This document shows positions 1 through 64,000 of a DNA stretch of 64,000 nucleotides, in pieces. The DNA is from Leptonemataceae bacterium (GTDB taxonomy: Bacteria; Spirochaetota; Leptospiria; Leptospirales; Leptonemataceae). Numbering within the stretch: position 1 is the stretch's first letter; each line of letters opens with the position of its first letter. The notes under the pieces were generated by a model. The model did not search any database. It saw only the letters and a program-made list of their open reading frames with translations, and was not told the origin of the DNA. Both the position numbers and the translations under genes were made by a program. Where the stretch lies: positions 3,008,001 through 3,072,000 of the forward strand of contig OZ245742.1 of assembly GCA_965227295.1 (NCBI GenBank), written 5' to 3'.

Positions 1-2282
1 ACCGGCTTCGAGATGTGTCCGTCGCAGCCGGCCGCCAGGCAACGATCGCGTTCTTCGCGATAGGCGTGGGCGGTGAGTGCGTAGATCGGCGTGGGGCTTA
101 ACCTCTGCTCGGCTTCCATTTCGCGAATGCGTTTCGTCGCCGTGAGCCCGTCCAGGAGCGGCATCTGTATGTCCATGAAGATCACGTCGAAACGTTCCCG
201 TTCAAAAGAACTCAGCGCTTCGAGGCCGTTCTCCGCCACGGCGATGTTGTGCGGCGTACGTCGCAAGAACGCGTTGAACAGAGCACGGTTGTCCGCATTG
301 TCCTCGACAAGCAGGATACGCAGTGCCGCGGGCACCGGCCCTTCGTCCGTCATGCTCGGCGCGGCGTCTTTGGGAATCTCACCCTCCTTCATGGTGAGCT
401 GCACGGTGAACGCGCTACCCCGGCCTTCGCTCTCCGCGCGGATGGTTCCATGCATGGCGTTCAGAATGCCGCGGCAGATCGCGAGGCCGAGTCCCGTGCC
501 GCCGAAGCGGCGTGTAATGGATTCGTCGGCCTGGCTGAACTCGGTAAAGATCCCTTCCAGGCGCGCCGGGTCGATGCCGACGCCCGTGTCACGAACCTGA
601 ATCTCCACGCGATGCGCGTCGGGAGGGGCGGGAACGGTTTTCGTGTGCAGTATGATCTGACCGTCCTCCGTAAACTTAAGCGCGTTGTGCAGCAGATTGA
701 TGAGCACGCGCGACAGCCGCAGGTCGTCGCCGTAGAGATAGCGGGGCATGTGTGCTTCATCCTCAAACACGCACTTGAGTTCGATGCCTTTGCGTTGGGC
801 CTCGGCCTCGTGCAGGTTCGCGCAGTCGCGCAGGAGACGCGGAAAATCGAACGAGCGCTCTGACAGTTCCAGACGCCCGGATTCAATCTTTACCAGGTCC
901 AGCACGTCGTTCACCACGCCCAGCAGATTGCGCCCGCCGGTGTTCAGCATGTGCACGTAGCGACGTTGCTCCGCGTCCAGAATCGTTTCTTCGAGCAGCT
1001 TCGAAGCGCCGAGCACGGCGTTCAGCGGCGTGCGAATCTCGTGCGACATGCGCGCGATGAACATGGTCTTCGCGTTGTTTTCGGCGAGGGCGGTGCGACG
1101 ATCGTCTTCCGTGGTGCGATAACGATCGGCCAGGGCGAACGAGAGCAGCACCATCTCCGCGAGAGACGTAAGTTGTAATCCGTAGAGCAGCGTAAAGAAA
1201 TTCGCCGGCAACAATCCGGCGACGCGCAGGGCGTTGGCCGCGACGCCTACGCCCACGAACGAAAACGCGAGCAGAAAGTACCGCGCCGGATGATAACCGG
1301 CGATCCAATGCCGGGCCGCGGTAATCAACACGAAGAGTGCCGAGAACACCGTCACCGGTACGCTGACGCGCACGGCCAGGGAGGACCAGGGCGTGAGCGA
1401 AAGTACGGCGACGAGCGCGCCGGCGAACATGAGGGCGTAGAGGACCTGGTGCAGGTGGCGGGCGTGGGGGCTGTCGCGAAAAAAGCTGATCGTAAACAGG
1501 GAGGCGCCGATGTTTGTGAGTCCGACGAAGAGCGGGTTCGTGAGGCTGTTCAGATACGGAGTCTCCGGCCAGAAGAAGCGCAACGCCAGGCCGTTCCAGA
1601 TGAAAAGATACATTCCGTAACTGAAGATGTAGAACACATAGGAGGCGTACGACGTATTGCGGAGCGAGATCGCGAGAAAGGCGTTGTAGATGAGCATGAT
1701 GCCGAGCGCACCGTAATAGAGTCCCAGCAGCAGATGCTCAATCGTGCTCCGGCGATAGAAGTCCTCCGTGGAATGCAGGTGGACGGGCAGGACCAGGGAC
1801 GATTCCGATTGTACGCGCAACAGGAGGCAGCCGTTGTCCCGGGCGGCCGGCGGCAGAGGAAAGACGAAGTTTCGATGAGGCCGGCCCGCCGATCCGAACG
1901 CGCGCCGGTCTCCGGAGCGGCCGATGTTCTGCAGGCGTTCTCCCGCGGGAGCGTCTTCGTTTATTAAGTATAACTCAACGTAATCTAAGGGCGGGTAAGC
2001 GAGTTCCAGGAGTTCGGCCGCGGGATGAGCGCGCAGGCGCAGATAGATCGTCGCCGTGGGCCGCGTTCCGAGGGCGGGGATGTCGGCAGCGTAGCGCCAG
2101 GCGCGTTCTTCGCTCCCGGCCGCGGGCAGGCTCAGTGCGCCTTCGGGATCGACGTGGTACTGGAGCCGAGCATTGCACGCGGCGGGTTCCTCCGCCGGCC
2201 CGGCGGCGGGCGATGCGCAGCCGCCCGCGCAGAGGACGACAGCGATCACCGGCAGCAAAAATCTTACTGAGCTTCGCCCCAC
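1..2282 (-). CDS. Hybrid sensor histidine kinase/response regulator with 7TM-DISM-type input (3' end runs off window)
   Basis: Not in ORF track because it is open at the edge. Hand translation: N-term lipoprotein-like LLPVIAVVLCAGGC, multiple TM helices, H-box FIARMSHEIRTPLN, G-box GGTGLGL, receiver FMDIQMP...CLAAGCDGHISKP. Frame consistent at both ends; start 2282 or 2258. Confidence 0.85.
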   Translation of the reverse strand, partial: MGRSSVRFLLPVIAVVLCAGGCASPAAGPAEEPAACNARLQYHVDPEGALSLPAAGSEERAWRYAADIPALGTRPTATIYLRLRAHPAAELLELAYPPLDYVELYLINEDAPAGERLQNIGRSGDRRAFGSAGRPHRNFVFPLPPAARDNGCLLLRVQSESSLVLPVHLHSTEDFYRRSTIEHLLLGLYYGALGIMLIYNAFLAISLRNTSYASYVFYIFSYGMYLFIWNGLALRFFWPETPYLNSLTNPLFVGLTNIGASLFTISFFRDSPHARHLHQVLYALMFAGALVAVLSLTPWSSLAVRVSVPVTVFSALFVLITAARHWIAGYHPARYFLLAFSFVGVGVAANALRVAGLLPANFFTLLYGLQLTSLAEMVLLSFALADRYRTTEDDRRTALAENNAKTMFIARMSHEIRTPLNAVLGASKLLEETILDAEQRRYVHMLNTGGRNLLGVVNDVLDLVKIESGRLELSERSFDFPRLLRDCANLHEAEAQRKGIELKCVFEDEAHMPRYLYGDDLRLSRVLINLLHNALKFTEDGQIILHTKTVPAPPDAHRVEIQVRDTGVGIDPARLEGIFTEFSQADESITRRFGGTGLGLAICRGILNAMHGTIRAESEGRGSAFTVQLTMKEGEIPKDAAPSMTDEGPVPAALRILLVEDNADNRALFNAFLRRTPHNIAVAENGLEALSSFERERFDVIFMDIQMPLLDGLTATKRIREMEAEQRLSPTPIYALTAHAYREERDRCLAAGCDGHISKP

Positions 2283-2929
2283 ACGCTTTCAATGTAGCGA
2301 TCGCGCCCGGAGCCGGTACGGTAGCGATTGTAATGGGCGGGGTTCTTTTTATAGAAGTCCTGGTGATACTCCTCGGCCTTCCAGAAGTCGGTGGCCGGGC
2401 TGATCTCCGTGGCTATGGGTTCGTCGAAACGCCCGGACTCCGCGATTTCGGTCTTTGACGCTTGCGCTAACTTCTTCTGAGTTTCGTTTAAGTAAAACAC
2501 GGCCGTGCGGTACTGCGGGCCGATGTCGTAAAACTGCCCGTTCTTCTGAACGGGATTGATGTTTCGCCAGAAAACGTGGAGCAACTTTTCGTAGCTGACC
2601 TTCGCCGGATCGTAGACCACGAGCACGGCCTCGGCGTACTGCGTACGCCCCGCGGCGACCTCGTCGTACTGCGGATGATCTTTCTCGCCGCCGCAGTAAC
2701 CGGAGTAGGTGGCCTTCACGCCGGGGAGTTTATCGAAGGGCGGCTCCATGCACCAGAAGCAGCCGCCGGCGAAGACCGCGTGGGCCTCGCCGGCCTGCGC
2801 TTCTTTGAGTAACGGTATGCGTTCGGTTTGTTCGGAGGAGGAAGGCGCGCTGCCGGCCGGACCGCAGGCGGTGAGGAAGATCGTCGCCAGTGCAATGAGA
2901 ACGATGAAGGAAAAGCGAGAACGAATCAT
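2264..2929 (-). CDS. msrA: Peptide-methionine (S)-S-oxide reductase, lipoprotein-signal type
   Basis: FAGGCFWC motif, AEEYHQDFY; lipobox LTAC. Confidence 0.95.
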   Translation of the reverse strand: MIRSRFSFIVLIALATIFLTACGPAGSAPSSSEQTERIPLLKEAQAGEAHAVFAGGCFWCMEPPFDKLPGVKATYSGYCGGEKDHPQYDEVAAGRTQYAEAVLVVYDPAKVSYEKLLHVFWRNINPVQKNGQFYDIGPQYRTAVFYLNETQKKLAQASKTEIAESGRFDEPIATEISPATDFWKAEEYHQDFYKKNPAHYNRYRTGSGRDRYIESVWGEAQ

Positions 2930-3008
2930 GGAAAGCTCCGGGTTGAGGATGATGTGATGCAGGCTTTTGTCGAGCGAAGTCCGCCGGGCTTACGGGAAAA
3001 AATCGCCT

Positions 3009-3953
3009 TCAGCCGCCGAAGCGTTGGCCGCTCCGGAGGCCGAAGACCTCCACGAAGCGCGGGCCCGAGTAGAGTCCGGCCTCGGTCCACAGCACGTTCA
3101 GCCGCAGTTGTTTGTGATCGCGCGTATAGAGTCGCGGTCCGTCCGTGACGCTGATGATCGTACCCGGGGCCGCGCGTTCCTCCGGCGTCGCGTCGATGAC
3201 GTCGGCTTCCAGGACACGCACGCCCATGCCGTTGTAAACGCTGCGCGCCCCGCTGTAGGCCGGGTTCGACGCTCGCACGAGTGCTTCCAGATCCGCGGCG
3301 TTTTCCGTGACCAGGTTCAGCACAAGGTCCTGTTCGTTCGGCCGGCGGCACGCCGGATGCCGCGGCTCGCTCTGTTCCTGGAAGATCAACTCTTCCGGCT
3401 GCGATAGGAGCTGCATCACCGTTGCCGCGGCCTGCTGCATCGGACCCGCCATGCGGTGCAGGTGCAACGTGTAGGTGTCGTGGGCGGCCACGGTGAAACG
3501 TTCCTCGTGCAGGATGGGACCGGCGTCGAAGTTGTCCTCCATGCGCTGGACCGCCACGGCGCTTTCGGTTTCACGATAACGAATCATCCAGAAGATGGGG
3601 TCGATGCCGCGGTAGTCCGGAAGCAGGCCCGTGTGAAAATTCAGGAACCCCAGGCCTGGTTGTTCCAGCGCTTCCGCCGGAATCTTAAACGGAAAACATA
3701 ACACGAGGACGACGTCCGGTCGAAGTTCGGCCAGCCATGCCTGGAGTTCCGTTGCGAAGTCTTGTTCCGAAAAATTTCGCAGATGTGTTTCAGAAAACGT
3801 TCCGGCCCAGGGCCGGCCGCGGACCAGGGACCACATCGCTTCGCTCCGCGGAGTGCCCACTCCGACGAGCCGGCCGGTGGAGTGCAGATAGTCCAGGGCC
3901 GGCAGCGCCACGGGATGGCTGCTCAACACGGTGATACGTTCGGCATGCGGCAT
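3009..3953 (-). CDS. Methionyl-tRNA formyltransferase-like protein (formyltransferase family)
   Basis: NFHTGLLPDYRGIDPIFW, FDAGPIL, LVRASNP C-terminal domain; divergent N-terminus suggests a non-housekeeping paralogue. Confidence 0.8.
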   Translation of the reverse strand: MPHAERITVLSSHPVALPALDYLHSTGRLVGVGTPRSEAMWSLVRGRPWAGTFSETHLRNFSEQDFATELQAWLAELRPDVVLVLCFPFKIPAEALEQPGLGFLNFHTGLLPDYRGIDPIFWMIRYRETESAVAVQRMEDNFDAGPILHEERFTVAAHDTYTLHLHRMAGPMQQAAATVMQLLSQPEELIFQEQSEPRHPACRRPNEQDLVLNLVTENAADLEALVRASNPAYSGARSVYNGMGVRVLEADVIDATPEERAAPGTIISVTDGPRLYTRDHKQLRLNVLWTEAGLYSGPRFVEVFGLRSGQRFGG

Positions 3954-4048
3954 GGGTCAGAATTGCGGCCGTCTCGCGCACGGCATCCATTTTTATCGAC
4001 TTACTAAAAGTTCTTGCAGAGATGTTAGCAGTTCGTCTTGTGTAGGCT

Positions 4049-5149
4049 ATGACTGAAACCGTCCCCGGCGTACCCACCGATCCCCTCGAGCGCCTGCGTC
4101 GCATCGCGGCGGCTCTAATGGATGTCGACAACGACCGTGATACCCTGAGTGAGGCCCTGCGCGCGGCTCACTCGATCTTTCAAGAGATTCACAGTGTTGT
4201 CCTCGCCGAGGGCGACAAATCGACGCGCTATCGCAAACCCTCGCCCTTCGGAGAATTCCTCTCACCGGCCTACGCCGCCCAGACCATGCAGGATCCGTTG
4301 CGCACGACGAAGTACCTGCGCGGCCTCATGCATGCGATCGAAGCGGCGGCGCAGGAACATCCCGACGAACGCATTCACGTATTGTATCCCGGTTGCGGTC
4401 CCAACGCCCCGTTCTTGATCTTTCCGGCGCTGCTCCTGGGCAATCCCGCACGGGTGGGCTTTACCCTTGTCGAGGTTCTGCCGGAGGCCGTGCGGCCGGC
4501 GGAGCAGCTCATTCGCGGTCTGGGACTGAGCGACTATCTGTTGCGCCTGGTGGAGCAGGATGCCACGGAATTTCAGTACGAAGAATCGCCGGAGAACGGC
4601 GGCCCCGTACGCGTGATTGTTTGCGAGGCTTTGCGTCGTGCGCTGAGTCACGAACCCCAGGTGGCCATCCTGCGCCGGCTGTTGCCCCAGGGTGTCGACG
4701 GCGGCCGCGGAGTGCGGCTGGTTCCGGAGCGCATCGTGCTGAACGCCATGCTAACCTCTCCTTCGTATGAGTTAAGCCGATTGCCGCGAGGCAGCCGCCC
4801 GCGCACGGGGCCGCGTGTCGATCTGGGCGAGGTTTTTTCGCTCGATCGCGAGACGATTCTGGGCTGGCGCGAGGACGATCCGCAGGGCTACGCCGGGCGC
4901 ACGAAGTTTCCGGCGCGATCGTTGACGATGCCCGACGAAATCGGCGAGGCCGATCAACTGACTATTCTTACGAAGTTGTATTTTCCGGGCGGTGAGGTCC
5001 TGGATGAATGGGAGAGCGGCCTCACATCGAATTTGCTGGTCACCGACCTCGGCGCCGCCCGCCCCGGCGAACAGATCGAGCTCGAGTACGAACTGAGCGA
5101 AGATCCGGGCTTGCGCTTTTATCCCGTGGCGAAACCGTCGCGGTTCTAG
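4049..5149 (+). CDS. Class I SAM-dependent methyltransferase-like protein (PRMT5-like bacterial family)
   Basis: VLYPGCGP SAM motif I, acidic TLVE, VIVCEALRRALSHEPQV. Confidence 0.6.
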   Translation: MTETVPGVPTDPLERLRRIAAALMDVDNDRDTLSEALRAAHSIFQEIHSVVLAEGDKSTRYRKPSPFGEFLSPAYAAQTMQDPLRTTKYLRGLMHAIEAAAQEHPDERIHVLYPGCGPNAPFLIFPALLLGNPARVGFTLVEVLPEAVRPAEQLIRGLGLSDYLLRLVEQDATEFQYEESPENGGPVRVIVCEALRRALSHEPQVAILRRLLPQGVDGGRGVRLVPERIVLNAMLTSPSYELSRLPRGSRPRTGPRVDLGEVFSLDRETILGWREDDPQGYAGRTKFPARSLTMPDEIGEADQLTILTKLYFPGGEVLDEWESGLTSNLLVTDLGAARPGEQIELEYELSEDPGLRFYPVAKPSRF

Positions 5150-5162
5150 CGACGGTGCTCGC

Positions 5163-6131
5163 TCAGTCCGGCCGGTCGCCTGTTAATTTCGCAATCCCGT
5201 GTTCGTACGCCGGCAACTGATGGGCGAACAGCAGGTCGATGTGCGCGTCCTTTTCCTTAAAGAGTTTATCGTAAATGTAACTCTTAAGATTCTTGCCGGC
5301 GCGAATTAAGCGCGGAATGCTTTCGCCGCCGGCGTGACTGAGTGAATAAATCGGGACGGTTCGGCCGGCGTGACGGTACTCGTACTTGCGGAAGATCAGA
5401 TCGACCTTCTCCCGGGGCAGGGTGGGAATGGGATCGCGGAAGTTTTCGAGGCGAAAGGTGTGCGGCACGAAACGATCCACGGCCGCGGCGAAGTAGGCGT
5501 CACCGACCCGCGGCGCGCCGAACGTATAACAATGCGGTTGATACTCGTGCAACTCGAGGGCCGAGAGCACCGCCAGGGCGCCGCCCAGGCTGTGGCCGGC
5601 GGTGAACAGCTTCAGCCGTTTGCCCGGCGCACCCAGGTAGCGTCGCCATTCCTTCGGGCCGGGTTGCAGGCTCTGGAACATGCGCTGAAAGCCGAGATGC
5701 ACCCGACCGGAGCCGGAGCCCACTAACTTGATTTCGCAGGGTGTTTGCATGAGCAGGATGTCCTGGACCCACTCCTCGTCCTGGATGCTGCCGCGAAATA
5801 CGAGATAGACCTCGTTCTTCTTACTATGGCGCGCCAGCAGGCCGATGGGCTGGCGCTGCTTCAGGTCCCGGTTGTGCAGGTTGATGGTGCAGAGCTGTTC
5901 CAGTTCCGGGGGCAACTCCGGCGGCAAATAGCGGGCGTAGTGACGGTCCTGTCCTTTCGGTCGCCAGTCCCGCGGGTTCAGGCCGTAGCGCGTGCTGAAG
6001 TACTCGACGCAGGCCTTGCCGGTGAGTTTCAGCAACTGCGCGGCGCGGTCGGCGTCGAAGTCCGGGGCCTCGCTCCGGATGCCGGGGTCACGGGGTGAAC
6101 GGCGAAGGGAGCGAAGCCAATGGAGGATCAT
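5163..6131 (-). CDS. Lipase class 3 family protein
   Basis: VFRGS, VHLGF, GHSLGGALA nucleophile elbow, YTFGAPRVG, DPIP. Confidence 0.9.
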   Translation of the reverse strand: MILHWLRSLRRSPRDPGIRSEAPDFDADRAAQLLKLTGKACVEYFSTRYGLNPRDWRPKGQDRHYARYLPPELPPELEQLCTINLHNRDLKQRQPIGLLARHSKKNEVYLVFRGSIQDEEWVQDILLMQTPCEIKLVGSGSGRVHLGFQRMFQSLQPGPKEWRRYLGAPGKRLKLFTAGHSLGGALAVLSALELHEYQPHCYTFGAPRVGDAYFAAAVDRFVPHTFRLENFRDPIPTLPREKVDLIFRKYEYRHAGRTVPIYSLSHAGGESIPRLIRAGKNLKSYIYDKLFKEKDAHIDLLFAHQLPAYEHGIAKLTGDRPD

Positions 6132-6152
6132 CTAACAATGAGACGCTAACGA

Positions 6153-7064
6153 TTACTGAAGCAAACTCTGCATGCCCGGATGAAAATCGTCCGGAAGTAT
6201 TTCGTGGAGTTTCTTCAGTTCGTCCTTGTTTAGATAGGCCCACTTTTCGTGGGACGATTCGAGGTCGGCCTGGTTGGCGTAGATCGCCCGGGCAAGTTTT
6301 TCGACGTCCGCGGCGGGGATGTCGCCCCGGGCCGCGAGGACCGATTGCACGCCCAGCGTCTTGACGGTGCCGTCCTGCCAGGGATAGGTGCCGGCCGGAA
6401 TCTCGCTGCGTTGGTACACGAAGTTGCTCGCCTCGATTTTGTCGTAGAACTCGCCGGTGAATTCGAGCAGGTGAATGTTTTCTTTTTCGGCGGCCGGAAT
6501 CTCCGTGAGGATCTTCGCCGGCCGACCCACCACGATCATGACCGCATCCAGCTTGCCTTCCAGCAATTCCTTGACCGCGCGCTCGGACGGCATGTCGACG
6601 ACGGTGAGGCTCGTGCGGCCGATGCCCAGTTGGTCGAGAAAGATCAGCGAGGTGATTTTCGAACCCGAGTCGATGTGGCCGAAGGACACGCGCTTCTGCG
6701 CCAGGTCCGCGGGGCTCTGAATGTCCCGGCGTGCCAGGAGATGGACCTCTTCGGTGTAGAGGGGCATCATGATCTTTACGCTCTTTTTGATGCCCGGTTC
6801 GCTGATGGCGAAGCTCTGCAGCATGTCGAGCTGCGTGAGGGTGTACGCGGCATCGCCGTCGTCCAGGGCGCTGATGTTATCGAAGCTGCCGTTGGACGTG
6901 GATACGTTGAAGCTGTATCCGGGAAGTTTGTTGAGAGACTTCGCGATGGGATAGTAGCTGCCGCCGGGAAAACCGCCGGCGAACTGAATGGGCTCTGCCG
7001 CGGGGCCGCAGGCCGCAAGCGCCAGGGCCGTACCGAGCAACGAACAAAGAACGATTCGATTCAT
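6153..7064 (-). CDS. TAXI-family TRAP solute-binding lipoprotein
   Basis: GGSYYPIA, STSNGSFDNI, LYTEEVHLL, IPAGTYP, FHPG; lipobox LAAC. Confidence 0.85.
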   Translation of the reverse strand: MNRIVLCSLLGTALALAACGPAAEPIQFAGGFPGGSYYPIAKSLNKLPGYSFNVSTSNGSFDNISALDDGDAAYTLTQLDMLQSFAISEPGIKKSVKIMMPLYTEEVHLLARRDIQSPADLAQKRVSFGHIDSGSKITSLIFLDQLGIGRTSLTVVDMPSERAVKELLEGKLDAVMIVVGRPAKILTEIPAAEKENIHLLEFTGEFYDKIEASNFVYQRSEIPAGTYPWQDGTVKTLGVQSVLAARGDIPAADVEKLARAIYANQADLESSHEKWAYLNKDELKKLHEILPDDFHPGMQSLLQ

Positions 7065-7138
7065 GCGGAATTGTGTTTGATGACAGACGCCCCGGACAAC
7101 GAAAAACGCCGGCGCATTGTGTCATTTTGATAAAATCC

Positions 7139-7744
7139 TTACAGTTCGTCGTCCACCGTACCGGAGCCGGCCGGTTTGCGAATGCCCACGAAGACCGAGG
7201 AGGCGTTGTAGGCCTTCCAGACACCGCGGTTGTTCTTTTGCATGGTGATGGGTCGCGGCGTGTCCGCCCCGGAGCAGGCCACGAAGACCTTGATGCGATC
7301 CTCTTTTTCTTTGCTGAAACGGTTGCGGCTGAAGTCGAAGCGATACGGGGCCGCAGCCGTGTAGCCGTTGTCCGGCGAACTGCCCACGACGTACGAACGC
7401 GGCAGGTAGCGCATGCCCTGAATGCGCTTGAGATGGTACTGAATCGACGAGGCCGGCGCGTAGCCTTTGTAGGCCTGGCCCTTCGAGAGATTATTGCGAT
7501 CGAGGGCGATCGTCAGAAATTGCTCGCCGAGATCAGTATCTTCGACGTAGGCCATCATGGCGACGAGAAAAACGGCGGCCCCGCCCTCGGGGGTGCCGGC
7601 CAGTTCGTCGCGCAGGGCGATGAACTCGTCGACGCTGCCGGGCATGGACTGCACGGTTACGGACTGCGCGTCGTCGGCGTGCAGGGGGCCGAAGAGAAGC
7701 AGGGCGGCGGTAGCGGGAACGATGAGGGAGCGCAGGGATTTCAT
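7139..7744 (-). CDS. Exported conserved hypothetical protein (DUF6935-like)
   Basis: Signal peptide; SYVVGSSPDNGY, KVFVACSGADTPRP motifs. Confidence 0.6.
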   Translation of the reverse strand: MKSLRSLIVPATAALLLFGPLHADDAQSVTVQSMPGSVDEFIALRDELAGTPEGGAAVFLVAMMAYVEDTDLGEQFLTIALDRNNLSKGQAYKGYAPASSIQYHLKRIQGMRYLPRSYVVGSSPDNGYTAAAPYRFDFSRNRFSKEKEDRIKVFVACSGADTPRPITMQKNNRGVWKAYNASSVFVGIRKPAGSGTVDDEL

Positions 7745-7850
7745 AGGACATGATTCTTGAATACGCCGCAGATGCGGTCAAGATTTTTTGGGAGTCTGCG
7801 GCCGCCCTCAATCTATTGACGTACCTTCCCGTGCCGTGGATCTCGACATC

Positions 7851-8948
7851 ATGCTGAGACCCCTTGCATTCCTGTTGCTCGCGGCAGTGCTGCTTTCCGG
7901 CTGCCGTTCGTTGACCGTCGAAGACGAGGCCAGACAAATCGAAGAACGCAACTGCGACGGCGAAGCGTATCACATGAACCTCCTCTGCACGGAGGAGATT
8001 GAGTTGCTGAACTCGGCCGTGGATCATCCCGCCGTCAGGAGTGACGAGGGTGTGGACCGGGATCATTTGAACGCGCTTTCGAAGGAGCGCGGCCTCGAGT
8101 TCGCGACGGCCGTGTTCTTTCACCGGGTCAATCGGGAAGCGGAGACGCGCCGCTACCTGGATCGCATCCAAACGATCGCGCGGGGCATTGAACGGAACGG
8201 AGGCAAGTTGCCGCAGTTCAATCGCGAGGACGTGTGGCTCGCCATGGTCCCCGCCATGTACTACGACAGCAACGCCTCGGTGGGCGGTGACGGCCGGGAC
8301 ATTCGGAACATGGCGAGCCGTCTCGGCATTCCCAACGAGCTCGTCGTCGTGAACCCGGACGGCAGTGTGGATCAGAACGGTGAGTTTCTGTGCGCGTGGC
8401 TGGATAGCCGCAAGAACAACGGCCGGAAGTACATTTTCGCTTCCATTTCCAAGGCGGCGCTGGACATCAAGCGGGCCATTCAGATGTGCGGGGCAGACGG
8501 CAGCTTCGATAACGTCCGCGGTTGGCTGAACGTGGGCGGCGTGAACCGCGGTTCGCTCCTGGTCAACGAGATGGACGGCTACTGGGTGTATCGCTGGCGG
8601 GCGCGGTACTTCTTCTGGCGTGAGGACTACACCTACGAATCCTTTCTGAGCGTGCGCGTGGACCCGGAGTTGCCGCACTACGCCCACGTCCGACTGCCGC
8701 CGCGCATGAAGACGGTGAACGTCATCGCCACGCCGACGGCGCAGCATCTTACGTTACGCGCAGAAGAAGCTTACAAGATTCTCTCAAAGCAGGGCCCGAA
8801 CGACGGGCTCACCCTGCTGGCCGACGCGTACATGCCCGGCGCGATCAACGTTTCTTTGTGGGGCAACGATCATTACTTCGCCGTGCCGGAACAGCGTGAG
8901 GTCCTCCTGGCCGGCGGCATGATCGAAATGATGCAGTCCATTCGTTGA
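7851..8948 (+). CDS. Lipoprotein, probable alpha/beta-hydrolase fold
   Basis: Lipobox LSGC after start at 7851; ASISKAA, GPNDGL...DH pattern. Confidence 0.55.
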   Translation: MLRPLAFLLLAAVLLSGCRSLTVEDEARQIEERNCDGEAYHMNLLCTEEIELLNSAVDHPAVRSDEGVDRDHLNALSKERGLEFATAVFFHRVNREAETRRYLDRIQTIARGIERNGGKLPQFNREDVWLAMVPAMYYDSNASVGGDGRDIRNMASRLGIPNELVVVNPDGSVDQNGEFLCAWLDSRKNNGRKYIFASISKAALDIKRAIQMCGADGSFDNVRGWLNVGGVNRGSLLVNEMDGYWVYRWRARYFFWREDYTYESFLSVRVDPELPHYAHVRLPPRMKTVNVIATPTAQHLTLRAEEAYKILSKQGPNDGLTLLADAYMPGAINVSLWGNDHYFAVPEQREVLLAGGMIEMMQSIR

Positions 8949-8951
8949 TCT

Positions 8952-10718
8952 ATGGCTTCCGCTCCGATTATCGGCATCGATCTCGGCACGACCAACAGCC
9001 TTGCCGGCGTTTTTCAGGACGGCGAAGCGGTCTTGATCCCTAATGTACACGGAGATGTACTTACTCCGTCCGTGGTCGGTCTCGCGGAGGACGGCAGCGT
9101 GCTCACCGGCGCCCCGGCCCGGGAGCGCCTGATCACGCATCCTGATCGCACGGCTTCCGTCTTCAAACGTTACATGGGCACCGAACGCGTGTTGAAACTC
9201 GGCGCGCAGAGTTTTCGCGCGGAGGATCTCTCCGCCTTCGTCTTAAAATCGCTGAAGGCCGACGCCGAGGCCTACCTGGGCACTAACATTGAGCGCGCGG
9301 TGATTACCGTGCCGGCCTACTTCCGGGACGCCCAGCGCAAGGCCACGCGCATCGCCGCCGAACTGGCGGGTCTTAAGGTCGAACGGCTGCTCAATGAACC
9401 CACGGCGGCGGCCCTGGCCTACGGCGTGCACACGTCCGAAACGGAGCGCAAGCTGCTGGTCTTCGATCTCGGCGGCGGCACGTTCGATGTCTCGGTCCTG
9501 GACTACTTCGACGGCGTCATGGAAGTCCGCGCGAGCGCCGGGGACAATCGCCTGGGCGGGGAAGACTTCGGCGAGGCGTTGCTCCAGTATTTCCTGGAAA
9601 AACGCGGCAAGGACCTGGGACTGCCCGAGAAACCCGAGGGCGAGCTCGCGGCGGTGCTCACGAAACAAATGGAAAACGCCCGGCGGGCGCTGAGCGATCA
9701 GAAAACCACGACGCTTAAGTTTCGGTTGCCGGAAGCTAACGGCGGCGCCGGGGTCGAGTGGGAGCTGAGCCGCGCGAACTTCGAAGAAGCCTCCCGTCCG
9801 TTGCTGGATCGATTGCGGGAGCCGCTGGAACGCGCGCTGCGAGACGCGCGCATTGCCGCGAAGGAACTGGACGAGGTGATTCTGATCGGCGGGGCCACAC
9901 GCATGCCCATGGTGCGGGAACTCACGGCGCGCATGTTCTCGCGTTTCCCGTCGCATCACATCCATCCCGACCAGGCCGTGGGCCTCGGCGCGGCGATCCA
10001 GGCCGGCCTGAAAGCGAAGGACGCCGCCCTGAAAGAGATGGTGCTCACCGACGTGGCCCCGTACAGCCTGGGCGTGGAAGTCGTGGAGCGTGTGGACATG
10101 GAAACGTTGCTGGAGCAGGGGGACGACGCCGGCCGGCGGCGGTACCGGGACGGTTTGTTTCAACCGGTGATCGAACGCAATACGATCATTCCCGCGAGTC
10201 GCATGCGCACGTTCTCGACGGTGGAGAAAAATCAGCCGCGGATCGAGATCAACGTTTTTCAGGGCGAGAGTCGCTACGTGAACGAGAACGTGCGCCTGGG
10301 GCGCCTCGAGTTGCCGGTGCCGGCCGGGGACGCCGGGGCGGAGAGCGTGGACGTGCGCTTTACGTACGACGTGAACGGCCTGCTGGAAGTCGAAGCGAAA
10401 GTAAACAGCTCCGGCGTGAGCGAGAGCATCGTCATCGAGGAAAATCCGGGCGTATTGAGCGCGGCGGAGATCGCCGAACGCCTGCAGAAACTCGCGCAAC
10501 TCAAGGTCCATCCCCGGGACGATGACCGCCACGTGGCGTTGATCGAACGGGCGAAGCGCATCTACGAAGAAAGCCTGGGGGACAAACGCGAGTACGTGGG
10601 CAAACTCTTAGTATTTTTTCAGGAAACATTAGAACGTCAGGATCCGGCGGAGATTCAGGACGCGCAGCAGTCGTTTCGGGAACGGTTGAACGAGCTGGAT
10701 GAGAATCCGTTTTTGTAG
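8952..10718 (+). CDS. hscC: Hsp70-family chaperone HscC
   Basis: IGIDLGTTNS, DLGGGTFDVS, GDNRLGGEDF, LKVHPRD C-terminus typical of HscC; followed by a J-domain gene. Confidence 0.88.
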   Translation: MASAPIIGIDLGTTNSLAGVFQDGEAVLIPNVHGDVLTPSVVGLAEDGSVLTGAPARERLITHPDRTASVFKRYMGTERVLKLGAQSFRAEDLSAFVLKSLKADAEAYLGTNIERAVITVPAYFRDAQRKATRIAAELAGLKVERLLNEPTAAALAYGVHTSETERKLLVFDLGGGTFDVSVLDYFDGVMEVRASAGDNRLGGEDFGEALLQYFLEKRGKDLGLPEKPEGELAAVLTKQMENARRALSDQKTTTLKFRLPEANGGAGVEWELSRANFEEASRPLLDRLREPLERALRDARIAAKELDEVILIGGATRMPMVRELTARMFSRFPSHHIHPDQAVGLGAAIQAGLKAKDAALKEMVLTDVAPYSLGVEVVERVDMETLLEQGDDAGRRRYRDGLFQPVIERNTIIPASRMRTFSTVEKNQPRIEINVFQGESRYVNENVRLGRLELPVPAGDAGAESVDVRFTYDVNGLLEVEAKVNSSGVSESIVIEENPGVLSAAEIAERLQKLAQLKVHPRDDDRHVALIERAKRIYEESLGDKREYVGKLLVFFQETLERQDPAEIQDAQQSFRERLNELDENPFL

Positions 10719-10727
10719 GGCCCGACC

Positions 10728-11594
10728 ATGAACAGTTGTTGGGAAATCCTGGGCCTTGAACCCACGCACGATGAACGCGCAATCAAACGTGCGTATGCCG
10801 TTCGTCTAAAGGCCATCGACGTGGACGCGCAGCCGGCGGAGTTCCAGGCATTGCGCGAGGCCTACGAAACGGCGCTTGTGCATCGCACGTACTGGGGCGA
10901 AACGGAGGAACCCGCGGCGACCGGCACGACCGCGCGCGGCGCGAGTGCGGACCCGTTCGTCGACAATCGCCTGTGGTCGCAGGAACTTGCCGTGCGGCGG
11001 CGCCTGGGCGAGGAACGCCCGGAGTACGACGCGGCGCGGGAAATGTTGCGTCGCCTCACGGACGCGGGCGAGGGTGCGGCCTTAAGTTATGCAAAAGAGG
11101 TGTTAGCGTCCGAGGCCTATACGCATCCAGACTCCCGGGAGGCGTTCAGTCGAACGGCGGGGCCGGCTCTCGCGAAACTCGAAGAGCGGCCCGCGCGTTT
11201 GCTGCGATTCCTGGCCGCGCGCCTGGAGTGGCCGCGCCGGCCCCTGGATCTCTACACCGAGACCGGCGCGGCGATCGAGGCGTTATTGCGTGAGGTGGCG
11301 CACGTCGCCGAACATGCGGAACAGGAACGGCAACGCGTTGTGCCGGCAGCGACAGACTCGGCCGCGGACTACGGGACGGCAAGACGCGAACGGCCGAGGC
11401 AAACCTGGTGGATCTACGTTTTCGTGGCTCTGCTTGCCAGTTCGATGATTCGCGTTTGCATCCGGCAACAACAGCGGAACTCCCACGTCCTTCCGCCGAC
11501 CACCACGGAAGAATTGCAAACGCACCGGGAAGATGCGATTACTCCGCGAACAGAAACGCCACGGTATCGTGGAAGAGCTTCTCACCCTTCGTAA
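10728..11594 (+). CDS. J-domain co-chaperone (DjlB/DjlC-like) with C-terminal TM helix
   Basis: [20 protein letters not shown]...FQALREAYE; canonical HPD replaced by DVD. Confidence 0.8.
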
Positions 11595-12612
11595 TGATCT
11601 TGCGTTTCCAGTCGGTCCGGGGCGGACTGAAGGCGTCCTTGATGGCCAGCTTCACCGGATGCAACGGCGACGGATTGCCGTAGTGCGTGAGCCGATTTTC
11701 CTGGCGCAGGGTGGAGAGAATTTCGAAGCCGTGCACGGTGCCGAACTCCTGGGTTACGAAGTCCACCTCGGCCTTTGCCGGCAGCGCCTTCGGCACGCCG
11801 TAGTCCACGCCGCCGCGGACCTGGTAGACGATGGCCCGTTCCGGTTCGGTGTTGTCCAGTTCCTCGCCGTAGATCGGCTCCAGGAATTTGTGATAGCTAC
11901 CGCCCTGATTGCGTTCCAGGATCACCAACTGCTCGCCGGATCGGCCGAGTCCCGTATGTACGTCGACGCAGCACAATCGTTTGCTGCCCTTTAAGTTCTC
12001 GCGAATCCATTCTAAGTAAAGATGCGGTCCTTTCTCCAGTCGTTTGCCGCCGAAGAAGAGGCCCTGGGGATATTCGTACTGGCCCTCGGCCCCGGCCTGG
12101 CGCAGTCGCCGCACGCCGTAGCGAAACAGCTTCCAGGCCAGGCGCAAATAAAAGAAATCGAACGACGGCGGCGACTCAGGATTGAACAGTGGGTTCAGTA
12201 TATGATAGCCCCGTGCGGCCCCGGCGTAGTCCGCTTCGGAGTCCAGGAAGTTGCGGTTGAGATCGACGTTGTTTTCGTTTACCCGCCGCAGATGGGCCAT
12301 GCCGTAGGGATTGAGAATGTGCACGAAGACGTAGGCCCCGTCTTTCGGCCGTTCCGGTAGATTCTCCAGCACGCGCAACTGGATGGCCGAGCCGGCGAAT
12401 CCCTCCACGCCGTGAATGCCGCTTGAATGCAACAGCACGCGTTTCGCGCGTTTGTTTCCAATGTAAGCGATGTCGATGCCGAGTTTTTCGCCGCCCGGTC
12501 CGCGCAGGCCCCATTCCAGGGTTTCCAGTTTTGCTCCGACGCGCGCCGCCGCCTGTTTGAACCGCCGCCGCGCGGTCCGGTAGTCGGGGGAGAAGTAGAG
12601 ATCGGTGTCCAT
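11539..12612 (-). CDS. M14-like metallopeptidase (DUF2817 family)
   Basis: [16 protein letters not shown]...[29 protein letters not shown] at 12612. Confidence 0.85.
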
Positions 12613-12855
12613 GCGCTGCGGATAGGACGGCAGGAGAACGGCGCGGGGCAAGAAGAAAAAAAGAGGCCGGAGGGAGCGTAGCGAAGCGGAGTCCGGAGGA
12701 GCGCGACCAATTCCACACCGCTTGCCGGGGCGGAATTCCTTCTCTTCCCCACCGAGTGCGAAGCACGGAGGGGAACGCCCATGCAAGTATTACTTTACTG
12801 TAAGCTAACGTTGCGATTTTTGGCTTGAAATCATGATGGAATTAAAGCGAGACTA

Positions 12856-13001
12856 TTTGGGCGCCTCGCCGCGCACAAGTCTCGCCGAAGCGAGACTTGT
12901 GCGCGGCGACCGGGCTTTCCAGGGCTCCGCGCTACGCGCTTCGGTCCTCCGCTGCGCTCCGGACTCGCGGCTGCGCCGCGACCCTTCCAATCCCTGGCGC
13001 G
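12856..13001 (+). repeat. Structured intergenic repeat, copy A
   Basis: TTTGGGCGCCTCGCCGC...GCGGCGACCGGGCTTTCCAGGGCTCCGC...CCTTCCAATCCCTGGCGCG shared with 36036-36156; perfect 20-bp stem 12866-12909. Confidence 0.85.
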
Positions 13002-13129
13002 AAGAGTTGCAAGTTCGCAGGTGTCAAATGTCACCCGCGACTTTTTAGTCAGCCCCTGGCGGCTGCGCCGCCATCCCTCCAATCGCTGACGCGGGAGAAG
13101 GTGTGTCAGCGATTGGAAGGAAACTCAGC

Positions 13130-13483
13130 CTAAGCCGTCGCGTACATCTTCCGATAACCCATAAACGAAATCAGCACCAGCACGAACGCGATCACCGCGC
13201 CCCAGTGCTGGCCGTCGCCCACCATGAAATGCGCGAAGAACGCGAGGATGATGTTGTAAAAGAAGCCGGCGTAGGCGATGGTCGTGAGTGTTCCCAGGCC
13301 GCGGGTCCAGAGCGCCGCGATGCCCAGCAATTTGGCGACGGCCAGGGGATAAATGAGATACGTGGGATAGCCCAGGGTCGTGAAGCCTTCGGCGACCATT
13401 TCGTACTGGAGAAAGTAGTTCGCGACGGAGAAGAGCATCAGCGCGGAAAAGAGTACCGTGGAAATGTAATAGGCGATTTTCAT
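13130..13483 (-). CDS. DoxX-like family membrane protein
   Basis: GFTTLGYPTYLIYPLAVAKLLG, AYAGFF...AHF; 4 TM. Confidence 0.85.
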   Translation of the reverse strand: MKIAYYISTVLFSALMLFSVANYFLQYEMVAEGFTTLGYPTYLIYPLAVAKLLGIAALWTRGLGTLTTIAYAGFFYNIILAFFAHFMVGDGQHWGAVIAFVLVLISFMGYRKMYATA

Positions 13484-13672
13484 TCAGTTACCTCGCAATC
13501 AGTAGGCCAGAAGTGGGCCGCGAAGTTTTCGTGTCTACCATCTTACAGCTCCGGCCGGTCCGGGACTTTTTTGTGACTTCCCATGGGTCGATCCATCTAA
13601 CAGAGCAGACTTCACAAGCTCGCAATGCGCTGCGGAGTGCCGCGATAACACAGGAAGCATAAGGAACAATCA

Positions 13673-14467
13673 ATGAAACTTAACAAAATTGCGCCGGCAA
13701 TATTCGTGCCGATCGTTTGCGTCGCGTCATTGATCGCCTGCGGGCCGGGCCCGTCCCCCGGCGCTCTGGGAGCGACCATCGATGCCCACGGCGGCTATCA
13801 TACGTTCTTCGGCTACGGCACGGTGGAGTATGATTTTACGGACTTCCCGTACGGCGTGAATCCACCCTACGATGATCATCATACGATTGATCTAAAGAAT
13901 CGCAACGTTCACATCCGGGGCGAGGGCTACACGGTCGGCTTCGACGGCTCCGAGGCCTGGATCGAAAACCCGGAAGCCTTCGGGATTCCGGCGCGGTTCT
14001 ACTACAACACGCCGTTCTACTTCTTCGCGCTCCCGTTCGCTTTCGGTGATCCCGGCGCGAACGTCGAAGCCCGGGGCACGAAATCCGTCGACGGCAAATC
14101 GTATGAGATCTATTACGTAAGCTTCGCCGACGGCGCCGGCGATACGCCGGACGACGACTATGTCGTATATGTCGACCCGGAGACGAAGCAGATGGTCATG
14201 GCCTCGTACATCGTTACGTTTCCGGCCTTCGCGCAGGGCAAAGAGCCGGCGGAATTACCCCGAAGCGCCGTAGCTTACGAGTGGCAGAAGTTAGACAACG
14301 GGCTTACGGTGGCCTCCGCGTTGAACTTCCACGCCTTCGACGAAGAACTGGTGCTCGGGCCGAAGGCCGGTACGGTGAATTTCGAGAATGTAGAGTTCAA
14401 AACCGAACGGCCGGAGCCGGCGTTGTTCCGGAGGACCGAGGCGGCCGTCGTGGACGATTCGCTGTAA
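13673..14467 (+). CDS. Lipoprotein (DUF6503-like)
   Basis: Lipobox LIAC; IDAHGG, FYFFALPF, GDTPDDDY. Confidence 0.65.
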   Translation: MKLNKIAPAIFVPIVCVASLIACGPGPSPGALGATIDAHGGYHTFFGYGTVEYDFTDFPYGVNPPYDDHHTIDLKNRNVHIRGEGYTVGFDGSEAWIENPEAFGIPARFYYNTPFYFFALPFAFGDPGANVEARGTKSVDGKSYEIYYVSFADGAGDTPDDDYVVYVDPETKQMVMASYIVTFPAFAQGKEPAELPRSAVAYEWQKLDNGLTVASALNFHAFDEELVLGPKAGTVNFENVEFKTERPEPALFRRTEAAVVDDSL

Positions 14468-14643
14468 TGGACGCCGGTTAGGAGGTTCGGGAGCTTTGCG
14501 GTGCACGGGTAGCTGTCAGGATAATTCCACTTCCTTGGATTTTGAGTTGAATTTTTGTCGGTGTCTGATAGGATTATGTCCCGGACATTCTTGCACCCAA
14601 TGGTGTAGGCCGCCGAATTGCTGAGCCAACGGTCCATTTGCAT

Positions 14644-15039
14644 ATGAATTTGGAATACTGGGGTAGTTTGGCCAGCATCGCAGGGTTGGTCTTATCCTTG
14701 ATACTCGTGATTATCGGGTTGCGCTTACGTGGCAAACTGCACTATGCAGCTCACAGGAGTTTCAATGATGCTCGTATCGATTGGCACAATACGCTGGATG
14801 CCTGTCAGCGCAATCTCCTGGAAGACGATATCTATGACCGTAGCATGAATCACCAAATGGTACGAGTGGTAGATCAGTACTCTCACCTTCGACGCTTGCT
14901 TTCCCTTAGAGAAAGGTGGTTACTGTGGAGGCTGAGAGGTTTACTGGCAAAGGATCCGGTATACATGGATCGACGCAAACTGGGTCTGGCCCTGGGCCAC
15001 TTTATTCAACGCTTTTCACGGGAGCGGGATTTTCTGTAA
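14644..15039 (+). CDS. Hypothetical protein with N-terminal TM helix (AT-rich islet)
   Basis: WGSLASIAGLVLSLILVII; stop overlaps next ATG (TAATG). Confidence 0.6.
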   Translation: MNLEYWGSLASIAGLVLSLILVIIGLRLRGKLHYAAHRSFNDARIDWHNTLDACQRNLLEDDIYDRSMNHQMVRVVDQYSHLRRLLSLRERWLLWRLRGLLAKDPVYMDRRKLGLALGHFIQRFSRERDFL

Positions 15040-15461
15040 TGAAACGATCTATTCCTGAATTTATCGAGAAATTGGTGAGCCTCACAAAGAGTGGCGACCT
15101 GGAATGGAGGCGCGTCTTACCTGGTGATCTTGAGGAGACAGACAAATTCACGCCGCCCATATTGTCTCTGATCCAGATGCGGATGCCTGACCTTCTCAGC
15201 CGCCCCGAAGTTGAGTCGTTTGCCGCGGAGTATTCAGGTGGTCGAGTCGTCTTGAGACGCTTTTCCTTGCCTCCGACTGCAACGCATTTTCTTGAGCCGC
15301 CATCGTCTTTAATACTTGCGTTGCAACCGGCCGTGGACGGACGTCTTGAAGCGCTAAACGGCCACGAGGAATATCAGTCCCCACTCATTAGACTGTACAA
15401 TCTCATCATTCATAAGCGTGTGCCTGTAGAAGATTATATAGAATCATTTTTCTCCGATTGA
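15039..15461 (+). CDS. Hypothetical protein (AT-rich islet)
   Basis: ATG at 15039 coupled to upstream TAA; MKRSIPEFIEKLVSLTKSGDLEW. Confidence 0.6.
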   Translation: MKRSIPEFIEKLVSLTKSGDLEWRRVLPGDLEETDKFTPPILSLIQMRMPDLLSRPEVESFAAEYSGGRVVLRRFSLPPTATHFLEPPSSLILALQPAVDGRLEALNGHEEYQSPLIRLYNLIIHKRVPVEDYIESFFSD

Positions 15462-15562
15462 AGGAGATATGCTGCCAGCCGCATTTCCCTCTCTCATCCT
15501 TTCAACCTCCTGTAAATTTTTTCTTTCTTCCCGCGCACGTTCCTGAGTACCTTTCCATCTCC

Positions 15563-17401
15563 ATGACGACGTTTACCGAAATCGTCGCCCCGCTCAAGCA
15601 GGCCGTGAACCAGGCGCCTCAGGTCCCGGGCTGTTATCAGTGGAAGGACGCGAAGGGCACGGTGCTCTACATCGGCAAGGCAGTGAACCTGCGCAACCGG
15701 CTGCGGAACTACGTCACCGGCCAGCCCGCCGATCGCAAGACCTACAATCTCATGTGTCGCGCCCGGTCGGTGGAGTGGATCGTTACCGATACCGAAAAAG
15801 AAGCGCTCATCCTCGAGGCGAATCTTGTTAAAAAAATCCAGCCGCCGTTTAATGTCCGTTTAAAAGATGATAAGCGTTACCCGTACGTCTGCGTCTCGCT
15901 GTCCGAGCCGTTTCCGCAAATTTTCATAAGCCGCCAGGTCCGCGACGACGGCAACGCCTACTTCGGTCCCTATACCGACGTGCGCGCCACGCGGAACATG
16001 ATCGCCCTCATTCATAAGATCTTTCCCGTGCGCAAAGTACGTCAGCGTTTGCCGCTCAAGAAACCGAAGCGGCCGTGCATGAACTATCACATCAAACGTT
16101 GTCTCGCACCGTGCACCGGCGAGGTTCCGGAAGACGAGTACCGTAAAGTCATCGACGAGATCATCCTCTTTCTCGAAGGGAAGCGCGAAATCCTGGAGAA
16201 CCTCATCATCGGACGCATGCAGGAGTACAGCGAGGCCCAGGAGTACGAGATGGCCGCGGCCTACCGCGACATGCTCAAGAACATTCGCACGGCCACCGAG
16301 AGCCAGAGCGTCATTCAGGCCGGCGCCGCGGACGAGGACGTCATCGCCTTCGCGCGGCGCGACGATCACGGCCAGCTCGTGGTCATCGAAATTCGCGGCG
16401 GGCGTATGTTAGGGCGCAAGTCGTTTCCGTTGATGGGGCTCAGCGAATCGTCCGAGGCGGAGGTCCTCGAATCCTTCGTGCGCGACTATTATTTGCAGGC
16501 ACCGGTGCTGCCGTCGCGCATCGTGCCGCCTTCGAACGTGCCGGCGGCCCGGCGCCGCGTTCTGGAAGACGTGTTGAAAGATCGGGCCGAGCGCCGGGTG
16601 CGCATCGCCGCGTCGCGAGCGCCGCAAATGCGTCCTCTGATTAAGTTAGCACAAAAGAACGCCGAGTTATTGTTAAGCGAGCGCCTGCTGGCCACGCGGC
16701 TGCGCGATCGCGAGACGGCGCTCGAAGATTTGCGTAAGATGTTCGGCCTCGAGGCGGCGCCGGCGGTGCTTGAGTGTTACGACATCTCGCACTTCCAGGG
16801 CGCGGAGACCGTGGCCTCGGGCGTCATGTTCGTCGACGGCGCCCCGCATAAGGCGGGCTATCGTCACTATCGCATTAAGAGTCTCGACGAAGGCGGCATC
16901 GACGACCCCGCTTCGATTCGCGAGGCGGTGGGCCGGCGCATCCAGCGTTTGTTGAACGAAAACCGCGCGTTGCCGGACTTGATGGTCATCGACGGCGGCG
17001 CCACGCAACTCGCGGCGGCCTGCGAAGCGGCCACGGCCCTCGGCGCGGGGGAGCTGCCCATCGTGAGTCTCGCGAAACAACGCGAAGAGATCTACCTGCC
17101 CGGCGACGTCGATCCGCGGGCGTTTGATCCGAATCGCCCCGGCATGCGTTTGCTCCGGCAAATCCGCGACGAGGCGCACCGCTTCGCGATTACGCATCAC
17201 CGCTCGCGTCGCAACAAACAGACGTTGCGCCACATCCTGGACGACGTCGAGGACATCGGCCCCGCGCGGAAGAAGGCGTTGCTCCGGCACTTCGAAGACC
17301 GCAAAATAGAAGAAGTTAGCGCGGAGGAGTTAGTGGAGGTTCCGGGCATCGGTCCGGAGCTGGCGAAGAAGATTCGCGGTTTTTTGGATGGGAAGGTGTG
17401 A
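15563..17401 (+). CDS. uvrC: Excinuclease ABC subunit C
   Basis: GIY-YIG (PGCYQW...LYIGKAVNLRNR), LKDDKRYPY, ECYDISH, IDGG, IRDEAHRFA, HhH C-terminus. Confidence 0.97.
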   Translation: MTTFTEIVAPLKQAVNQAPQVPGCYQWKDAKGTVLYIGKAVNLRNRLRNYVTGQPADRKTYNLMCRARSVEWIVTDTEKEALILEANLVKKIQPPFNVRLKDDKRYPYVCVSLSEPFPQIFISRQVRDDGNAYFGPYTDVRATRNMIALIHKIFPVRKVRQRLPLKKPKRPCMNYHIKRCLAPCTGEVPEDEYRKVIDEIILFLEGKREILENLIIGRMQEYSEAQEYEMAAAYRDMLKNIRTATESQSVIQAGAADEDVIAFARRDDHGQLVVIEIRGGRMLGRKSFPLMGLSESSEAEVLESFVRDYYLQAPVLPSRIVPPSNVPAARRRVLEDVLKDRAERRVRIAASRAPQMRPLIKLAQKNAELLLSERLLATRLRDRETALEDLRKMFGLEAAPAVLECYDISHFQGAETVASGVMFVDGAPHKAGYRHYRIKSLDEGGIDDPASIREAVGRRIQRLLNENRALPDLMVIDGGATQLAAACEAATALGAGELPIVSLAKQREEIYLPGDVDPRAFDPNRPGMRLLRQIRDEAHRFAITHHRSRRNKQTLRHILDDVEDIGPARKKALLRHFEDRKIEEVSAEELVEVPGIGPELAKKIRGFLDGKV

Positions 17402-17618
17402 GGTTGATTGGACGGTTTTCGGCCGGGCGGTGACTTCATTCTGTTGCCGGTATACAACATTGCCGGTATCATTCTCTACGCTACGGGCCGCCATCCGCAA
17501 GAGGTGCTGCCGCCGTTACCGCGACGGTGGTGATGAGAAAGAGCTCTGTCATGAGCAATGAAGACTACGCCAACAGGCGTCGGACCCGGACTGAATCAGC
17601 GCCGTGTTACCGCCATAC

Positions 17619-18047
17619 TTATGGCGACAGGTTTTGCATAAACGGGTGCACGATCGTGAATTGAGCGGATACGCCGTCGCGATCGGACTCGCGCGACCAC
17701 GTTGCGTATTCACCGTCCTCGGTCCAGCGCAACGCAACATAGTCCGAGTGCATCCAGCCGGTAAGTTTTCCGGAACGAATCTTAAACCAGCAGCTATCAC
17801 CGGGGCGGGCGACGTCGAGAATGAAAACGCCTGTGGGCCAGTCCAGAACGGAGAGAATCTTTGCAGTCAATTTCGGCGATTGACGGAGCCGGACTGAGAA
17901 ACCTCCGATCCGGGTAGGAAGCGGTTCGTCCGTTGAGCGTGGGCTTACGGCTTGTCCGCAGAGCGATGCGCCTTCTTCGCCGCCCGAGAGCGCCGGATCG
18001 GCGGCGAGTGCCGCCAGCGCTGAAATGAAACAACAAGCGTTGATCAT
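17619..18047 (-). CDS. Exported SH3-like domain protein
   Basis: Signal peptide; VRLRQSP...WFKIRSGKLTGWMHSDYV. Confidence 0.55.
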   Translation of the reverse strand: MINACCFISALAALAADPALSGGEEGASLCGQAVSPRSTDEPLPTRIGGFSVRLRQSPKLTAKILSVLDWPTGVFILDVARPGDSCWFKIRSGKLTGWMHSDYVALRWTEDGEYATWSRESDRDGVSAQFTIVHPFMQNLSP

Positions 18048-18212
18048 GATCCGTCGTGAAATTTGGGCGGGCATGCGTCATTGCGTGGGCCGTGCGGGTG
18101 TATGTAAATCTAATTGGCTTATCTTCGAAATCTGAGACATATCACAATGCGAATCATCATACGATACATTTCCCGTTGACATCTCCGGAATGCAAACTAA
18201 CATCCCCGCATC

Positions 18213-19250
18213 ATGCACACACGCATCGGTGCACTGATGTTCCTGTTCAGCACGGCCGCCTGCTGGACGCATCCGCTCTTTAACGACGGGCCGGCCTCGT
18301 CCGGTTCCGGTGACGGCCCGGTTCTGCTCTCGTTACTGTCGCTGCTCGGTCCCGCCGCCGGAATCGCGACGGATACGCCGTTGCTCACGAACGGCATCAC
18401 CTGGAGCGACAACCGCCTCGTCATGAACGTCGGCGCCGAGGGCACCTACGATACGAACAGCGTCCGCTCCCCGGCGGTGCTGAAGGTCGGTTCCTCTTAC
18501 ATGATGTGGTACTCCGGAACGGACGGCGGCGGTCAGGAACGCATCCTGTATTGCGAAAGCAGCGACGGCATCAACTGGACCAATCATCAACTGGTACTCG
18601 ACGTGGGAGCGTCCGGCCTGGGCTACGACACGAATCAGGTCTACATGCCGGACGTAATATACGATGACGGTACGTTTAAGATGTACTACTCCGGTTCCCA
18701 GGGGAGTAACGTGCGTTTGATTTACGCGGAGTCGACGAACGGAACGACCTGGGGCAACTTTGCGCTGGCCCTGGATATCTCGACGATCGGCGGCGGAGTC
18801 GATGATCTGCACGCGTTCAATTCCATGGCCTCCGGCTCGCGGCTGTACTATACCGCGGTCAACGGTTCGGCGCTGTATCGCGTCGCCACCTGTACCGGCG
18901 CGCTGAACAACAGCCTGGCCGACTGCCAGCTCAGCATCGATACCGCACAGCAGGGCACCTTCGATACGCACAACATCTCCACCGGCGACGTTTTCGTCGA
19001 TACGGATCGCACGAAGGTCTGGTACGTCGGATCCCAGACGACTCACAACTACGACATCATCTACTGTGAATCCACGGACGCGGTGAACTGGGACAACTGC
19101 GTGCGTTCAGTCGCGCGGGGCAGCGAGGGAACCCACGATACCACGCGCGCTTCCCTGCCGTCCGTGCTGGTCGAGGACGGGGTCGGTAAGATGTGGTATA
19201 CCGGTAGCGACGGCACGACGGAACGGATTCTGTACGCCGAGTCGCGGTAG
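18213..19250 (+). CDS. Lipoprotein with repeated beta-propeller blades (GH32/43/130-like fold)
   Basis: Repeats P-x-V...MWYSG...ILYCES.DG.NW. Confidence 0.65.
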   Translation: MHTRIGALMFLFSTAACWTHPLFNDGPASSGSGDGPVLLSLLSLLGPAAGIATDTPLLTNGITWSDNRLVMNVGAEGTYDTNSVRSPAVLKVGSSYMMWYSGTDGGGQERILYCESSDGINWTNHQLVLDVGASGLGYDTNQVYMPDVIYDDGTFKMYYSGSQGSNVRLIYAESTNGTTWGNFALALDISTIGGGVDDLHAFNSMASGSRLYYTAVNGSALYRVATCTGALNNSLADCQLSIDTAQQGTFDTHNISTGDVFVDTDRTKVWYVGSQTTHNYDIIYCESTDAVNWDNCVRSVARGSEGTHDTTRASLPSVLVEDGVGKMWYTGSDGTTERILYAESR

Positions 19251-19347
19251 GCCGTGGCCCAATCACGCATTTCCGCCGTTTGAAATATCTGATCGCGGCC
19301 GCTAAATACTGTTTACAGGTTGCACAATATGTTTCAACCCTGGACAG

Positions 19348-21054
19348 ATGCTAGCGTCCCTCCGGCAGAAACAGGCCTGGCGGATTACCGGTACGTACGT
19401 GGTTGTATCCATCATCTGGATTGTCGCCGGTGATCGCCTCGTGAGCGAACGGTTTTTCTCCGGAAGCGCCGCCGAGGTCAGTCTGTTCCAAACGGTTAAG
19501 GGCGTCTTCTTCGTCCTGACGACCGGCACCTTGCTACTCCTGTACGTCGGACGATCCTTGCGCCGGGAGCGCGGTTTGCAGGACCGTGTGCGCATACTCG
19601 TAGAAAACGCGGCCGATGTTTTTTTTCGATACCGCCTGGTTCCCGCACCCGCCTTTGAGTACGTCAGCCCGGCCTGTAAGCCCATGAGCGGTTACACGGC
19701 CGAGGAGCACTACGCGGACCCGTTACTCGGGCAGAAGCTCATTCATCCCGGGGATCGTTCCAAACTCGCAAAGCTGCGCGAGGAATTCGGAAACCCTGTA
19801 ATTCTCCGCTGGATTCGCAAGGATGGTTCGGTGATCTGGACGGAGCAGATCAACCGTGGGGTGTTCGACACCAACGGTCAGCTTATCGCCATCGAGGGAG
19901 TCGCCCGGGACGTTTCGGCGCGGGTTCGGGAATGGCGCCAATTGGAGTTGAGCGAGGAACGTTTCCGCCTGGCCGCCGACCATCATCCGGATCCGTTCAT
20001 CATCTACGACGCCGATCGTCGCATCATCTTTGTAAATCCCGCGCTGGAAAAGTTAAGCGGACATGCCGCCGACGAAATGCTGCTTCATCGCGATGAGGAA
20101 GTATTTTCTGTAGATGGAACACAGGAATTGGTGTTCCTGCTGGAAGCGGCTCTGCGCTCGCGTCTGGTCCGGGAGGCCGAGATTGATATCCAGTGGCGGC
20201 CGGGAGGCCCGCGCCGTCGCGTGTATGCGCGCATCATTCCGGTGTCCGGCAATACCGAGTCCGATGTGGCCGAAATCCTGGCCCTTCTCCGGGATACCAC
20301 CGAACTGCGGATCATGGAATCGCAACTCAGTCAGACGGAGCGCCTGGCCACCCTGGGCGAACTTTCGGCGAGCATTGTCCACGAAATCAATCAGCCGCTG
20401 TCCGTGATCAGCATGGCCTCGAAGATGCTCGTGAAGGCCGTCGATGCTGCTGAACCGGACGTGGCTTTTTTACGCGAACGTTCCGAAAAGATCGCAAAGA
20501 ACGTCGTGCGCCTGGAACGTCTCACCGGCCATCTCCGCGAATTCGGCCGGGCCGACACGGGCACGCATCCGACGGTGTTTTATCTTTGCGAATGCGTGCG
20601 CTCCGCCCTGGAACTTGTCGAAGAACGAATGCGAGCGCACGACGTTGCCGTCGAAATGAGCATGCCGGCTGCTCCGATCCTGGTTTGCGGCGACACTCTG
20701 CGCCTCGAAGAGGTGTTCGTGAATATCCTCCTGAACGCCTACGACGCGATCACCCTGGCCGATGACCGGCGCAGACTCGTTTCGGTTTCCTGCGGCCGGG
20801 ACGTCGGCGGTTTCGCTTTTGTTCGAATCTTTAACACGGGACCGTCGATTCCACCGGACACGCAGGCGCGCTTATTCGAGCCTTTTTTTACGACGAAACC
20901 TGGAGGCCTCGGTATGGGGCTCGGCCTGGCGATCAGTTATCGCATTGCGCAGGCTCACCGGGGAGAGATTCGTGCGGTCAACGAAAGCGACGGTGTCGCC
21001 TTCTACGTTACGTTGCCGTATGAAGTTACGGAGGCCGCCGATGATGGACTTTGA
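19348..21054 (+). CDS. PAS-domain sensor histidine kinase
   Basis: 2 TM, two PAS, HEINQPL, NILLNAYDA, FEPFFTTK, GMGLGL. Confidence 0.92.
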   Translation: MLASLRQKQAWRITGTYVVVSIIWIVAGDRLVSERFFSGSAAEVSLFQTVKGVFFVLTTGTLLLLYVGRSLRRERGLQDRVRILVENAADVFFRYRLVPAPAFEYVSPACKPMSGYTAEEHYADPLLGQKLIHPGDRSKLAKLREEFGNPVILRWIRKDGSVIWTEQINRGVFDTNGQLIAIEGVARDVSARVREWRQLELSEERFRLAADHHPDPFIIYDADRRIIFVNPALEKLSGHAADEMLLHRDEEVFSVDGTQELVFLLEAALRSRLVREAEIDIQWRPGGPRRRVYARIIPVSGNTESDVAEILALLRDTTELRIMESQLSQTERLATLGELSASIVHEINQPLSVISMASKMLVKAVDAAEPDVAFLRERSEKIAKNVVRLERLTGHLREFGRADTGTHPTVFYLCECVRSALELVEERMRAHDVAVEMSMPAAPILVCGDTLRLEEVFVNILLNAYDAITLADDRRRLVSVSCGRDVGGFAFVRIFNTGPSIPPDTQARLFEPFFTTKPGGLGMGLGLAISYRIAQAHRGEIRAVNESDGVAFYVTLPYEVTEAADDGL

Positions 21055-21793
21055 AACGATCCTGATTGTCGACGACGAAGAGGACATTTGTTCGGAGTTG
21101 ACGATCTTTCTTTCCAGGAGCCAGTTCCGTGTTCTTACCGCTCTGAACGGCCGGGACGCTCTACAGTTGTTTCAGCGTTACGCGCCGGCGGTCACCGTGA
21201 CCGATTACTCGATGCCCGGCATGGACGGCCTTCAACTGTTACACGAAATCAAGGCTCTAACGCCCCAGGCCGAGGTGATCTTTATTTCGGGGCACGCCGA
21301 CATGCGGACCGCCGTGCGTGCCATTCAGGATCATGCCTTCGATTTTCTCAGCAAACCCGTCGACCTCGACGAACTCCTGGACCGCATCCGCAAGGCTCTC
21401 GAACGCGCACGCATGGGAGAGCTCCAACACACGCCGTCCGGTAGCGGGGCCATCACGCACGAGCGTTATGAATCCCCGCGCGATGCCTCGGTACTGTATG
21501 TACTGACTCCCATGGACGGCGTGCAGCGACAGAGAGTCATGCAGGAGTTTCAAAAGCTCCTCGAACAGGACCAACTCGCACCGGCCGTGGTGATTTCCCT
21601 CGGCCGGTGCGAGCAGATCAACAACGTGGGCCTGAATGCGTTACTGGATATGCGCAAACTTTTAGCGGAGCGCGGTCAGCGGGTGATTCTCGCCCAGGTA
21701 AACTCGCGCGTGTTCGCGTACTTAAAGACGTTAGGCTACCATGAAACGTTTCAGATAACGCAGTCCGTGGAGAACGCGCTGCGAATGTTTTAA
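21041..21793 (+). CDS. Response regulator with C-terminal STAS domain
   Basis: ILIVDDE, DYSMPGMDG, FLSKP; C-term STAS-like INNVGLNALL. Confidence 0.85.
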   Translation: MMDFETILIVDDEEDICSELTIFLSRSQFRVLTALNGRDALQLFQRYAPAVTVTDYSMPGMDGLQLLHEIKALTPQAEVIFISGHADMRTAVRAIQDHAFDFLSKPVDLDELLDRIRKALERARMGELQHTPSGSGAITHERYESPRDASVLYVLTPMDGVQRQRVMQEFQKLLEQDQLAPAVVISLGRCEQINNVGLNALLDMRKLLAERGQRVILAQVNSRVFAYLKTLGYHETFQITQSVENALRMF

Positions 21794-21817
21794 AGGCGAG
21801 TCGCTGTTGTTTTCGGC

Positions 21818-22633
21818 TCAGTCCGATGCCGCTTGCGGTCGCAGTTGAAACATGTGTTTCCCCAGGAAATGCAGGGCGGAGTCCGGCAGAATCTTCAACA
21901 GAAACGTGAGCAGGCCGGCGCGATTGCCGATCGGATAACGGTACACCGGGCCGGACGAGCTGGCGATAGCGAAAACCTTTGCGGCGATCCCGACGGGGTC
22001 CGGGCCGGAGCGGATTTGACCCTCGATGATGCCGCCGACTCGATTGCGCGGCGAATCATACAACGACATGGGCCGGCCGGGCGTTACCATGTGAATGCCG
22101 GTGCGATGCGCCGTCGGTTCAATGGAAGCGACGCGGATGCCGTAAGGTTCCACTTCCAATCGCAACGACTGCGTGATCGCTTCGACGGAGTGTTTCGACG
22201 CGGCGTAGATGCCGTGAAAGGGAACGCCGAAGACGCCGGAGAGCGAACTCATCATGATCACCGTGCCGCTCTTTTGTTCGCGCATGGCCGGGAGCACCGC
22301 CCGGGTGACGCGCAGCGAGCCGAATACGTTCGTTTCGAAGATCTGCTTCGTTTCTTCCAGTGACGTCTCTTCGATCGCGCCGAGCATGGCGATGCCCGCG
22401 TTGTTGAACAGTACGTCGATCTTCCCGACTTCGTTCAGTACCGCGGCTACCGCGGCCTCGATCGACGGCTCCGATCGAACGTCCATCGCCACCCAGCGGA
22501 CGTTTTCCATTTCCGTTTTGCGGTTCAGATCCCTGGTGGTGCCGTAGACCTGCCAGCCGCGTTCGCTGAAGTAGCGCGCGGTGATCAGGCCGAAGCCCGA
22601 CGACGCCCCGGTGATGAGTATGACCTTTTTCAT
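21818..22633 (-). CDS. SDR family oxidoreductase
   Basis: TGASSGFG, NNAG, YAASK. Confidence 0.93.
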   Translation of the reverse strand: MKKVILITGASSGFGLITARYFSERGWQVYGTTRDLNRKTEMENVRWVAMDVRSEPSIEAAVAAVLNEVGKIDVLFNNAGIAMLGAIEETSLEETKQIFETNVFGSLRVTRAVLPAMREQKSGTVIMMSSLSGVFGVPFHGIYAASKHSVEAITQSLRLEVEPYGIRVASIEPTAHRTGIHMVTPGRPMSLYDSPRNRVGGIIEGQIRSGPDPVGIAAKVFAIASSSGPVYRYPIGNRAGLLTFLLKILPDSALHFLGKHMFQLRPQAASD

Positions 22634-22658
22634 AATTTTTCCCTTTACGTAGAATCTT

Positions 22659-22681
22659 TTAGGCGTACGCTGTACGCTTAA
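22659..22681. promoter_or_regulatory. Putative TetR operator
   Basis: TTAGGCGTAC-GCT-GTACGCTTAA palindrome between divergent SDR and TetR genes. Confidence 0.7.
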
Positions 22682-22716
22682 AAGAGAATGGGCGGCCCGG
22701 GGCCGAAAGTCAAGCA

Positions 22717-23337
22717 ATGCCGAGAAAAAAATCACTGGATCTGGAAGACATCACCACGGCGGCCCGCGAGCTCATTGCGCGACAGGGGCTCGGCGCGTTG
22801 TCCATGCGCAACCTGGCGGACGAGTTGGGCCTGGGCGCGATGTCGCTCTATCGTTACGTGGACAGCAAACAGCAACTGGTGGATCTTATGGTCGTCGACG
22901 TATTCGATCGCATCTCTTTGAAGCTTCCCGCGGCCGACGCCTGGTCGGAGCAGTTGACTCTGTTGATGACCCGGACCTACAAGGCCATCCGTCGAGACCT
23001 GGATCTCGTGCCGTTGATCCTCACAAACCGTCACGTCAGCGAACGTACGCTGCGCTGGACGGAGACCGTTCTCGGTATTCTGGCCGACGGCGGCTTCGTC
23101 GGCGAAGAGCGAATGGTTGCGCTGCGTACGCTATTAAGTTACGTCATCGGCACCGTGCAGATGCAGTCCTACGGTCCGTTGGCGGGGCGGGGGACGAAGG
23201 CCATGGCCGCTCTACCCGCGGAAGAGTTTCCGCTGCTGGTGGAAACGGCGCGTCACGCGCGCGGCGTCTCTTCGCAGCGCGAGTTCGCCCTCGGTCTGGA
23301 ACTGGTGTTAGGCGGATTGGAGCGGCGTGTAAAGTGA
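22717..23337 (+). CDS. TetR/AcrR family regulator (TetR_C type)
   Basis: LSMRNLADELGLGAMSLYRYV HTH; FALGLELVLGG. Confidence 0.92.
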   Translation: MPRKKSLDLEDITTAARELIARQGLGALSMRNLADELGLGAMSLYRYVDSKQQLVDLMVVDVFDRISLKLPAADAWSEQLTLLMTRTYKAIRRDLDLVPLILTNRHVSERTLRWTETVLGILADGGFVGEERMVALRTLLSYVIGTVQMQSYGPLAGRGTKAMAALPAEEFPLLVETARHARGVSSQREFALGLELVLGGLERRVK

Positions 23338-23411
23338 TGCAGCGCGAGCTAAAAAGCTGCGGCCGTGTGCGGCGCGCCTTCGGGTGGTCTTCGGCTTGAC
23401 AGATACAGTCG

Positions 23412-24185
23412 ATGCAGCGTAGCTTTGCCGCCATGAATGTTACGTGGTGCTACTTCTCCGGTGACCTGAACGCGGTGCGCAAGTATCTGAACGAACACGA
23501 TATCGAGTTCGGACACAGAAACAAACGCCGGACGATTTTCCTGCGTGAGTATGACATTCACCTGATGGGTCTCAATGACGAATCACCGGGATTTGCGCCG
23601 GAGATCTGTCGCGTTCGGCCGGACGAAAGGGGAGAGAAACAGGCGAACGATCGTCTGTTTCGATTACTCAAGAAAGAGTTCGGAATCACGAACGAAGAAG
23701 CAGACCGCTTGTGGAAGGCCCGCACCGATGAGCGGCGGAGTCGCTACGGTTTTCGTTTGCAGGGAGGTTATCCGCTTCCGGATTCAGCGCGCATCGACGC
23801 GGCCGAGAAAAAGCTCGGCCTGCGTTTCCCCGAGACGTACCGGGACTTTCTCATGGGCCACAACGGCGGCAGGCCGGATGACGATGATTTCGAGCTATCA
23901 AGCGTTCGATACTTTCTCGCGATCGACGGCAAACCGCACCACGATCTCGAACACGCCTGGCATTCTTATTCAGGACGAATTCCCGCCGGCTTGTTGCCGA
24001 TCGCCGGGGATCCCGGCGGCAATCTGATTCTCATCGGGCTCAGGGGAAAATCGAAGGGGCAGATCTACTTCTGGGATCATGAAGAAGAAGGCAGCCCCGA
24101 AGCCGCCTCTTTCCTGGCTGCGTCCCTCGAAGATTTTCTCGCGAGCCTGCATTCGAGTTCACCGGTCACCCGGGAGCGATACTGA
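23412..24185 (+). CDS. SMI1/KNR4 (SUKH) family protein with N-terminal extension
   Basis: AEKKLGLRFPETYRDFLMGHNGG, LLPIAGDPGGN, IYFWDHE. Confidence 0.85.
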   Translation: MQRSFAAMNVTWCYFSGDLNAVRKYLNEHDIEFGHRNKRRTIFLREYDIHLMGLNDESPGFAPEICRVRPDERGEKQANDRLFRLLKKEFGITNEEADRLWKARTDERRSRYGFRLQGGYPLPDSARIDAAEKKLGLRFPETYRDFLMGHNGGRPDDDDFELSSVRYFLAIDGKPHHDLEHAWHSYSGRIPAGLLPIAGDPGGNLILIGLRGKSKGQIYFWDHEEEGSPEAASFLAASLEDFLASLHSSSPVTRERY

Positions 24186-24206
24186 TCGCAGCGTTGTCGC
24201 TTGCGC

Positions 24207-24836
24207 TCACTTCTTTCCTTTTTTTAACACGCGCCGATAGGCAATGCCTGCTGCTTCTTCCAGACGGCGCCAGTCCTTCGGCCGCAATTGGTCTCGCCGG
24301 CGTTCCTGCACGGCGATCATACACAACCCGTTCCACAGCAGCGTATGGAGCGCCGCCACGTCGGCCTTTTCTCCGGCGCTGAACTCCTGCACCAGTTCCC
24401 GCAGCATGCGCGTCCTTAGAATCTCCTGTGCGCAGGTTAGCTGATTGCCCTCCGGTCCCAGGGACCACGCGAAGATTTCCAGCGCCACCGGATGGGCCCG
24501 GAGCGCCCGGACGCCGTTCTCACTTAAGATCGCGAAGCGCCGCCACATGGGTCGCAGTTCGCGCAGCTGGAGCCGGCTGTCTGCGGCGTCGGGGCCGCAA
24601 AAGTCTTCGATCGCCGGCCAGATCGAGCGCTCCATCGCATAGGAACGCAGGAGTTCGTCCGTGCTGCCGAAGTGGCGATAGAGCAGGGCCTTGTCCGCCC
24701 CGGCTTCCCGGGCGAGGGCATTGATCCCGAAGCCGGTATAACCTTCGCGCAACAGGAGCCCGGTAAGGGCGTCCAGCCAGCGGTCGCGGTGGGGATTCGC
24801 AGCAGGCTCGGGCGACGTTGTCTTTTTGCGGGCCAC
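24207..24836 (-). CDS. TetR/AcrR family regulator
   Basis: GINALAREAGADKALLYRHFGS HTH; start uncertain (24836/24869). Confidence 0.88.
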   Translation of the reverse strand: MARKKTTSPEPAANPHRDRWLDALTGLLLREGYTGFGINALAREAGADKALLYRHFGSTDELLRSYAMERSIWPAIEDFCGPDAADSRLQLRELRPMWRRFAILSENGVRALRAHPVALEIFAWSLGPEGNQLTCAQEILRTRMLRELVQEFSAGEKADVAALHTLLWNGLCMIAVQERRRDQLRPKDWRRLEEAAGIAYRRVLKKGKK

Positions 24837-24878
24837 GGCGCAGACTCGGGGGCCGATGTCCTCCGACAATGGAATTCT

Positions 24879-25020
24879 GTCACCGAATGGTGACTTTTGT
24901 GTGACATGCGGGCCGGGTATCGCCGTCGCGGTCCCAATGCCACCATTTGGTGACCGTGCGCGGACGGGCTAACCTGAATTCGGAAGCAGTCAGGGATCGT
25001 CTGTCACCGATCGGTGACAG
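24879..25020. promoter_or_regulatory. Three GTCACC-N4-GGTGAC palindromes (putative TetR operators)
   Basis: 24879-24894, 24939-24954 (1 mismatch), 25001-25020 (perfect CTGTCACCGATCGGTGACAG). Confidence 0.75.
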
Positions 25021-25132
25021 TTAGATTGTTTTCATGTTAAGTTAGTCGAATGTGAAATATTTTTTCAAAAACCCCTGTTATTTGTGTGACATTGTCTTGC
25101 TTTTTCTTCGGGCTCTGCCGTATAATAGCAGC

Positions 25133-25540
25133 ATGAAAGATCAAAAAGAAATCAAACGCCAGGCGAAAAACCTCGAGAAGGCTCTCGACAAACACGCCAA
25201 ACGTTTGCAAAAGATGCCGCTGCGTTTCGCCGACCCGAAAATCGTCGGGGAAGACTCCGGTCAGGACAAACAACTCCTGGACAGTGTCGAAGCGCGTCTC
25301 GCTGAGCTGGCCGATCTTCGCCGTAGCGTCACCAAAAGTCTGAACGACATGGAGGTGTTGCTGCTCCAGCTCAAACACATCAAGGCTGCCCGGCGCGACG
25401 CGAAGAAAGCCGCGCCCAAAGTCGCGAAAGCGAAAAAGCCGAAGAAACAAAAGAAGCTCGACAAGGCTTCGAAAAACGGAAAGCACTCCGGTGCCGGCGT
25501 AACGAAAGAGTCCGCTGTTCCGGCCGCAGCCGCGGTCTGA
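25133..25540 (+). CDS. Coiled-coil protein with Lys/Ala-rich basic tail
   Basis: TATAAT 6 nt upstream of ATG; KKAAPKVAKAKKPKKQKK. Confidence 0.7.
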   Translation: MKDQKEIKRQAKNLEKALDKHAKRLQKMPLRFADPKIVGEDSGQDKQLLDSVEARLAELADLRRSVTKSLNDMEVLLLQLKHIKAARRDAKKAAPKVAKAKKPKKQKKLDKASKNGKHSGAGVTKESAVPAAAAV

Positions 25541-25568
25541 GCAAAGACTTTCGTAGAGAAGCGCACAT

Positions 25569-25605
25569 AGCCGGGGTCGACTTCGGTCGGCCCCGGCTTT
25601 GTTTT
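25569..25605 (+). terminator. Rho-independent terminator
   Basis: AGCCGGGGTCGAC-TTCG-GTCGGCCCCGGCT followed by TTGTTTT. Confidence 0.8.
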
Positions 25606-25658
25606 ATACCCGCAAAGATTGGTTGCAAATTCTCATAGTGAATCTACATCTATGAGCG

Positions 25659-28220
25659 ATGGCGCAGCGTTTCGTTCTTCTCTGTATCACTTTCATCATC
25701 TCCGGGACGAGCATCGCCTGCTACGATGCCGAACGGATCGTGTCCCTGGGCACGGAAGAGGGCTGGAGCTTTCGCGAGGGCTTTTCCGAAGACTGGCTGA
25801 ACACGGACCCGGGTAACTGGAAGGGCTTCAAAGTCCCGACGAACTTTCGCACCCGCGACGACGTGCCGGACGATTACGCCGGTTCGCTGACACTACGCCG
25901 GGAACTGCCGACCAGGCTTACGGAAATCGCCGCGCGGTCCGAGGCATTGGCGTTCTTCAGCGGCCGCATCTCCGACGTGGCGGAGTTCTACATCAACGGC
26001 GAGCGCATCGCCGGCGTGGGCAGCCCGCCGCCGGAGTACGCTTCCGGAAGTTACCGTGCCGTGCTGGCGGACGTATCGCCGCGGCTGTTCGGTCAGGAGC
26101 CGGACGTCATGCACATTCGCCTCTATACGAACGGCGTCTACGATCTGAACTTCCACGACACGGCCATTCGCATCGGCCCGGCGCGGGACGTGTACACCGC
26201 GTACTATCGCGAAGAGATGATTTCGTTCGCGTTGCTTGTCCTGTACATGGCCGTGGGATTGTATCATCTGTTGCTCGCGATTCGACGCCCCCAGGACATC
26301 TACAACTTCTACTTCGGCCTCTTCGGTGTGATGATCTCATGCTACTGGTTCTTTACCACGGCCTCTCGAGATCTGCTCTTCGGCGAACACGTATTGTTGC
26401 GCGCGAAAGTCGAGTACGTGGTGCTATTTACTCTCGGCCCGTTGCTGTTGATTTTTATTTCGCAGTACTTCCAGCGTCGCTATTCGAAGGTCGGCCTCGT
26501 CTACTCCGCGGTGTGTGCCGTCGCGGCCCTGGCAGTAACCTTCGGCGATCGTTCCGTCATGAGTCTCGCATTGTCGCTGTGGCAACTGACGGCGCTCCCC
26601 ATGTTGATTTACATCGCGTACTTCATCGGCCGTGAGGCCTGGCGCGGTGATCGCGACGCGCGCTATTTGCTCGGCGGCGTTTTGTTGATCACCGGCGCGG
26701 GCATCTACGACATTGCCGCCGCGCGTGCCTGGATCAACTCGCCGCCCATCGGTCGGTATACCTTCGTCGTGTTTATCGGCGGCATCGCCGGAGTGCTGGC
26801 GGCGCGATTCGCGCGGGTGCAGAACGAAGTGGAAGAACTGAACGCGAACCTGGAACGCAAGGTCGAAGATCGCACGCACAAACTCCAGCAAACGCTTTCG
26901 GAGGTTCGCGAGCTCAAGGTCCAGCAGGACGGGGACTACTATCTTACATCACTGTTGATTCAACCCCTGGGCGGGAACTTTACGCAAAGCGACAACGTCG
27001 ACGTGAACTTTCTCGTGCGTCAGAAGAAGCGCTTTAAGTTTCGCCGGTGGGAAGCGGAGATCGGCGGTGACCTGTGCACCGCCCATACCATCGAACTCGG
27101 CGGGCGGCGCTACACGGCGGTACTGAACGGCGACGCCATGGGCAAGTCGATCCAGGGGGCGGGTGGTGCGCTGGTACTCGGCACGGTGTTTAAGTCGGTG
27201 ATCGCGCGGACCCAGGTCTCCGAAAGCGCGCGCAACAAATCTCCGGAGCGTTGGTTGAAGGATTGTTTTCTTGAACTTCAGAACATCTTTGTTTCCTTCG
27301 ACGGCAGCATGTTGATCTCCGCGGTCCTCGGCCTCGTCGACGATGACTGCGGATTGTTCTATTACATAAACGCCGAGCATCCCTGGGTGGTGTTGTATCG
27401 CGACGATCGCGCGCAGTTCATCGAGAATCAGTTGCTCTTGCGCAAGATCGGGATCTGGGGACTCGACGGCAAGTTGCGCGTGCAGACGTTTGAGCTGCGG
27501 CCCAACGACGTGCTTTTGATCGGCTCGGACGGTCGCGACGATGTACAGATCGGCGTGGATGAAAACGGCCATCGCATCATCAACGAGGACGAGTATCAGT
27601 TTTTACGTCACGTGGAAACCGGCCGCGGTTTGCTGGAAGGCATTCATCGTTCGGTGCAGGGCATGGGCGCGCTTACCGATGATTTCACGTTGATCCGTCT
27701 GGCCTATCGCGAGGACGCCCCGCTGCAGCAGCACGAGATGCCCGAACGTTGCCGCGCTTTGATCCAGGCCGGCCGGGAAGATTTCGCCGCGGCGCGCTAC
27801 GGCCAGGCCCTGAACGCCTTCGAGGAAGCCTCGCGTGAACTGGGCGACGTGCGCCCGCTCTTCGAAGCGGAACTGTTGCCGGACCTGGCCCGCAGTCATG
27901 CGAAGCTGAAGCATCATACCGAAGCCGCGCGCTACTGGCTGAGTTACATCGACCTGCGTCCGGAGGACAACGACGCGTTGCATCACGCCGCGTACTCCGC
28001 GAAGCTGGCCGGTCGTTATGCCGACGCCCGGGAGCCGGCCGAACGCCTGCGCCTGCGCGAACCGGAGCACTTGCATAACCTGATCAACCTGGCCGACACG
28101 TTGCGTCTGCTCGGTGAAAGCCGCCGTGCGCAAAAAGTCGCCGAAGAAGCATTAGCGATCGATCCGGACAACGAAAGCGCGCTCCGGCTTCGGGAATTGC
28201 TGTCGTTGCAGTCGGCTTGA
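25659..28220 (+). CDS. SpoIIE/PP2C-family phosphatase with 7TM-DISM input and C-terminal TPRs
   Basis: EIGGDL, NGDAMGKSIQGAGG, NAEHP, GSDGRDD, TDD; TPR-like tail. Confidence 0.9.
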   Translation: MAQRFVLLCITFIISGTSIACYDAERIVSLGTEEGWSFREGFSEDWLNTDPGNWKGFKVPTNFRTRDDVPDDYAGSLTLRRELPTRLTEIAARSEALAFFSGRISDVAEFYINGERIAGVGSPPPEYASGSYRAVLADVSPRLFGQEPDVMHIRLYTNGVYDLNFHDTAIRIGPARDVYTAYYREEMISFALLVLYMAVGLYHLLLAIRRPQDIYNFYFGLFGVMISCYWFFTTASRDLLFGEHVLLRAKVEYVVLFTLGPLLLIFISQYFQRRYSKVGLVYSAVCAVAALAVTFGDRSVMSLALSLWQLTALPMLIYIAYFIGREAWRGDRDARYLLGGVLLITGAGIYDIAAARAWINSPPIGRYTFVVFIGGIAGVLAARFARVQNEVEELNANLERKVEDRTHKLQQTLSEVRELKVQQDGDYYLTSLLIQPLGGNFTQSDNVDVNFLVRQKKRFKFRRWEAEIGGDLCTAHTIELGGRRYTAVLNGDAMGKSIQGAGGALVLGTVFKSVIARTQVSESARNKSPERWLKDCFLELQNIFVSFDGSMLISAVLGLVDDDCGLFYYINAEHPWVVLYRDDRAQFIENQLLLRKIGIWGLDGKLRVQTFELRPNDVLLIGSDGRDDVQIGVDENGHRIINEDEYQFLRHVETGRGLLEGIHRSVQGMGALTDDFTLIRLAYREDAPLQQHEMPERCRALIQAGREDFAAARYGQALNAFEEASRELGDVRPLFEAELLPDLARSHAKLKHHTEAARYWLSYIDLRPEDNDALHHAAYSAKLAGRYADAREPAERLRLREPEHLHNLINLADTLRLLGESRRAQKVAEEALAIDPDNESALRLRELLSLQSA

Positions 28221-28282
28221 GTTGGATTGCGAACTCTCTCCCGAAAATCCTCGGCCCCTCGGCCCCCGGAGTCATAAATCTT

Positions 28283-29005
28283 TCAAAGCGCGCTTGCGAT
28301 CACGCTGCGCACGGTTGACGACAGTTCCTCCACTTCCAGGTCGACGAACTCTTCGACTAACATCGGCTCATGTACGATTACGCGCACGACGCCTTTGCGG
28401 ATCGGCGGCAGGCCTTTGCTCGTGCGCGGGATGATCGTGTCACTGTCGAGGATCGTCAGCGGTTGCACCGGCACCTCCGCGCGTTTGGCCAGAATGAACG
28501 CGCCCTTTTTGAACGGCAGCATGTCGCCGCCGGTCGTCGGGCCGCGGGTACCCTCCGGGAAAATTACGACCGAGTATCCGTTTTTGACGCGTTCCGCCGC
28601 CGCGTGCATCGAGGCCTGGGCCGACCGGCTGTTCTTACGATCCACCGGGATGTAACCGGCGCCCCACATGCCCCAGCCCCATACCGGAATGCGAAACAGC
28701 GACGCCTTCGCGAGCCAGCGAAACTGCACGTTCACCGCGGCGTGCATGATCACCATATCAAACAACGAACGATGGTTCGCCAGATACACCGCGGGGCCGT
28801 TCCGGTACATGCGCTCGGGATTTTCGAGGATGATCTTCACGCCGGCGATGCGCGCGACCAGGCGCGACCAGGAAGATGCCGCCGCGTGGATGAGGCGCGT
28901 GGGGCGGAGCGGTAAGATCGGTACGAGCACCACGGCGTAGCCCAGGAAGATCAAGGCGGCGAGGGGCCAGAGGATGTAAGCGCGCAGGCGATCACTTAGA
29001 GACAT
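28283..29005 (-). CDS. plsC: 1-acyl-sn-glycerol-3-phosphate acyltransferase
   Basis: NHRSLFD, FPEGTR, PFKKGAF. Confidence 0.88.
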   Translation of the reverse strand: MSLSDRLRAYILWPLAALIFLGYAVVLVPILPLRPTRLIHAAASSWSRLVARIAGVKIILENPERMYRNGPAVYLANHRSLFDMVIMHAAVNVQFRWLAKASLFRIPVWGWGMWGAGYIPVDRKNSRSAQASMHAAAERVKNGYSVVIFPEGTRGPTTGGDMLPFKKGAFILAKRAEVPVQPLTILDSDTIIPRTSKGLPPIRKGVVRVIVHEPMLVEEFVDLEVEELSSTVRSVIASAL

Positions 29006-29118
29006 GTTATATCGTCAGACACGAAGATCGTGTGCAAAGCAGAAAACGATGGGGTGTGCCAGGTTAGAGCACGCGAATGTGCTTGTAATCCGCATGGCCT
29101 TTCATTTATATAGAAGAC

Positions 29119-30741
29119 ATGTCCACCGAAACCCGTAAAGGTCCCGGCCCAGCTCTGAACAATAACGCGGACGGCGCGAACGATTCTTCCGATGCTGCCG
29201 AACAAGAACAGCAGACAATTCATCACCGCTTGCGACTGCGCACGCTGCTGTCCGGCGATTACGAAGACGTCAAAGAGATCATGGACGCGGTCTACCCGCT
29301 CATGCACGGGGCCTGGCTGCGGTCGAACTACGAACAACTCATCACCCGTTTTCCCGAGGGGCAGATCTGCATCGAAGACAACGGCAAGGTCGTCGCCGCG
29401 GCGCTGGGCATCCTGGTGGACTACTACAAGTTCGGGGACAAACACACCTACGAACAAATCACCGGCGCCGGCCGTTTCGATACCCACGATCCCAGCGGCG
29501 ATACCCTCTACGGTGTGGACGTCTTCGTGCACCCGGAGTACCGCGGCCTGCGCCTGGGCCGTCGCCTTTACGATGCGCGCAAAATGCTCTGCGAAGAACT
29601 GAACCTGCGCCGCATCGTCACCGGCGGACGCATTCCCGGTTATCATAAAATCTCGGAAGACGTCAGCGTTAAAGAGTATATAAATAAAGTTAAGAACGCC
29701 GAGATCTACGATCCGGGGCTTTCGTTTCAGCTTGCCAACGACTTTCACGTGCGCAAGATCATCACGGACTACATTCCCGAGGACGTCGAATCGCACTCTT
29801 ACGCCACGCTGCTCGAGTGGATCAACATCTACTACGAAGAGAAGCGCTCGCACCTGTTCCCCGCGCGAAAGACCGTCGTACGCGTCGGCGCGGTGCAGTG
29901 GCAAATGCGCCGCGTCACTTCCATGCAGGACATCGTCGATCAGATCGAGTACTTCACGGACGCCATCGCCGGTTACAACGGCGACTTCGTGTTGCTCCCG
30001 GAATTCTTCAACGGCCCGCTTATGGCCGAGTCGAACGAAAAGACGCCGGCCGCGGCCATTCGCCACCTGGCCTCGTATACCGAAAGTCTGCGGGACGCCA
30101 TCGTCGACCTGGCGCTGGCGTACAACATCAACATCGTTGCGGGCAGCATGCCGCAGATCATCGACGATCGCATTTACAACGTTTCGTATCTCTGCCGCCG
30201 CGACGGCACCTACGATTCCCAGGCGAAGTTGCACATCACGCCGGACGAAGCGGCCTACTGGGGCCTCGCCGGCGGCCATCAGCTCTCGGTCTTCGAGACG
30301 GACATCGGTAAGATCGGCGTGTTGATTTGTTACGACGTGGAGTTTCCCGAACTCTCGCGCCTCCTGGCCGAGCAGGGCATGAAGATCCTGTTTGTCCCGT
30401 TCTGGACGGACACCAAGAACGCCTATCTGCGCGTGCGTCGTTGCGCTCAGGCTCGCGCCATCGAAAACGAGTGTTACGTCATGATCACCGGCAGTGTCGG
30501 CAACTTACCGAAAGTGGAGAACATGGACATTCAGTACTCCCAGGCCGCGGTCTTTTCTCCGGCGGACTTTGCGTTTCCTCACGACGCCATCATCGCCGAA
30601 GCCACGCCGAATACGGAGATGACGTTGGTGTCGGACCTGGACCTGGACCTGCTCAAAGATCTGCGCTACAACGGCAGCGTGCGGAACTTTCGCGATCGGC
30701 GGCTGGATTTGTATCGCGTGAACTGGGTGAAAGAGGATTAG
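29119..30741 (+). CDS. Bifunctional GNAT acetyltransferase / carbon-nitrogen hydrolase
   Basis: VHPEYRGLRLGRRLY; LPEFF, KLHITP, ICYDVEFPE, ARAIEN. Confidence 0.93.
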   Translation: MSTETRKGPGPALNNNADGANDSSDAAEQEQQTIHHRLRLRTLLSGDYEDVKEIMDAVYPLMHGAWLRSNYEQLITRFPEGQICIEDNGKVVAAALGILVDYYKFGDKHTYEQITGAGRFDTHDPSGDTLYGVDVFVHPEYRGLRLGRRLYDARKMLCEELNLRRIVTGGRIPGYHKISEDVSVKEYINKVKNAEIYDPGLSFQLANDFHVRKIITDYIPEDVESHSYATLLEWINIYYEEKRSHLFPARKTVVRVGAVQWQMRRVTSMQDIVDQIEYFTDAIAGYNGDFVLLPEFFNGPLMAESNEKTPAAAIRHLASYTESLRDAIVDLALAYNINIVAGSMPQIIDDRIYNVSYLCRRDGTYDSQAKLHITPDEAAYWGLAGGHQLSVFETDIGKIGVLICYDVEFPELSRLLAEQGMKILFVPFWTDTKNAYLRVRRCAQARAIENECYVMITGSVGNLPKVENMDIQYSQAAVFSPADFAFPHDAIIAEATPNTEMTLVSDLDLDLLKDLRYNGSVRNFRDRRLDLYRVNWVKED

Positions 30742-32519
30742 CTCCGGTTCGCTTCGGCTCGGGCGTCGGCATCATCGTGTAACTTTGCATTCAGCAATCG
30801 TCGCAGACGCGCATCGTAGTCCGCGGAGTCACGCGCTGATTCGATGAACGCCTGCAACTGTTTCGCATCGCCGCCGTGCTGGATGTAATGCTGCGGCCAT
30901 TCGAGAGACAGGGTGGTACCTTTGGCGAGTAACAGGAGGCGGTCGTCATCCGGGCGTGCTTGCGTGCGCTGAATCTCCAGGTAGTACTGAAAGCGCAGGG
31001 TGTTGAAGAAGCGTACGTACTGGCGCGGGTTGGAGCGGAGCGCGTCACGGACGGTGCGAAAAACCGCGGCAATTTCCGGTGTGCGTTCGTCGTACTCTTC
31101 GGATAGTTTCTCCATGACGGCGGCTTCGCGCAGGGAGGTTGATGCGACCGTCGCTTCTTCCAGGGTCGGCGGAGATGATGCGGGTGCATCTTGCGAAGTG
31201 GTCGCCGCGGGTTGAGTGGCCGGCTCAGCTCTTTGTATGATCGACGGGCCTTCGGCACCGCTGAGGTGATCGATGTAGTCGTGCACGGCCTGAATATCGG
31301 CCTCGGGCAGATAGATGATGAACTGCACGATCTTTTCCAGAAAGCGCTGGCCGAACGGCAGCTCGTTTTCGGGCGCGCGGACGTAGCGTTCCAGATCGAA
31401 GTCGATCGGCCGGTTGCTGAATTCCAGGGCCGCACGAAAGTACCGGCGCACCGCGTTGCGGATGATGCGTTGGTCGTCTCGTTCGCCGCGAAGGCGTGCG
31501 CGCAGGTAGACGGAGATGCCGCGCAGACTCAGGTGCGGCGGGTGTCGTTTTTCTTTGCGGGGCGGCGGTTGTAGCTTGCGTTCGAGCATTTTCATGAAGC
31601 TCGATTTGCCACGACCCCAGGGGGCATCGACGGCGATGACGAGGGGTAACTGCGTTTCGCGGGACTTTAAGAATGTGTGCAGTGCGTTTACGATGGGCGC
31701 GAAACCGAGGCGGTCGACTTGCGTGGGGGCGTCGGAGAGGAGGTGGCGGTGGAGATGGGGGTTTTTGGGCGTTAATGCAGATACGAGAAGACTGGAAAGG
31801 ATTGGGGCGAGATAAGGATTGTTTTTGATTATCATTTTACGGAAACTGTGCCAATCCTTGCTTGCAGATATCAGGTACATTTCGTACCGTAAGATATGGA
31901 CAATCCCATGCTCTTCCAATTGGGCGAGTTGCACCTGCGTACCAAGCAGGTCGAACACAACGAGATGTCCCATCGGGGGGCCTTTGGCAGACACGGAGGT
32001 CCTTTCGACCGAAAGTAAATGCGTAAAGCCGACCCCGGTAATCCACAGGAAGATAAGGTCATTTCCCCGGACTTCGCCAGGAACTGGCAAGTTTATGGAA
32101 TCGTCCATATACAATTTAGAAAGCCGATGGATGTCGCTTTCGGTGGCCTTCAGGGTCCATAGTTGACGAGTTGCCCGGTGAAGAAAAATTTTGTTCTGTT
32201 CAAACCATTTTAGTATTCCCGGATGACGTTTGGAGACTCTCGATATTATTTCGAGTAGCTCATGGCGATCGATTGGTCCAGACTGAAACTGATTCTTGAG
32301 CTCCTGCCAGATACCTGTGATGTTGACAGGCTTACTCAGCCGATACTCCGTGGCTGATTCAGATATTGGAAAGATTGCAACCCCTGTAATCCCTTGAGTC
32401 CGCCGATAGAAGAAAACAACGTCCCCGTCCTCGATTCCCTCCGGATAAATCCATTCGGGCCCGCCGTCGAAACGTTTCGCGCCGCCCGACACGGCCATCC
32501 AGAACTTCGGCTCACGCAT
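30738..32519 (-). CDS. KAP-family P-loop NTPase with N-terminal tandem EVE/PUA-like domains; apparently internally deleted
   Basis: DRLGF, IAVDAPWGRGKSS, FLEKIVQ, NPRQYVRFFN; no FNAW or DDLDRC segment. Confidence 0.7.
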   Translation of the reverse strand: MREPKFWMAVSGGAKRFDGGPEWIYPEGIEDGDVVFFYRRTQGITGVAIFPISESATEYRLSKPVNITGIWQELKNQFQSGPIDRHELLEIISRVSKRHPGILKWFEQNKIFLHRATRQLWTLKATESDIHRLSKLYMDDSINLPVPGEVRGNDLIFLWITGVGFTHLLSVERTSVSAKGPPMGHLVVFDLLGTQVQLAQLEEHGIVHILRYEMYLISASKDWHSFRKMIIKNNPYLAPILSSLLVSALTPKNPHLHRHLLSDAPTQVDRLGFAPIVNALHTFLKSRETQLPLVIAVDAPWGRGKSSFMKMLERKLQPPPRKEKRHPPHLSLRGISVYLRARLRGERDDQRIIRNAVRRYFRAALEFSNRPIDFDLERYVRAPENELPFGQRFLEKIVQFIIYLPEADIQAVHDYIDHLSGAEGPSIIQRAEPATQPAATTSQDAPASSPPTLEEATVASTSLREAAVMEKLSEEYDERTPEIAAVFRTVRDALRSNPRQYVRFFNTLRFQYYLEIQRTQARPDDDRLLLLAKGTTLSLEWPQHYIQHGGDAKQLQAFIESARDSADYDARLRRLLNAKLHDDADARAEANRS

Positions 32520-32589
32520 AACTGCACATGATTCACAGTTACGCCGTGAGGACGCCACTGATTTTCAAACGAACGCCGAGGGGGTGACG

Positions 32590-32710
32590 GAGGACCGAAA
32601 GCGGCCGGGCAGGGCTGGCCGGAGGCTGGCCCGGTCGCGCGGAGCGCGAGCCCGGACGTGGTCGCGAAGCGATTCGGGCCGGAGTCAGGGGGAGCAAAGC
32701 TCCCCCTCCC
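32590..32710. repeat. Multi-hairpin REP/MITE-like intergenic element
   Basis: Stems GCCGGGC..GCCCGGT, GCCCGGA..TTCGGGC, AGGGGGAGC-AAA-GCTCCCCCT. Confidence 0.5.
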
Positions 32711-32864
32711 ATCACCGGAAGGTTTCCAGAAAACACCGGCGAATCCAATGAGACAAAACCGTTCGAGGCGGATATCATCGCAGTAGACGCGCCGTGGCGC
32801 CCAGGATCATGATGGACAAAACCATCGATGTTCTGTAGTCTCTCAGCAGGAGGACTTTGTATCC

Positions 32865-33104
32865 ATGAAATCCACCACGACAAACATCTTACGAAAACTC
32901 AGCATAACATTCATCGCCGGAGCGTTTCTGTTCAGCTCCGTAACGGCCTGTAGCTATTTCCAGGACGACAGCGACGACGACAACTCCGGCCTCTTACTTC
33001 TGGGCGGTGCCGCCGCCCTTCTGGGCGTACTGTCGAATACTACGGCGACGGCCAATCAATCCGGCATGGTCATCGACGTACCGAAAGGCGTGGCGGCCGA
33101 CTGA
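32865..33104 (+). CDS. Small lipoprotein
   Basis: AGGAGG RBS; lipobox VTAC; DDSDDDN plus hydrophobic segment. Confidence 0.7.
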   Translation: MKSTTTNILRKLSITFIAGAFLFSSVTACSYFQDDSDDDNSGLLLLGGAAALLGVLSNTTATANQSGMVIDVPKGVAAD

Positions 33105-33128
33105 GTCGCGGAAACAGGAGATCCACTT

Positions 33129-34196
33129 ATGAAACGATTCCAAACAAATCGCGGCCGCATGCTCGCCGCTTTTGTCATGGCCGTCGCGTTCTTCGGCGTA
33201 AGCCTGAGCACCGGTACGAAGCGTGTGGCGACTCATCAGGGCCCCATCGAAACACTGCACGTGGACTTCGGCTTCAACGAATCCCTGCACGCCGCCGAGA
33301 ATGCCTGGGGTTTCGTGCGTCAGTCGGCCACCTGGGCGCGGAGCAACTCGTTGTTCATTGACGGCATTCTGGCCGGCCTCATTCGTTCCGGCCTGCTCAG
33401 TTCCAGCGGCACGTCCACGTTTGCGGGGCAGACCCTGTCCGGTCTGTCCGGAACCTGGACCCTGCGATTGACCGTGGGCGCGAACGAATCCGTCACCTCG
33501 TCGGCATATACCGGCTCGAAAACCTTCGCGAACAAGTTCGAGATCTGGCGCGACAGCGATAACGCCAAGGCCGTAGAGTTGTTCTTCAACGCCGCCGGCG
33601 ACGTCTCCGGCGACGGCGCGCTCATCTTCTATCAACTGAACGTACTGCAACCCGGCACCTGGACCGGCGATAACGTCATCGTCGAGTCGTACGTCTTCGG
33701 TAACACGTCCGAACGCAAACAGACGTACTCCTGGTCCGGCGGCAAGTTCACCAGCGACGGCATCACCACGCGCGGTCGCGTGATTCTGGAAGAGATGGAC
33801 GGCGGCACGCTCCTCTGTTTCAAGAGTGTCGTCGCGTTGAACACGAATATCTGCACCGGGGCGAGCGGCACGGAGTACTACTCCCTGGCGTATCCGGTGA
33901 ACGTCGCAGCGCCCAACGAAACCACGGCGAAGTTCGGCCTGGCCGACGGCTCCGTCGATAACAGCGGCACCATCTGCGGTGCGAACAACTCACTGAACTA
34001 CGGCCTCTTTCTGAACGGCGGATTCGTTTCCGACGGTACGGCTTCGTCCGCGGTACCTTCGAACTATCCGCCCAGCAGCCGCACCGACACGCTCTTTGCC
34101 GAGATCAACACGTCCGGCCAGGATGCCTGGGACGATACAACCCAGGCGACCATCGACGGCCTGAACATTCAATTTAAGTCGACGGCGGCGCCGTAA
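33129..34196 (+). CDS. Exported Ser/Thr/Gly-rich hypothetical protein
   Basis: RBS CAGGAG, signal-like N-terminus, strong codon bias. Confidence 0.75.
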   Translation: MKRFQTNRGRMLAAFVMAVAFFGVSLSTGTKRVATHQGPIETLHVDFGFNESLHAAENAWGFVRQSATWARSNSLFIDGILAGLIRSGLLSSSGTSTFAGQTLSGLSGTWTLRLTVGANESVTSSAYTGSKTFANKFEIWRDSDNAKAVELFFNAAGDVSGDGALIFYQLNVLQPGTWTGDNVIVESYVFGNTSERKQTYSWSGGKFTSDGITTRGRVILEEMDGGTLLCFKSVVALNTNICTGASGTEYYSLAYPVNVAAPNETTAKFGLADGSVDNSGTICGANNSLNYGLFLNGGFVSDGTASSAVPSNYPPSSRTDTLFAEINTSGQDAWDDTTQATIDGLNIQFKSTAAP

Positions 34197-34217
34197 GTTT
34201 CTGTACGCGTATGTTAA

Positions 34218-34254
34218 ACAAAGCCGCGGCCGCTTAAGCCGGTCGCGGCTTTGT
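34218..34254. terminator. Hairpin terminator
   Basis: ACAAAGCCGCGGCC...GGTCGCGGCTTTGT. Confidence 0.65.
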
Positions 34255-34433
34255 CGTGAATATTCGGCCGGCCCCACTCGACTTCGGCTGATGCCCCCGT
34301 CTTTCAGCCGGAGCGGGCGACTGCTCCTCCGGGAGAGCTTCCCGTCGTCTTGCATCGGCCCATCATTTCCCCATTGACCACCATCGCCCTCGCGGAGAGC
34401 GTATCCCTTACGCGCCCCGCGCGTCGCAACAGA

Positions 34434-35180
34434 GTGACCGCCACATCCGCCACATCCAGCACAGCCGCCGCGCAGACCCCCGCCATCGATGTCCGCAACC
34501 TCGTCGTCGCCTATCGCGGCGGCCGGGAAGTACTGCGCGGCGTCCATCTTACGGTGACTCCGGGAGAATGTTGCGTCGTCGTCGGCCCGAACGGTGGCGG
34601 GAAAACCACGCTCTTTCGCGCGATCCTCGGGCTCCTGGAAATACGTTCGGGCAGTCTGCACATCTTCGGCCGATCGCCGCGCGAAGGCCGGCGCCTCGTC
34701 GGTTATCTGCCGCAGCACAATCGTGTGGACCCGGACTTTCCGTTGCATGTCCGCGACGTGGTGGCCATGGGTTTGCTCGGTCCGGCGACGCTGATGGAGC
34801 GACTGCGCCGCGTATTGCGCGGGCAAAATCTCTCCGCCGCCGAAGAGCAGGTCGTCACGGAGGTCCTCGCGTCGGTAAACCTGGCCGGGTTTGAAGATCG
34901 GCGTCTCGGTGAACTTTCCGGCGGGCAAATGCAACGTGTCTTTCTCGCGCGGGCCCTGGCGTGCCGGCCGCGCATCCTGTTGCTCGACGAACCCGCGGCG
35001 CACCTCGATCCGCGCACCAGCGATTCGCTCTACGAGCTTTTGCGCGACCTCCGGCGCAACGATACCACCATCGTACTCAGCAGCCACGACCCCGGGGACT
35101 TCGCCGGGGACGACGTCACGGTGGTGCACGTGGACGGCGTATTGAGCGCGTACGATGCGACGACGGCGCATCGTCACTGA
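34434..35180 (+). CDS. Metal (Zn/Mn) ABC transporter ATP-binding protein (ZnuC-like)
   Basis: GPNGGGKTT, GYLPQ, LSGGQMQRV, LLLDEP, SSHD; start uncertain. Confidence 0.9.
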   Translation: MTATSATSSTAAAQTPAIDVRNLVVAYRGGREVLRGVHLTVTPGECCVVVGPNGGGKTTLFRAILGLLEIRSGSLHIFGRSPREGRRLVGYLPQHNRVDPDFPLHVRDVVAMGLLGPATLMERLRRVLRGQNLSAAEEQVVTEVLASVNLAGFEDRRLGELSGGQMQRVFLARALACRPRILLLDEPAAHLDPRTSDSLYELLRDLRRNDTTIVLSSHDPGDFAGDDVTVVHVDGVLSAYDATTAHRH

Positions 35181-35202
35181 GTAAGTTTTACAAAAAGTTA
35201 GT

Positions 35203-36012
35203 ATGATGGAACTATTCGAATACGGCTTTATGCAGCAGGCCCTCGTCGCCGCGCTGCTCGTGAGTATCGCCACCGGGGTGATCGGCGTTTTCGTCGTGGT
35301 CAACCGCATGGTCTTCGTGAGCGGCGGCGTCGCCCACGCGGCGTACGGCGGCGTGGGTCTCGCCACGTTCCTGGGTTTTTCCCCGGTGCTGGGGGCCTTC
35401 GCCTTCACGGGCGCGGCGGCGATATTGATGGGCCTGGTCCAGCGCCGCGCCGGTGAACGCTCCGACACGATCATCGGCGTGCTCTGGGCCCTGGGCATGG
35501 CCGTGGGTGTCATCTTCACGGAACTCACGCCGGGTTACCGGGGCGACCTCATGAGTTATCTGTTCGGCAGCATCCTCATGGTCAGCGTACAGGATCTCTG
35601 GTTGATGCTTCTGTTCGATGCGGTGATCATCGTCACCGCGACGTTGTTTTATCGTGAATTCGTGGCCATCTCCTTCGACGAGACCTTCGCCGCGACACGC
35701 AACGTTCCGGTAACCGCGTTCTACCTGTTGTTATTGCTGCTCATCGCCTGCGCCGTCGTTCTGCTCATGCGCGCGACCGGCCTCATCCTGGTGATCGCGC
35801 TGCTTACGATTCCCGTCTCCATCGCCTCCTGGCTGACGCGCGACCTCGGTCGCCTCATCGTCTACTCGACTTTGTTCAGCGCGCTCTTCTGTTACGCCGG
35901 TCTCGGGCTTTCTATGTTGTGGAACTTTAGCTCGGGCGCGACGATCATACTAACCGCCGGTGTAGTGTACTTAGTCGGCCAGGGTGTTAGACTGGTAAAG
36001 GGGCGGGATTGA
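35203..36012 (+). CDS. Metal ABC transporter permease (ZnuB-like)
   Basis: GVAHAAYGG, LMSYLFGSIL, ISFDETFA. Confidence 0.9.
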   Translation: MMELFEYGFMQQALVAALLVSIATGVIGVFVVVNRMVFVSGGVAHAAYGGVGLATFLGFSPVLGAFAFTGAAAILMGLVQRRAGERSDTIIGVLWALGMAVGVIFTELTPGYRGDLMSYLFGSILMVSVQDLWLMLLFDAVIIVTATLFYREFVAISFDETFAATRNVPVTAFYLLLLLLIACAVVLLMRATGLILVIALLTIPVSIASWLTRDLGRLIVYSTLFSALFCYAGLGLSMLWNFSSGATIILTAGVVYLVGQGVRLVKGRD

Positions 36013-36035
36013 AAGGGAAGGGGAAGTAAAACTCT

Positions 36036-36156
36036 TTTGGGCGCCTCGCCGCTGCGCGGCGACCGGGCTTTCCAGGGCTCCGCCTTTCGGCTTCGGTCCT
36101 GCGCGCTTCGCGCTCCGGACGCGCGCTGGCGCGCGCCCCTTCCAATCCCTGGCGCG
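36036..36156 (+). repeat. Structured intergenic repeat, copy B
   Basis: Conserved blocks identical to 12856-13001 with different hairpin inserts. Confidence 0.85.
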
Positions 36157-36169
36157 GAAGAATGGAGCC

Positions 36170-36946
36170 TTACAGCCGTCGATATTCCGCCGGGTCGGCT
36201 TTGAGGATGTACCAGCCGTCGCTGTACTCCACTTCGCCGGTGATCTCCACCGGCAGCGCCACGAGTCGTAACACACGATCATTGACGGTTTGCCCGGCCT
36301 CGTCCGTTAACAGAAAGTGCCGCGCCGTTTCGCCGTCCCGCACCACGAAGACCGGCGGAATGCCGCCGCTGATGCAGCGAATCGCGCAGCCGCGGTGACT
36401 CTTCCACTCGCCCGGATTCATGGCGCCCAGGTAACACTTGCTGTCCACGATCTCGCCCTGCAGCGTATACGTACCCAGGCTGCGCCGCGCAACGCCCGTA
36501 AGATTCGCGGCGGGCAGCGCGGCGTTCTCGCCTTCCGCGAGTTGCACGGTGCCCGGACGAACGGCGATCATCGTGCGGTTCTCGCGATACAACAACGCCC
36601 CTTCCAGGCTGACGCGGCGCCCGGCGAAATCCTGGACGTAGTCCGCGCCGCCGAACTTGAACGGGTCTACCAGTAAGTACGAAGAAACATAACTTAAGCC
36701 GGCACTCTTCCCGGGGCGACGCACCCGCAAATGCGGGTACGGCTCCATGCCGACGATGCCCTCGAAGCGGCGCCAGTTTTCAAACTCGTAGACCGAGGGG
36801 CCGTAGGCGTTCTGGGTGAAAGCGAGCAGGCCGCCCGTGATCAAGAGCAGCACTGCGGCGGCGGCCACCGTACGTTTCGTAAAAAGCGCGATGCCGGCGG
36901 GGGCCCGGTCTTCGAAGCCCACGTAAAATTCATCCTGTGCGTTCAT
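36170..36946 (-). CDS. Conserved membrane-anchored Cys-motif protein
   Basis: GEIVDSKCYLGAMNPG...HRGCAIRCISGGIPP; ATGA overlap with upstream gene. Confidence 0.75.
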   Translation of the reverse strand: MNAQDEFYVGFEDRAPAGIALFTKRTVAAAAVLLLITGGLLAFTQNAYGPSVYEFENWRRFEGIVGMEPYPHLRVRRPGKSAGLSYVSSYLLVDPFKFGGADYVQDFAGRRVSLEGALLYRENRTMIAVRPGTVQLAEGENAALPAANLTGVARRSLGTYTLQGEIVDSKCYLGAMNPGEWKSHRGCAIRCISGGIPPVFVVRDGETARHFLLTDEAGQTVNDRVLRLVALPVEITGEVEYSDGWYILKADPAEYRRL

Positions 36947-38031
36947 GCCTGGTGCTCCGACTGTGTGACTTCCAGCCGCGCCGGTTCCACGAAGCTGCCC
37001 GGCGGTCGGGGCTGCGGATCCACGTAGACGCGCTGATCGTCGTCGACGTAAACCGGGAACGTCGGCACCTTCTCGGTGTACGGCGGCGGGGAGGACCCGG
37101 TGGCCGGATCGTACTGAAAGCCGTGCCAGGGGCAAACCACGCAGCCGTCCACGATGCGCCCTTCACCCAGGGGGCCGTTCTGATGCCGGCATACGTTCGA
37201 AATCGCCGAGAGCAACGACACATCATCCTCGCCGGCGTAGCGAAACACGGCGATGCGTTCACCGGCCACCGTCACGATCTTCGCGCGATCCGGGGCGATG
37301 TCGCCGGTCTGGCAGACGTAGACGTAACCGTCCTCGATGTAATTGTTCGTCGGTGCATGTTTGGGCGGGAGCGGCTCGTCGCTCCGGAAGGCCGCGACCA
37401 GGTGTAGTCCCAGGACCCAGACCAGTCCCGCGCCGGTAACGACGGCGAAGGCGGGATTGCGAGTTTCCTGGAGAATGCCCAGGCCGACGTGCATCACGAT
37501 CAAAGCGTAGGCAACGTAGACGAGCATGTGCAGCGTCTTCCACACCGGCGGCGTAAGATTCTTGAGCCAGAAGTCATGGGACGTCGCCGCCATAAGAAAA
37601 AGGATGATCAGCGCGAAAAAGCCGAGCGGCTGAAACGGAAAGTTCGTGAGGCTCGTGTACTCCGTTTCCGAGACGAAGAGCGACAAGAGCGGATTCAAAT
37701 CGCCGAAGCCGTGAAAGTGCAGAATCGACAACACGCCGTGAGTCAGGGCGAGCACGAACATCATCACGCCCAGGTGGCGCCGGTTGTAGAGCCAGGGCAG
37801 GAAGCGCCGGTCCAATCGGCACAGCGGTCCGATGCTCAGGATGACGTGCAGGAGCAGAAAAGCCGCCGTTCCCGTGGAACGAATGATCAGTGTTTCGGCG
37901 ACGGCGGTGGGATGCAACACCGCGCTCACGCCGACGTACACGGAGATGTAAGCCAGCACGCCTGCGAACGCGCTCAGGTCGTAGATGCGCTTCTGCCGGT
38001 TCCAGCCGACGGCGATGTACTTCGCGCTCAT
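36943..38031 (-). CDS. Ferric reductase-like transmembrane domain fused to Rieske 2Fe-2S
   Basis: NRRHLG, AATSHD, WKTLHMLVY; CRHQNGPLGEG...CPWHG. Confidence 0.9.
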   Translation of the reverse strand: MSAKYIAVGWNRQKRIYDLSAFAGVLAYISVYVGVSAVLHPTAVAETLIIRSTGTAAFLLLHVILSIGPLCRLDRRFLPWLYNRRHLGVMMFVLALTHGVLSILHFHGFGDLNPLLSLFVSETEYTSLTNFPFQPLGFFALIILFLMAATSHDFWLKNLTPPVWKTLHMLVYVAYALIVMHVGLGILQETRNPAFAVVTGAGLVWVLGLHLVAAFRSDEPLPPKHAPTNNYIEDGYVYVCQTGDIAPDRAKIVTVAGERIAVFRYAGEDDVSLLSAISNVCRHQNGPLGEGRIVDGCVVCPWHGFQYDPATGSSPPPYTEKVPTFPVYVDDDQRVYVDPQPRPPGSFVEPARLEVTQSEHQA

Positions 38032-38573
38032 AGTTCCTCCGGCTTCGGCGTCGGTGCATCGTCACGCACTTCCATGGTTAACTTTGACAGATCGTAACTT
38101 ACGATGATCCGGCGATGGGCCAGGCTGTAAAAGTACAGGCCGCCGCGGCTTGCGGACGGCAGGTCGAAGCTGTGCTCCCGGAGTGGCAGCGGGCCGAGGA
38201 GCAGGGCGCGATCGGGGATGCCCGCGCTACTGACTTCGCCGCCGGCATAGTAGACCAGGACATCGGGCAGCATCAGATCATGCTGCGGTTGCAGGGTGAG
38301 TCCGAATCCATCCGCGCTGCGATAGAGACGCGCTTCATAGTAGAATTTGCCGGCTGCCGGTCCGGTGGCGAGAAACCCGGCCGCGGGGCGCACGGCGAAG
38401 GCGATGAGCGGTCCGGGCGTATCGTCCACGGGCCCGGTACCCGGCAGCCGTTCGGCCCGCGCCGCTTCCGGCGCTTCGAGTTTCGCCGACATGGCGGCCG
38501 CAAACAGCGGGACCAGCACGAGCGTGAGAACGATCCACATCCAGCGGTGGCGGCGACGGAGCGGGGCGATCAT
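38028..38573 (-). CDS. Hypothetical membrane-anchored protein
   Basis: LRRRHRWMW + TM; PDVLVY; YSLAH; 4-nt overlaps on both sides. Confidence 0.7.
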   Translation of the reverse strand: MIAPLRRRHRWMWIVLTLVLVPLFAAAMSAKLEAPEAARAERLPGTGPVDDTPGPLIAFAVRPAAGFLATGPAAGKFYYEARLYRSADGFGLTLQPQHDLMLPDVLVYYAGGEVSSAGIPDRALLLGPLPLREHSFDLPSASRGGLYFYSLAHRRIIVSYDLSKLTMEVRDDAPTPKPEEL

Positions 38574-38854
38574 TGCGCACCTCGCTCCCCGGATGTCGCG
38601 CGACAACGTTGCAGGTGCGCACTCCGTTCTTCCGGCGGTTCATCGCGGCCGACGATCCAGCGATACGCGAACAGCGGCCAGAACACCAGCAGGCCAGGCA
38701 GAATCAAAATGCGAAAGCCGATGGATGCGCCGCGGGCGTTCGGATCCAGGCGACCGGCACCGACGATCACGAACAGCAGGCCGAAGAGCAAACCGGCCGC
38801 AGCATAACCGGCAATGATCAGCATTACTATGGAAAAAATCGATTCAGCATTCAC
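38570..38854 (-). CDS. Small two-TM hypothetical protein
   Basis: LDPNARGASIGFRILILPG..FWP; first gene of 4-gene operon. Confidence 0.7.
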   Translation of the reverse strand: MNAESIFSIVMLIIAGYAAAGLLFGLLFVIVGAGRLDPNARGASIGFRILILPGLLVFWPLFAYRWIVGRDEPPEERSAHLQRCRATSGERGAQ

Positions 38855-38910
38855 GCGAGAAGCACTCCGGTTCGATGCGGTCTCCTTCGGTCGTCGCTCG
38901 CGTGAAATTC

Positions 38911-40956
38911 TTACGCAGAAAAATCGTCCAGCTCCCGGCGATTCGTGCGACGCAATTCGCGCAGATCGAAGCGGGCCGGGGCCTGGGCTGCCATGAGGTC
39001 CCGCTCGAGCCCGGTGATTTCTCCCGCGATGCGCGCCGCAAGGTACTCGGCGCCGAGGTGAGCGTACAGCAAACCGCGGGAACCCAGGGCTGTTAGTGTG
39101 TAGACGCCGGGGACGTAGATCTCCGGGCGCTGATCCTCGCGCGGTAACTCGATCGCGGCCGGGGCGCGGCCGGACTTAAGTTGTTCCAGGTAGAAGTTAC
39201 GAAGTTCATTGCGGTAATGCACCGGACCGATCAGCGGCAGACGATCGCGGCTGGTCGTGCGAAACTCTGCCCGGGCCGGCAGCTTTTCCGGCGCATTCGC
39301 AAGGCCGGCGAACACGGGACTGCGCGCGGTCAGTACGTCAAGCAGGCGCCGGTTTTGTTCGGGGATGACGTCGGGGTCATGGTTCCACTCCTCGAACGTT
39401 GCGCCGATGTGATGGTACAATTGATCGTCCGTGCCGCGGACCGGCGGGCTCGCGTAACCATCGTAGCAGAGAATACGCCGTAATGATTCGGTCGCGGGAT
39501 TCGCCGGGGCGGCAAGGGTCTGGCCGCGCACGGTTTTCAGCGGGTACTCCGGCACACCGTCCATGCTACTCAGTAAATCCAGACGCGAGGCTCCGTCGGT
39601 GATGATGACGGCCTCCGCGCGGGCGATCGTCTTACCGCCGGCATCGAGGACTTCCCAATCCTTCCCATTCCGGCGCAGGCGGGAGGCGTGAACCTGCGTG
39701 TGCAGCCGGATACCGTTTTGTTCGAGATGAGCGCGGCAGAGTTGCGGCGGCGCGGCGCACGGAGCGGTCGGGAAAAAGAGCCCGCCGTGATTGAGTTCTA
39801 TTCCGGCCAGGGACGAGGCCTCATCCGCCTCGACGTAGCGCGCAAATTCTTCCGGCAATGCCAGGGCCGCCAGGGATCGACGATAGCGTTCGACCAGGGC
39901 CGGGCTGTGCGCTAATAACAGAGCGCCGCACGTTAAGAAAAAAGGCGGATGATTCAAGTCCGCGAAACTTTGCAACAGGCGCTGGAAAAAACCGGAGGCG
40001 GCCAGAGCATAGCGCGTCGCGGCCGTGGGTTGCGCGCTCACGGCGGGTACGGCGATGCCGATGGCGTTGCCCGAGGCCCGTCGGCCCGGTCCGGCTTCGC
40101 GCTCCAACAGACTAACTTTCACTCCGCGCCGGCTCAGCGCCGCCGCCGCGGCCGTGCCGGCCAGACCCGCGCCGATGATCACGACGTTCTCTGCCGAAGG
40201 AACCCCGGCGTTGCCGCGGACCTGCGCCCTCCGGCCGATGAAGCGCCCGCGAAGCATGTCCCGCTTGCGTGCGAAGCCGGGAATCTTTTCGACCGTAAAG
40301 CCGGAATCGGCCAGGGCGCGCCGGGCCATGCCGGCACTCGTATAAGTGGCGAAGCTGGCATCGTCCGCGGAAAGACGGGCCAGTTCTTGAAAGAGATCGA
40401 TCATCCACATGTCCGGATTCTTTGCCGGGGCGAAACCATCCAGGAACCAGGCGTCCACATTCCAGACGTGCCCCGCTTCGAGGGCGGCGTAACACTCCAG
40501 CGCCTCACCGTACATGAGAAACAAAGTGGCGCGATCCTTGAACTGCAAGACGTGAATGCCCGGGTGCATGGGCGGATAACATTCGAGGAGTTCCTCCGCC
40601 TCGCGCCGCAGCTCCGGATACACGGCCAGGGCCCTGCGCAGATCTTCCGCGCGGAGCGGATGCTTCTCGCAGCTAATATACAGAAAACGTAAGTTAGAGG
40701 AAGCCCGCTCGCGAAACAGGCGCAGGCTTTCGCAGAAATTCAGGCCGGTGCCGAAGCCGGTTTCGCCGATGGTGAAGAGACCGTGTTCGCGTGCCGTGAA
40801 TCGTTCGGCGATACGATTGTGTTCGAGGAAGACATGCCGGCTTTCTTCCAGGCCGCCGGTTTCGTGGGAGTAGTAGACGTCATCGTATGTGAGTGAAATC
40901 GGCGTGCGGCCGTCGCGAAACTCCACCCGGGCGGGCTCGATGGGGCCGGTGATCAT
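38911..40956 (-). CDS. mnmC: Bifunctional tRNA mnm5s2U34 methyltransferase / FAD oxidoreductase
   Basis: DDVYYS, ETGFGTGLNF, WFLDGFAPAKNPDMW, IIGAGLAG, ASGN, LGSRGL. Confidence 0.95.
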   Translation of the reverse strand: MITGPIEPARVEFRDGRTPISLTYDDVYYSHETGGLEESRHVFLEHNRIAERFTAREHGLFTIGETGFGTGLNFCESLRLFRERASSNLRFLYISCEKHPLRAEDLRRALAVYPELRREAEELLECYPPMHPGIHVLQFKDRATLFLMYGEALECYAALEAGHVWNVDAWFLDGFAPAKNPDMWMIDLFQELARLSADDASFATYTSAGMARRALADSGFTVEKIPGFARKRDMLRGRFIGRRAQVRGNAGVPSAENVVIIGAGLAGTAAAAALSRRGVKVSLLEREAGPGRRASGNAIGIAVPAVSAQPTAATRYALAASGFFQRLLQSFADLNHPPFFLTCGALLLAHSPALVERYRRSLAALALPEEFARYVEADEASSLAGIELNHGGLFFPTAPCAAPPQLCRAHLEQNGIRLHTQVHASRLRRNGKDWEVLDAGGKTIARAEAVIITDGASRLDLLSSMDGVPEYPLKTVRGQTLAAPANPATESLRRILCYDGYASPPVRGTDDQLYHHIGATFEEWNHDPDVIPEQNRRLLDVLTARSPVFAGLANAPEKLPARAEFRTTSRDRLPLIGPVHYRNELRNFYLEQLKSGRAPAAIELPREDQRPEIYVPGVYTLTALGSRGLLYAHLGAEYLAARIAGEITGLERDLMAAQAPARFDLRELRRTNRRELDDFSA

Positions 40957-41018
40957 GGCCGCGATGATGAAAGCGATCGGGAAGATCGGTCAAGCCGTTT
41001 CGCCAGGCCGAACTAACG

Positions 41019-41384
41019 TTGCTTCCGTTTATTCCGCTCATGAAAGACGGCGGGCGATACATTGAACGCGCCTCGGAGAGAATACAGCACGAAGCTGATC
41101 TCTCTAACGATGAAAAAACGAGTTTACTGACGGTCTTATGCATCTATACTGGAATTCACGATCCCGAACGTGCGCGGGAAATTCTGAGCAAGGCAGGTCG
41201 GCTTATGATTGACTCACCCGTCTACGATTGGATTCGGCAGGAAGGTGTCGAGGAAGGCCGTGCGGAAGGAAAGCTCGAAGACGCGCAACGTATGCTGGAG
41301 CGCGGCATCGATCTCGCCACGGTCCTCGATGTTACCGGTTTGTCCGAAGACACGCTCCGCGAACGCGGGGTGTTGCCGGCCTGA
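41019..41384 (+). pseudogene. C-terminal fragment of Rpn/PD-(D/E)XK-like family gene (possibly expressing a 59-aa product from ATG 41205)
   Basis: Aligns to the C-terminal half of 59267-60061 (LPFIPLM, DEKTSLL, IYTGIHDPERAREI, SPVYDWIRQEG); N-terminal domain absent. Confidence 0.8.
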
Positions 41385-41396
41385 ACGAGCGGGGTC

Positions 41397-42134
41397 TCAG
41401 GACCCCGCCGGCGTTTTTTCCTGGACCTGCTGGTCCTTTTCTTCCTGGATCTTCTGCAATTCATCGAAGCCCGGCAGGCTGGAAAGATCGGGAAGAATCA
41501 CAATTTCGATGCGGCGGTTTTGCGCACGGCCGTCTTTGGTTTCGTTATCGCCCACGGGCGCGGTCTCCGCGAACGATGCGGCGCTCACCCGGACCGGCGG
41601 CATGCCGGCGTCGATCATGGTGTTGACCACGGTAATGGCCCGGCCGGCCCCGAGTTCCCAGTTCGAGCGAAAGCGCCGCGTGTTGATGGGCCAGTCGTCG
41701 GTGTGACCTTCAATCTGATACTTGCGTTCTTCGACTTCAACCAGCACGCTCGTGATTTCTTTGATCGTTTCGCGGCCTTCCGGGGACAGATCGGCGGAGC
41801 CGCTGGCGAAGAGGATGTCCGAGGGGAGTTCGACGGTCATGCGTCCGTCGACGATCTTTACTTTGAGTTTGCCGGCGTCGATGAGGTCCTTGAACTTCGC
41901 GAGCAGATCGCGGTACTCCTGAATGCGTTCGCGCGCTTCGCTGTTGCGCTCGCGCATTTCGGTGAGCGCGTCGGAGAGCGCGGAACGATCTTTGACGCAC
42001 GCGGCCTCGGTATCGGCCAGGTTTTGCTGGCACGCGTCCAGCTCGGCCTGGAGCTGATCGTACTTTTGCTGCGAAACGCAGGCGCTGCCCGCCGTGCTCG
42101 CAATGAGAATCATACTAAATAAGAAGCGTTGCAT
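41397..42134 (-). CDS. OmpA/MotB C-terminal-like lipoprotein
   Basis: CVSQQKY coiled coil; LFASGSA, IEGHTD, SNWELG, NRRIEI. Confidence 0.88.
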   Translation of the reverse strand: MQRFLFSMILIASTAGSACVSQQKYDQLQAELDACQQNLADTEAACVKDRSALSDALTEMRERNSEARERIQEYRDLLAKFKDLIDAGKLKVKIVDGRMTVELPSDILFASGSADLSPEGRETIKEITSVLVEVEERKYQIEGHTDDWPINTRRFRSNWELGAGRAITVVNTMIDAGMPPVRVSAASFAETAPVGDNETKDGRAQNRRIEIVILPDLSSLPGFDELQKIQEEKDQQVQEKTPAGS

Positions 42135-42179
42135 TACAATACCTCTGATAGTCCTACTTCGGCAAATCGGCAAGATACA

Positions 42180-43451
42180 TTATGCCTGCGCGTAACTTTC
42201 CAGAAATGCCCGCGCTGTTTCGACGCCGTTTTCGCCGCGAATGTTCCGACCGATTTCCGCCGCTCGTTCGATGATGACGGTGTTCCGAGTGGCCTCGGTG
42301 AGAGCTTCGGACAGTTTCTCGACGCTGAGTTTCTTCTGAGGGATGGCTCGCGGACCCGCGCCGAGTTCAAAAACCCGCCGGCCCCAGAACGGCTGATCCG
42401 CGAAGAACGGAACGATGATCGTCGGTCGCCCCGCGCGCAACCCGGCGGCCGTCGTGCCCGCCCCGCCGTGATGGACGACGGCCGCGGTCCGGGGAAACAG
42501 CCAGTGATGCGGGGCCTGGTCGATTTGTAAGATCGATTCCGGAAGATCGGCGGCCTTCAGTCCGCCCCAGCCCGTGGCCAGAATACCGCGCAGACCGGTC
42601 TGTTGCAGCGCCGCGATGACGATCTGCGCCAGGCGTTCCGGCCGGCGGCCCGCCATGCTGCCGAAGCCGATGTAGACCGGCAGATCCCCGGCGTTCAGAA
42701 AGTCCGTCAGTTCCCGGGGCGGCTGCCAGTCCACTCGTTCATCGAGGAACCAGTAGCCGGTGATCTTCGCGGAGTCCGGCCAATCGGCGGGGCGCGGGAA
42801 CACGGCCTTACTGAATGCATGCAACACGGGGATGTCTGCGCCGTCCGTAGTTTTTAACAGATCGAACTTAGCTTTCGGTAATCCGCACTTACGGCGAAAG
42901 TCGCGAATGTACGTACCGAGACCGAGCTTCGTCGCGAAGTGAATGAAGCGATAGCTCAGTCGATTGTACCAGCCGCCCAGCTTCCAGTTCGGTAGCAGAA
43001 AGAACGGATGCTCCGACGTCGGCACGTACATCGGTAGCGGGGTGGCGAGCACCACCGGCACGCCCAGTTCTTCGGCGATGTGCGGGCCCGCCGCCGCCTT
43101 CGGATGATAGACGATCAGTTGCGGCCGGAACGCCAGGGCGACGTCGCGAAACTCGTACATCTGCGCGATCTGGGCCGGCTTCATTTCCCGGGCGACCTTG
43201 ATCGCACCCCGGGCCATCCGCAACAGATTGCCGCCGGTTTCGAGCAGGGCCCTGCCCTCGTCGGTATCGAGCAGGGCGAGCACCGTATCGTTGACGTGGC
43301 CGTAGGCGAGGCCGTGGTCTTCAATGAACGATTGAAAGCGCGAAGCCGTGGCGACGCAAACTTCATGTCCGGCGGTCTTTAGCCGCAGGCCGAGGGCGAC
43401 GTAGGGTTGCACATCGCCTCGGGTTCCGAAGGTCATGATCAGGATTTTCAC
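42180..43451 (-). CDS. GT1 glycosyltransferase (sterol-glucosyltransferase-like)
   Basis: GTRGDVQPY, YIGFGSM, HHGGAGTT, PFFADQPFWG. Confidence 0.9.
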   Translation of the reverse strand: MKILIMTFGTRGDVQPYVALGLRLKTAGHEVCVATASRFQSFIEDHGLAYGHVNDTVLALLDTDEGRALLETGGNLLRMARGAIKVAREMKPAQIAQMYEFRDVALAFRPQLIVYHPKAAAGPHIAEELGVPVVLATPLPMYVPTSEHPFFLLPNWKLGGWYNRLSYRFIHFATKLGLGTYIRDFRRKCGLPKAKFDLLKTTDGADIPVLHAFSKAVFPRPADWPDSAKITGYWFLDERVDWQPPRELTDFLNAGDLPVYIGFGSMAGRRPERLAQIVIAALQQTGLRGILATGWGGLKAADLPESILQIDQAPHHWLFPRTAAVVHHGGAGTTAAGLRAGRPTIIVPFFADQPFWGRRVFELGAGPRAIPQKKLSVEKLSEALTEATRNTVIIERAAEIGRNIRGENGVETARAFLESYAQA

Positions 43452-44119
43452 AAGGGCTGCGTCGCCGCCTTCAGCTTATCGAGATCCGCCCCGGTAATCG
43501 CTTCGACGTTCGCTTCAATTTTCTCCGGCGCCCAGTCCCACCAGCGAATCTCCAACAACGCCGCGATGGTCGCTTCGTCGAAGCGTTTCTTGATGGGCTT
43601 CGCGGGGTTGCCGCCGACGATCGTGTAGGGCTCCACGTCTTTTACGACGACGGAACGCGCACTGATGATTGCACCGTCACCGATCGTAACGTCCGGCATG
43701 ATCACGGCGTCCATGCCGATCCAGACGTCGTTGCCGACGATCGTGTCGCCCTTGCGTCCGGGAATTTCAAAAAGGGCCTGCACATCCTCCGGAGTCATGT
43801 CCGGGGTCATGAGAAAGTTCTGGAACGGGTAAGTGGAGAACCCGCTCATGTTATGATTCGCCGAACTGGTAATGAACTGCACGCCGTGGGCGAACTGGCA
43901 GAACTTGCCGATGACGAGTTGCTCCGGGCTCGGCGGAAAGAGATACGGGGCCAGCGCGGAGGCGTAGTCCTCCAGCTCGGTGAAGTTATGATAATAGCTG
44001 AAGTCGCCGATGGAGATGCGCGGATGATCGACGACCTGGTTCAGATGCACGACCTGACGAATGACGGTGCCGTCCGGCATCACCATGGGATGTTTTTTGT
44101 TCGGATCGAGCAGGGGCAT
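43448..44119 (-). CDS. CatB/Vat-related hexapeptide O-acetyltransferase
   Basis: IGDFSYY, IGKFC, ANH...STYPF, GNDVWIG, VGGNPAKPIKKRF, WWDW. Confidence 0.9.
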   Translation of the reverse strand: MPLLDPNKKHPMVMPDGTVIRQVVHLNQVVDHPRISIGDFSYYHNFTELEDYASALAPYLFPPSPEQLVIGKFCQFAHGVQFITSSANHNMSGFSTYPFQNFLMTPDMTPEDVQALFEIPGRKGDTIVGNDVWIGMDAVIMPDVTIGDGAIISARSVVVKDVEPYTIVGGNPAKPIKKRFDEATIAALLEIRWWDWAPEKIEANVEAITGADLDKLKAATQPL

Positions 44120-44205
44120 GGGATTCCTGGAGAGACGGACTTGATTTTGTGAGAACTTTGCCGATACATCAAGCGTCGGACTACCACAGTCGCGACAGGG
44201 GTCCC

Positions 44206-45033
44206 ATGCGTTCACTGTTTTTTTGTAAAATCATCCTGTCCTGCACTTTGCTGCTGCCGGTCGTCCTGCCCGCGCAAACGTCGCCGCCGGATCTTACCAC
44301 CGCGCAGGAACTACGCCGCCAGGGAAAGTTCACGGCGGCCCTGAAGGAACTCGACGATCCGAAGTACTCCGCTTCCCGGGAGGCGGAACTGTTGCGCGCG
44401 AAACTCTTCCTGGATCTCGATCGCCTGCGCGAGGCCGGCGGTATCTACGACGCCCTGTGTCCGGTGGTGCAATCTTACGATTGCTGGAATTCCCTCGGCG
44501 TTGTTCGCATGATGCTCGGCGGTTACTCCGAAGCGGCCGAAGCCTTTCAGAAAGCGGTCGCGGCCAATCCCGGTTCCGCCGCCGGTTATTCCAACCTCGC
44601 ATTGGCCTACCAGTCCGCGTTTCAGATGGCGAAGGCCGGCGAGGCCCATCGCCGGGCCGTGCGCCTGGCCCCGGGCGATCCGATCATGCACATCAACTAC
44701 GGCGCCTTCTTGTATCGCGAGCGCAAGCTGGACGAGGCCGAAGAGCTCTTTGATCAGCTCATGCGCACGCACGCGGATCTTTTTTATGTACGTCTCTATC
44801 GCGGGCAGATCTATCTTGCCCGGCGCCAGTACGAACAGGCCCTGCGCGAACTGGACGCCGGCATTCAACTGAACGCGAAGTTTTTTGATTTGTATTATTA
44901 TCGCGCCGTGGCACGGTATCGCCTGCGGGATCCGGGCGGGGCGCTTTCCGATTTACAGATGGCCGATCGCCTGGAACCGCTGAACGGCAAGACCCGGGAA
45001 CTCCGGGACATCATCCAGAAGAAACGCCGCTGA
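44206..45033 (+). CDS. Exported TPR protein
   Basis: Signal peptide; tandem TPR consensus. Confidence 0.8.
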   Translation: MRSLFFCKIILSCTLLLPVVLPAQTSPPDLTTAQELRRQGKFTAALKELDDPKYSASREAELLRAKLFLDLDRLREAGGIYDALCPVVQSYDCWNSLGVVRMMLGGYSEAAEAFQKAVAANPGSAAGYSNLALAYQSAFQMAKAGEAHRRAVRLAPGDPIMHINYGAFLYRERKLDEAEELFDQLMRTHADLFYVRLYRGQIYLARRQYEQALRELDAGIQLNAKFFDLYYYRAVARYRLRDPGGALSDLQMADRLEPLNGKTRELRDIIQKKRR

Positions 45034-45049
45034 ACCGGAAATGATACTC

Positions 45050-46204
45050 ATGCGCAGTCGATACAGGCAAAAACACATCGCCGGATTGCCGGCCCTGGCC
45101 GTCGCGCTCGTGCTGGCCTCGGCTAATCTTACGGCACAAACATCTTACGAAGAGAAGTCTGCGGCCCTCGCTTTGCTTGAGCCGCCCGTGACCGTGTTTA
45201 CGTTCTCCGGCGCGCGCGGAACGGTGCTCACGGCGGAGCGCGGCACCCGCGTGTACGTCCCGCCGTACGCCCTGCGTTATGCCGACGGTCGGGAGGATCA
45301 CGAAGAAAGCGTCCGCGAAACCGTGGTCTTGCGCCTCACCGAACGCCTGGAGGCCCTGGACTTCGCGGGCATGCCGCCGGGTACGGTTTATCCGGACGGT
45401 GCGCTGCTCATTCCTTCGGGCATGCTGGAACTCAGGGCGGTGACCGAGGGCGGCCGGCCGCTCGAGCTCGCACCGAATACTCAACTGAGCGTCTTTCTTC
45501 CGGAAGTACGCGCGGACAGCGTGACCGGGGGGAACGCCGTGTATCACTTCAGGGCATCCGAAGGCTGGCATCGTCGTTCCGATGCCGGTATACATCGTTC
45601 GGGTGCCCGGGCTTCCGATGATGCCGACCGGCCGCCGGTGCGCGGTGTGCGTGAGTTTCAGGTGAACGCCCTCGGCGCGTGGATGATCGGCCGACCGGCC
45701 GAAGCGCCCACGACCTGCCTGGAAGGTCGCGTGCATCGTCGCGCCGGCAGTCCCGGCGCCGGTGAGGGCAATCAGGTGCATGCCGTCAACGTCGAGGGTC
45801 GCGGCGCGTTTCAGGCGGAGTTTCGCGGTGATCGCTTTCGGGTGGAGTCTTTTCGGGATGAGCACGTGAAGTTGGTGGTGTTGTCCGAGGACGGTTTCGC
45901 CGGAGTGAGCGCGGAGTTCCTTCCGGCAAAGTTAACCCGCAACGGTTCAAGGCAGAACGGCGCCTGCCGCGACGCCGGTGTCGTGCGACTGGAGGTCGTG
46001 CCCGACGATGCCCGCTATGATCGCACGGCCTTTCGCGAAACCCTGGGGTTTTCGGAGCCGCTCTACGGCGTGGCGTACCCCCCGCCGCCGAACGGCTTCG
46101 ACGCTACGAAAGGCCTCTGGCCGCCCCAGGGCCTCGCGTCCGGTTCCGATTTGTTGTTCTTTGTGATTACGGTCGCCCTGTCCGCGGCGTCCGGTCTGAA
46201 GTAG
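45050..46204 (+). CDS. Exported hypothetical protein
   Basis: Long ORF, signal-like N-terminus, GMLELRA motif. Confidence 0.6.
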   Translation: MRSRYRQKHIAGLPALAVALVLASANLTAQTSYEEKSAALALLEPPVTVFTFSGARGTVLTAERGTRVYVPPYALRYADGREDHEESVRETVVLRLTERLEALDFAGMPPGTVYPDGALLIPSGMLELRAVTEGGRPLELAPNTQLSVFLPEVRADSVTGGNAVYHFRASEGWHRRSDAGIHRSGARASDDADRPPVRGVREFQVNALGAWMIGRPAEAPTTCLEGRVHRRAGSPGAGEGNQVHAVNVEGRGAFQAEFRGDRFRVESFRDEHVKLVVLSEDGFAGVSAEFLPAKLTRNGSRQNGACRDAGVVRLEVVPDDARYDRTAFRETLGFSEPLYGVAYPPPPNGFDATKGLWPPQGLASGSDLLFFVITVALSAASGLK

Positions 46205-46213
46205 GGCGCGGCT

Positions 46214-47308
46214 TCACGCCGTCGCGGGAAAGCCGATCACAAAAATCTGATGCGACGCCGGATGGGTGGCGCACAGCGTACGGCCCGCCGCGGCCCAGGT
46301 GACGGCCCCCCTTAACTGCGGGGCATCGTATCTTACCGTGCCGTCGTAGATGGAACCGTCGCCCGGATCCAGGCGCAGTTGTGTGGCGACGGCGTTCGGA
46401 GAATCCAGGTCGCCGTCGTCCATGAGTTCCAGGCGCACCCGGCGAAAGACGCTGCCGAAGATGTCCGTGTAGAGCAGATACTCGCCCTCGCGATCGTCCA
46501 CGAGAAAGCCGTGCTTGCTGTACTGAATGCGCGGCGGGGTGATGAACAAACCGCCGAAGCCGCTGAAGCCGCCGCAGGGCCGCAAAAGCGGGCGCGGTTT
46601 GTTAGATTCTTCCGGCTGCATGTTAAGCATTCGGCGGGCCGCGGCGTCCGGCGTCCGCCAGGCGTCGGCCTTCAGCGTATTCAGGAATTCCTCGTGCCGG
46701 CCTTCCAGGCGGTCCGGCGGCGTGACGGCAAAGTCCACGCCGAGGGATCGTAGAGCGGGCAGTACCGGCAGCGTTTCCGCAATCTCCAGGGCCCGGCGCC
46801 GGTAGTGGGCCATGCCGGCCCGCCAGGCGCTGACGATGCCCATGTCCAGATACGTTTGCATGTCCGTTGCGCCGTCGCCGATGCGCAGCATGTCCGCGAC
46901 CCATTGTTCCGGCCGGGCGCCGGTGGTGCGTGAGAGATTGTAGAGCGCGTTCGCGATGGAGCCGCTGAAGCGGCGCGGCTCCGCGAGCAGCATGGCACTG
47001 ACATCGTGCAGGATTTGCGTGAGTGATTCTTCGAAGCCTGGATACTTGCCGGCGTGACCGAGGTAGTCTTTGCCCGTAAGATCGAGCACGCGATCGTACA
47101 ATGCATGGACCGCGTCGCGGACCCGGTCGGCGGGGGCGTTCCCGCGACTCCACTCCGCGAGCAGCGGTTCGACGATCTTCACGAGCGCTAATGTAAACTC
47201 GTGGGACTCTAAGCGCGGATACATGGAACGCGCCATGGCGAAGCGTGCGTTGAAGCGGTCCCGGCCGTCCCGGAGGATGCTCGCGAATGTTTCACTTACT
47301 TGCGTCAT
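46214..47308 (-). CDS. Conserved hypothetical protein downstream of AAA ATPase
   Basis: AWRAGMAHYR, GGFSGFGGLFITPP. Confidence 0.7.
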   Translation of the reverse strand: MTQVSETFASILRDGRDRFNARFAMARSMYPRLESHEFTLALVKIVEPLLAEWSRGNAPADRVRDAVHALYDRVLDLTGKDYLGHAGKYPGFEESLTQILHDVSAMLLAEPRRFSGSIANALYNLSRTTGARPEQWVADMLRIGDGATDMQTYLDMGIVSAWRAGMAHYRRRALEIAETLPVLPALRSLGVDFAVTPPDRLEGRHEEFLNTLKADAWRTPDAAARRMLNMQPEESNKPRPLLRPCGGFSGFGGLFITPPRIQYSKHGFLVDDREGEYLLYTDIFGSVFRRVRLELMDDGDLDSPNAVATQLRLDPGDGSIYDGTVRYDAPQLRGAVTWAAAGRTLCATHPASHQIFVIGFPATA

Positions 47309-47328
47309 GGGTGGATTGCAAATTGACT

Positions 47329-47455
47329 CCGAGGACCGAGAGGCCGAGGGAAGATGGAGCAGCCCGACCCCGCGCGCGACCAACAGGACGTTGGAAGTGT
47401 CCGCGGAGGCATGGATGCCGGGAGCGGATTCGCGCGGAGGGGCACGCCCAAAAAA
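47329..47455 (-). repeat. Structured intergenic element related to copies A/B (Flavo-1-like architecture)
   Basis: Minus strand TTTGGGCGTGCCCCTCCGC...GCGGGGTCGGGCTGCTCC...CGGTCCT. Confidence 0.6.
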
Positions 47456-47483
47456 CCAACTCTAACTCCCATCATTTCTGGTC

Positions 47484-49079
47484 TTAGTTTTTCCACTTCA
47501 CCCACTGCAAGTAGTTCGTGTAGCGTTGATGTAAATACTTTAACTTCAGCACATCGTCGAACACATGGCCGTACAGCTTGCGTTGTTTCGCGATGCCGTC
47601 GATGAGGCGTTCGATCTTCACCAGGCGTTCTTTGGTTTCTTTTTCGGTGACGCCGTCGAGGCCCCGGGCGAACTCCTCTTCGAGATCGCGGATGGGGTCT
47701 TTGGTGTCGAGGCTGAGGCGGTCGAACTCGGCGCAGGACATTTCGAACAGGCGACGCAGCCAGGAGATCTTGTCCACGCGAAAGACGCGGTGCTCGGGCT
47801 GTTCGAAGAACGGCGACTCGGAATTCTGGACGAGTTTGTCGTGCAACACAAACGGCAGGATTTGCCGCACGTCCTCGAAGGAAACGACGCGCTCGCCGCG
47901 AAAGTAGGCGAGGGCCTTTACGAAAACCAGGGCCGTCATGATGGCGCGTACCGACAGGCCGTTCTGAGTTTGCGAGCCGGGATCTTTGATGCGATCCTTG
48001 CCGCTTTCTTCGGCGGCCAGCAATCGAAAGTCGATGCCCGAGAGTTTTGCCGTGTCCTTGGTTTTGTACTCGATTTGCTGCCCCGCCGATTCCATGAATT
48101 CGAACTGGGCGGCAAAAAACTCGATGCGTCTTAACAATTCCTGAGGTAACTCTACGGCCAGGATCTCGCGATTGATTTGCGTGAGCTCTTCCTCGGTGAA
48201 GATGATGTCCTCGGGCACCATCTCCTCGGGTTTCGCGCCGGCCTCTATGCGCGCGAGCAAATCTTTAATGAACCGCGTATTAAAGTGCAGCGCCTTTACG
48301 ACGATGTCGATGCGATCCTGCAAGGCTTCGATGACCTGGTAGGTCCCGCCGCCGGCGTCGTCGTTGGCGGTGAGATACCAGGCCGCGTCCGGGCACTCGT
48401 AGACCTGGTCCATGATCTCGGCGTAGTTGTCCGCGAGCACCGTAAGCAGCGCCGACTGCGTACGCGTGGGGATGCGGTTGTACTCGTCGATGATCTTCAC
48501 GCGCATGCCCAGCCACTTACGCCAGGCGATTTTGATTTCGCTCATGTCCTTCGCGTTCATGAGGTCCGAGGGAATGGGGTTGCCCAGCAAATCCGAGACC
48601 GTCATCTGCGGCTGACCGTGCTGGATCGACCGTCGAATCTCGCTCAGGCTGTAACCCGCCAGTACGCCCATGAGAATCGCCGACGCCGTTTTGCCGCGCC
48701 CGGGACCGCCCACTAACAGACAGCGACGACGGGTTACGAGATTCAACAGCGGCATGAGCACGAAGCTGCTGTAGCTTTGACTGGAAGGCAGGACCAGCTC
48801 GGACTTCGCGTCGCCGAGCACGTAGGTTTTCGGCGGATCGTCGTTGTACTCGATGTCGTAGTACGGGCTGATGATGGCGTAGTTAATGATCCAGAAGTAG
48901 GCCTGGCGTAACTTCTCGTCCAGGCGACTTTCGTCGCTCGTGGCCGGCGAGCCGGCACTGCCTCCCGCCGGCCCTTTTTCGTAGAGATCGGCGACGTCGA
49001 AGCGGGTCGTCGTACTGCCCGCGCCGGGACGCGTGGGGGACTCGGAGACCTTGCCGCCTTTTTTACCAAACAATGCCAT
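47484..49079 (-). CDS. MoxR-like AAA+ ATPase
   Basis: GGPGRGKT, IIDEYNRIPTRTQSALL, TAND, DRID. Confidence 0.88.
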   Translation of the reverse strand: MALFGKKGGKVSESPTRPGAGSTTTRFDVADLYEKGPAGGSAGSPATSDESRLDEKLRQAYFWIINYAIISPYYDIEYNDDPPKTYVLGDAKSELVLPSSQSYSSFVLMPLLNLVTRRRCLLVGGPGRGKTASAILMGVLAGYSLSEIRRSIQHGQPQMTVSDLLGNPIPSDLMNAKDMSEIKIAWRKWLGMRVKIIDEYNRIPTRTQSALLTVLADNYAEIMDQVYECPDAAWYLTANDDAGGGTYQVIEALQDRIDIVVKALHFNTRFIKDLLARIEAGAKPEEMVPEDIIFTEEELTQINREILAVELPQELLRRIEFFAAQFEFMESAGQQIEYKTKDTAKLSGIDFRLLAAEESGKDRIKDPGSQTQNGLSVRAIMTALVFVKALAYFRGERVVSFEDVRQILPFVLHDKLVQNSESPFFEQPEHRVFRVDKISWLRRLFEMSCAEFDRLSLDTKDPIRDLEEEFARGLDGVTEKETKERLVKIERLIDGIAKQRKLYGHVFDDVLKLKYLHQRYTNYLQWVKWKN

Positions 49080-49468
49080 GGCGGGATGTTGCCGTCACCG
49101 CCATGGCATGCAAGTGAAATTGTGATAGGTACTACGTCGTTAGAGCGGCGCAGCCCCCGATGTCTGGCACTGTTTGATCGGAAGAGCGGCCAGCGGGCAT
49201 CCGGGCGGCGGTGCCTCCCGCTGTACGTTTTGCGTTTGCGGTGAGTCCGCGACCCCGGCCTCGGGGAGTGTCTCCATCGGGATCGCAATCGTGGTCGCTG
49301 CCACCGTATTATGGGTAACGCCGATACCTGGAACGTGACCTGTCCGGAGCAATCATCACAGAGATCTGAAAAAAAAGATGATTTCTTGTTTTTTTAGTTT
49401 TCACTACATGTACGCTCAATGACAGCTTCATCGTCGATATGATGGATGATGTCAGGCGCGACCGATCT

Positions 49469-50056
49469 ATGAGTGCGCAAAACGACGACGCCCGGCCCGC
49501 AAACCCCGGCAGCAGCTATAGCGAAGCGGCAAAGGCCCGCGAGTTTCAGCGCTTCTATCGCGATCATTACGAAATGGGCTTTCGCTATTTGCGGGCGCTC
49601 CGCTTTCCCTACAATTCCCTGCGCGATGTTTTGAGTCATTGCTTTGAGCTGGCCTGGAATCGTTTCGACGAATACCTGAGCTCCGGCAAACCGCAGTACT
49701 GGTTCTACGGCATTCTCAAGAACAAGGCAGGGTACGAACGGCGCAAGTATTCGAAGAACGGCGAGTACCTGGGTCTGGTGGCAGACGATTCCGTCGGCCC
49801 AGGCGATGTTCGGCCCACGCCGGAAAAACAGTTGCTGGATAAAGAGCAGCGTTCTTTTTTTTACGGCACGATCTCGAAGTTGCCGGAGATGTACGCGGAA
49901 GTGGTGAAGCTGCGCCTGGACGGCCATGACTATCGTTTCATCAGCGAGACCCTTGGCATCAGTGTAACCAACGCGCAGACCCGCATGCGGCGGGCCGTCG
50001 TCATGCTGGAGAAGGCGTTCTCCGAGTACCTCGAAGTCTACGGCATAGACGCTTAA
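49469..50056 (+). CDS. ECF RNA polymerase sigma factor
   Basis: Region 2 (FQRFYRDHY...WFYGILKN) and region 4 (LPEMYAEVVKLR...ISETLGIS...RMRRA). Confidence 0.8.
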   Translation: MSAQNDDARPANPGSSYSEAAKAREFQRFYRDHYEMGFRYLRALRFPYNSLRDVLSHCFELAWNRFDEYLSSGKPQYWFYGILKNKAGYERRKYSKNGEYLGLVADDSVGPGDVRPTPEKQLLDKEQRSFFYGTISKLPEMYAEVVKLRLDGHDYRFISETLGISVTNAQTRMRRAVVMLEKAFSEYLEVYGIDA

Positions 50057-50065
50057 ACAGATCCT

Positions 50066-51034
50066 ATGAGACTCAGCCGGGAACAAATTCAACGTGTGCA
50101 ATCGCTTTCGCGGAAAGCGCGCGTGCGTTTACTCTGGCAGGCCGAAGGCATCCTGCCGGAGGGAAGCGACGCGTTCGAAGGCATTGATGCGGACAGCGGC
50201 ATGTACGTACAGGCGGCGTGGCACCAACTGTTTGCGCGCGAGGCCGCGCTGTTGTTTCCGCTGGAGGTCGATGTTCCCGACAGCCGTGCATTGCCGCGGA
50301 GAACGACCGTCCGCCCGGCGAACCGCAGGATTGCAATCGCCGCCGCGGTGGCCTCGGCGTTGTTGATCGCCGTTTTTCTCTGGTTATTCCAAAGCGCGGT
50401 CTTCGATGCACCAGGCTTTCGCGCGGCAAACATGCAAATCGGACAGTCGTCCGTCGTGGCGTCACCGGCCGCGTTCACGCTGCCCGGCGAAAACGGACAG
50501 GCGGAAGGCAATGACGTCTTCTTTTTTGACGGCTTTGCCATGATTGCGCGGACTGCGGACGGCTTCGAAATTTATCCGGCGAATCTGGAAGCCAGGTTCG
50601 AACTGGACGGGGCGCCGGTGCACTTGTTGCTGCGCCATCCGCTCTCGACGGTCCGCGTGACGGGCACAAAGTTTTCCGTGGACTATCGCTATGGATATGG
50701 CGTGATTACCCTGGATGAGGGGAGCCTGGAAGTGCGTCATCATCCTCCGGGGAGTCCTCTCGACGGACCATCAGTTGCGCTCTCCGGCCCCGCGCATTTT
50801 GCCTTCGATGCCGCGAGGGCAACCCGGGCGGAACTGTCCGCTGATCCCGCGGCGGTTCCGGTGCCGACCGGCCCGTCGGCCGTATTTCAGCGCTTCAATT
50901 TACGAGATGGCCGCGTATTCGAGGGGCAGGTGGTGCGGGGCGATCGCGACGGGCTGACACTCCGGACCCGGGATGGGAAGCTGATTACGGTAGCGCGGAG
51001 TAATCTGATCCATAGTGAGGTCTTACGCGAGTGA
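50066..51034 (+). CDS. FecR-domain anti-sigma-like membrane protein
   Basis: Single TM; VRVTGTKFSV...LDEGSLEV; C-term LRDGRVFEG domain. Confidence 0.75.
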   Translation: MRLSREQIQRVQSLSRKARVRLLWQAEGILPEGSDAFEGIDADSGMYVQAAWHQLFAREAALLFPLEVDVPDSRALPRRTTVRPANRRIAIAAAVASALLIAVFLWLFQSAVFDAPGFRAANMQIGQSSVVASPAAFTLPGENGQAEGNDVFFFDGFAMIARTADGFEIYPANLEARFELDGAPVHLLLRHPLSTVRVTGTKFSVDYRYGYGVITLDEGSLEVRHHPPGSPLDGPSVALSGPAHFAFDAARATRAELSADPAAVPVPTGPSAVFQRFNLRDGRVFEGQVVRGDRDGLTLRTRDGKLITVARSNLIHSEVLRE

Positions 51035-51122
51035 TTTTTTTGCGCAGGTGTGATGAAGCTTGCTCTCGCGTCACAATACCAGTAGGGAGAGGTCTCTGGT
51101 TTGCTCAGTTTTTAGTTGCAGT

Positions 51123-52007
51123 ATGCTCGCGAATCGCTTTGTTTCCATAATCGTTATTCTCATTTGCTCTACGTTTCACGCGTTGCATGCCGAAGTTTTG
51201 ATTCTGGAAGATGGTTCCACGGTAGACGGGACAGTGATCCGTGAGGACGCCGTATCCGTAACCATCCGTTCCGGCGACGAAGTGGTTAAGATCGCAAAGG
51301 AAGATGTGCGCGAGTTCCTGTACGAATTCGCAACGGAGCAAGAGCGCCAGGCCGCGATTGCCCGGTTAAAGACGTCGCGCGAAGAGCTCGATGCGCAAAT
51401 GCTGCGAATCATGACACGGAGCGAATTGGAGGCCTTCATCACCGAAGAACGCCGGCGGATCGATGCCGGGATGCAGCCGGCGGGGACTGACTCCGTCGAA
51501 TCAGATAGGCCGGTCGCGGAAGAATTGGAAGGACTTGTGTGGCGGAGTGCGCTGTTGCCGGGGCAAGGGCAGTTGTATGCTGGCCGGGATGTTGCCGGTC
51601 GTGCGTTCGCGATCGGTATGCTTGGAATCGGGACGGTTTTTTTTGCAACCCACCGCGATGTGGTTCGCATGAACGCCGAATACGCCGCGGCGAATTTACG
51701 TACGCGAACGGCTTCCATCTACTCGGCCTGGATTGCATCCCCGCTGCCGGCGGCTCTGGCTTACGCTGACGAAGAGCGAATCTTCCACCGCCGTATCGAG
51801 GCGAGCCGCGACAGACAGGCGGTGTCGATTCTCTTTCTGGGCATCTATGTCTGGAATCTTGTCGATGCGGGTCTGACCTCGTCCGGTGCCGCCCCGGAGG
51901 CGGACGTGGGCTGGAACTTCGACGTTCGCCGCCAGGAAATCCAATCGTTTGCCTCCGAGCGTACGGCGGAGACGCGCACTACCGTGGCCTTCTACTGGAA
52001 ATTCTAA
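51123..52007 (+). CDS. Exported/membrane protein (LEDGSTVDG N-terminal domain; WRSALLPGxGQ motif)
   Basis: Signal peptide, SALLPGQGQLY, YVWNLVDA, terminal aromatic. Confidence 0.7.
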   Translation: MLANRFVSIIVILICSTFHALHAEVLILEDGSTVDGTVIREDAVSVTIRSGDEVVKIAKEDVREFLYEFATEQERQAAIARLKTSREELDAQMLRIMTRSELEAFITEERRRIDAGMQPAGTDSVESDRPVAEELEGLVWRSALLPGQGQLYAGRDVAGRAFAIGMLGIGTVFFATHRDVVRMNAEYAAANLRTRTASIYSAWIASPLPAALAYADEERIFHRRIEASRDRQAVSILFLGIYVWNLVDAGLTSSGAAPEADVGWNFDVRRQEIQSFASERTAETRTTVAFYWKF

Positions 52008-52040
52008 GATGCTTTTGCTGGATGTTAACAGGAGTTCTGT

Positions 52041-52583
52041 ATGTACCCTGGATTGAATCCCGTTCTGGCCTGTACGCTTCCCGTACTGCTGCTGTGTCTC
52101 GGTTGCCGCCTGGAAAATAGCGACGGCGGTACCGTGGGTTTTGCCGCCTCGTCCACGATCCTGAGCATCCTGGCTCAGTCTACGGCCGTGACCGCCACGG
52201 ATACGCAAATCGGACTGTACTGCGGGAGTTCACCCAATGTTTCCGGCGCCCTCGGCGGCTGGACCGGCGTTCGGGAATATTGTAAGGACACGTGCGACGA
52301 CAGTCCGACGGCGCATATGTGCACGATGCACGAACTTGCGATCAGCCTTCAATTCAGTAAGGGCTATGCCTCCTTGAATTATGTTCAGTGGATCGCGGGC
52401 TGGGGCGCGGGCGCCGTGATCGGCGGCCGGATCACGTCCGAGTGTCAGGGATGGACCTCCGCCAGTCCGGTTTACTCCGCCTCAATGGCGGACCTCGACC
52501 TCATTCCTGCCGCGGGTAGTTGCGATCAGAGTCGATCGATCGCCTGTTGCGACTATGTGAGCATTTCGACTCTTACGAATTAA
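52041..52583 (+). CDS. Cys-rich lipoprotein, paralogue 1
   Basis: Lipobox CLGC; TAHMCT, ECQGW, IACCDYV. Confidence 0.75.
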   Translation: MYPGLNPVLACTLPVLLLCLGCRLENSDGGTVGFAASSTILSILAQSTAVTATDTQIGLYCGSSPNVSGALGGWTGVREYCKDTCDDSPTAHMCTMHELAISLQFSKGYASLNYVQWIAGWGAGAVIGGRITSECQGWTSASPVYSASMADLDLIPAAGSCDQSRSIACCDYVSISTLTN

Positions 52584-52657
52584 CTTTTGCAAGCACTCCT
52601 GATCTCGATGCGCTTTTTCGTGCAAACTTACGCTGAATAAAAATTAGAGATTGTCTC

Positions 52658-53182
52658 ATGAAGTCCTGCTTATTGCTTTTGGCCGTTATTGCTTTCTCCG
52701 CTCTCTCCTGCGGATTGGAAAACGACCGTGCAGACATCGGACCCTGGTTCGCATCCTCCACTGCGATCAGTCTGCTTGCCCAGAGTGCCGGGGGAAATGC
52801 CGAGTCCGAAACGAAGGTCGGTGTGTTTTGCAACAGCACCGTCTCGGTATCCGGGGCGGTCGGTGGCTGGTCCGGCGTACAGATCCTGTGCAGCGCGGCG
52901 TGCGATAACAGCTCTACGGCCCATATGTGCACGGCGCCGGAAATCATTTTGAGTCTTCAGTTTCGGAAAGTCGAACTGACCACAGCTCACTGGGTTGCCG
53001 GCTGGGGGGCTGAGGCGGACTCCGGCGGCAATCCTATTACGGAATGCCACGGCTATAGTGTGGCCAACGCAAATCGTGGTTCCGTGGTTGGACCCGCGGG
53101 CAACGCGAGCAGTCAGTCGTGTTCGAGCGTTTTGCCCATCGCCTGCTGTGATTATGTTGCGCTGTCCACTCTTGCGAACTAA
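52658..53182 (+). CDS. Cys-rich lipoprotein, paralogue 2
   Basis: Lipobox ALSC; TAHMCT, ECHGY, IACCDYV. Confidence 0.75.
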   Translation: MKSCLLLLAVIAFSALSCGLENDRADIGPWFASSTAISLLAQSAGGNAESETKVGVFCNSTVSVSGAVGGWSGVQILCSAACDNSSTAHMCTAPEIILSLQFRKVELTTAHWVAGWGAEADSGGNPITECHGYSVANANRGSVVGPAGNASSQSCSSVLPIACCDYVALSTLAN

Positions 53183-53199
53183 TCTTACCTGAATTAAAC

Positions 53200-53943
53200 T
53201 TAGCCGCGGCGTGCCCCGCTCACCGCCGTGGCGCAGCCGAAGAACAACGCGTGCTCGCGCACGTTCTCCAGACCGGCCTCGCGAAATACGGCGGCAATCT
53301 CCGCACAGTTTCGGAAGTTCTCGGTGTAGATGCCGAGCATACGATAGTTGTCCGGATTGCCCAGGCACAGGCGACCGATCCACGGAATCACGCGATGCAG
53401 ATAAAAAAGATACGGCATTCGCAGCCAGGCCGACGACGGCACCGATATTTCCAGAAACACAAAACGCCCGCCGGGTTTCAGTACGTAGCGAAGCAGGCGG
53501 ACCAGGTCGGCGTAACGTTCCGGGGCCAGGGTCTTGAGTCCGAAGTTGCATACCGCGACGTCGAAGCGTTCGCGCAGCTCGGTTTGTTGCGTAAGCGTGA
53601 AGACGTCCGCTTCCTCTACGGCAATCGCGCAACCGCTGCGCGACTGTAAGTGTGCTCCGTGTTCCCCGGCGCGGCGAATCATCTCATGCGAGAAGTCCAC
53701 GCCGAGGACGGCGCCGTGTTTGCCGACGCCGGCCGCCAGTTCGCCGAAGCACTCGCCCATGCCGGTCATGAGGTCCAGAACATGTTCGCCGGAACGTGGT
53801 TGTGCCAGGCGAATGCAGGCACGGCGCCAGAGATGGGCAAAGCCGAAGGACGCAACGAGGTTCACGAATCCGTAGGTGGCGCTCATCTCGTCGAAAAGAT
53901 TTACCAGCGAGGCGTTATCGTACGGAGCCTTTGCATGCGCCAT
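53200..53943 (-). CDS. UbiE/COQ5-like SAM methyltransferase
   Basis: VLDLMTGMGE, VDFS, FGLKT, VLKPGG. Confidence 0.85.
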   Translation of the reverse strand: MAHAKAPYDNASLVNLFDEMSATYGFVNLVASFGFAHLWRRACIRLAQPRSGEHVLDLMTGMGECFGELAAGVGKHGAVLGVDFSHEMIRRAGEHGAHLQSRSGCAIAVEEADVFTLTQQTELRERFDVAVCNFGLKTLAPERYADLVRLLRYVLKPGGRFVFLEISVPSSAWLRMPYLFYLHRVIPWIGRLCLGNPDNYRMLGIYTENFRNCAEIAAVFREAGLENVREHALFFGCATAVSGARRG

Positions 53944-54044
53944 GAGCGATGTTTCGTGTACGGCGATGCGCACGCAAGTGGATCACGCCGGTTCCATCCA
54001 CAAAAGTGATTTACGTTACGCCGTGGTCGCTGATTTCGTAATGC

Positions 54045-55556
54045 ATGCGATTCACGTCGCCGGTGTTTCTGGTTTTCTTTCTACTGGTGTACGTTCTGTT
54101 CTGGAGCGTACCCCGGCGGCGTTTTCGTCTGGCCTTGCTCTACGTCGGCTCGCTCGTTTTTTATGCGATGTGGTCGCTGCCTTTCGGCGCGCACTTTCTG
54201 TTTATGCTCGGCCTGAACTACGAGCTCGTGCGTTCCCTGGCCGCCGCGCGCCGCCGGGGGGACGGTCGCCTCTGGCTCGGTATCATCCTCGTTCTCAACT
54301 TCGGGAACCTGTTCTTTTTTAAGTACTCCCACGCATTTCTGCAGCTGTGGATCGATGCCGGCCTGGGAAGCGCGGCCGTGAGTCCGGCGCTGAGTTTTAC
54401 GGAGTCGATGGTGCTGCCCCTCGCCATCAGCTTTTACACGTTTCAGATGACGGCGTTTGCGGTGGATGTCTATCGTCGCGAGGTGCCGGCGCTGCCCGGG
54501 TACTTCGACTACGCCGTGTTCATTTTGTTTTTTCCGCAGCTCGTGGCCGGGCCCATCATGCGGCACGGGGATTTCCTCGGCCAACTGCAACGTCTGGATC
54601 AGCTCCGACCGCCGCCGGAACGGACCACCGGGGGCATGTATTTATTGATGCAGGGTCTCACGAAAAAGATTCTCATTGCCGATAACCTGGCGCTGCATAC
54701 CGTGCCCGTCTTTTACGATCCGGGCGGTTACGATGCCGGGACGTTGCTCATCGCCACGTTCGGCTACGCGGCGCAGCTCTACTGTGATTTCTCGGGTTAC
54801 ACGGACATTGCCCGCGGCCTGGGCAAACTGCTCGGCCTGGAGTTGCCGGAGAACTTTCGCGGTCCGTACCTGAACACCAGCATCCGGGATTTCTGGCAGA
54901 CCTGGCACATCACACTCACCGCCTGGATTCGAGATTACGTGTACATTCCCCTGGGCGGCAATCGCGTCTCCATGCTGCGGCGCGCGTTCAACACGGTCTT
55001 CACGCTGCTTTTGATCGGTATCTGGCACGGCGCCGGTTATAACTTCTTCGCCCTCGGCCTGGTCAACGGCCTGTTGTTGATCGGAGAGGACTGGCTGGCC
55101 GGCGTGGTTCGTTCCGCGGCCCGGCTGGTGGGGCTCAGTGTGCCGGAGCACGGGCTGGTGCGTAGCGTGCTGACGATCGCCCAGGTCATGATTACGTTCA
55201 GCATTGTCGCGCTGGTGATGATCATGTTGATCACGCCGGACTTTTCCCATACGCTGCTTGTTTACCGGCGCATCTTTACTCTGGCCGGTGGAAATAGTTC
55301 GGAGGCCGTGAACGAGATCTTTCCGCTCTTGATCGTCTTCACGTTCGTCCTGAACGGACTGCAACGGCCCATCTGGTTCAGCAACGTCAAGGACCGGCCG
55401 CCGGGACCGGAGAACCGGACCATCGGCCAGGCCGTGGCGGATTCGCTGAGCCCGCGCACGCGTTTGCTTGCGCTCTGGATTCTGGGCCTGGCCTTGCTGC
55501 TCGCCCTGGGCCGCTTCGCCCCGCAGGGGGCGGACTTCATCTACTTCCAATTTTAA
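54045..55556 (+). CDS. MBOAT family O-acyltransferase (AlgI/DltB-like)
   Basis: LPLAISFYTFQ, FFPQLVAGPI, DFSGYTDIA, YIPLGGNR, GIWHGA. Confidence 0.93.
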   Translation: MRFTSPVFLVFFLLVYVLFWSVPRRRFRLALLYVGSLVFYAMWSLPFGAHFLFMLGLNYELVRSLAAARRRGDGRLWLGIILVLNFGNLFFFKYSHAFLQLWIDAGLGSAAVSPALSFTESMVLPLAISFYTFQMTAFAVDVYRREVPALPGYFDYAVFILFFPQLVAGPIMRHGDFLGQLQRLDQLRPPPERTTGGMYLLMQGLTKKILIADNLALHTVPVFYDPGGYDAGTLLIATFGYAAQLYCDFSGYTDIARGLGKLLGLELPENFRGPYLNTSIRDFWQTWHITLTAWIRDYVYIPLGGNRVSMLRRAFNTVFTLLLIGIWHGAGYNFFALGLVNGLLLIGEDWLAGVVRSAARLVGLSVPEHGLVRSVLTIAQVMITFSIVALVMIMLITPDFSHTLLVYRRIFTLAGGNSSEAVNEIFPLLIVFTFVLNGLQRPIWFSNVKDRPPGPENRTIGQAVADSLSPRTRLLALWILGLALLLALGRFAPQGADFIYFQF

Positions 55557-55562
55557 GTTAAC

Positions 55563-56669
55563 ATGTTATTAAGTCACAAACATCTACTGCTGCCGCTGAT
55601 CTTTCTTGCGAGTTACCTGGCCCTGGATCGGGTGTTCGCCTTGCCGGCGGTGCGCCGGCATACGCAGCACTGGACGAACGTTGAGGACGTGTTCTACGAA
55701 ACCCGGGAGCGTCTGTTTCAGCTTCTGAAACAGGAACATCGCGAGCACCCTGACGAAGAGCTGGTACTGGTCTTCGGTTCGTCGCGGTCGGCCCCGTTTC
55801 CGCCGGCCTGGTTTGCGGAGCACGTTCCCGATGCGCGGCTCTACAACTTCAGCGCGCCCAGCGCGGCCCCGTCGTACTACGCCTACTGGCTGGGGCATAT
55901 CGCGGCCCTTGTGCCGGAACCGAAGATTCGCGCGGCCGTCGTGGAGATCGACAGCGGTCTTTTTTCCCGGGCCGCGCTCCAGCCGTCTCTGGCCTACGCC
56001 TACGATCCCGCGTTCATGCTGCGGCACCTGGACGTCCTGGGAACCGGGGAGGGCTTTGCTTTGAGCGCCGCGGAAACGTTTTTTCTGAAGCGCGCCTTTG
56101 CAAGCTACCGCTATCCCGTGAAAATTTCCAACGTAATCGACAATCACAAGAAGTTAACGTTCTTTGAAGACGGGGAGATCATCGAGACCAATCAACTCGC
56201 CATTCGGGATCGTCTGTTCGTGCTCATGGACCGGAACTTCGACGCCTTCCGCGGCGGCATCCCGTACCCCGTGCCGAACCGCGTGCCGCCCCACGAGCTC
56301 GAGGCCCACGCCGATCGGACGATGCTGCGCTACGCCGCCGCCGCGAAACCCCTGCCGTCTCAGCTTTATTTCTTTGAACTAACGCTGGAACATCTGGCCG
56401 CCCGGGACGTGCCGGTGCTGTTGTACTGGCCCGTGGTGTCGGAGCCGCTGCGTCGTCGCATGGTGGAGGCGAATCTCGTGGCTCCGTACAAAAATCGAAT
56501 AATAAATATCTTAGAAGATGTAGTTAAGAAATTCCCGGGCGCGCGCATCACCTTGATTGACCCCAACGACGACCCGGAGTTCGGCTGCCGGGTGTTCTCG
56601 GATTCCTTTCACCTGGAGGGCGCGTGTTACGGTGAGCTTTCGGAGTATCTCTGGAGTCGAATGCCGTAA
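55563..56669 (+). CDS. DUF1574/SGNH-like partner of MBOAT
   Basis: VFGSSRS, YNFS, FSDSFHL. Confidence 0.75.
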   Translation: MLLSHKHLLLPLIFLASYLALDRVFALPAVRRHTQHWTNVEDVFYETRERLFQLLKQEHREHPDEELVLVFGSSRSAPFPPAWFAEHVPDARLYNFSAPSAAPSYYAYWLGHIAALVPEPKIRAAVVEIDSGLFSRAALQPSLAYAYDPAFMLRHLDVLGTGEGFALSAAETFFLKRAFASYRYPVKISNVIDNHKKLTFFEDGEIIETNQLAIRDRLFVLMDRNFDAFRGGIPYPVPNRVPPHELEAHADRTMLRYAAAAKPLPSQLYFFELTLEHLAARDVPVLLYWPVVSEPLRRRMVEANLVAPYKNRIINILEDVVKKFPGARITLIDPNDDPEFGCRVFSDSFHLEGACYGELSEYLWSRMP

Positions 56670-56745
56670 CTCAGGCCTGGATCGCCGCCGATTCCCGCCA
56701 AAAACCTGCTTTTCAAATACGCACCCGCGTCGGATCACTGACCTG

Positions 56746-57723
56746 ATGTCGCGGATCAACGCCGATCAGTTCGAAGCACTTCTGTTTCAGGAAATCCGCG
56801 ATATCTACGGCCAGGGCCTGCCGTATTTCCAGCCTTTGCGGGTGCTGGGTTCCACCGTCGGCTACGACTTCGGCGTCTACGGCGACTACTGGAAGCTCGA
56901 AATCGAAGGCCGCCAGCTCGACTCGCACATTCTGCGCGGCCTGTTGCCGGTGCAACGTCGGGCTCTGCTGCCGAACAAGTACCAGAGCGTGTTCCTGCGC
57001 ATCGAACATCCGCAGCACGTCACCTCATCGCGCTCAAAAAATCCGGAGGTCTATCAGGACTGGAAGGACGCGGGTTATCGCGGCTACTACCGGTTCGAGC
57101 CGGACGACCTTGAGTGCCGACGCCTCTCGGAGCTGGAGCGAAACCTGGGGGATACGGGCACGGTGATGTATGCGTCGCCGGCGTTTACGACCACGCGCGA
57201 GGCGGACATCGCCCGGGCGGCGGGGACCGTGTTGCAACAAACGCACTTTCAGTCGCCGGGCGCGCTCCTGCATCAGGAGTTCTACGCGTACGGGGACGCC
57301 CACGGGGCCGGCAAGGTCTATCCCGGCGAGCGGGAAATCGCGGCGGTGAAGTTTCTGCGCGAGGTCATCGAGCTGCGCCATGCCGCGGACGTGGAGCCTT
57401 TCCTGGTGCATCTCGCGCGGGTGTGGGACGTCATCGTACACGTCGCCGATTCTTTCGCGGACGCCGACGAAGAGGACCGCGACGATCCCTACGACCCCGC
57501 CGTGGATCGCAAGCTTGCGCAGGAAGCCCTCGGCGAGGCGGCGCGGCTGCCCGCGGAACCGTTACATATTTTAGGAGAAGGTCGCATCACGTTGCCGCAC
57601 TTCCACGAGGAAGACGACCGCGTGCGGCCCATCGATCTGGAATCGTTCGGGGCGGCGGTCTTCGCCGTGCATCGTCTGGCGCGGGAAAAGTTCGGCTGCG
57701 TGTGGACGGTATTTTATAGTTAA
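56746..57723 (+). CDS. Hypothetical protein, possibly restriction-endonuclease-like fold
   Basis: VGYD...VFLRIEHP...YYRF...VMYASPAF. Confidence 0.6.
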   Translation: MSRINADQFEALLFQEIRDIYGQGLPYFQPLRVLGSTVGYDFGVYGDYWKLEIEGRQLDSHILRGLLPVQRRALLPNKYQSVFLRIEHPQHVTSSRSKNPEVYQDWKDAGYRGYYRFEPDDLECRRLSELERNLGDTGTVMYASPAFTTTREADIARAAGTVLQQTHFQSPGALLHQEFYAYGDAHGAGKVYPGEREIAAVKFLREVIELRHAADVEPFLVHLARVWDVIVHVADSFADADEEDRDDPYDPAVDRKLAQEALGEAARLPAEPLHILGEGRITLPHFHEEDDRVRPIDLESFGAAVFAVHRLAREKFGCVWTVFYS

Positions 57724-57735
57724 GGGTTTATTCTT

Positions 57736-58470
57736 ATGATTGAAATGTTTTCTGATCCTAACACGTACGTGGCGTTACTTACGCTGACGTTGCTGGAAAT
57801 CGTCCTCGGGATCGACAACATCGTTTTTATTTCGATTCTCTCCGGGAAGCTGCCGAAGGAGCAGCAAAACAAGGCGCGCCTCCTGGGCCTCGGTCTTGCG
57901 ATGGGCATGCGCATCTTACTATTGCTTTCGATTTCCTGGATCATGCGCCTCACCGAGCCGCTGTTTACGGTGCTCGACCACGACATCTCGGGCAAGTCGT
58001 TGATTCTTCTCGGCGGCGGCCTCTTCTTGATTGCGAAGTCGACGTTCGAGATTCACGAGAAGATGGAAGTGGCCGGCTCTCCGCACGAGACGAACATCAA
58101 GGTCAGCTCGTTTGCGTCCGTGATTACGCAAATCATCCTGCTGGACCTGGTCTTTTCTCTGGATTCCGTCATCACCGCCGTCGGCATGACGGACAAAATT
58201 CCCGTTATGATCATCGCCATCGTCATTGCCGTGGGCATCATGATGATTTCCGCCGGTCCGGTGTCGAACTTCGTGGAGCGTCACCCGACGGTGAAGATCC
58301 TGGCGTTGAGTTTCTTGATTCTAATCGGCGTCGCGTTGCTGGGCGAAGGCCTCGAACTGCACATTCCGAAAGGATACATCTACTTCGCCATGGGCTTCTC
58401 CGTGGTGGTCGAAATGATCAACCTGCGCGTCCGCGGCAGCAAGACGGCGGGGAAGAAAGCGGCGCATTAA
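57736..58470 (+). CDS. TerC family membrane protein
   Basis: LEIVLGIDN, DLVFSLDSVITAVG, HPTVKILALSFL, PKGYIY. Confidence 0.93.
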   Translation: MIEMFSDPNTYVALLTLTLLEIVLGIDNIVFISILSGKLPKEQQNKARLLGLGLAMGMRILLLLSISWIMRLTEPLFTVLDHDISGKSLILLGGGLFLIAKSTFEIHEKMEVAGSPHETNIKVSSFASVITQIILLDLVFSLDSVITAVGMTDKIPVMIIAIVIAVGIMMISAGPVSNFVERHPTVKILALSFLILIGVALLGEGLELHIPKGYIYFAMGFSVVVEMINLRVRGSKTAGKKAAH

Positions 58471-58493
58471 ATTCTACACAGGGAATGTTAAGA

Positions 58494-59258
58494 ATGAATT
58501 CTCGAATTGTTGTCTTGTTTGCGGCGGTCGCTTTCGCCGCGGTCGGTTGCGGCGGCCCACTGGCTGAGGCGCGCATGTGTCAGAAGCTCGAAGGCGGGGA
58601 GTGTCCCGAGGGCCTGGAGATGTTCGTGCGCACGGCGAAGCGTTTGTATCTGAGCGGTCATCCGAACGTGGGAGCCGGCGCCGGCATTGAAGTGGACGTG
58701 CTGTATCTCCCGGAACCGGAAACGCCGGAGAGTGTTTACAACACGGTCTTCGAAGTGCCCGAGGGTGACGGGCCGGTGGCGATTCCCCTGGAACCGGGGC
58801 GGCTGAAGGTCGGATCGTATCGCCTGGTGGCGGGGGAGGCGGGCGCGGAGCCGGCCCTGGCCATGGAGTTCAGCGTCTGGAACACCCAGGCGGAGATTGA
58901 TGCGTTGCGCGAACTGGGTGACAAACGCGGTGCGATTCTCACGAGCATTCGCGTTTGCAAAGAAGCGGTGGACAACGAGTGCGAAGAAAGCTTCGAAAGC
59001 ATGCCGCACGGACAGAAGCAGTTTCATCTTACGTTTCACTACGACGATGTCATCGACGGCACCGAGGTTTCGATCGAATGGCTACGCAACGGCAAACGCA
59101 TCCACTTTCAAAAGAATCCGGCGGATTCCAGCAGCGGTCGCATGTGGGCGATGATCGGTCTTAAGAACTCGCCCATGGCCCGCGGAAAGTACGAGGCGCG
59201 CATTACGGCTTCGAAGAGCAAGCAGGGGATGTTGCGGAAGACGTGGGTGGTGAAGTAG
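58494..59258 (+). CDS. Lipoprotein with two Ig-like repeats
   Basis: Lipobox AVGC; two CxxxxxxEC-initiated beta domains. Confidence 0.65.
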   Translation: MNSRIVVLFAAVAFAAVGCGGPLAEARMCQKLEGGECPEGLEMFVRTAKRLYLSGHPNVGAGAGIEVDVLYLPEPETPESVYNTVFEVPEGDGPVAIPLEPGRLKVGSYRLVAGEAGAEPALAMEFSVWNTQAEIDALRELGDKRGAILTSIRVCKEAVDNECEESFESMPHGQKQFHLTFHYDDVIDGTEVSIEWLRNGKRIHFQKNPADSSSGRMWAMIGLKNSPMARGKYEARITASKSKQGMLRKTWVVK

Positions 59259-59266
59259 GGGGAGGC

Positions 59267-60061
59267 TCAGGCGTCCTCTAAGACTCCGCGTTCGCGCAGT
59301 AGTTCTGCGGAGAGCCCGGTGGCCTCAATGACCGTGGCCGGATCGATCCCGAGTTCCAGCAAGCGCCGGGCAGTGTCGAGTTTGCCTTCTGCAATGCCTT
59401 CTTCACGGCCTTCTTCAATGCCTTCCTGGCGAATCCAATCGTAGACGGGAGACTCAAACATCAACGGACCTGCCTGGCGCATGATTTCCCGCGCACGCTC
59501 GGGATCGTGGATTCCAGTATAGATGTATAAAACCGAAAGTAAACTCGTTTTTTCATCCGGTGATAGGTTGTCTTCGTTTTGGATGCGTTGTCTTGCGCGC
59601 TCGACATACTGGTCGCCGTCCTGCATCAGGGGGATAAACGGCAGGATCGACACCCCGGCATCAATATAATCTGCTGCGGGCAATTCCCAGAGTTTCACAA
59701 GATGATAGCGAAATCGCAGGGCGTGGTCCGCGTACACATCTCGCGCGCCGGCATGCGGCCGAATCAAAAATACAAGCGCATCCACCGGCAGGCGATAGCG
59801 CAGCCAATAACGTGCATGGTACTCCACCAATCGCATGGGCAGGCCCGTCTCCCAGTTCGTCTGGTACTCTACTAAGACGACACGTTCCTCTCCGGATGCC
59901 AGAGTCATACGAACCGGCGCGTCGGATCGACGGACGTTGACGGTTTCCGTCGGCAGTTCGTCGAGAGTCTGAATTGCCGACGGCCGGACCTGTAGGAACT
60001 TTTGTAAGATCTCGTGTCCGCTGATCTGCATGAATTCTTTGGATGCGATGTCGTACTGCAT
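59267..60061 (-). CDS. Rpn family recombination-promoting nuclease/putative transposase-like (PD-(D/E)XK)
   Basis: YDIASK, RRSD, LVEYQT, MRLVEY, LPFIPL, EGIEEGREEG repeat, HTH-like tail ATGLS. Confidence 0.8.
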   Translation of the reverse strand: MQYDIASKEFMQISGHEILQKFLQVRPSAIQTLDELPTETVNVRRSDAPVRMTLASGEERVVLVEYQTNWETGLPMRLVEYHARYWLRYRLPVDALVFLIRPHAGARDVYADHALRFRYHLVKLWELPAADYIDAGVSILPFIPLMQDGDQYVERARQRIQNEDNLSPDEKTSLLSVLYIYTGIHDPERAREIMRQAGPLMFESPVYDWIRQEGIEEGREEGIAEGKLDTARRLLELGIDPATVIEATGLSAELLRERGVLEDA

Positions 60062-60229
60062 GACGCGGCCTGCCAGAGCTGCGTCCAGTATATCAGATCC
60101 GGGTTGGTGTCAAGGAAGAAATGTAGAATGGATCGCGATGTGCGGGCTGCTTTATGAATCGCCTGTAATGTCTCGCAGTCAGGATGCTGCGGTAGTCACG
60201 AGTGGTGAAGCAGGGGATAGGGTGCCCTT

Positions 60230-60721
60230 TCAGATTTCACGGATATATCGAATGGGAATGAACGAGATGTTTTCCGTCTGATCTAGCTTCCCGTCATCTT
60301 CGGCGCCCGTTACGGCGATGCCGACGACTCGACCGCTCTTATTGAACACTGGTCCGCCACTGTTTCCTGCAACAATACCCGAGTCGAGCAGGATACGTTT
60401 GATTCCGGAAACCATTCTATGGCCCGTGATTCGGACTTCCTTTCGGATGCCGGAGTCTCCATGGCGATAGTTTGGAAAGCCGCATACATATAGTGTTTCT
60501 CCGGTGTGGTAAGATGCGTTGTATTCCGCCTGAAAAGGGATTGTAGACACGGATGAATAGCACTCACAGACTGCAAGGTCGATGTCGGACGACCTTTTCA
60601 CTAAGTTGAGGGAGAAACTCTTGGTATCCTGATCGCGCAAGAAGGCTTTCGAATCTGCAAATACGACATGATCGCAAGTTACAATGCCCAGATCTTCCAA
60701 GGCGAATGCTGTTCCCTGCAT
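60230..60721 (-). CDS. Trypsin-like serine protease (retron effector; in frame with RT, domain extends to 60787)
   Basis: GTAF, VTCDHVV (His), DIDLAV (Asp), GFP, GNSGGPV (Ser), VVGI. Confidence 0.9.
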   Translation of the reverse strand: MQGTAFALEDLGIVTCDHVVFADSKAFLRDQDTKSFSLNLVKRSSDIDLAVCECYSSVSTIPFQAEYNASYHTGETLYVCGFPNYRHGDSGIRKEVRITGHRMVSGIKRILLDSGIVAGNSGGPVFNKSGRVVGIAVTGAEDDGKLDQTENISFIPIRYIREI

Positions 60722-60787
60722 AGCCTCCTGCTCAGATTCTACAACGAATATGCTGTTCCACTCAGAAATCGGAGGTGGTGCGACAAT

Positions 60788-61774
60788 TTAATCTGGAAGC
60801 ACGGATCTGAGTCTATCAAAGTAATTCTGATACACGGGATGATAAGGCCCCAATATCGCATATAAAAAGCTGAGCTTGCCGTTGATATGATGTACCAAAG
60901 ACGGATCGCGATCGCGGTATCGATTCCTATTTGCATATTTCGTTGAGAACTCTTCTTGGGTTTTCTTCAGGTCTTCCTTCCGTATTTTGCTGTAAATCGC
61001 TCTGAGCTCTCTTATGAATTTTCTGCCCGGAGTGACCGAGCTAGTCACTCGTAGGCCGGTGACGATTCCGCCGTTACTACCGTAGTAGAATTTTTGTTTC
61101 CGGCGGTTAATATGAAACCCATTTTCTTGGATGCAGTCCTCTATAGTATTCTGTAGAGATTGAGGTAGTTGGCCCGGGGATGACAGGTATTTCTTACTGC
61201 GGGATGAAAATGTAAGGTCGTCGGCGTAACGAGTATAGAATATCGAATATTCTCGGGCAACGGAGAGAAGATCGCGATCCATACTTCTGCAGACGATGTT
61301 AGACAGGATCGGAGATGCCGGAGAGCCAAGCGGAAGTGCGTTATCCAATGTGCTTAGCCTTGAAATGGCAACCGCGACTTGTTTATTGAAGCAAAAAGGT
61401 CTACCTCTTAGAGCACCGAGCACTCTTCCGAAATTGATAGAACCGAAAAAGTCCTCAAGATCCAGATTTAGAATCCACGCCGCGCCAACGTGCTGCCTGG
61501 CATTCGTGATAATACTCCGGCCAGTTCTGAAACCATGAGTCGAGCCCGGCGCAGTGTACGATTGTTCCAAAAGGGTTTTGATTTTCCTCTGCAAGGCTTT
61601 GAGGTAACTACCCGGGGCCGCAATTTGGCGGGCCTTTCCTTCGTATTTCACAATTTCGTGGCGACTGTAGAAGGAGGGCAGGTAGGCCTTAAATGCAAAG
61701 AACTCTAACCCTTTGTAGCTAACATTCAAAATTTGTGCGAGCTGGTGTAGGTTCCCCGGATAATTCGTTTCCAT
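60788..61774 (-). CDS. Retron-type reverse transcriptase
   Basis: RQIAAP, HGF, NARQH (retron NAxxH), DLEDFFGSI, LPLGSPASP, YTRYADDLTFS, IVTGL (retron VTG); ATG 61774 with GAGG upstream. Confidence 0.93.
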   Translation of the reverse strand: METNYPGNLHQLAQILNVSYKGLEFFAFKAYLPSFYSRHEIVKYEGKARQIAAPGSYLKALQRKIKTLLEQSYTAPGSTHGFRTGRSIITNARQHVGAAWILNLDLEDFFGSINFGRVLGALRGRPFCFNKQVAVAISRLSTLDNALPLGSPASPILSNIVCRSMDRDLLSVAREYSIFYTRYADDLTFSSRSKKYLSSPGQLPQSLQNTIEDCIQENGFHINRRKQKFYYGSNGGIVTGLRVTSSVTPGRKFIRELRAIYSKIRKEDLKKTQEEFSTKYANRNRYRDRDPSLVHHINGKLSFLYAILGPYHPVYQNYFDRLRSVLPD

Positions 61775-61785
61775 AAGTAAAAATA

Positions 61786-61912
61786 GCCTCGTTAGAGTTC
61801 GCACTCTGATACATCAACCGACTACAGTCAGTCGCAAAGTCACATAAAGCGTTCTCAGGATTCATGTCCTGAATCGGCTGCAGTAACAACAGCCTTGAAA
61901 AACTCTGGAGGC
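61786..61912 (-). ncRNA. Putative retron msr-msd ncRNA
   Basis: Terminal arms GCCTCCAGAGTT (61912-61901) / AACTCTAACGAGGC (61799-61786) enclose hairpins at 61876-61894, 61855-61872 and 61819-61834; directly upstream of the retron RT. Confidence 0.6.
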
Positions 61913-62135
61913 AGTTGCAAATGGGCCTTCCCAATGCTCACATTTATTGTTATTAGTAGGATCAAAACTAGTTATAGTGGGTTTAGGGTCAATACAATAA
62001 GCCAGCCTGATATCCCGTCGTCTTACTGAAGCTCTCATCCTCCTGTAAAATCTTCCCCATCTGCCACCGCCCGCCAGAATGTCAGCCCCACGCAAAAAAT
62101 CGCAACCGAATCGCCCCATCGGCACGCCTTCTCTC

Positions 62136-62151
62136 CGGCACGCCGGTTGCA
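62136..62151 (+). promoter_or_regulatory. Putative sigma54 (-24/-12) promoter of hsp20
   Basis: CGGCACG-CCGG-TTGCA with exact GG-N10-GC spacing, ~55 nt before ATG. Confidence 0.65.
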
Positions 62152-62205
62152 ATCCTCTTACCAACAGCAGCGGCCGACCGCCGCACATAGACTGGAGGAA
62201 CAACA

Positions 62206-62610
62206 ATGGCAGCATTAACGAAATACCGTACCCCGAGTCTCCTGGACCTCTTCTACGATGAAGAGCGGCGCCCGGAAAGCCGGAAGTACCGCCCGGCCGT
62301 AGCCGTACGCAAAAACGAGGCTGAGTATCAGCTCGTCGCCCATCTGCCGGGCGTGCGCAAAGAAGACTTGAACATCGCCGTGGAAGACGGCGTGCTCAAG
62401 ATCAGCGGCAAAGTCGCGGCGCACGCGGCGGAAGGATACGAAACCATCTACGACGAACTGCACGGCGCCGCCGAGTTCGAGCGCAACCTGAAGATCGATG
62501 CACGTCACTTTCAGGTAGATCGCATCGAAGCGAAGTTAAGCGACGGTGTGCTGACGGTAAACCTGCCGGTGGCCGAGGCGGTGAAGCCGCGGCAGATCAG
62601 CGTGGGTTAA
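62206..62610 (+). CDS. Hsp20/alpha-crystallin small heat-shock protein
   Basis: LPGVRKEDL, LKISG, FERNL, AKLSDGVLTVNLP, PRQISV; GGAGG RBS. Confidence 0.92.
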   Translation: MAALTKYRTPSLLDLFYDEERRPESRKYRPAVAVRKNEAEYQLVAHLPGVRKEDLNIAVEDGVLKISGKVAAHAAEGYETIYDELHGAAEFERNLKIDARHFQVDRIEAKLSDGVLTVNLPVAEAVKPRQISVG

Positions 62611-62623
62611 GAGAATCAAATAT

Positions 62624-62668
62624 AACCACCGAGGCACCGAGGACACTGAGACCGGTGCCCCGGTGGTT
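62624..62668. terminator. Hairpin between convergent genes
   Basis: AACCACCGAGGCACCG...CGGTGCCCCGGTGGTT. Confidence 0.55.
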
Positions 62669-62678
62669 TACCCCTCTT

Positions 62679-63875
62679 TCACTTCAACATCCACCGCACG
62701 TGATTGTAGTTCCACTCGATATCGTCCACCGTGCGTTCGCTTTCCGCGAAGCGGCCGATCTTGCGCGCATCGCAAACATAACCGCCGCGAACCTTTGAAA
62801 GATAGCGCCCGGCCCGTCGTTTCCAGAACCGCCCCAGGCGATCCTCGGCGTAGGTCGCGTCCGCGAGCGGCGAAGGCGGGCACTCCGGATGTTCGCGGAG
62901 CCGCGCAACGATCTCCAGGTAACGCTCGCGAAATTCCGCGCGCGTAAACGCATCGCGGCCCCGCCAATCGTGCAGGACCGCGGCGACGGCGTGACTCGCC
63001 GTGGGGATCGTGTTTTCCGTTAACGTGCGCCGGCCGTCATCTAAGAAATCCTCAATGCGTTCCCGTTCCGGCGGTGACACCGGCGGTCGCAGACGCAGGA
63101 ACGCCGCAATGCGGCCGAAGACGTCCGGGCACAGTTCATCGTAACTCATGGAGCCGAAGATCGTGCGCGCGTTTTTGCGACAGGCGAAGACGCCCATGAA
63201 ATCCTGGAGTTGCAGCACACGACCGTCGTGGCGGTAAGCGCCCTCGGGCATAATGAAAAACAATCGATTGTGATGTTCGAAGTCCTCCTGCACGGCGACG
63301 AGGGAATGCAGCGTCGTGCGGCGCGCGGTTTTGACGAAGGCGTCGTAGCCGAGGCCGGTGAGCCGCCGCCCGGCGAAGATCGTCGGATCATCGTATGCTT
63401 CCCGCTCGGGAACATCGCGTCCTTCGCGGTAGACCGGATGACAGTGCACGCCTTCGAAAATTCGTTTCACGAGCGCGCCGAGGGATTTCGCCGCGCCAAG
63501 GCCGAGCGGCCGGAGCAGCGTGTTCCGCTTGATGAACGGCGGCATGAGATCGCGGTATGGGTAGATGGGACCGAAGAGACCGCCCTGGGCAATGATCGTG
63601 AAGTCCTGGAAGCATTCGATCGGCCGGCCGATCATGAACTCGATGATGGAGTATACGTCGAGGGCCTTCTTGTGCGAGAACGCCAGGATCGGCGCCGGTT
63701 CGTCGCAACGCGGTAGATGTTCGTAGCCGTCGACGTAAAGTTCTTCTAATAAAAGGGGCAGCCGACCAATGCAGCGAAAGCGCGCGCCCCAGCGCACGGC
63801 CGCCGGTCCGACCAGTTTCGCCAGTTCGGCGCGGCGTTGAAGATTGCGACGGGACAGCGGGCGAACGGCGATCAT
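62679..63875 (-). CDS. Glycerolipid acyltransferase-like protein
   Basis: SHKKALD (HxxxxD), FIMPEG; start uncertain. Confidence 0.6.
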   Translation of the reverse strand: MIAVRPLSRRNLQRRAELAKLVGPAAVRWGARFRCIGRLPLLLEELYVDGYEHLPRCDEPAPILAFSHKKALDVYSIIEFMIGRPIECFQDFTIIAQGGLFGPIYPYRDLMPPFIKRNTLLRPLGLGAAKSLGALVKRIFEGVHCHPVYREGRDVPEREAYDDPTIFAGRRLTGLGYDAFVKTARRTTLHSLVAVQEDFEHHNRLFFIMPEGAYRHDGRVLQLQDFMGVFACRKNARTIFGSMSYDELCPDVFGRIAAFLRLRPPVSPPERERIEDFLDDGRRTLTENTIPTASHAVAAVLHDWRGRDAFTRAEFRERYLEIVARLREHPECPPSPLADATYAEDRLGRFWKRRAGRYLSKVRGGYVCDARKIGRFAESERTVDDIEWNYNHVRWMLK

Positions 63876-64000
63876 GCGAATCAAGGAGTTTGTTCGTTTG
63901 CAGGGGCTACGCAAGCCTTTTTGTTGCGAACACGATGAGAGCGTATAGATCTGGTGCGTGCGGGAAACGCTGTTAGAATTCCGAACGCCGGCCGAGCGCC

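Follow-up and report, generated by a model that had tools for sequence, protein, structure and literature searches.

An in-frame stop codon between the reverse transcriptase and the protease of a type XI-related retron locus in a Leptospirales bacterium

When the reverse transcriptase (RT) and the effector of a retron are parted by a stop codon, is the locus a working two-gene system, an ordinary fusion whose stop is not real in the cell, or a damaged copy of a single gene? The question is raised by a minus-strand locus of the window, that is, the whole 64,000-nucleotide stretch of Leptonemataceae DNA analysed here, in which a first-pass annotation saw an intact retron composed of two open reading frames (ORFs), an RT and a trypsin-like protease. 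The RT and the protease are confirmed, but the reading of the locus as intact is not supported. One in-frame TAA breaks what the rest of the family has as one polypeptide. The halves are not fused, and they are not two separate genes either: they form a single frame, interrupted by that TAA and continued by 22 sense codons before the first ATG of the protease (Table 1).

Table 1. Features of the RT-protease locus (positions in the window)
Feature	Position	Strand	Remarks
AT-rich island	60200..62050		borders approximate; comprises the ncRNA and the RT-protease reading frame, nothing else
Trypsin-like (S1, HtrA/DegS-like) serine protease	60230..60721	-	163 aa; starts at the first ATG beyond the stop
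Sense codons between stop and protease ATG	60722..60787	-	22 codons, encoding the conserved family linker
Single in-frame TAA	60788..60790	-	parts the RT from the protease
Retron RT	60788..61774	-	328 aa from the likely ATG at 61774, ending at the TAA; ORF 60788-61804 open from GTG 61804
Candidate retron ncRNA (msr/msd-like)	61786..61912	-	ends 11 nt before the RT ATG
a1/a2 helix	61901-61912 with 61786-61799	-	two paired segments (5 and 7 bp) parted by a 1x3 internal loop; three to four hairpins inside
Hairpin 1	61876..61894	-	stem of 6 bp and loop of 7 nt, 5 nt after a1; corresponds to the hairpin conserved in the family

Genomic setting and retron affiliation

The locus is more AT-rich than its surroundings, as had been noticed from the letters. 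The bin at positions 60001-62000 has a GC content of 0.475 against about 0.60 in the window and is the lowest of the 32 bins of 2 kb; in steps of 100 nt, GC ranges from 0.38 to 0.58 within the island and reaches 0.61 at 59900 and 0.64 at 62100. The third codon positions differ as well, GC3 being 0.51 in the RT and 0.54 in the protease, compared with 0.74-0.79 in seven host genes. The proposed affiliation of the host to the Leptospirales agrees with its UvrC, whose best named matches are Leptospirales metagenome-assembled genomes (60-69% identity) and Leptospira (50-54%). As both GC and GC3 deviate from the host, the earlier suggestion of a horizontal transfer is upheld: judging by its composition, the island reached its high-GC Leptospirales host from elsewhere, and low-GC Leptospira have its nearest relatives. 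As for marks of integration, no tRNA was found in the window and no direct repeat flanking the island. A tblastn search of the RT against plasmids gave 55 records, all below 60% identity, the best at 34-38%. Of the two flanking genes named in the first-pass annotation, one is indeed an hsp20 (HSP20 match, E = 5e-15); the label Rpn-like given to the other (59267-60061) is weak, its TIGR01784 match being restricted to residues 197-257 (the C-terminal 60) and scoring 47.9 bits, below the cut-off of 52.1, with no Pfam family match. A search for conserved neighbours that might be hidden partners gave no cross-locus match among the 561 neighbouring ORFs of 24 loci within 3 kb, and the cassette therefore appears to be self-contained.

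The RT is of the retron type. It matches RVT_1 in Pfam over the cut-off (87.3 bits, E = 1.5e-24), and the motifs NARQH, YADD and IVTG previously read from the sequence are all found in its translation; in the family alignment (71 sequences), N101, D195, D196, T249 and G250 are invariant and A102, H105 and V248 nearly so. The 25 PADLOC matches listed, the best of 69 families, are without exception models of retron RTs. Clade-8 fusions of types XI, XII and I-C occupy the first ten places, with small margins between them: RT-Protease_XI scores 312.1 bits (profile positions 10-321 of 510) and 308.7 bits, RT-TIR_XII 304.5 and RT-Toprim_I-C 300.1. In NCBIfam, the retron-TIR and retron Ec67 models reach about 250 bits, against 70 for the group II intron model, 41 for Drt3a and 15 for AbiA, and the retron RTs Eco2, Ec86, Eco7, Ec83 and Ec78 are found within ranks 1-13 of the structural matches. 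In the RT tree, the sequence from the window shares a clade with three Leptospira proteins, all of them fused (SH-aLRT 99). The presence of an RT of another class (group II intron, DGR or UG/Abi) beside a protease by chance could account for a generic RVT_1 similarity but is extremely improbable, since PADLOC, NCBIfam and the structural matches all favour retron RTs and the sequence has both NAxxH and VTG. It is with retrons, and not with any of these classes, that the RT clusters, and a protease is linked to its homologues as well; on both points the first-pass annotation had made its own reading depend.

The protease half is equally recognisable. Its match to Trypsin_2 covers the entire profile (positions 1-144 of 144; 64.1 bits against a cut-off of 27.6, E = 3e-17), its profile matches in the PDB are HtrA/Deg proteases at about 1e-17, and PADLOC recovers RT-Protease_XI with 118 bits (profile positions 349-502 of 506). 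The His/Asp/Ser triad reported earlier is complete, TCDHV, DIDLA and GNSGGP all being present in the translation, and the corresponding columns (H379, D409 and S482) are invariant among the 71 sequences of the family alignment. Twenty-eight short (91-283 aa) stand-alone relatives of the protease are present in the protein database. Some of these (P0126, P0128 and P0137, known from protein records) have their own N-termini, so a protease of this family without a tether would not be without precedent.

The stop codon and its interpretations

The RT and the protease share one frame and a translation through the stop yields 524 residues, the two halves of which line up one after the other along one PADLOC single-gene profile, at 10-321 and 349-502 of its roughly 508 positions. 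Among the best 120 database matches listed, the RT of the window itself is the only short one. The other 119 have a full length of 452-581 aa, and RVT_1 and Trypsin_2 occur together in 118 of them; the sister clade from Leptospira (43-46% identity) is also fused. The same architecture was found in a set of loci fetched from at least 600 listed genome stretches, a set that includes neither the Leptospira relatives nor the source genome of the window: in 24 of the 25 loci with a protease, the RT and the protease form one ORF. The sole exception (L022) has a 1-nt frameshift in the RT thumb and is broken at a different place from the window's stop, so there is no shared split point. The locus studied here does not have the single ORF of type XI, as the TAA ends the RT ORF. 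Nevertheless, because the protease follows the TAA in frame and the relatives are fused, it belongs to type XI by descent, if not by the letter of the definition.

The stop lies in a variable column of the linker that is occupied by E, N or D in the three closest relatives, which are P0003 of Leptospira sp. SA-E8, P0004 of L. kobayashii and P0005. The 22 codons that follow it are 45-50% identical to the Leptospira relatives, a value as high as that of the domains. In a structural model of the read-through product, the two domains are confidently packed (pTM 0.84) and the linker is an ordered coil with a helix at 348-351 and a strand at 352-357 (mean pLDDT of at least 93 over blocks of 10 residues). 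Every invariant column of the family keeps its residue in the window's sequence (in an alignment of 71 rows, the window's own included), and the ratio of protease to RT identity is 0.998 (rank 69 of 71). Such a pattern of conservation without decay fits continued selection as well as a young mutation.

An AGGAGG lies 2 nt ahead of the protease ATG; it is composed of conserved Glu codons, and the column of the ATG holds I, K, Q, N or S in the relatives. A working split gene would likewise be expected to show an undamaged protease ORF, a complete Pfam domain, an ATG and an AGGAGG resembling a Shine-Dalgarno sequence. The locus could accordingly be read as a retron that functions as two polypeptides, the protease being produced by re-initiation or by independent initiation at the ATG at 60721 and assembling non-covalently with the msDNA in a normal abortive-infection defence. 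Apart from the intact ORF, its full Trypsin_2 match and the AGGAGG, this possibility is favoured by the lack of relaxed constraint in the protease or the linker, by the confident packing of the domains in the read-through model and by the existence of stand-alone protease relatives. Yet it is unlikely: none of the 119 other listed proteins is split and the one broken locus among 25 is due to a frameshift elsewhere, the ATG is not conserved and its spacing from the AGGAGG is 2 nt, a start at this ATG would leave out the conserved helix and strand of the linker (348-357), and the 22 codons would be non-coding and yet as conserved as the domains.

Alternatively, the stop may not be real in the cell, either because it is a sequencing or assembly error (the locus comes from a single assembly) or because it is read through at a useful rate, and the product would then be an ordinary fused RT-protease. 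This would be congruent with a single in-frame stop followed by perfectly conserved sequence and with a TAA that is one substitution away from a Glu, Gln or Lys codon, the closest relative having E at this position. Nevertheless, the 5.9-Mb contig suggests an assembly of finished quality, the TAA is followed by an A, which is not a leaky stop context, and no read-through signal is known for the family; we consider this explanation distinctly unlikely.

With moderate confidence, we take the locus for the descendant of a type XI retron, disabled or weakened by a nonsense mutation of recent date, and not for an evolved two-gene architecture. As its normally single gene is cut by one in-frame stop, the locus is probably a recently damaged copy; as far as sequence conservation tells, neither half is decayed, which suggests that the stop is young. 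The locus is thus probably a degenerate variant of a known retron class.

What such a mutation would do depends on how the undamaged system works. Because no defence phenotype or mechanism for type XI retrons was found in the literature searched, the mechanism proposed here rests on analogy, drawn from retron biology and from Eco2, a clade-8 relative of solved structure. The RT would copy part of the ncRNA into msDNA, and the fused effector would be held inactive by the RT-msDNA assembly; damage to the msDNA induced by a phage would free the protease, which could then cut cellular or phage proteins and abort the infection. The idea that the protease is restrained by the RT/msDNA complex, already advanced in the first-pass annotation, is a fair analogy with Eco2. 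In the window, the TAA in the interdomain linker would truncate the protein after the RT; production of msDNA by the RT and the ncRNA would still be feasible. Only the internal ATG could give rise to the protease, which would be untethered and devoid of the conserved linker strand. The stop may possibly have been selected, as it would relieve toxicity.

The upstream RNA and the interest of the locus

The structured non-coding leader described upstream of the RT stands in part. The 127 nt of the candidate ncRNA have a minimum free energy of -46.1 kcal/mol and a fold z of -3.94 (1 of 200 shuffles is as good), whereas the whole 286-nt leader has a z of -0.83 and finds nothing in Rfam, where a search of 59900-62400 with E up to 10 gave only a chance match to a flavivirus xrRNA (E = 7.2). 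A scan for sigma-70 promoters and terminators gave no sites in the leader, no more than in shuffles. The start of a1 is at -162 and the end of a2 at -36 from the RT anchor, with a span of 127; all three values lie within those of the family, which are -152 to -245, -27 to -100 and 116-159. By the local helix score, the a1/a2 helix of the window taken alone is not above chance (89 of 100 shuffles score as high), and in the family 12 of 23 loci beat 98 of 100 shuffles. One of the three strongest inverted-repeat pairs lies directly upstream of the RT in 18 of the 23 distinct loci, and in 16 it is the strongest. A longer inverted repeat in the window (62056-62071/61910-61925) was tried as a1/a2 and was rejected, since the family hairpin lies outside it and its fold z is -1.39.

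The conserved hairpin of the family covaries among the fetched loci: 96.7% of its cells are paired, against 27-59% when slid, and none of 500 shuffles reaches its score. A model built from 13 other loci, the window excluded (R2), recovers hairpin 1 of the window at the expected place with 10.0 bits (E = 7.7 window-wide, rank 3 of 3 in 128 kb). Another model (R1), built from four alphaproteobacterial loci, matches at the expected site in five of six more distant loci (10-22 bits); in the window it gives a local hairpin match only (9.3 bits, rank 21 of 47) and misses the full-length ncRNA. The ncRNA model from type XI loci also matches two alphaproteobacterial RT-TIR loci, L071 (32.4 bits) and L077 (17.6 bits), which have the same hairpin and compensating changes in a1/a2. 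In a MAFFT alignment of 20 full-length candidates, a1/a2 are not kept in register. An ncRNA at 61786-61912 is plausible, though not statistically secure in the window itself; the comparative evidence points to a conserved upstream RNA, flanked by a1/a2 and bearing a covarying hairpin, in canonical protease-fused type XI and in some RT-TIR retrons. The 2020 classification (Mestre et al., PMC7736814) and a 2026 survey treat the group as one without recognisable or validated ncRNA. According to the discussion of Khan et al. 2024 (PMC10849725), the validated ncRNAs include type XI; supplementary table 1 of that paper gives vectors and taxa, and its columns hold no ncRNA sequences or RT-DNA yields.

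Retrons made of an RT and a protease are already catalogued as type XI, and one more member adds little. The interest of this one lies in a cut placed exactly between the RT and the effector with no other damage, which offers a ready-made comparison of a tethered and an untethered protease; if the TAA is functional, nature would here have provided a test of whether a retron effector must be covalently tethered in order to be caged. In a bolder proposal, to which we give little credence, the TAA would indeed be functional, the locus being either a natural split type XI retron whose untethered protease is still controlled by RT-msDNA or one in which low-level read-through gives a small, safe dose of fused RT-protease, and, separately, the upstream RNA would supply the consensus ncRNA that canonical type XI and XII retrons have so far lacked. 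A model of the upstream RNA of type XI and RT-TIR retrons would help to annotate them and to employ retrons in editing. The locus also calls for caution in automated counts of defence systems, because a PADLOC single-gene model was matched here by two separate ORFs.

Comparison with known systems

The protease has the fold and catalytic triad of the HtrA/DegS-type S1C proteases (DegS, Foldseek 6e-11), but has no PDZ domain and no signal peptide. The same fold and triad are found in the protease domains of defence systems (PADLOC models LmuA, PDC-M35A and HamA1; LmuA scores 36.7 bits), but in contrast to LmuA and HamA1 the protease of the window is attached to an RT and not to a Lamassu or Hachiman core. 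Type XII retrons (RT-TIR) are close in their RT, whose profile score is nearly equal (304.5 versus 312.1 bits), and two of their alphaproteobacterial loci (L071 and L077) share the hairpin of the ncRNA model with type XI, but their effector is a TIR and not a protease.

Among solved structures and characterised relatives alike, the one nearest to the RT is retron-Eco2/Ec67 (type I-C, an RT-TOPRIM fusion; PDB 9lm3, 9i2f and 9s1f), with a profile E of 1.1e-95, a Foldseek E of 1.6e-24 and an identity of about 27%. The effector of Eco2 is fused at the C-terminus and its ncRNA lies upstream. According to the abstract of its published account, the msDNA of Eco2 cages the effector, which is released once the phage protein DenB degrades the msDNA. 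This effector is a TOPRIM nuclease that cuts tRNA, as opposed to the protease of the window. The trimer and the caging of Eco2 may apply to type XI by analogy.

Lineages of type XI ancestry that retain the RT only resemble the locus in their RT-only ORF and in an upstream ncRNA candidate flanked by a1/a2. They have lost the protease, with WYL or DnaB_C partners instead, whereas the window keeps it in frame directly after the stop and its RT groups with the fused Leptospira proteins. The closest likeness is to the type XI retrons themselves (Mestre et al. 2020, PMC7736814; PADLOC RT-Protease_XI), with which the locus shares a clade-8 RT with NAxxH, YADD and VTG, a trypsin-like protease directly after the RT and collinear with the single-gene profile, and a self-contained cassette; the nearest relatives of its protein are fused type XI proteins of Leptospira (43-46% identity). 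It differs from them in that the single ORF by which type XI is defined is broken here by an in-frame TAA in the linker.

The RT and protease frames

Every motif reported by the first-pass annotation is present in the translations of the RT and protease ORFs (see table). The RT ORF matches RVT_1 (Pfam, E 1.5e-24) and the protease ORF covers the entire Trypsin_2 profile (E 3e-17, 64.1 bits against a cut-off of 27.6). The RT likely starts at the ATG at 61774, with a 328-aa product, since the PADLOC profile first aligns at residue 18 of the longer ORF and a 328-aa form is present in the protein database. In PADLOC, the RT scores highest against the RT-Protease_XI models (312.1 and 308.7 bits, profile positions 10-321 of 510), with RT-TIR_XII (304.5 bits) and RT-Toprim_I-C (300.1 bits) close behind. 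These RT-Protease_XI models describe a single gene, and their C-terminal part is where the protease ORF matches (118 bits, positions 349-502 of 506). Among NCBIfam models, retron-TIR and retron Ec67 reach about 250 bits, whereas the group II intron RT scores 70 and the Drt and Abi models no more than 41; a non-retron RT can practically be dismissed, in agreement with the first-pass reading. The nearest solved structure to the RT is retron Eco2/Ec67 (profile E 1.1e-95, Foldseek E 1.6e-24), followed by other retron RTs. From these scores and structures, we classify the RT as a retron RT of Mestre's clade 8. The protease half resembles HtrA/DegS proteases. No RT-protease structure occurs among the 60 sequence-profile rows listed (the best 60 of 148) or among the structural matches listed (at least 500 counted).

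Features of the retron locus and of related loci (L-numbers are relatives' loci with clade-8 RTs)
Feature	Position	Strand	Remarks
RT ORF	60788-61804	minus	338 aa from GTG; NARQH, YADD, IVTG
Protease ORF	60230-60721	minus	163 aa; TCDHV, DIDLA, GNSGGP
In-frame TAA	60788-60790	minus	sole stop separating RT from protease
Candidate ncRNA	61786-61912	minus	family layout; end 11 nt before RT ATG
Closing stem, 5+7 bp	61901-61912 with 61786-99	minus	
Family hairpin of candidate ncRNA	61876-61894	minus	five nt past 5' arm
Low-GC stretch	~60200 to ~62050		leader and RT-protease frame only
Weakly Rpn-like ORF	59267-60061	minus	directly downstream of protease; only C-terminal 60 residues match Rpn model
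Broken RT-protease gene, L022	4838-5543		downstream frame starts at conserved Met (M-V-K-G), overlapping RT stop
Upstream RNA, RT-TIR (type XII-like) locus L071	3826-3941		Caulobacterales and Pseudomonadota (L071, L077)
Upstream RNA, RT-TIR (type XII-like) locus L077	3751-3860		

An RT followed by a protease on the minus strand had been recognised at first pass; what had been missed is their common reading frame. With the TAA read as X, 60230-61804 is one unbroken frame of 524 residues, with its sole X at position 339. The 22 sense codons between the TAA and the protease ATG (60721) align with the family linker, where the Leptospira proteins read A-P-x-P-x-S-x-W and I/V-x-V/M-E-S-E-x-E-A. At the stop, the three closest relatives have E, N and D, in a column that varies across 71 sequences. 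The AlphaFold2 model of the read-through sequence (71-row alignment; pLDDT 92.0, pTM 0.84) places the stop within an ordered coil (336-347); between the coil and Met362, which the protease ATG encodes, come a short helix (348-351) and a strand (352-357). One possible explanation is a split system that still works. According to the model, a protease initiated at this ATG would retain its entire Pfam domain and lose the conserved linker segment and the tether. Relatives carry I, K, Q, N or S in the ATG column, so that it is no conserved start, and the AGGAGG preceding it corresponds to conserved Glu codons and lies only 2 nt from the ATG; we consider a working split unlikely. An imperfect 31-nt direct repeat (60685-60715 and 60729-60759, 74% identical, 44 nt apart) straddles the ATG, its copies lying in different reading frames.

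The fused state and the age of the stop

The read-through query retrieved 1860 proteins at E up to 1e-10 from 8000 scored candidates. Of the best 120, one is the window's own 328-aa RT and the other 119 measure 452-581 aa; RVT_1 and Trypsin_2 are both found in 118 of these, and the alignment of the last (P0004, 523 aa) extends through the protease. A scan of genome contigs, from which at least 80 loci with clade-8 RTs were kept, gave 25 that encode a protease, 24 of them with RT and protease in one stop-to-stop ORF. The linkage of homologous RTs to a protease is thus confirmed, and a split is not the normal state of the family. The sole exception, L022 from a Parcubacteria MAG, carries a 1-nt frameshift within the thumb of the RT, immediately upstream of the family's conserved M-V-K/R-G motif and at a different break point from the window's; this may be a genuine mutation or an artefact of assembly. 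A separate search for short protease relatives gave 28 proteins (91-283 aa, 33-52% identity). Among ten inspected, P0135 and P0140 start inside the RT thumb at the same conserved Met as the downstream frame of L022, and so resemble pieces of fusions that were broken or truncated; P0126, P0128 and P0137 have, in their protein sequences, N-termini of their own.

In the RT tree (88 rows, quick IQ-TREE, LG+G4), the window RT groups with the three fused Leptospira proteins (SH-aLRT 99), which makes the fused state ancestral by parsimony. The protease label is scattered over this tree (13 changes), in line with modular effector exchange in clade 8. Six RT-only ORFs of 353-365 aa, cyanobacterial and other (L007, L008, L010, L014, L018 and L061, at ~3900-5000 each), are placed among protease-fused RTs, L010 being paired with the fused L006 (SH-aLRT 98); this suggests repeated effector loss or exchange. 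In a Chloroflexota locus (L013, 3923-5506), a clade-8 retron-type RT is fused to Schlafen AlbA_2 (E 2.3e-12) rather than to a protease, TIR or TOPRIM.

The window copy keeps the shared residue at every invariant column of the 71-row alignment, its own sequence included. Its protease/RT identity ratio against the other 70 sequences is 0.998 (69th of 71; mean of the other pairs 0.811), and over the 22 post-stop codons it shares 45-50% identity with the Leptospira relatives, level with the domains. Decay is seen in neither half, which implies that the stop is young or that what lies downstream of it remains expressed and under selection. The unbroken frame would also accommodate a sequencing error or read-through of the stop, which we regard as improbable. 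The window copy is probably a type XI retron with a recent nonsense mutation in its linker.

The upstream RNA

For type XI, Mestre (2020, PMC7736814) reported no recognisable ncRNA. According to Toro (2026), computation had identified no msr/msd structure, type XI counts among the types without validated structures, and ncRNA candidates are given only for its protease-less relatives; the discussion of Khan et al. (2024, PMC10849725) includes type XI among validated ncRNAs. The 500 nt before the RT were therefore compared at 23 distinct protease-bearing loci. Pairs of loci have non-coding blocks in common (86-98% identity). In 18 of the 23, one of the three strongest inverted-repeat pairs occupies a consistent place (ranked first in 16, second in L006 and L053), with the 5' arm 152-245 nt and the 3' end 27-100 nt before the RT anchor and a span of 116-159 nt; the other five lack it. 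At 12 of the 23 loci, no more than 2 of 100 dinucleotide shuffles equal the local helix score. The arms differ wholly between subfamilies and keep their complementarity, with compensatory changes in 6 of 35 predicted pairs in one alphaproteobacterial group. Directly 3' of the 5' arm lies a conserved hairpin (13 loci), whose 7 pairs are 96.7% paired against 27-59% when slid, with both-side changes in four pairs and a covariation score reached by none of 500 shuffles. With filters off, the alphaproteobacterial RNA model recovers the site where expected in 5 of 6 protease loci that are more distant (10-22 bits). It also matches the RT-TIR loci L071 and L077, where architecture and hairpin are as in the alphaproteobacterial RT-protease loci and the changes in the closing arms (a1/a2) compensate. 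This comparative evidence supports an msr/msd-like RNA for canonical type XI retrons and for some of type XII; the RNA tracks the RT clade rather than the effector.

In the window, the structured leader described at first pass survives in part: the candidate ncRNA folds with z -3.94 (1 of 200 shuffles as good), whereas the entire 286-nt leader is unremarkable (z -0.83) and has no Rfam match. The candidate, whose 5' end coincides with the first-pass end coordinate (61912), lies inside the family range relative to the RT, has hairpins beyond the family one, and its 3' arm adjoins an R-A-G-n-G-n-G-A-A-like motif (49th of 127,966 positions). The hairpin model built without the window matches weakly (10.0 bits, window-wide E 7.7, third of three matches in 128 kb), the full-length model matches the hairpin only, and the closing stem is not above chance (89 of 100 shuffles score as high). 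None of these matches suffices alone; since they occur jointly, in the correct order and place, we judge that this segment is rather likely the retron ncRNA. Just upstream, overlapping its 5' end by 3 nt, a 16-nt inverted repeat (62056-62071/61910-61925, minus strand, one mismatch, -24.3 kcal/mol, z -1.39) spans 162 nt of AT-rich leader and leaves the family hairpin outside. Across the start codon, a perfect 10-nt inverted repeat (61791-61800/61700-61709) joins the candidate a2 region to a segment within the RT coding sequence; it may be due to chance or offer an alternative pairing that affects RT translation.

Genomic setting and likeness to Eco2

The AT-rich island is real: the 2-kb bin with the locus has the lowest GC of 32 (0.475; the second lowest is 14001-16000, 0.537), and GC3 is 0.51 in the RT and 0.54 in the protease against 0.74-0.79 in seven host genes. 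Neither a tRNA nor a flanking direct repeat was found as an insertion mark at this stretch. By UvrC similarity, the host is, as proposed, a Leptospirales bacterium (~60% GC) outside Leptospira; that the retron's closest relatives are in Leptospira fits transfer within this order, from a member of lower GC. The locus had been placed between hsp20 and an Rpn-like gene. The former stands, but the Rpn match is weak (47.9 bits, cut-off 52.1); this ORF has intermediate GC3 (0.62), is not conserved beside other type XI loci, and may itself be foreign. No neighbouring gene within 3 kb is common across 24 loci, so the RT-protease unit is self-contained and neither neighbour is a partner. Elsewhere in the window, a 606-aa ORF (30738-32558, minus) weakly matches QatA, the Qat anti-phage ATPase (44 bits, far under the cut-off of 600, over no more than the N-terminal 58 positions), and may be another defence-related gene.

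Eco2 has been described as a trimeric RT-TOPRIM complex that its own msDNA cages and that is released when phage DenB degrades this msDNA. By analogy, the window RT would copy the leader into msDNA, the msDNA would keep the effector inactive, and phage attack on the msDNA would free it. Every one of these steps is inferred from Eco2, whose effector is a TOPRIM, whereas that of the window is a protease.

Follow-up and report, generated by a model that had tools for sequence, protein, structure and literature searches.

The interrupted gene and its surroundings

On the minus strand of the window, by which we mean the entire 64,000-nucleotide stretch of DNA that was analyzed, a reverse transcriptase (RT) frame starts at ATG 61774 (a GTG at 61804 is also open as an alternative upstream start) and ends at a TAA at 60790-60788. 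This TAA is followed directly, in the RT frame, by 22 sense codons (IVAPPPISEWNSIFVVESEQEA, 60787-60722) without a further stop, and these lead into a protease frame beginning MQGTAF, which runs from ATG 60721-60719 to TGA 60232-60230. The layout is exactly as it had been described in an earlier sequence-only reading of this DNA, which had also drawn attention to an AGGAGG (60729-60724) located 2 nt upstream of ATG 60721. The AGGAGG was confirmed, and its spacing is atypical in this genome, where GGAGG upstream of first ATGs had its peak at 5-10 nt (123 of 190 cases) and did not exceed background at 2 nt (5 of 190); of 34 AGGAGG occurrences none stood at 2 nt. Over the whole stretch RT and protease formed one match in the genome, covering residues 1-514 with one TAA inside it, and this interrupted copy was the only type XI retron copy in the host genome. 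We concluded that this is a type XI retron, canonical in its other respects, and that its interruption by a single codon is real. The features of the interrupted gene, all on the minus strand, are as follows.

60788..61774, minus strand: RT frame, 328 aa plus TAA, with the motifs NAxxH (TNARQH), YADD and VTG
60788..60790, minus strand: interrupting TAA, residue 329 of the read-through protein, in a Pro-rich linker between RT helix 313-325 and protease strand 342-347
60722..60787, minus strand: 22 in-frame sense codons, comprising linker and the first protease beta-strand, IFVVES (60734-60751)
60724..60729, minus strand: AGGAGG arising from codons CAG GAG GCT, 2 nt before ATG 60721
60230..60721, minus strand: trypsin-like (HtrA/DegS-like) serine protease frame, 163 aa, matching Trypsin_2 and RT-Protease_XI
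60668-60670, 60578-60580 and 60359-60361, minus strand: catalytic residues His369, Asp399 and Ser472, respectively, in the protease frame

The GC content of the island in which the retron lies is 45-50% versus 59.8% for the genome, and the neighbors of the retron are an Hsp20 gene on one side and a weak Rpn-family match on the other. Neither of two genomes from the same genus had a match to the locus, and they shared only about 67% nucleotide identity with it in part of the flank; run X3, which bears the same species label but comes from another study, was also without the locus. A low-GC setting, and a locus that is absent from both same-genus genomes and from run X3, fit what would be a recent horizontal acquisition. 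Directly downstream of the retron lies a 264-aa ORF (59267-60061, minus strand) whose C-terminal part matches the Rpn family (recombination-promoting nuclease/putative transposase) at 47.9 bits, below the cut-off of 52.1, and which had no Pfam match. Two further observations concern the rest of the genome. Other RT-like frames occur in pairs, at G000:C1:2021299-2021826 and 2368542-2369069 and at 40667-41515 and 765174-766022 (472 aa and 624 aa), with identical scores within each pair, and are probably repeated mobile RT elements, for example group II introns. Outside the window, at G000:C1:4547528-4559530, about 40 tRNA genes are closely packed in two inverted blocks that cover most amino acids; the arrangement resembles the tRNA array of a mobile element or prophage, and none of its tRNAs is a suppressor.

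The read-through product and type XI retrons

The RT half of the interrupted gene matched Pfam RVT_1 (1.5e-24) and the protease half matched Trypsin_2 (3e-17). With the PADLOC models for RT-Protease_XI (PDLC02959/PDLC02960), which are annotated 'single gene' and ranked first among the PADLOC models for both halves, the RT half matched positions 10-321 (1.9e-93), and for this half alone the margin of RT-Protease_XI was small, 312 versus 304 bits. The protease taken from its ATG matched positions 349-502 of PDLC02960 with 118 bits; when the 22 codons were added, the protease match widened to 336-502 and rose to 131 bits, indicating that the continuity of the RT and protease frames is more than chance. 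The complete read-through protein (P0001, 514 aa, with X written at the stop) matched PDLC02960 in one stretch, residues 8-513 corresponding to positions 8-502 of 506, with 446 bits, as against 303 bits for the next-best family, RT-TIR_XII. An intact Leptospira relative (P0003) gave 460 bits on the same RT-Protease_XI profile. The motifs of retron RTs are present as TNARQH (region X, NAxxH), RYADD, and IVTGL (region Y, VTG), and their residues N91, A92 and H95, Y183, A184, D185 and D186, and T239 and G240 fall in invariant columns of alignment A1. The protease half keeps its catalytic triad, and an alignment of 123 sequences showed no variation at H369 or S472 and almost none at D399. Judged from these matches, the predicted read-through product is a canonical type XI retron protein, and the proposal of the sequence-only reading that the ancestral product was an RT-protease fusion of about 514 aa is well supported by the full-length RT-Protease_XI match and by the fused relatives described below.

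Canonical type XI retrons are described in passages of Toro 2026 (PMC13712802) as having a single ORF for RT and protease; here the ORF is broken by the TAA at 60790-60788. The locus resembles type XI retrons in its retron RT motifs, Pro-rich linker, HtrA-like protease with a His/Asp/Ser triad, and order of parts, and the Leptospira members of the type are 45-46% identical to the read-through protein; it differs in that the defining single ORF is cut by one linker TAA, which is absent from the other members examined. A second group to which it can be compared is the RT-only lineages related to type XI that are treated in the same text (PMC13712802), with which it shares an RT-only ORF and an effector located elsewhere; as described there, however, those lineages are without protease and recruit WYL or DnaB_C, whereas here the protease lies in frame, 22 codons downstream. 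The protease half itself matches Trypsin_2, DegS, HtrA1 and MarP, with the N-terminal strand included, but unlike the S1C proteases HtrA, DegS and MarP it has no PDZ domain, signal peptide or membrane anchor, and is cytoplasmic and attached to the RT. A type XI retron divided into an RT and a free protease was not described in the literature searched, supplements aside, and in the text of PMC13712802 the terms stop codon, pseudogene, truncated, frameshift and stand-alone protease each occur 0 times.

When the RT half was compared with known structures using Foldseek, it matched the RTs of retrons Eco2 and Ec86, with a TM score of 0.80 to the 309-residue Ec86 RT chain. The closest solved structure was that of retron Eco2/Ec67 (PDB 9lm3 and 9i2f; phmmer 9e-37, Foldseek 1.2e-23). 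Eco2/Ec67 (type I-C, RT-TOPRIM) is likewise a single-gene fusion of RT and effector from the same RT clade; its effector, however, is a TOPRIM nuclease and not a protease, and the alignment is confined to the RT part.

Continuity of the examined relatives across the stop

When 5.8 billion proteins were searched with P0001, the best 120 matches comprised the RT of the window itself (328 aa) and 119 other proteins, which were 479-647 aa long. Both Pfam labels were present on all but one of the 119, and the exception (P0004) aligned over the protease part too. The column of the stop was continuous in every one of these 119 database relatives, which are the best matches listed. The nearest relatives were at loci L090 (46% identity) and L091 (45%), and these two, both without the stop, were also the only full-length matches among 156 same-order genomes. 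The codon aligned to the TAA in L090 is GAA (Glu), one base apart, although at 46% identity the ancestral codon at this position cannot be known. No relative above 46% identity was found among the 5.8 billion proteins, 61 related genomes, the 156 same-order genomes, plasmids and phages.

Of 81 loci examined, 20 had a protease match, which in 19 lay in the RT's own frame and ORF. At three further loci (L034, L045 and L046) queries made from the alignment matched as far as residue 477-496 in one long ORF, matches that protease-only tblastn had missed. The 61 loci that gave no protease match did not contain a separate protease either. Four of the plasmid matches spanned at least 94% of the query and were unbroken. 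A stop that served as a programmed recoding site would be expected at the same position in relatives; it was found in 0 of 119 proteins, 0 of 2 same-order full-length matches and 0 of 19 other protease-bearing loci.

A split of another kind was seen at L032, a locus from a Parcubacteria MAG, in which a 1-nt frameshift (at 3390-3410) falls at another site, inside a conserved motif of the RT C-terminus (GKINFVK / MVKG). This frameshift could be an assembly error or mark a pseudogene. The second frame of L032 begins at a conserved Met, and three short database proteins (P0175, P0232 and P0241) begin at the same Met.

The stop in independent assemblies and in the genetic code of the host

An error of sequencing or assembly had been put forward as one origin of the TAA. 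Logan contigs of two runs, X1 (depth 174.6) and X2 (depth 11.7), were identical to the window over 60230-61800, with 0 other letters and 0 gaps, and since both re-assembled runs show the same TAA such an error is unlikely. The wider form of this explanation is that the TAA arose by sequencing, polishing or assembly error or as a mutation of the sequenced culture only. It draws on the fact that X1 and X2 are two samples of one study, possibly the source of the assembly itself, and that it was contigs that were inspected; the sequenced culture may carry a private mutation. No RNA data set was among the public runs listed for this DNA. Against it, independent Logan assemblies of two runs and two samples agree, and at such depth a substitution error is unlikely. 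We therefore regard an artefactual or culture-specific TAA as very improbable.

We looked for suppressors of the stop in the host genome with ARAGORN, which called 86 tRNAs, 85 of them with readable anticodons, and a tmRNA. None of the 85 readable anticodons (tta, cta and tca were sought) would read a stop codon. Both release factors recognize UAA, which of the bacterial stops is the least leaky. In the genome TAA closes 1661 of 4836 crude long ORFs (34%); TAA is an ordinary stop in this host.

These results bear on the suggestion that the stop is read through on purpose, a 58-kDa toxic fusion being made only when the TAA is suppressed, whether by a phage ochre suppressor tRNA or under stress. 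The 22 codons, in frame and containing conserved residues, would indeed give a complete fusion upon suppression, and phages that bring suppressor tRNAs are known from passages of PMC11210395. The phage recoding treated in that text, however, is of TAG and TGA, and the word TAA occurs in it 0 times. Moreover, the stop is present in none of the 119 proteins and neither of the 2 same-order full-length matches, there is no conserved recoding signal, and the host has neither an ochre suppressor among its 85 readable tRNAs nor an unusual use of TAA. Programmed or phage-triggered read-through, as offered by the sequence-only reading, thus finds no support in these results, and we judge conditional read-through to be extremely improbable. 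Its most specific version, in which the ochre codon acts as a gate so that the cell would normally hold a harmless RT-msDNA and would make the toxic fusion upon suppression of the stop, for instance by a suppressor tRNA of an infecting phage, seems to us barely credible; if it were true, the retron would sense the infecting phage's own recoding machinery.

Condition of the protease half and its possible separate production

The read-through protein was modeled with AlphaFold2 (mean pLDDT 94.1, pTM 0.87). In the model the last RT helix spans residues 313-325, and beyond a linker come two strands, IFVVES at 342-347 and MQGTAFAL at 352-359. As the stop at residue 329 falls between the RT helix and the first protease strand of this model, it is placed in the inter-domain linker. 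Aligned chains of HtrA1 begin at residue 342. The columns of F343, V344, V345 and E346 are conserved, with 107 of 119 relatives having Glu at the last of these. The assignment of SIFVVE as the strand that precedes GTAF in trypsin-like domains, made from the sequence earlier, agrees with the AlphaFold2 model, with the HtrA1 alignment and with the extension of the profile match. When the 185 aa beyond the stop were used as query against 1.84 billion representatives, 140 of the best 150 matches began at query residue 15 or earlier, and thus before Met 352, which is residue 23 of this query. A product started at ATG 60721 would, according to the model, lack the conserved first beta-strand at 342-347.

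The frame past the stop showed no decay: in its 185 codons we found no second lesion and no excess divergence. For pairs that include the window's protein the ratio of protease identity to RT identity averaged 1.05, versus 0.88 (sd 0.14) for 171 other pairs, and none of the 20 sequences had a higher ratio than the window's. The sequence thus gives no sign of relaxed constraint on the protease, which would be so either if the stop is young or if the frame is still selected.

The second possibility leads to gene fission, that is, to a two-gene retron made up of a 328-aa RT and a protease translated separately, by re-initiation or from a weak Shine-Dalgarno (SD)-led start at ATG 60721, which would join the RT-msDNA non-covalently. 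The position of the stop is what fission would require, since a random stop would fall in the inter-domain linker in only about 3% of cases. The absence of decay, with the best protease/RT ratio of the 20 sequences, also speaks for it, and most retron types have a separate effector protein according to passages of Mestre 2020 (PMC7736814). The start codon points the same way at first sight: the column of M352 contains Met in 0 of 119 relatives, and this Met follows an AGGAGG. However, a Met stood one column earlier in 8 of 119 relatives, lay no more than 3 residues from QGT in 8 of 119, and occurred by chance anywhere in the 22 residues in 32 of 119, which makes ATG 60721 weak as a sign of adaptation. 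The AGGAGG lies outside the 5-10 nt spacing of this genome, and it is composed of the codons of a Q-E-A stretch that reads N-E-A in the nearest relative. Against fission stand, in addition, the N-terminally incomplete product from ATG 60721 and the failure of the arrangement to recur, no separate protease having been found at the 61 loci without a protease match and the only split, L032, being a frameshift. Genuine fission, one of the alternatives listed in the sequence-only reading, is therefore weakened by the relatives and by the missing strand; we consider it unlikely, if still deserving of serious attention.

Three other results were of no help in this matter. A complex prediction for RT 1-328 with protease 352-514 scored 0.00 in both runs and has no bearing either way. 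A sigma-70-like site at 60866-60839, in the 3' end of the RT frame, was considered as an internal promoter and rejected, such sites being at chance level (2 versus 2.5 expected). A direct repeat of 31 nt (60685-60715 and 60729-60759, 74% identity) is probably due to chance, its spacing of 44 nt not being a multiple of 3; it links the segments that encode WNSIFVVESEQ and GTAFALEDLGI, in which the protease has its first two strands.

Stand-alone protease proteins in the databases

Short proteins that consist of this protease module alone exist in the databases (P0123, P0177, P0190, P0199 and P0205), and 17 of the best 149 non-self representatives are below 250 aa. Their existence may count as a further point for fission. 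Several of them begin at the conserved Met of MVRG inside the RT C-terminus, as in L032. P0124, which starts MKQGTAF, was considered as a possible further split at this position and rejected, since it falls into one cluster with P0126, a non-RT protein of 377 aa; it counts against fission rather than for it. As a separate observation, P0126, P0127 and about 85 of the best 149 representatives show the most frequent setting of the protease module, which they carry at the C-terminus of proteins of 300-449 aa, which have a non-RT N-terminal domain of about 170 aa and keep a WVLESE-like first strand. PADLOC models match only the protease part of P0126/P0127-type proteins, which form a large family of probable defense proteases with an unnamed N-terminal domain.

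A conserved hairpin upstream of the RT

Upstream of the RT frame we found a non-coding block that is better kept than the proteins, given that L090 and L091 share just 45-46% protein identity with the window's protein.

61858..61904, minus strand: conserved non-coding block, about 85-130 nt before ATG 61774, near-identical in L090 and L091
61876-61894, minus strand: hairpin GGCTG-TTGTTACTG-CAGCC, with a 5-bp stem, predicted by RNAalifold, and a 9-nt loop

The 19-nt hairpin is exact in L090 (1358-1376) and has 1 mismatch in L091 (1343-1361). It is also found upstream of two other clade-related RTs: in L064 (2273-2291) it has 2 mismatches, one of which changes U-A to U-G while the other lies in the loop, and in L093 (minus strand) its 2 mismatches form a compensatory change of a G-C pair to C-G. 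A search of 59000-63000 on both strands against Rfam gave no family at E up to 1, and in passages of the 2020 classification type XI has no recognisable ncRNA (Mestre 2020, PMC7736814). We propose the hairpin block as a candidate for the msr-like part of the retron ncRNA. The ncRNA of type XI retrons may become easier to define with this conserved hairpin, which the window shares with type XI loci of Leptospira.

Discussion

The reading that we favor, and hold to be reasonably probable, is that the TAA is a young nonsense mutation in the inter-domain linker, which separates the protease effector from a still complete RT and probably puts this effector out of action. Of the four alternatives offered by the sequence-only reading it is this one, a nonsense mutation that disarms the effector and keeps the RT, which fits best. 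We propose that a single substitution created an ochre codon in the flexible linker of a horizontally acquired type XI retron. Translation would then stop after the 328-aa RT, which, measured against stand-alone retron RTs, is complete; being Ec86-like in size and fold, this RT would, by analogy, still make msDNA, and msDNA synthesis may thus persist. The protease would be untethered, and either not made at all or made at a low level as a 163-aa fragment from ATG 60721 without the first strand of the beta-barrel. The mutation is probably young, because the 185 codons past the stop contain no second lesion or excess divergence. The loss may have been neutral, or it may have been selected because it relieved the toxicity of a newly acquired effector.

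What such an uncoupling would mean can be considered on the model of retron Eco2, which serves as a working model for type XI. According to passages of PMC12916289, the attached effector of Eco2 is caged by a scaffold of branched msDNA, and the cage lasts until this msDNA is degraded by a nuclease of the phage. The authors of that paper state in the same passages that type XI is without a demonstrated mechanism, and the texts of PMC7736814, PMC13712802 and PMC12916289, in the parts consulted, contain no tested example of defense by a type XI retron. If the covalent tether matters as it does on the Eco2 model, the most likely effect of the TAA is that the effector becomes uncoupled and is disabled, and with its tether cut the retron would, by this analogy, most likely be disabled as a defense system.

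Several features sit less easily with a young nonsense mutation. The stop falls within a linker of about 15 residues, or about 3% of the 514 codons, where a functional fission needs it; M352 is unique to this protein and is preceded by an SD-like AGGAGG; and the protease is as conserved as any in the family, as a separate selected gene would be. Even with these features taken into account, a young disabling mutation is the explanation that we favor.

The immediate practical consequence of the stop is that annotation pipelines will report two genes at this locus, a 'reverse transcriptase' and a 'trypsin-like peptidase'. As a natural allele in which RT and effector are uncoupled at the linker, it provides a control for the need of a covalent tether in type XI retrons. 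If the two halves do work separately, single-gene and two-gene retron architectures would interconvert by one mutation.
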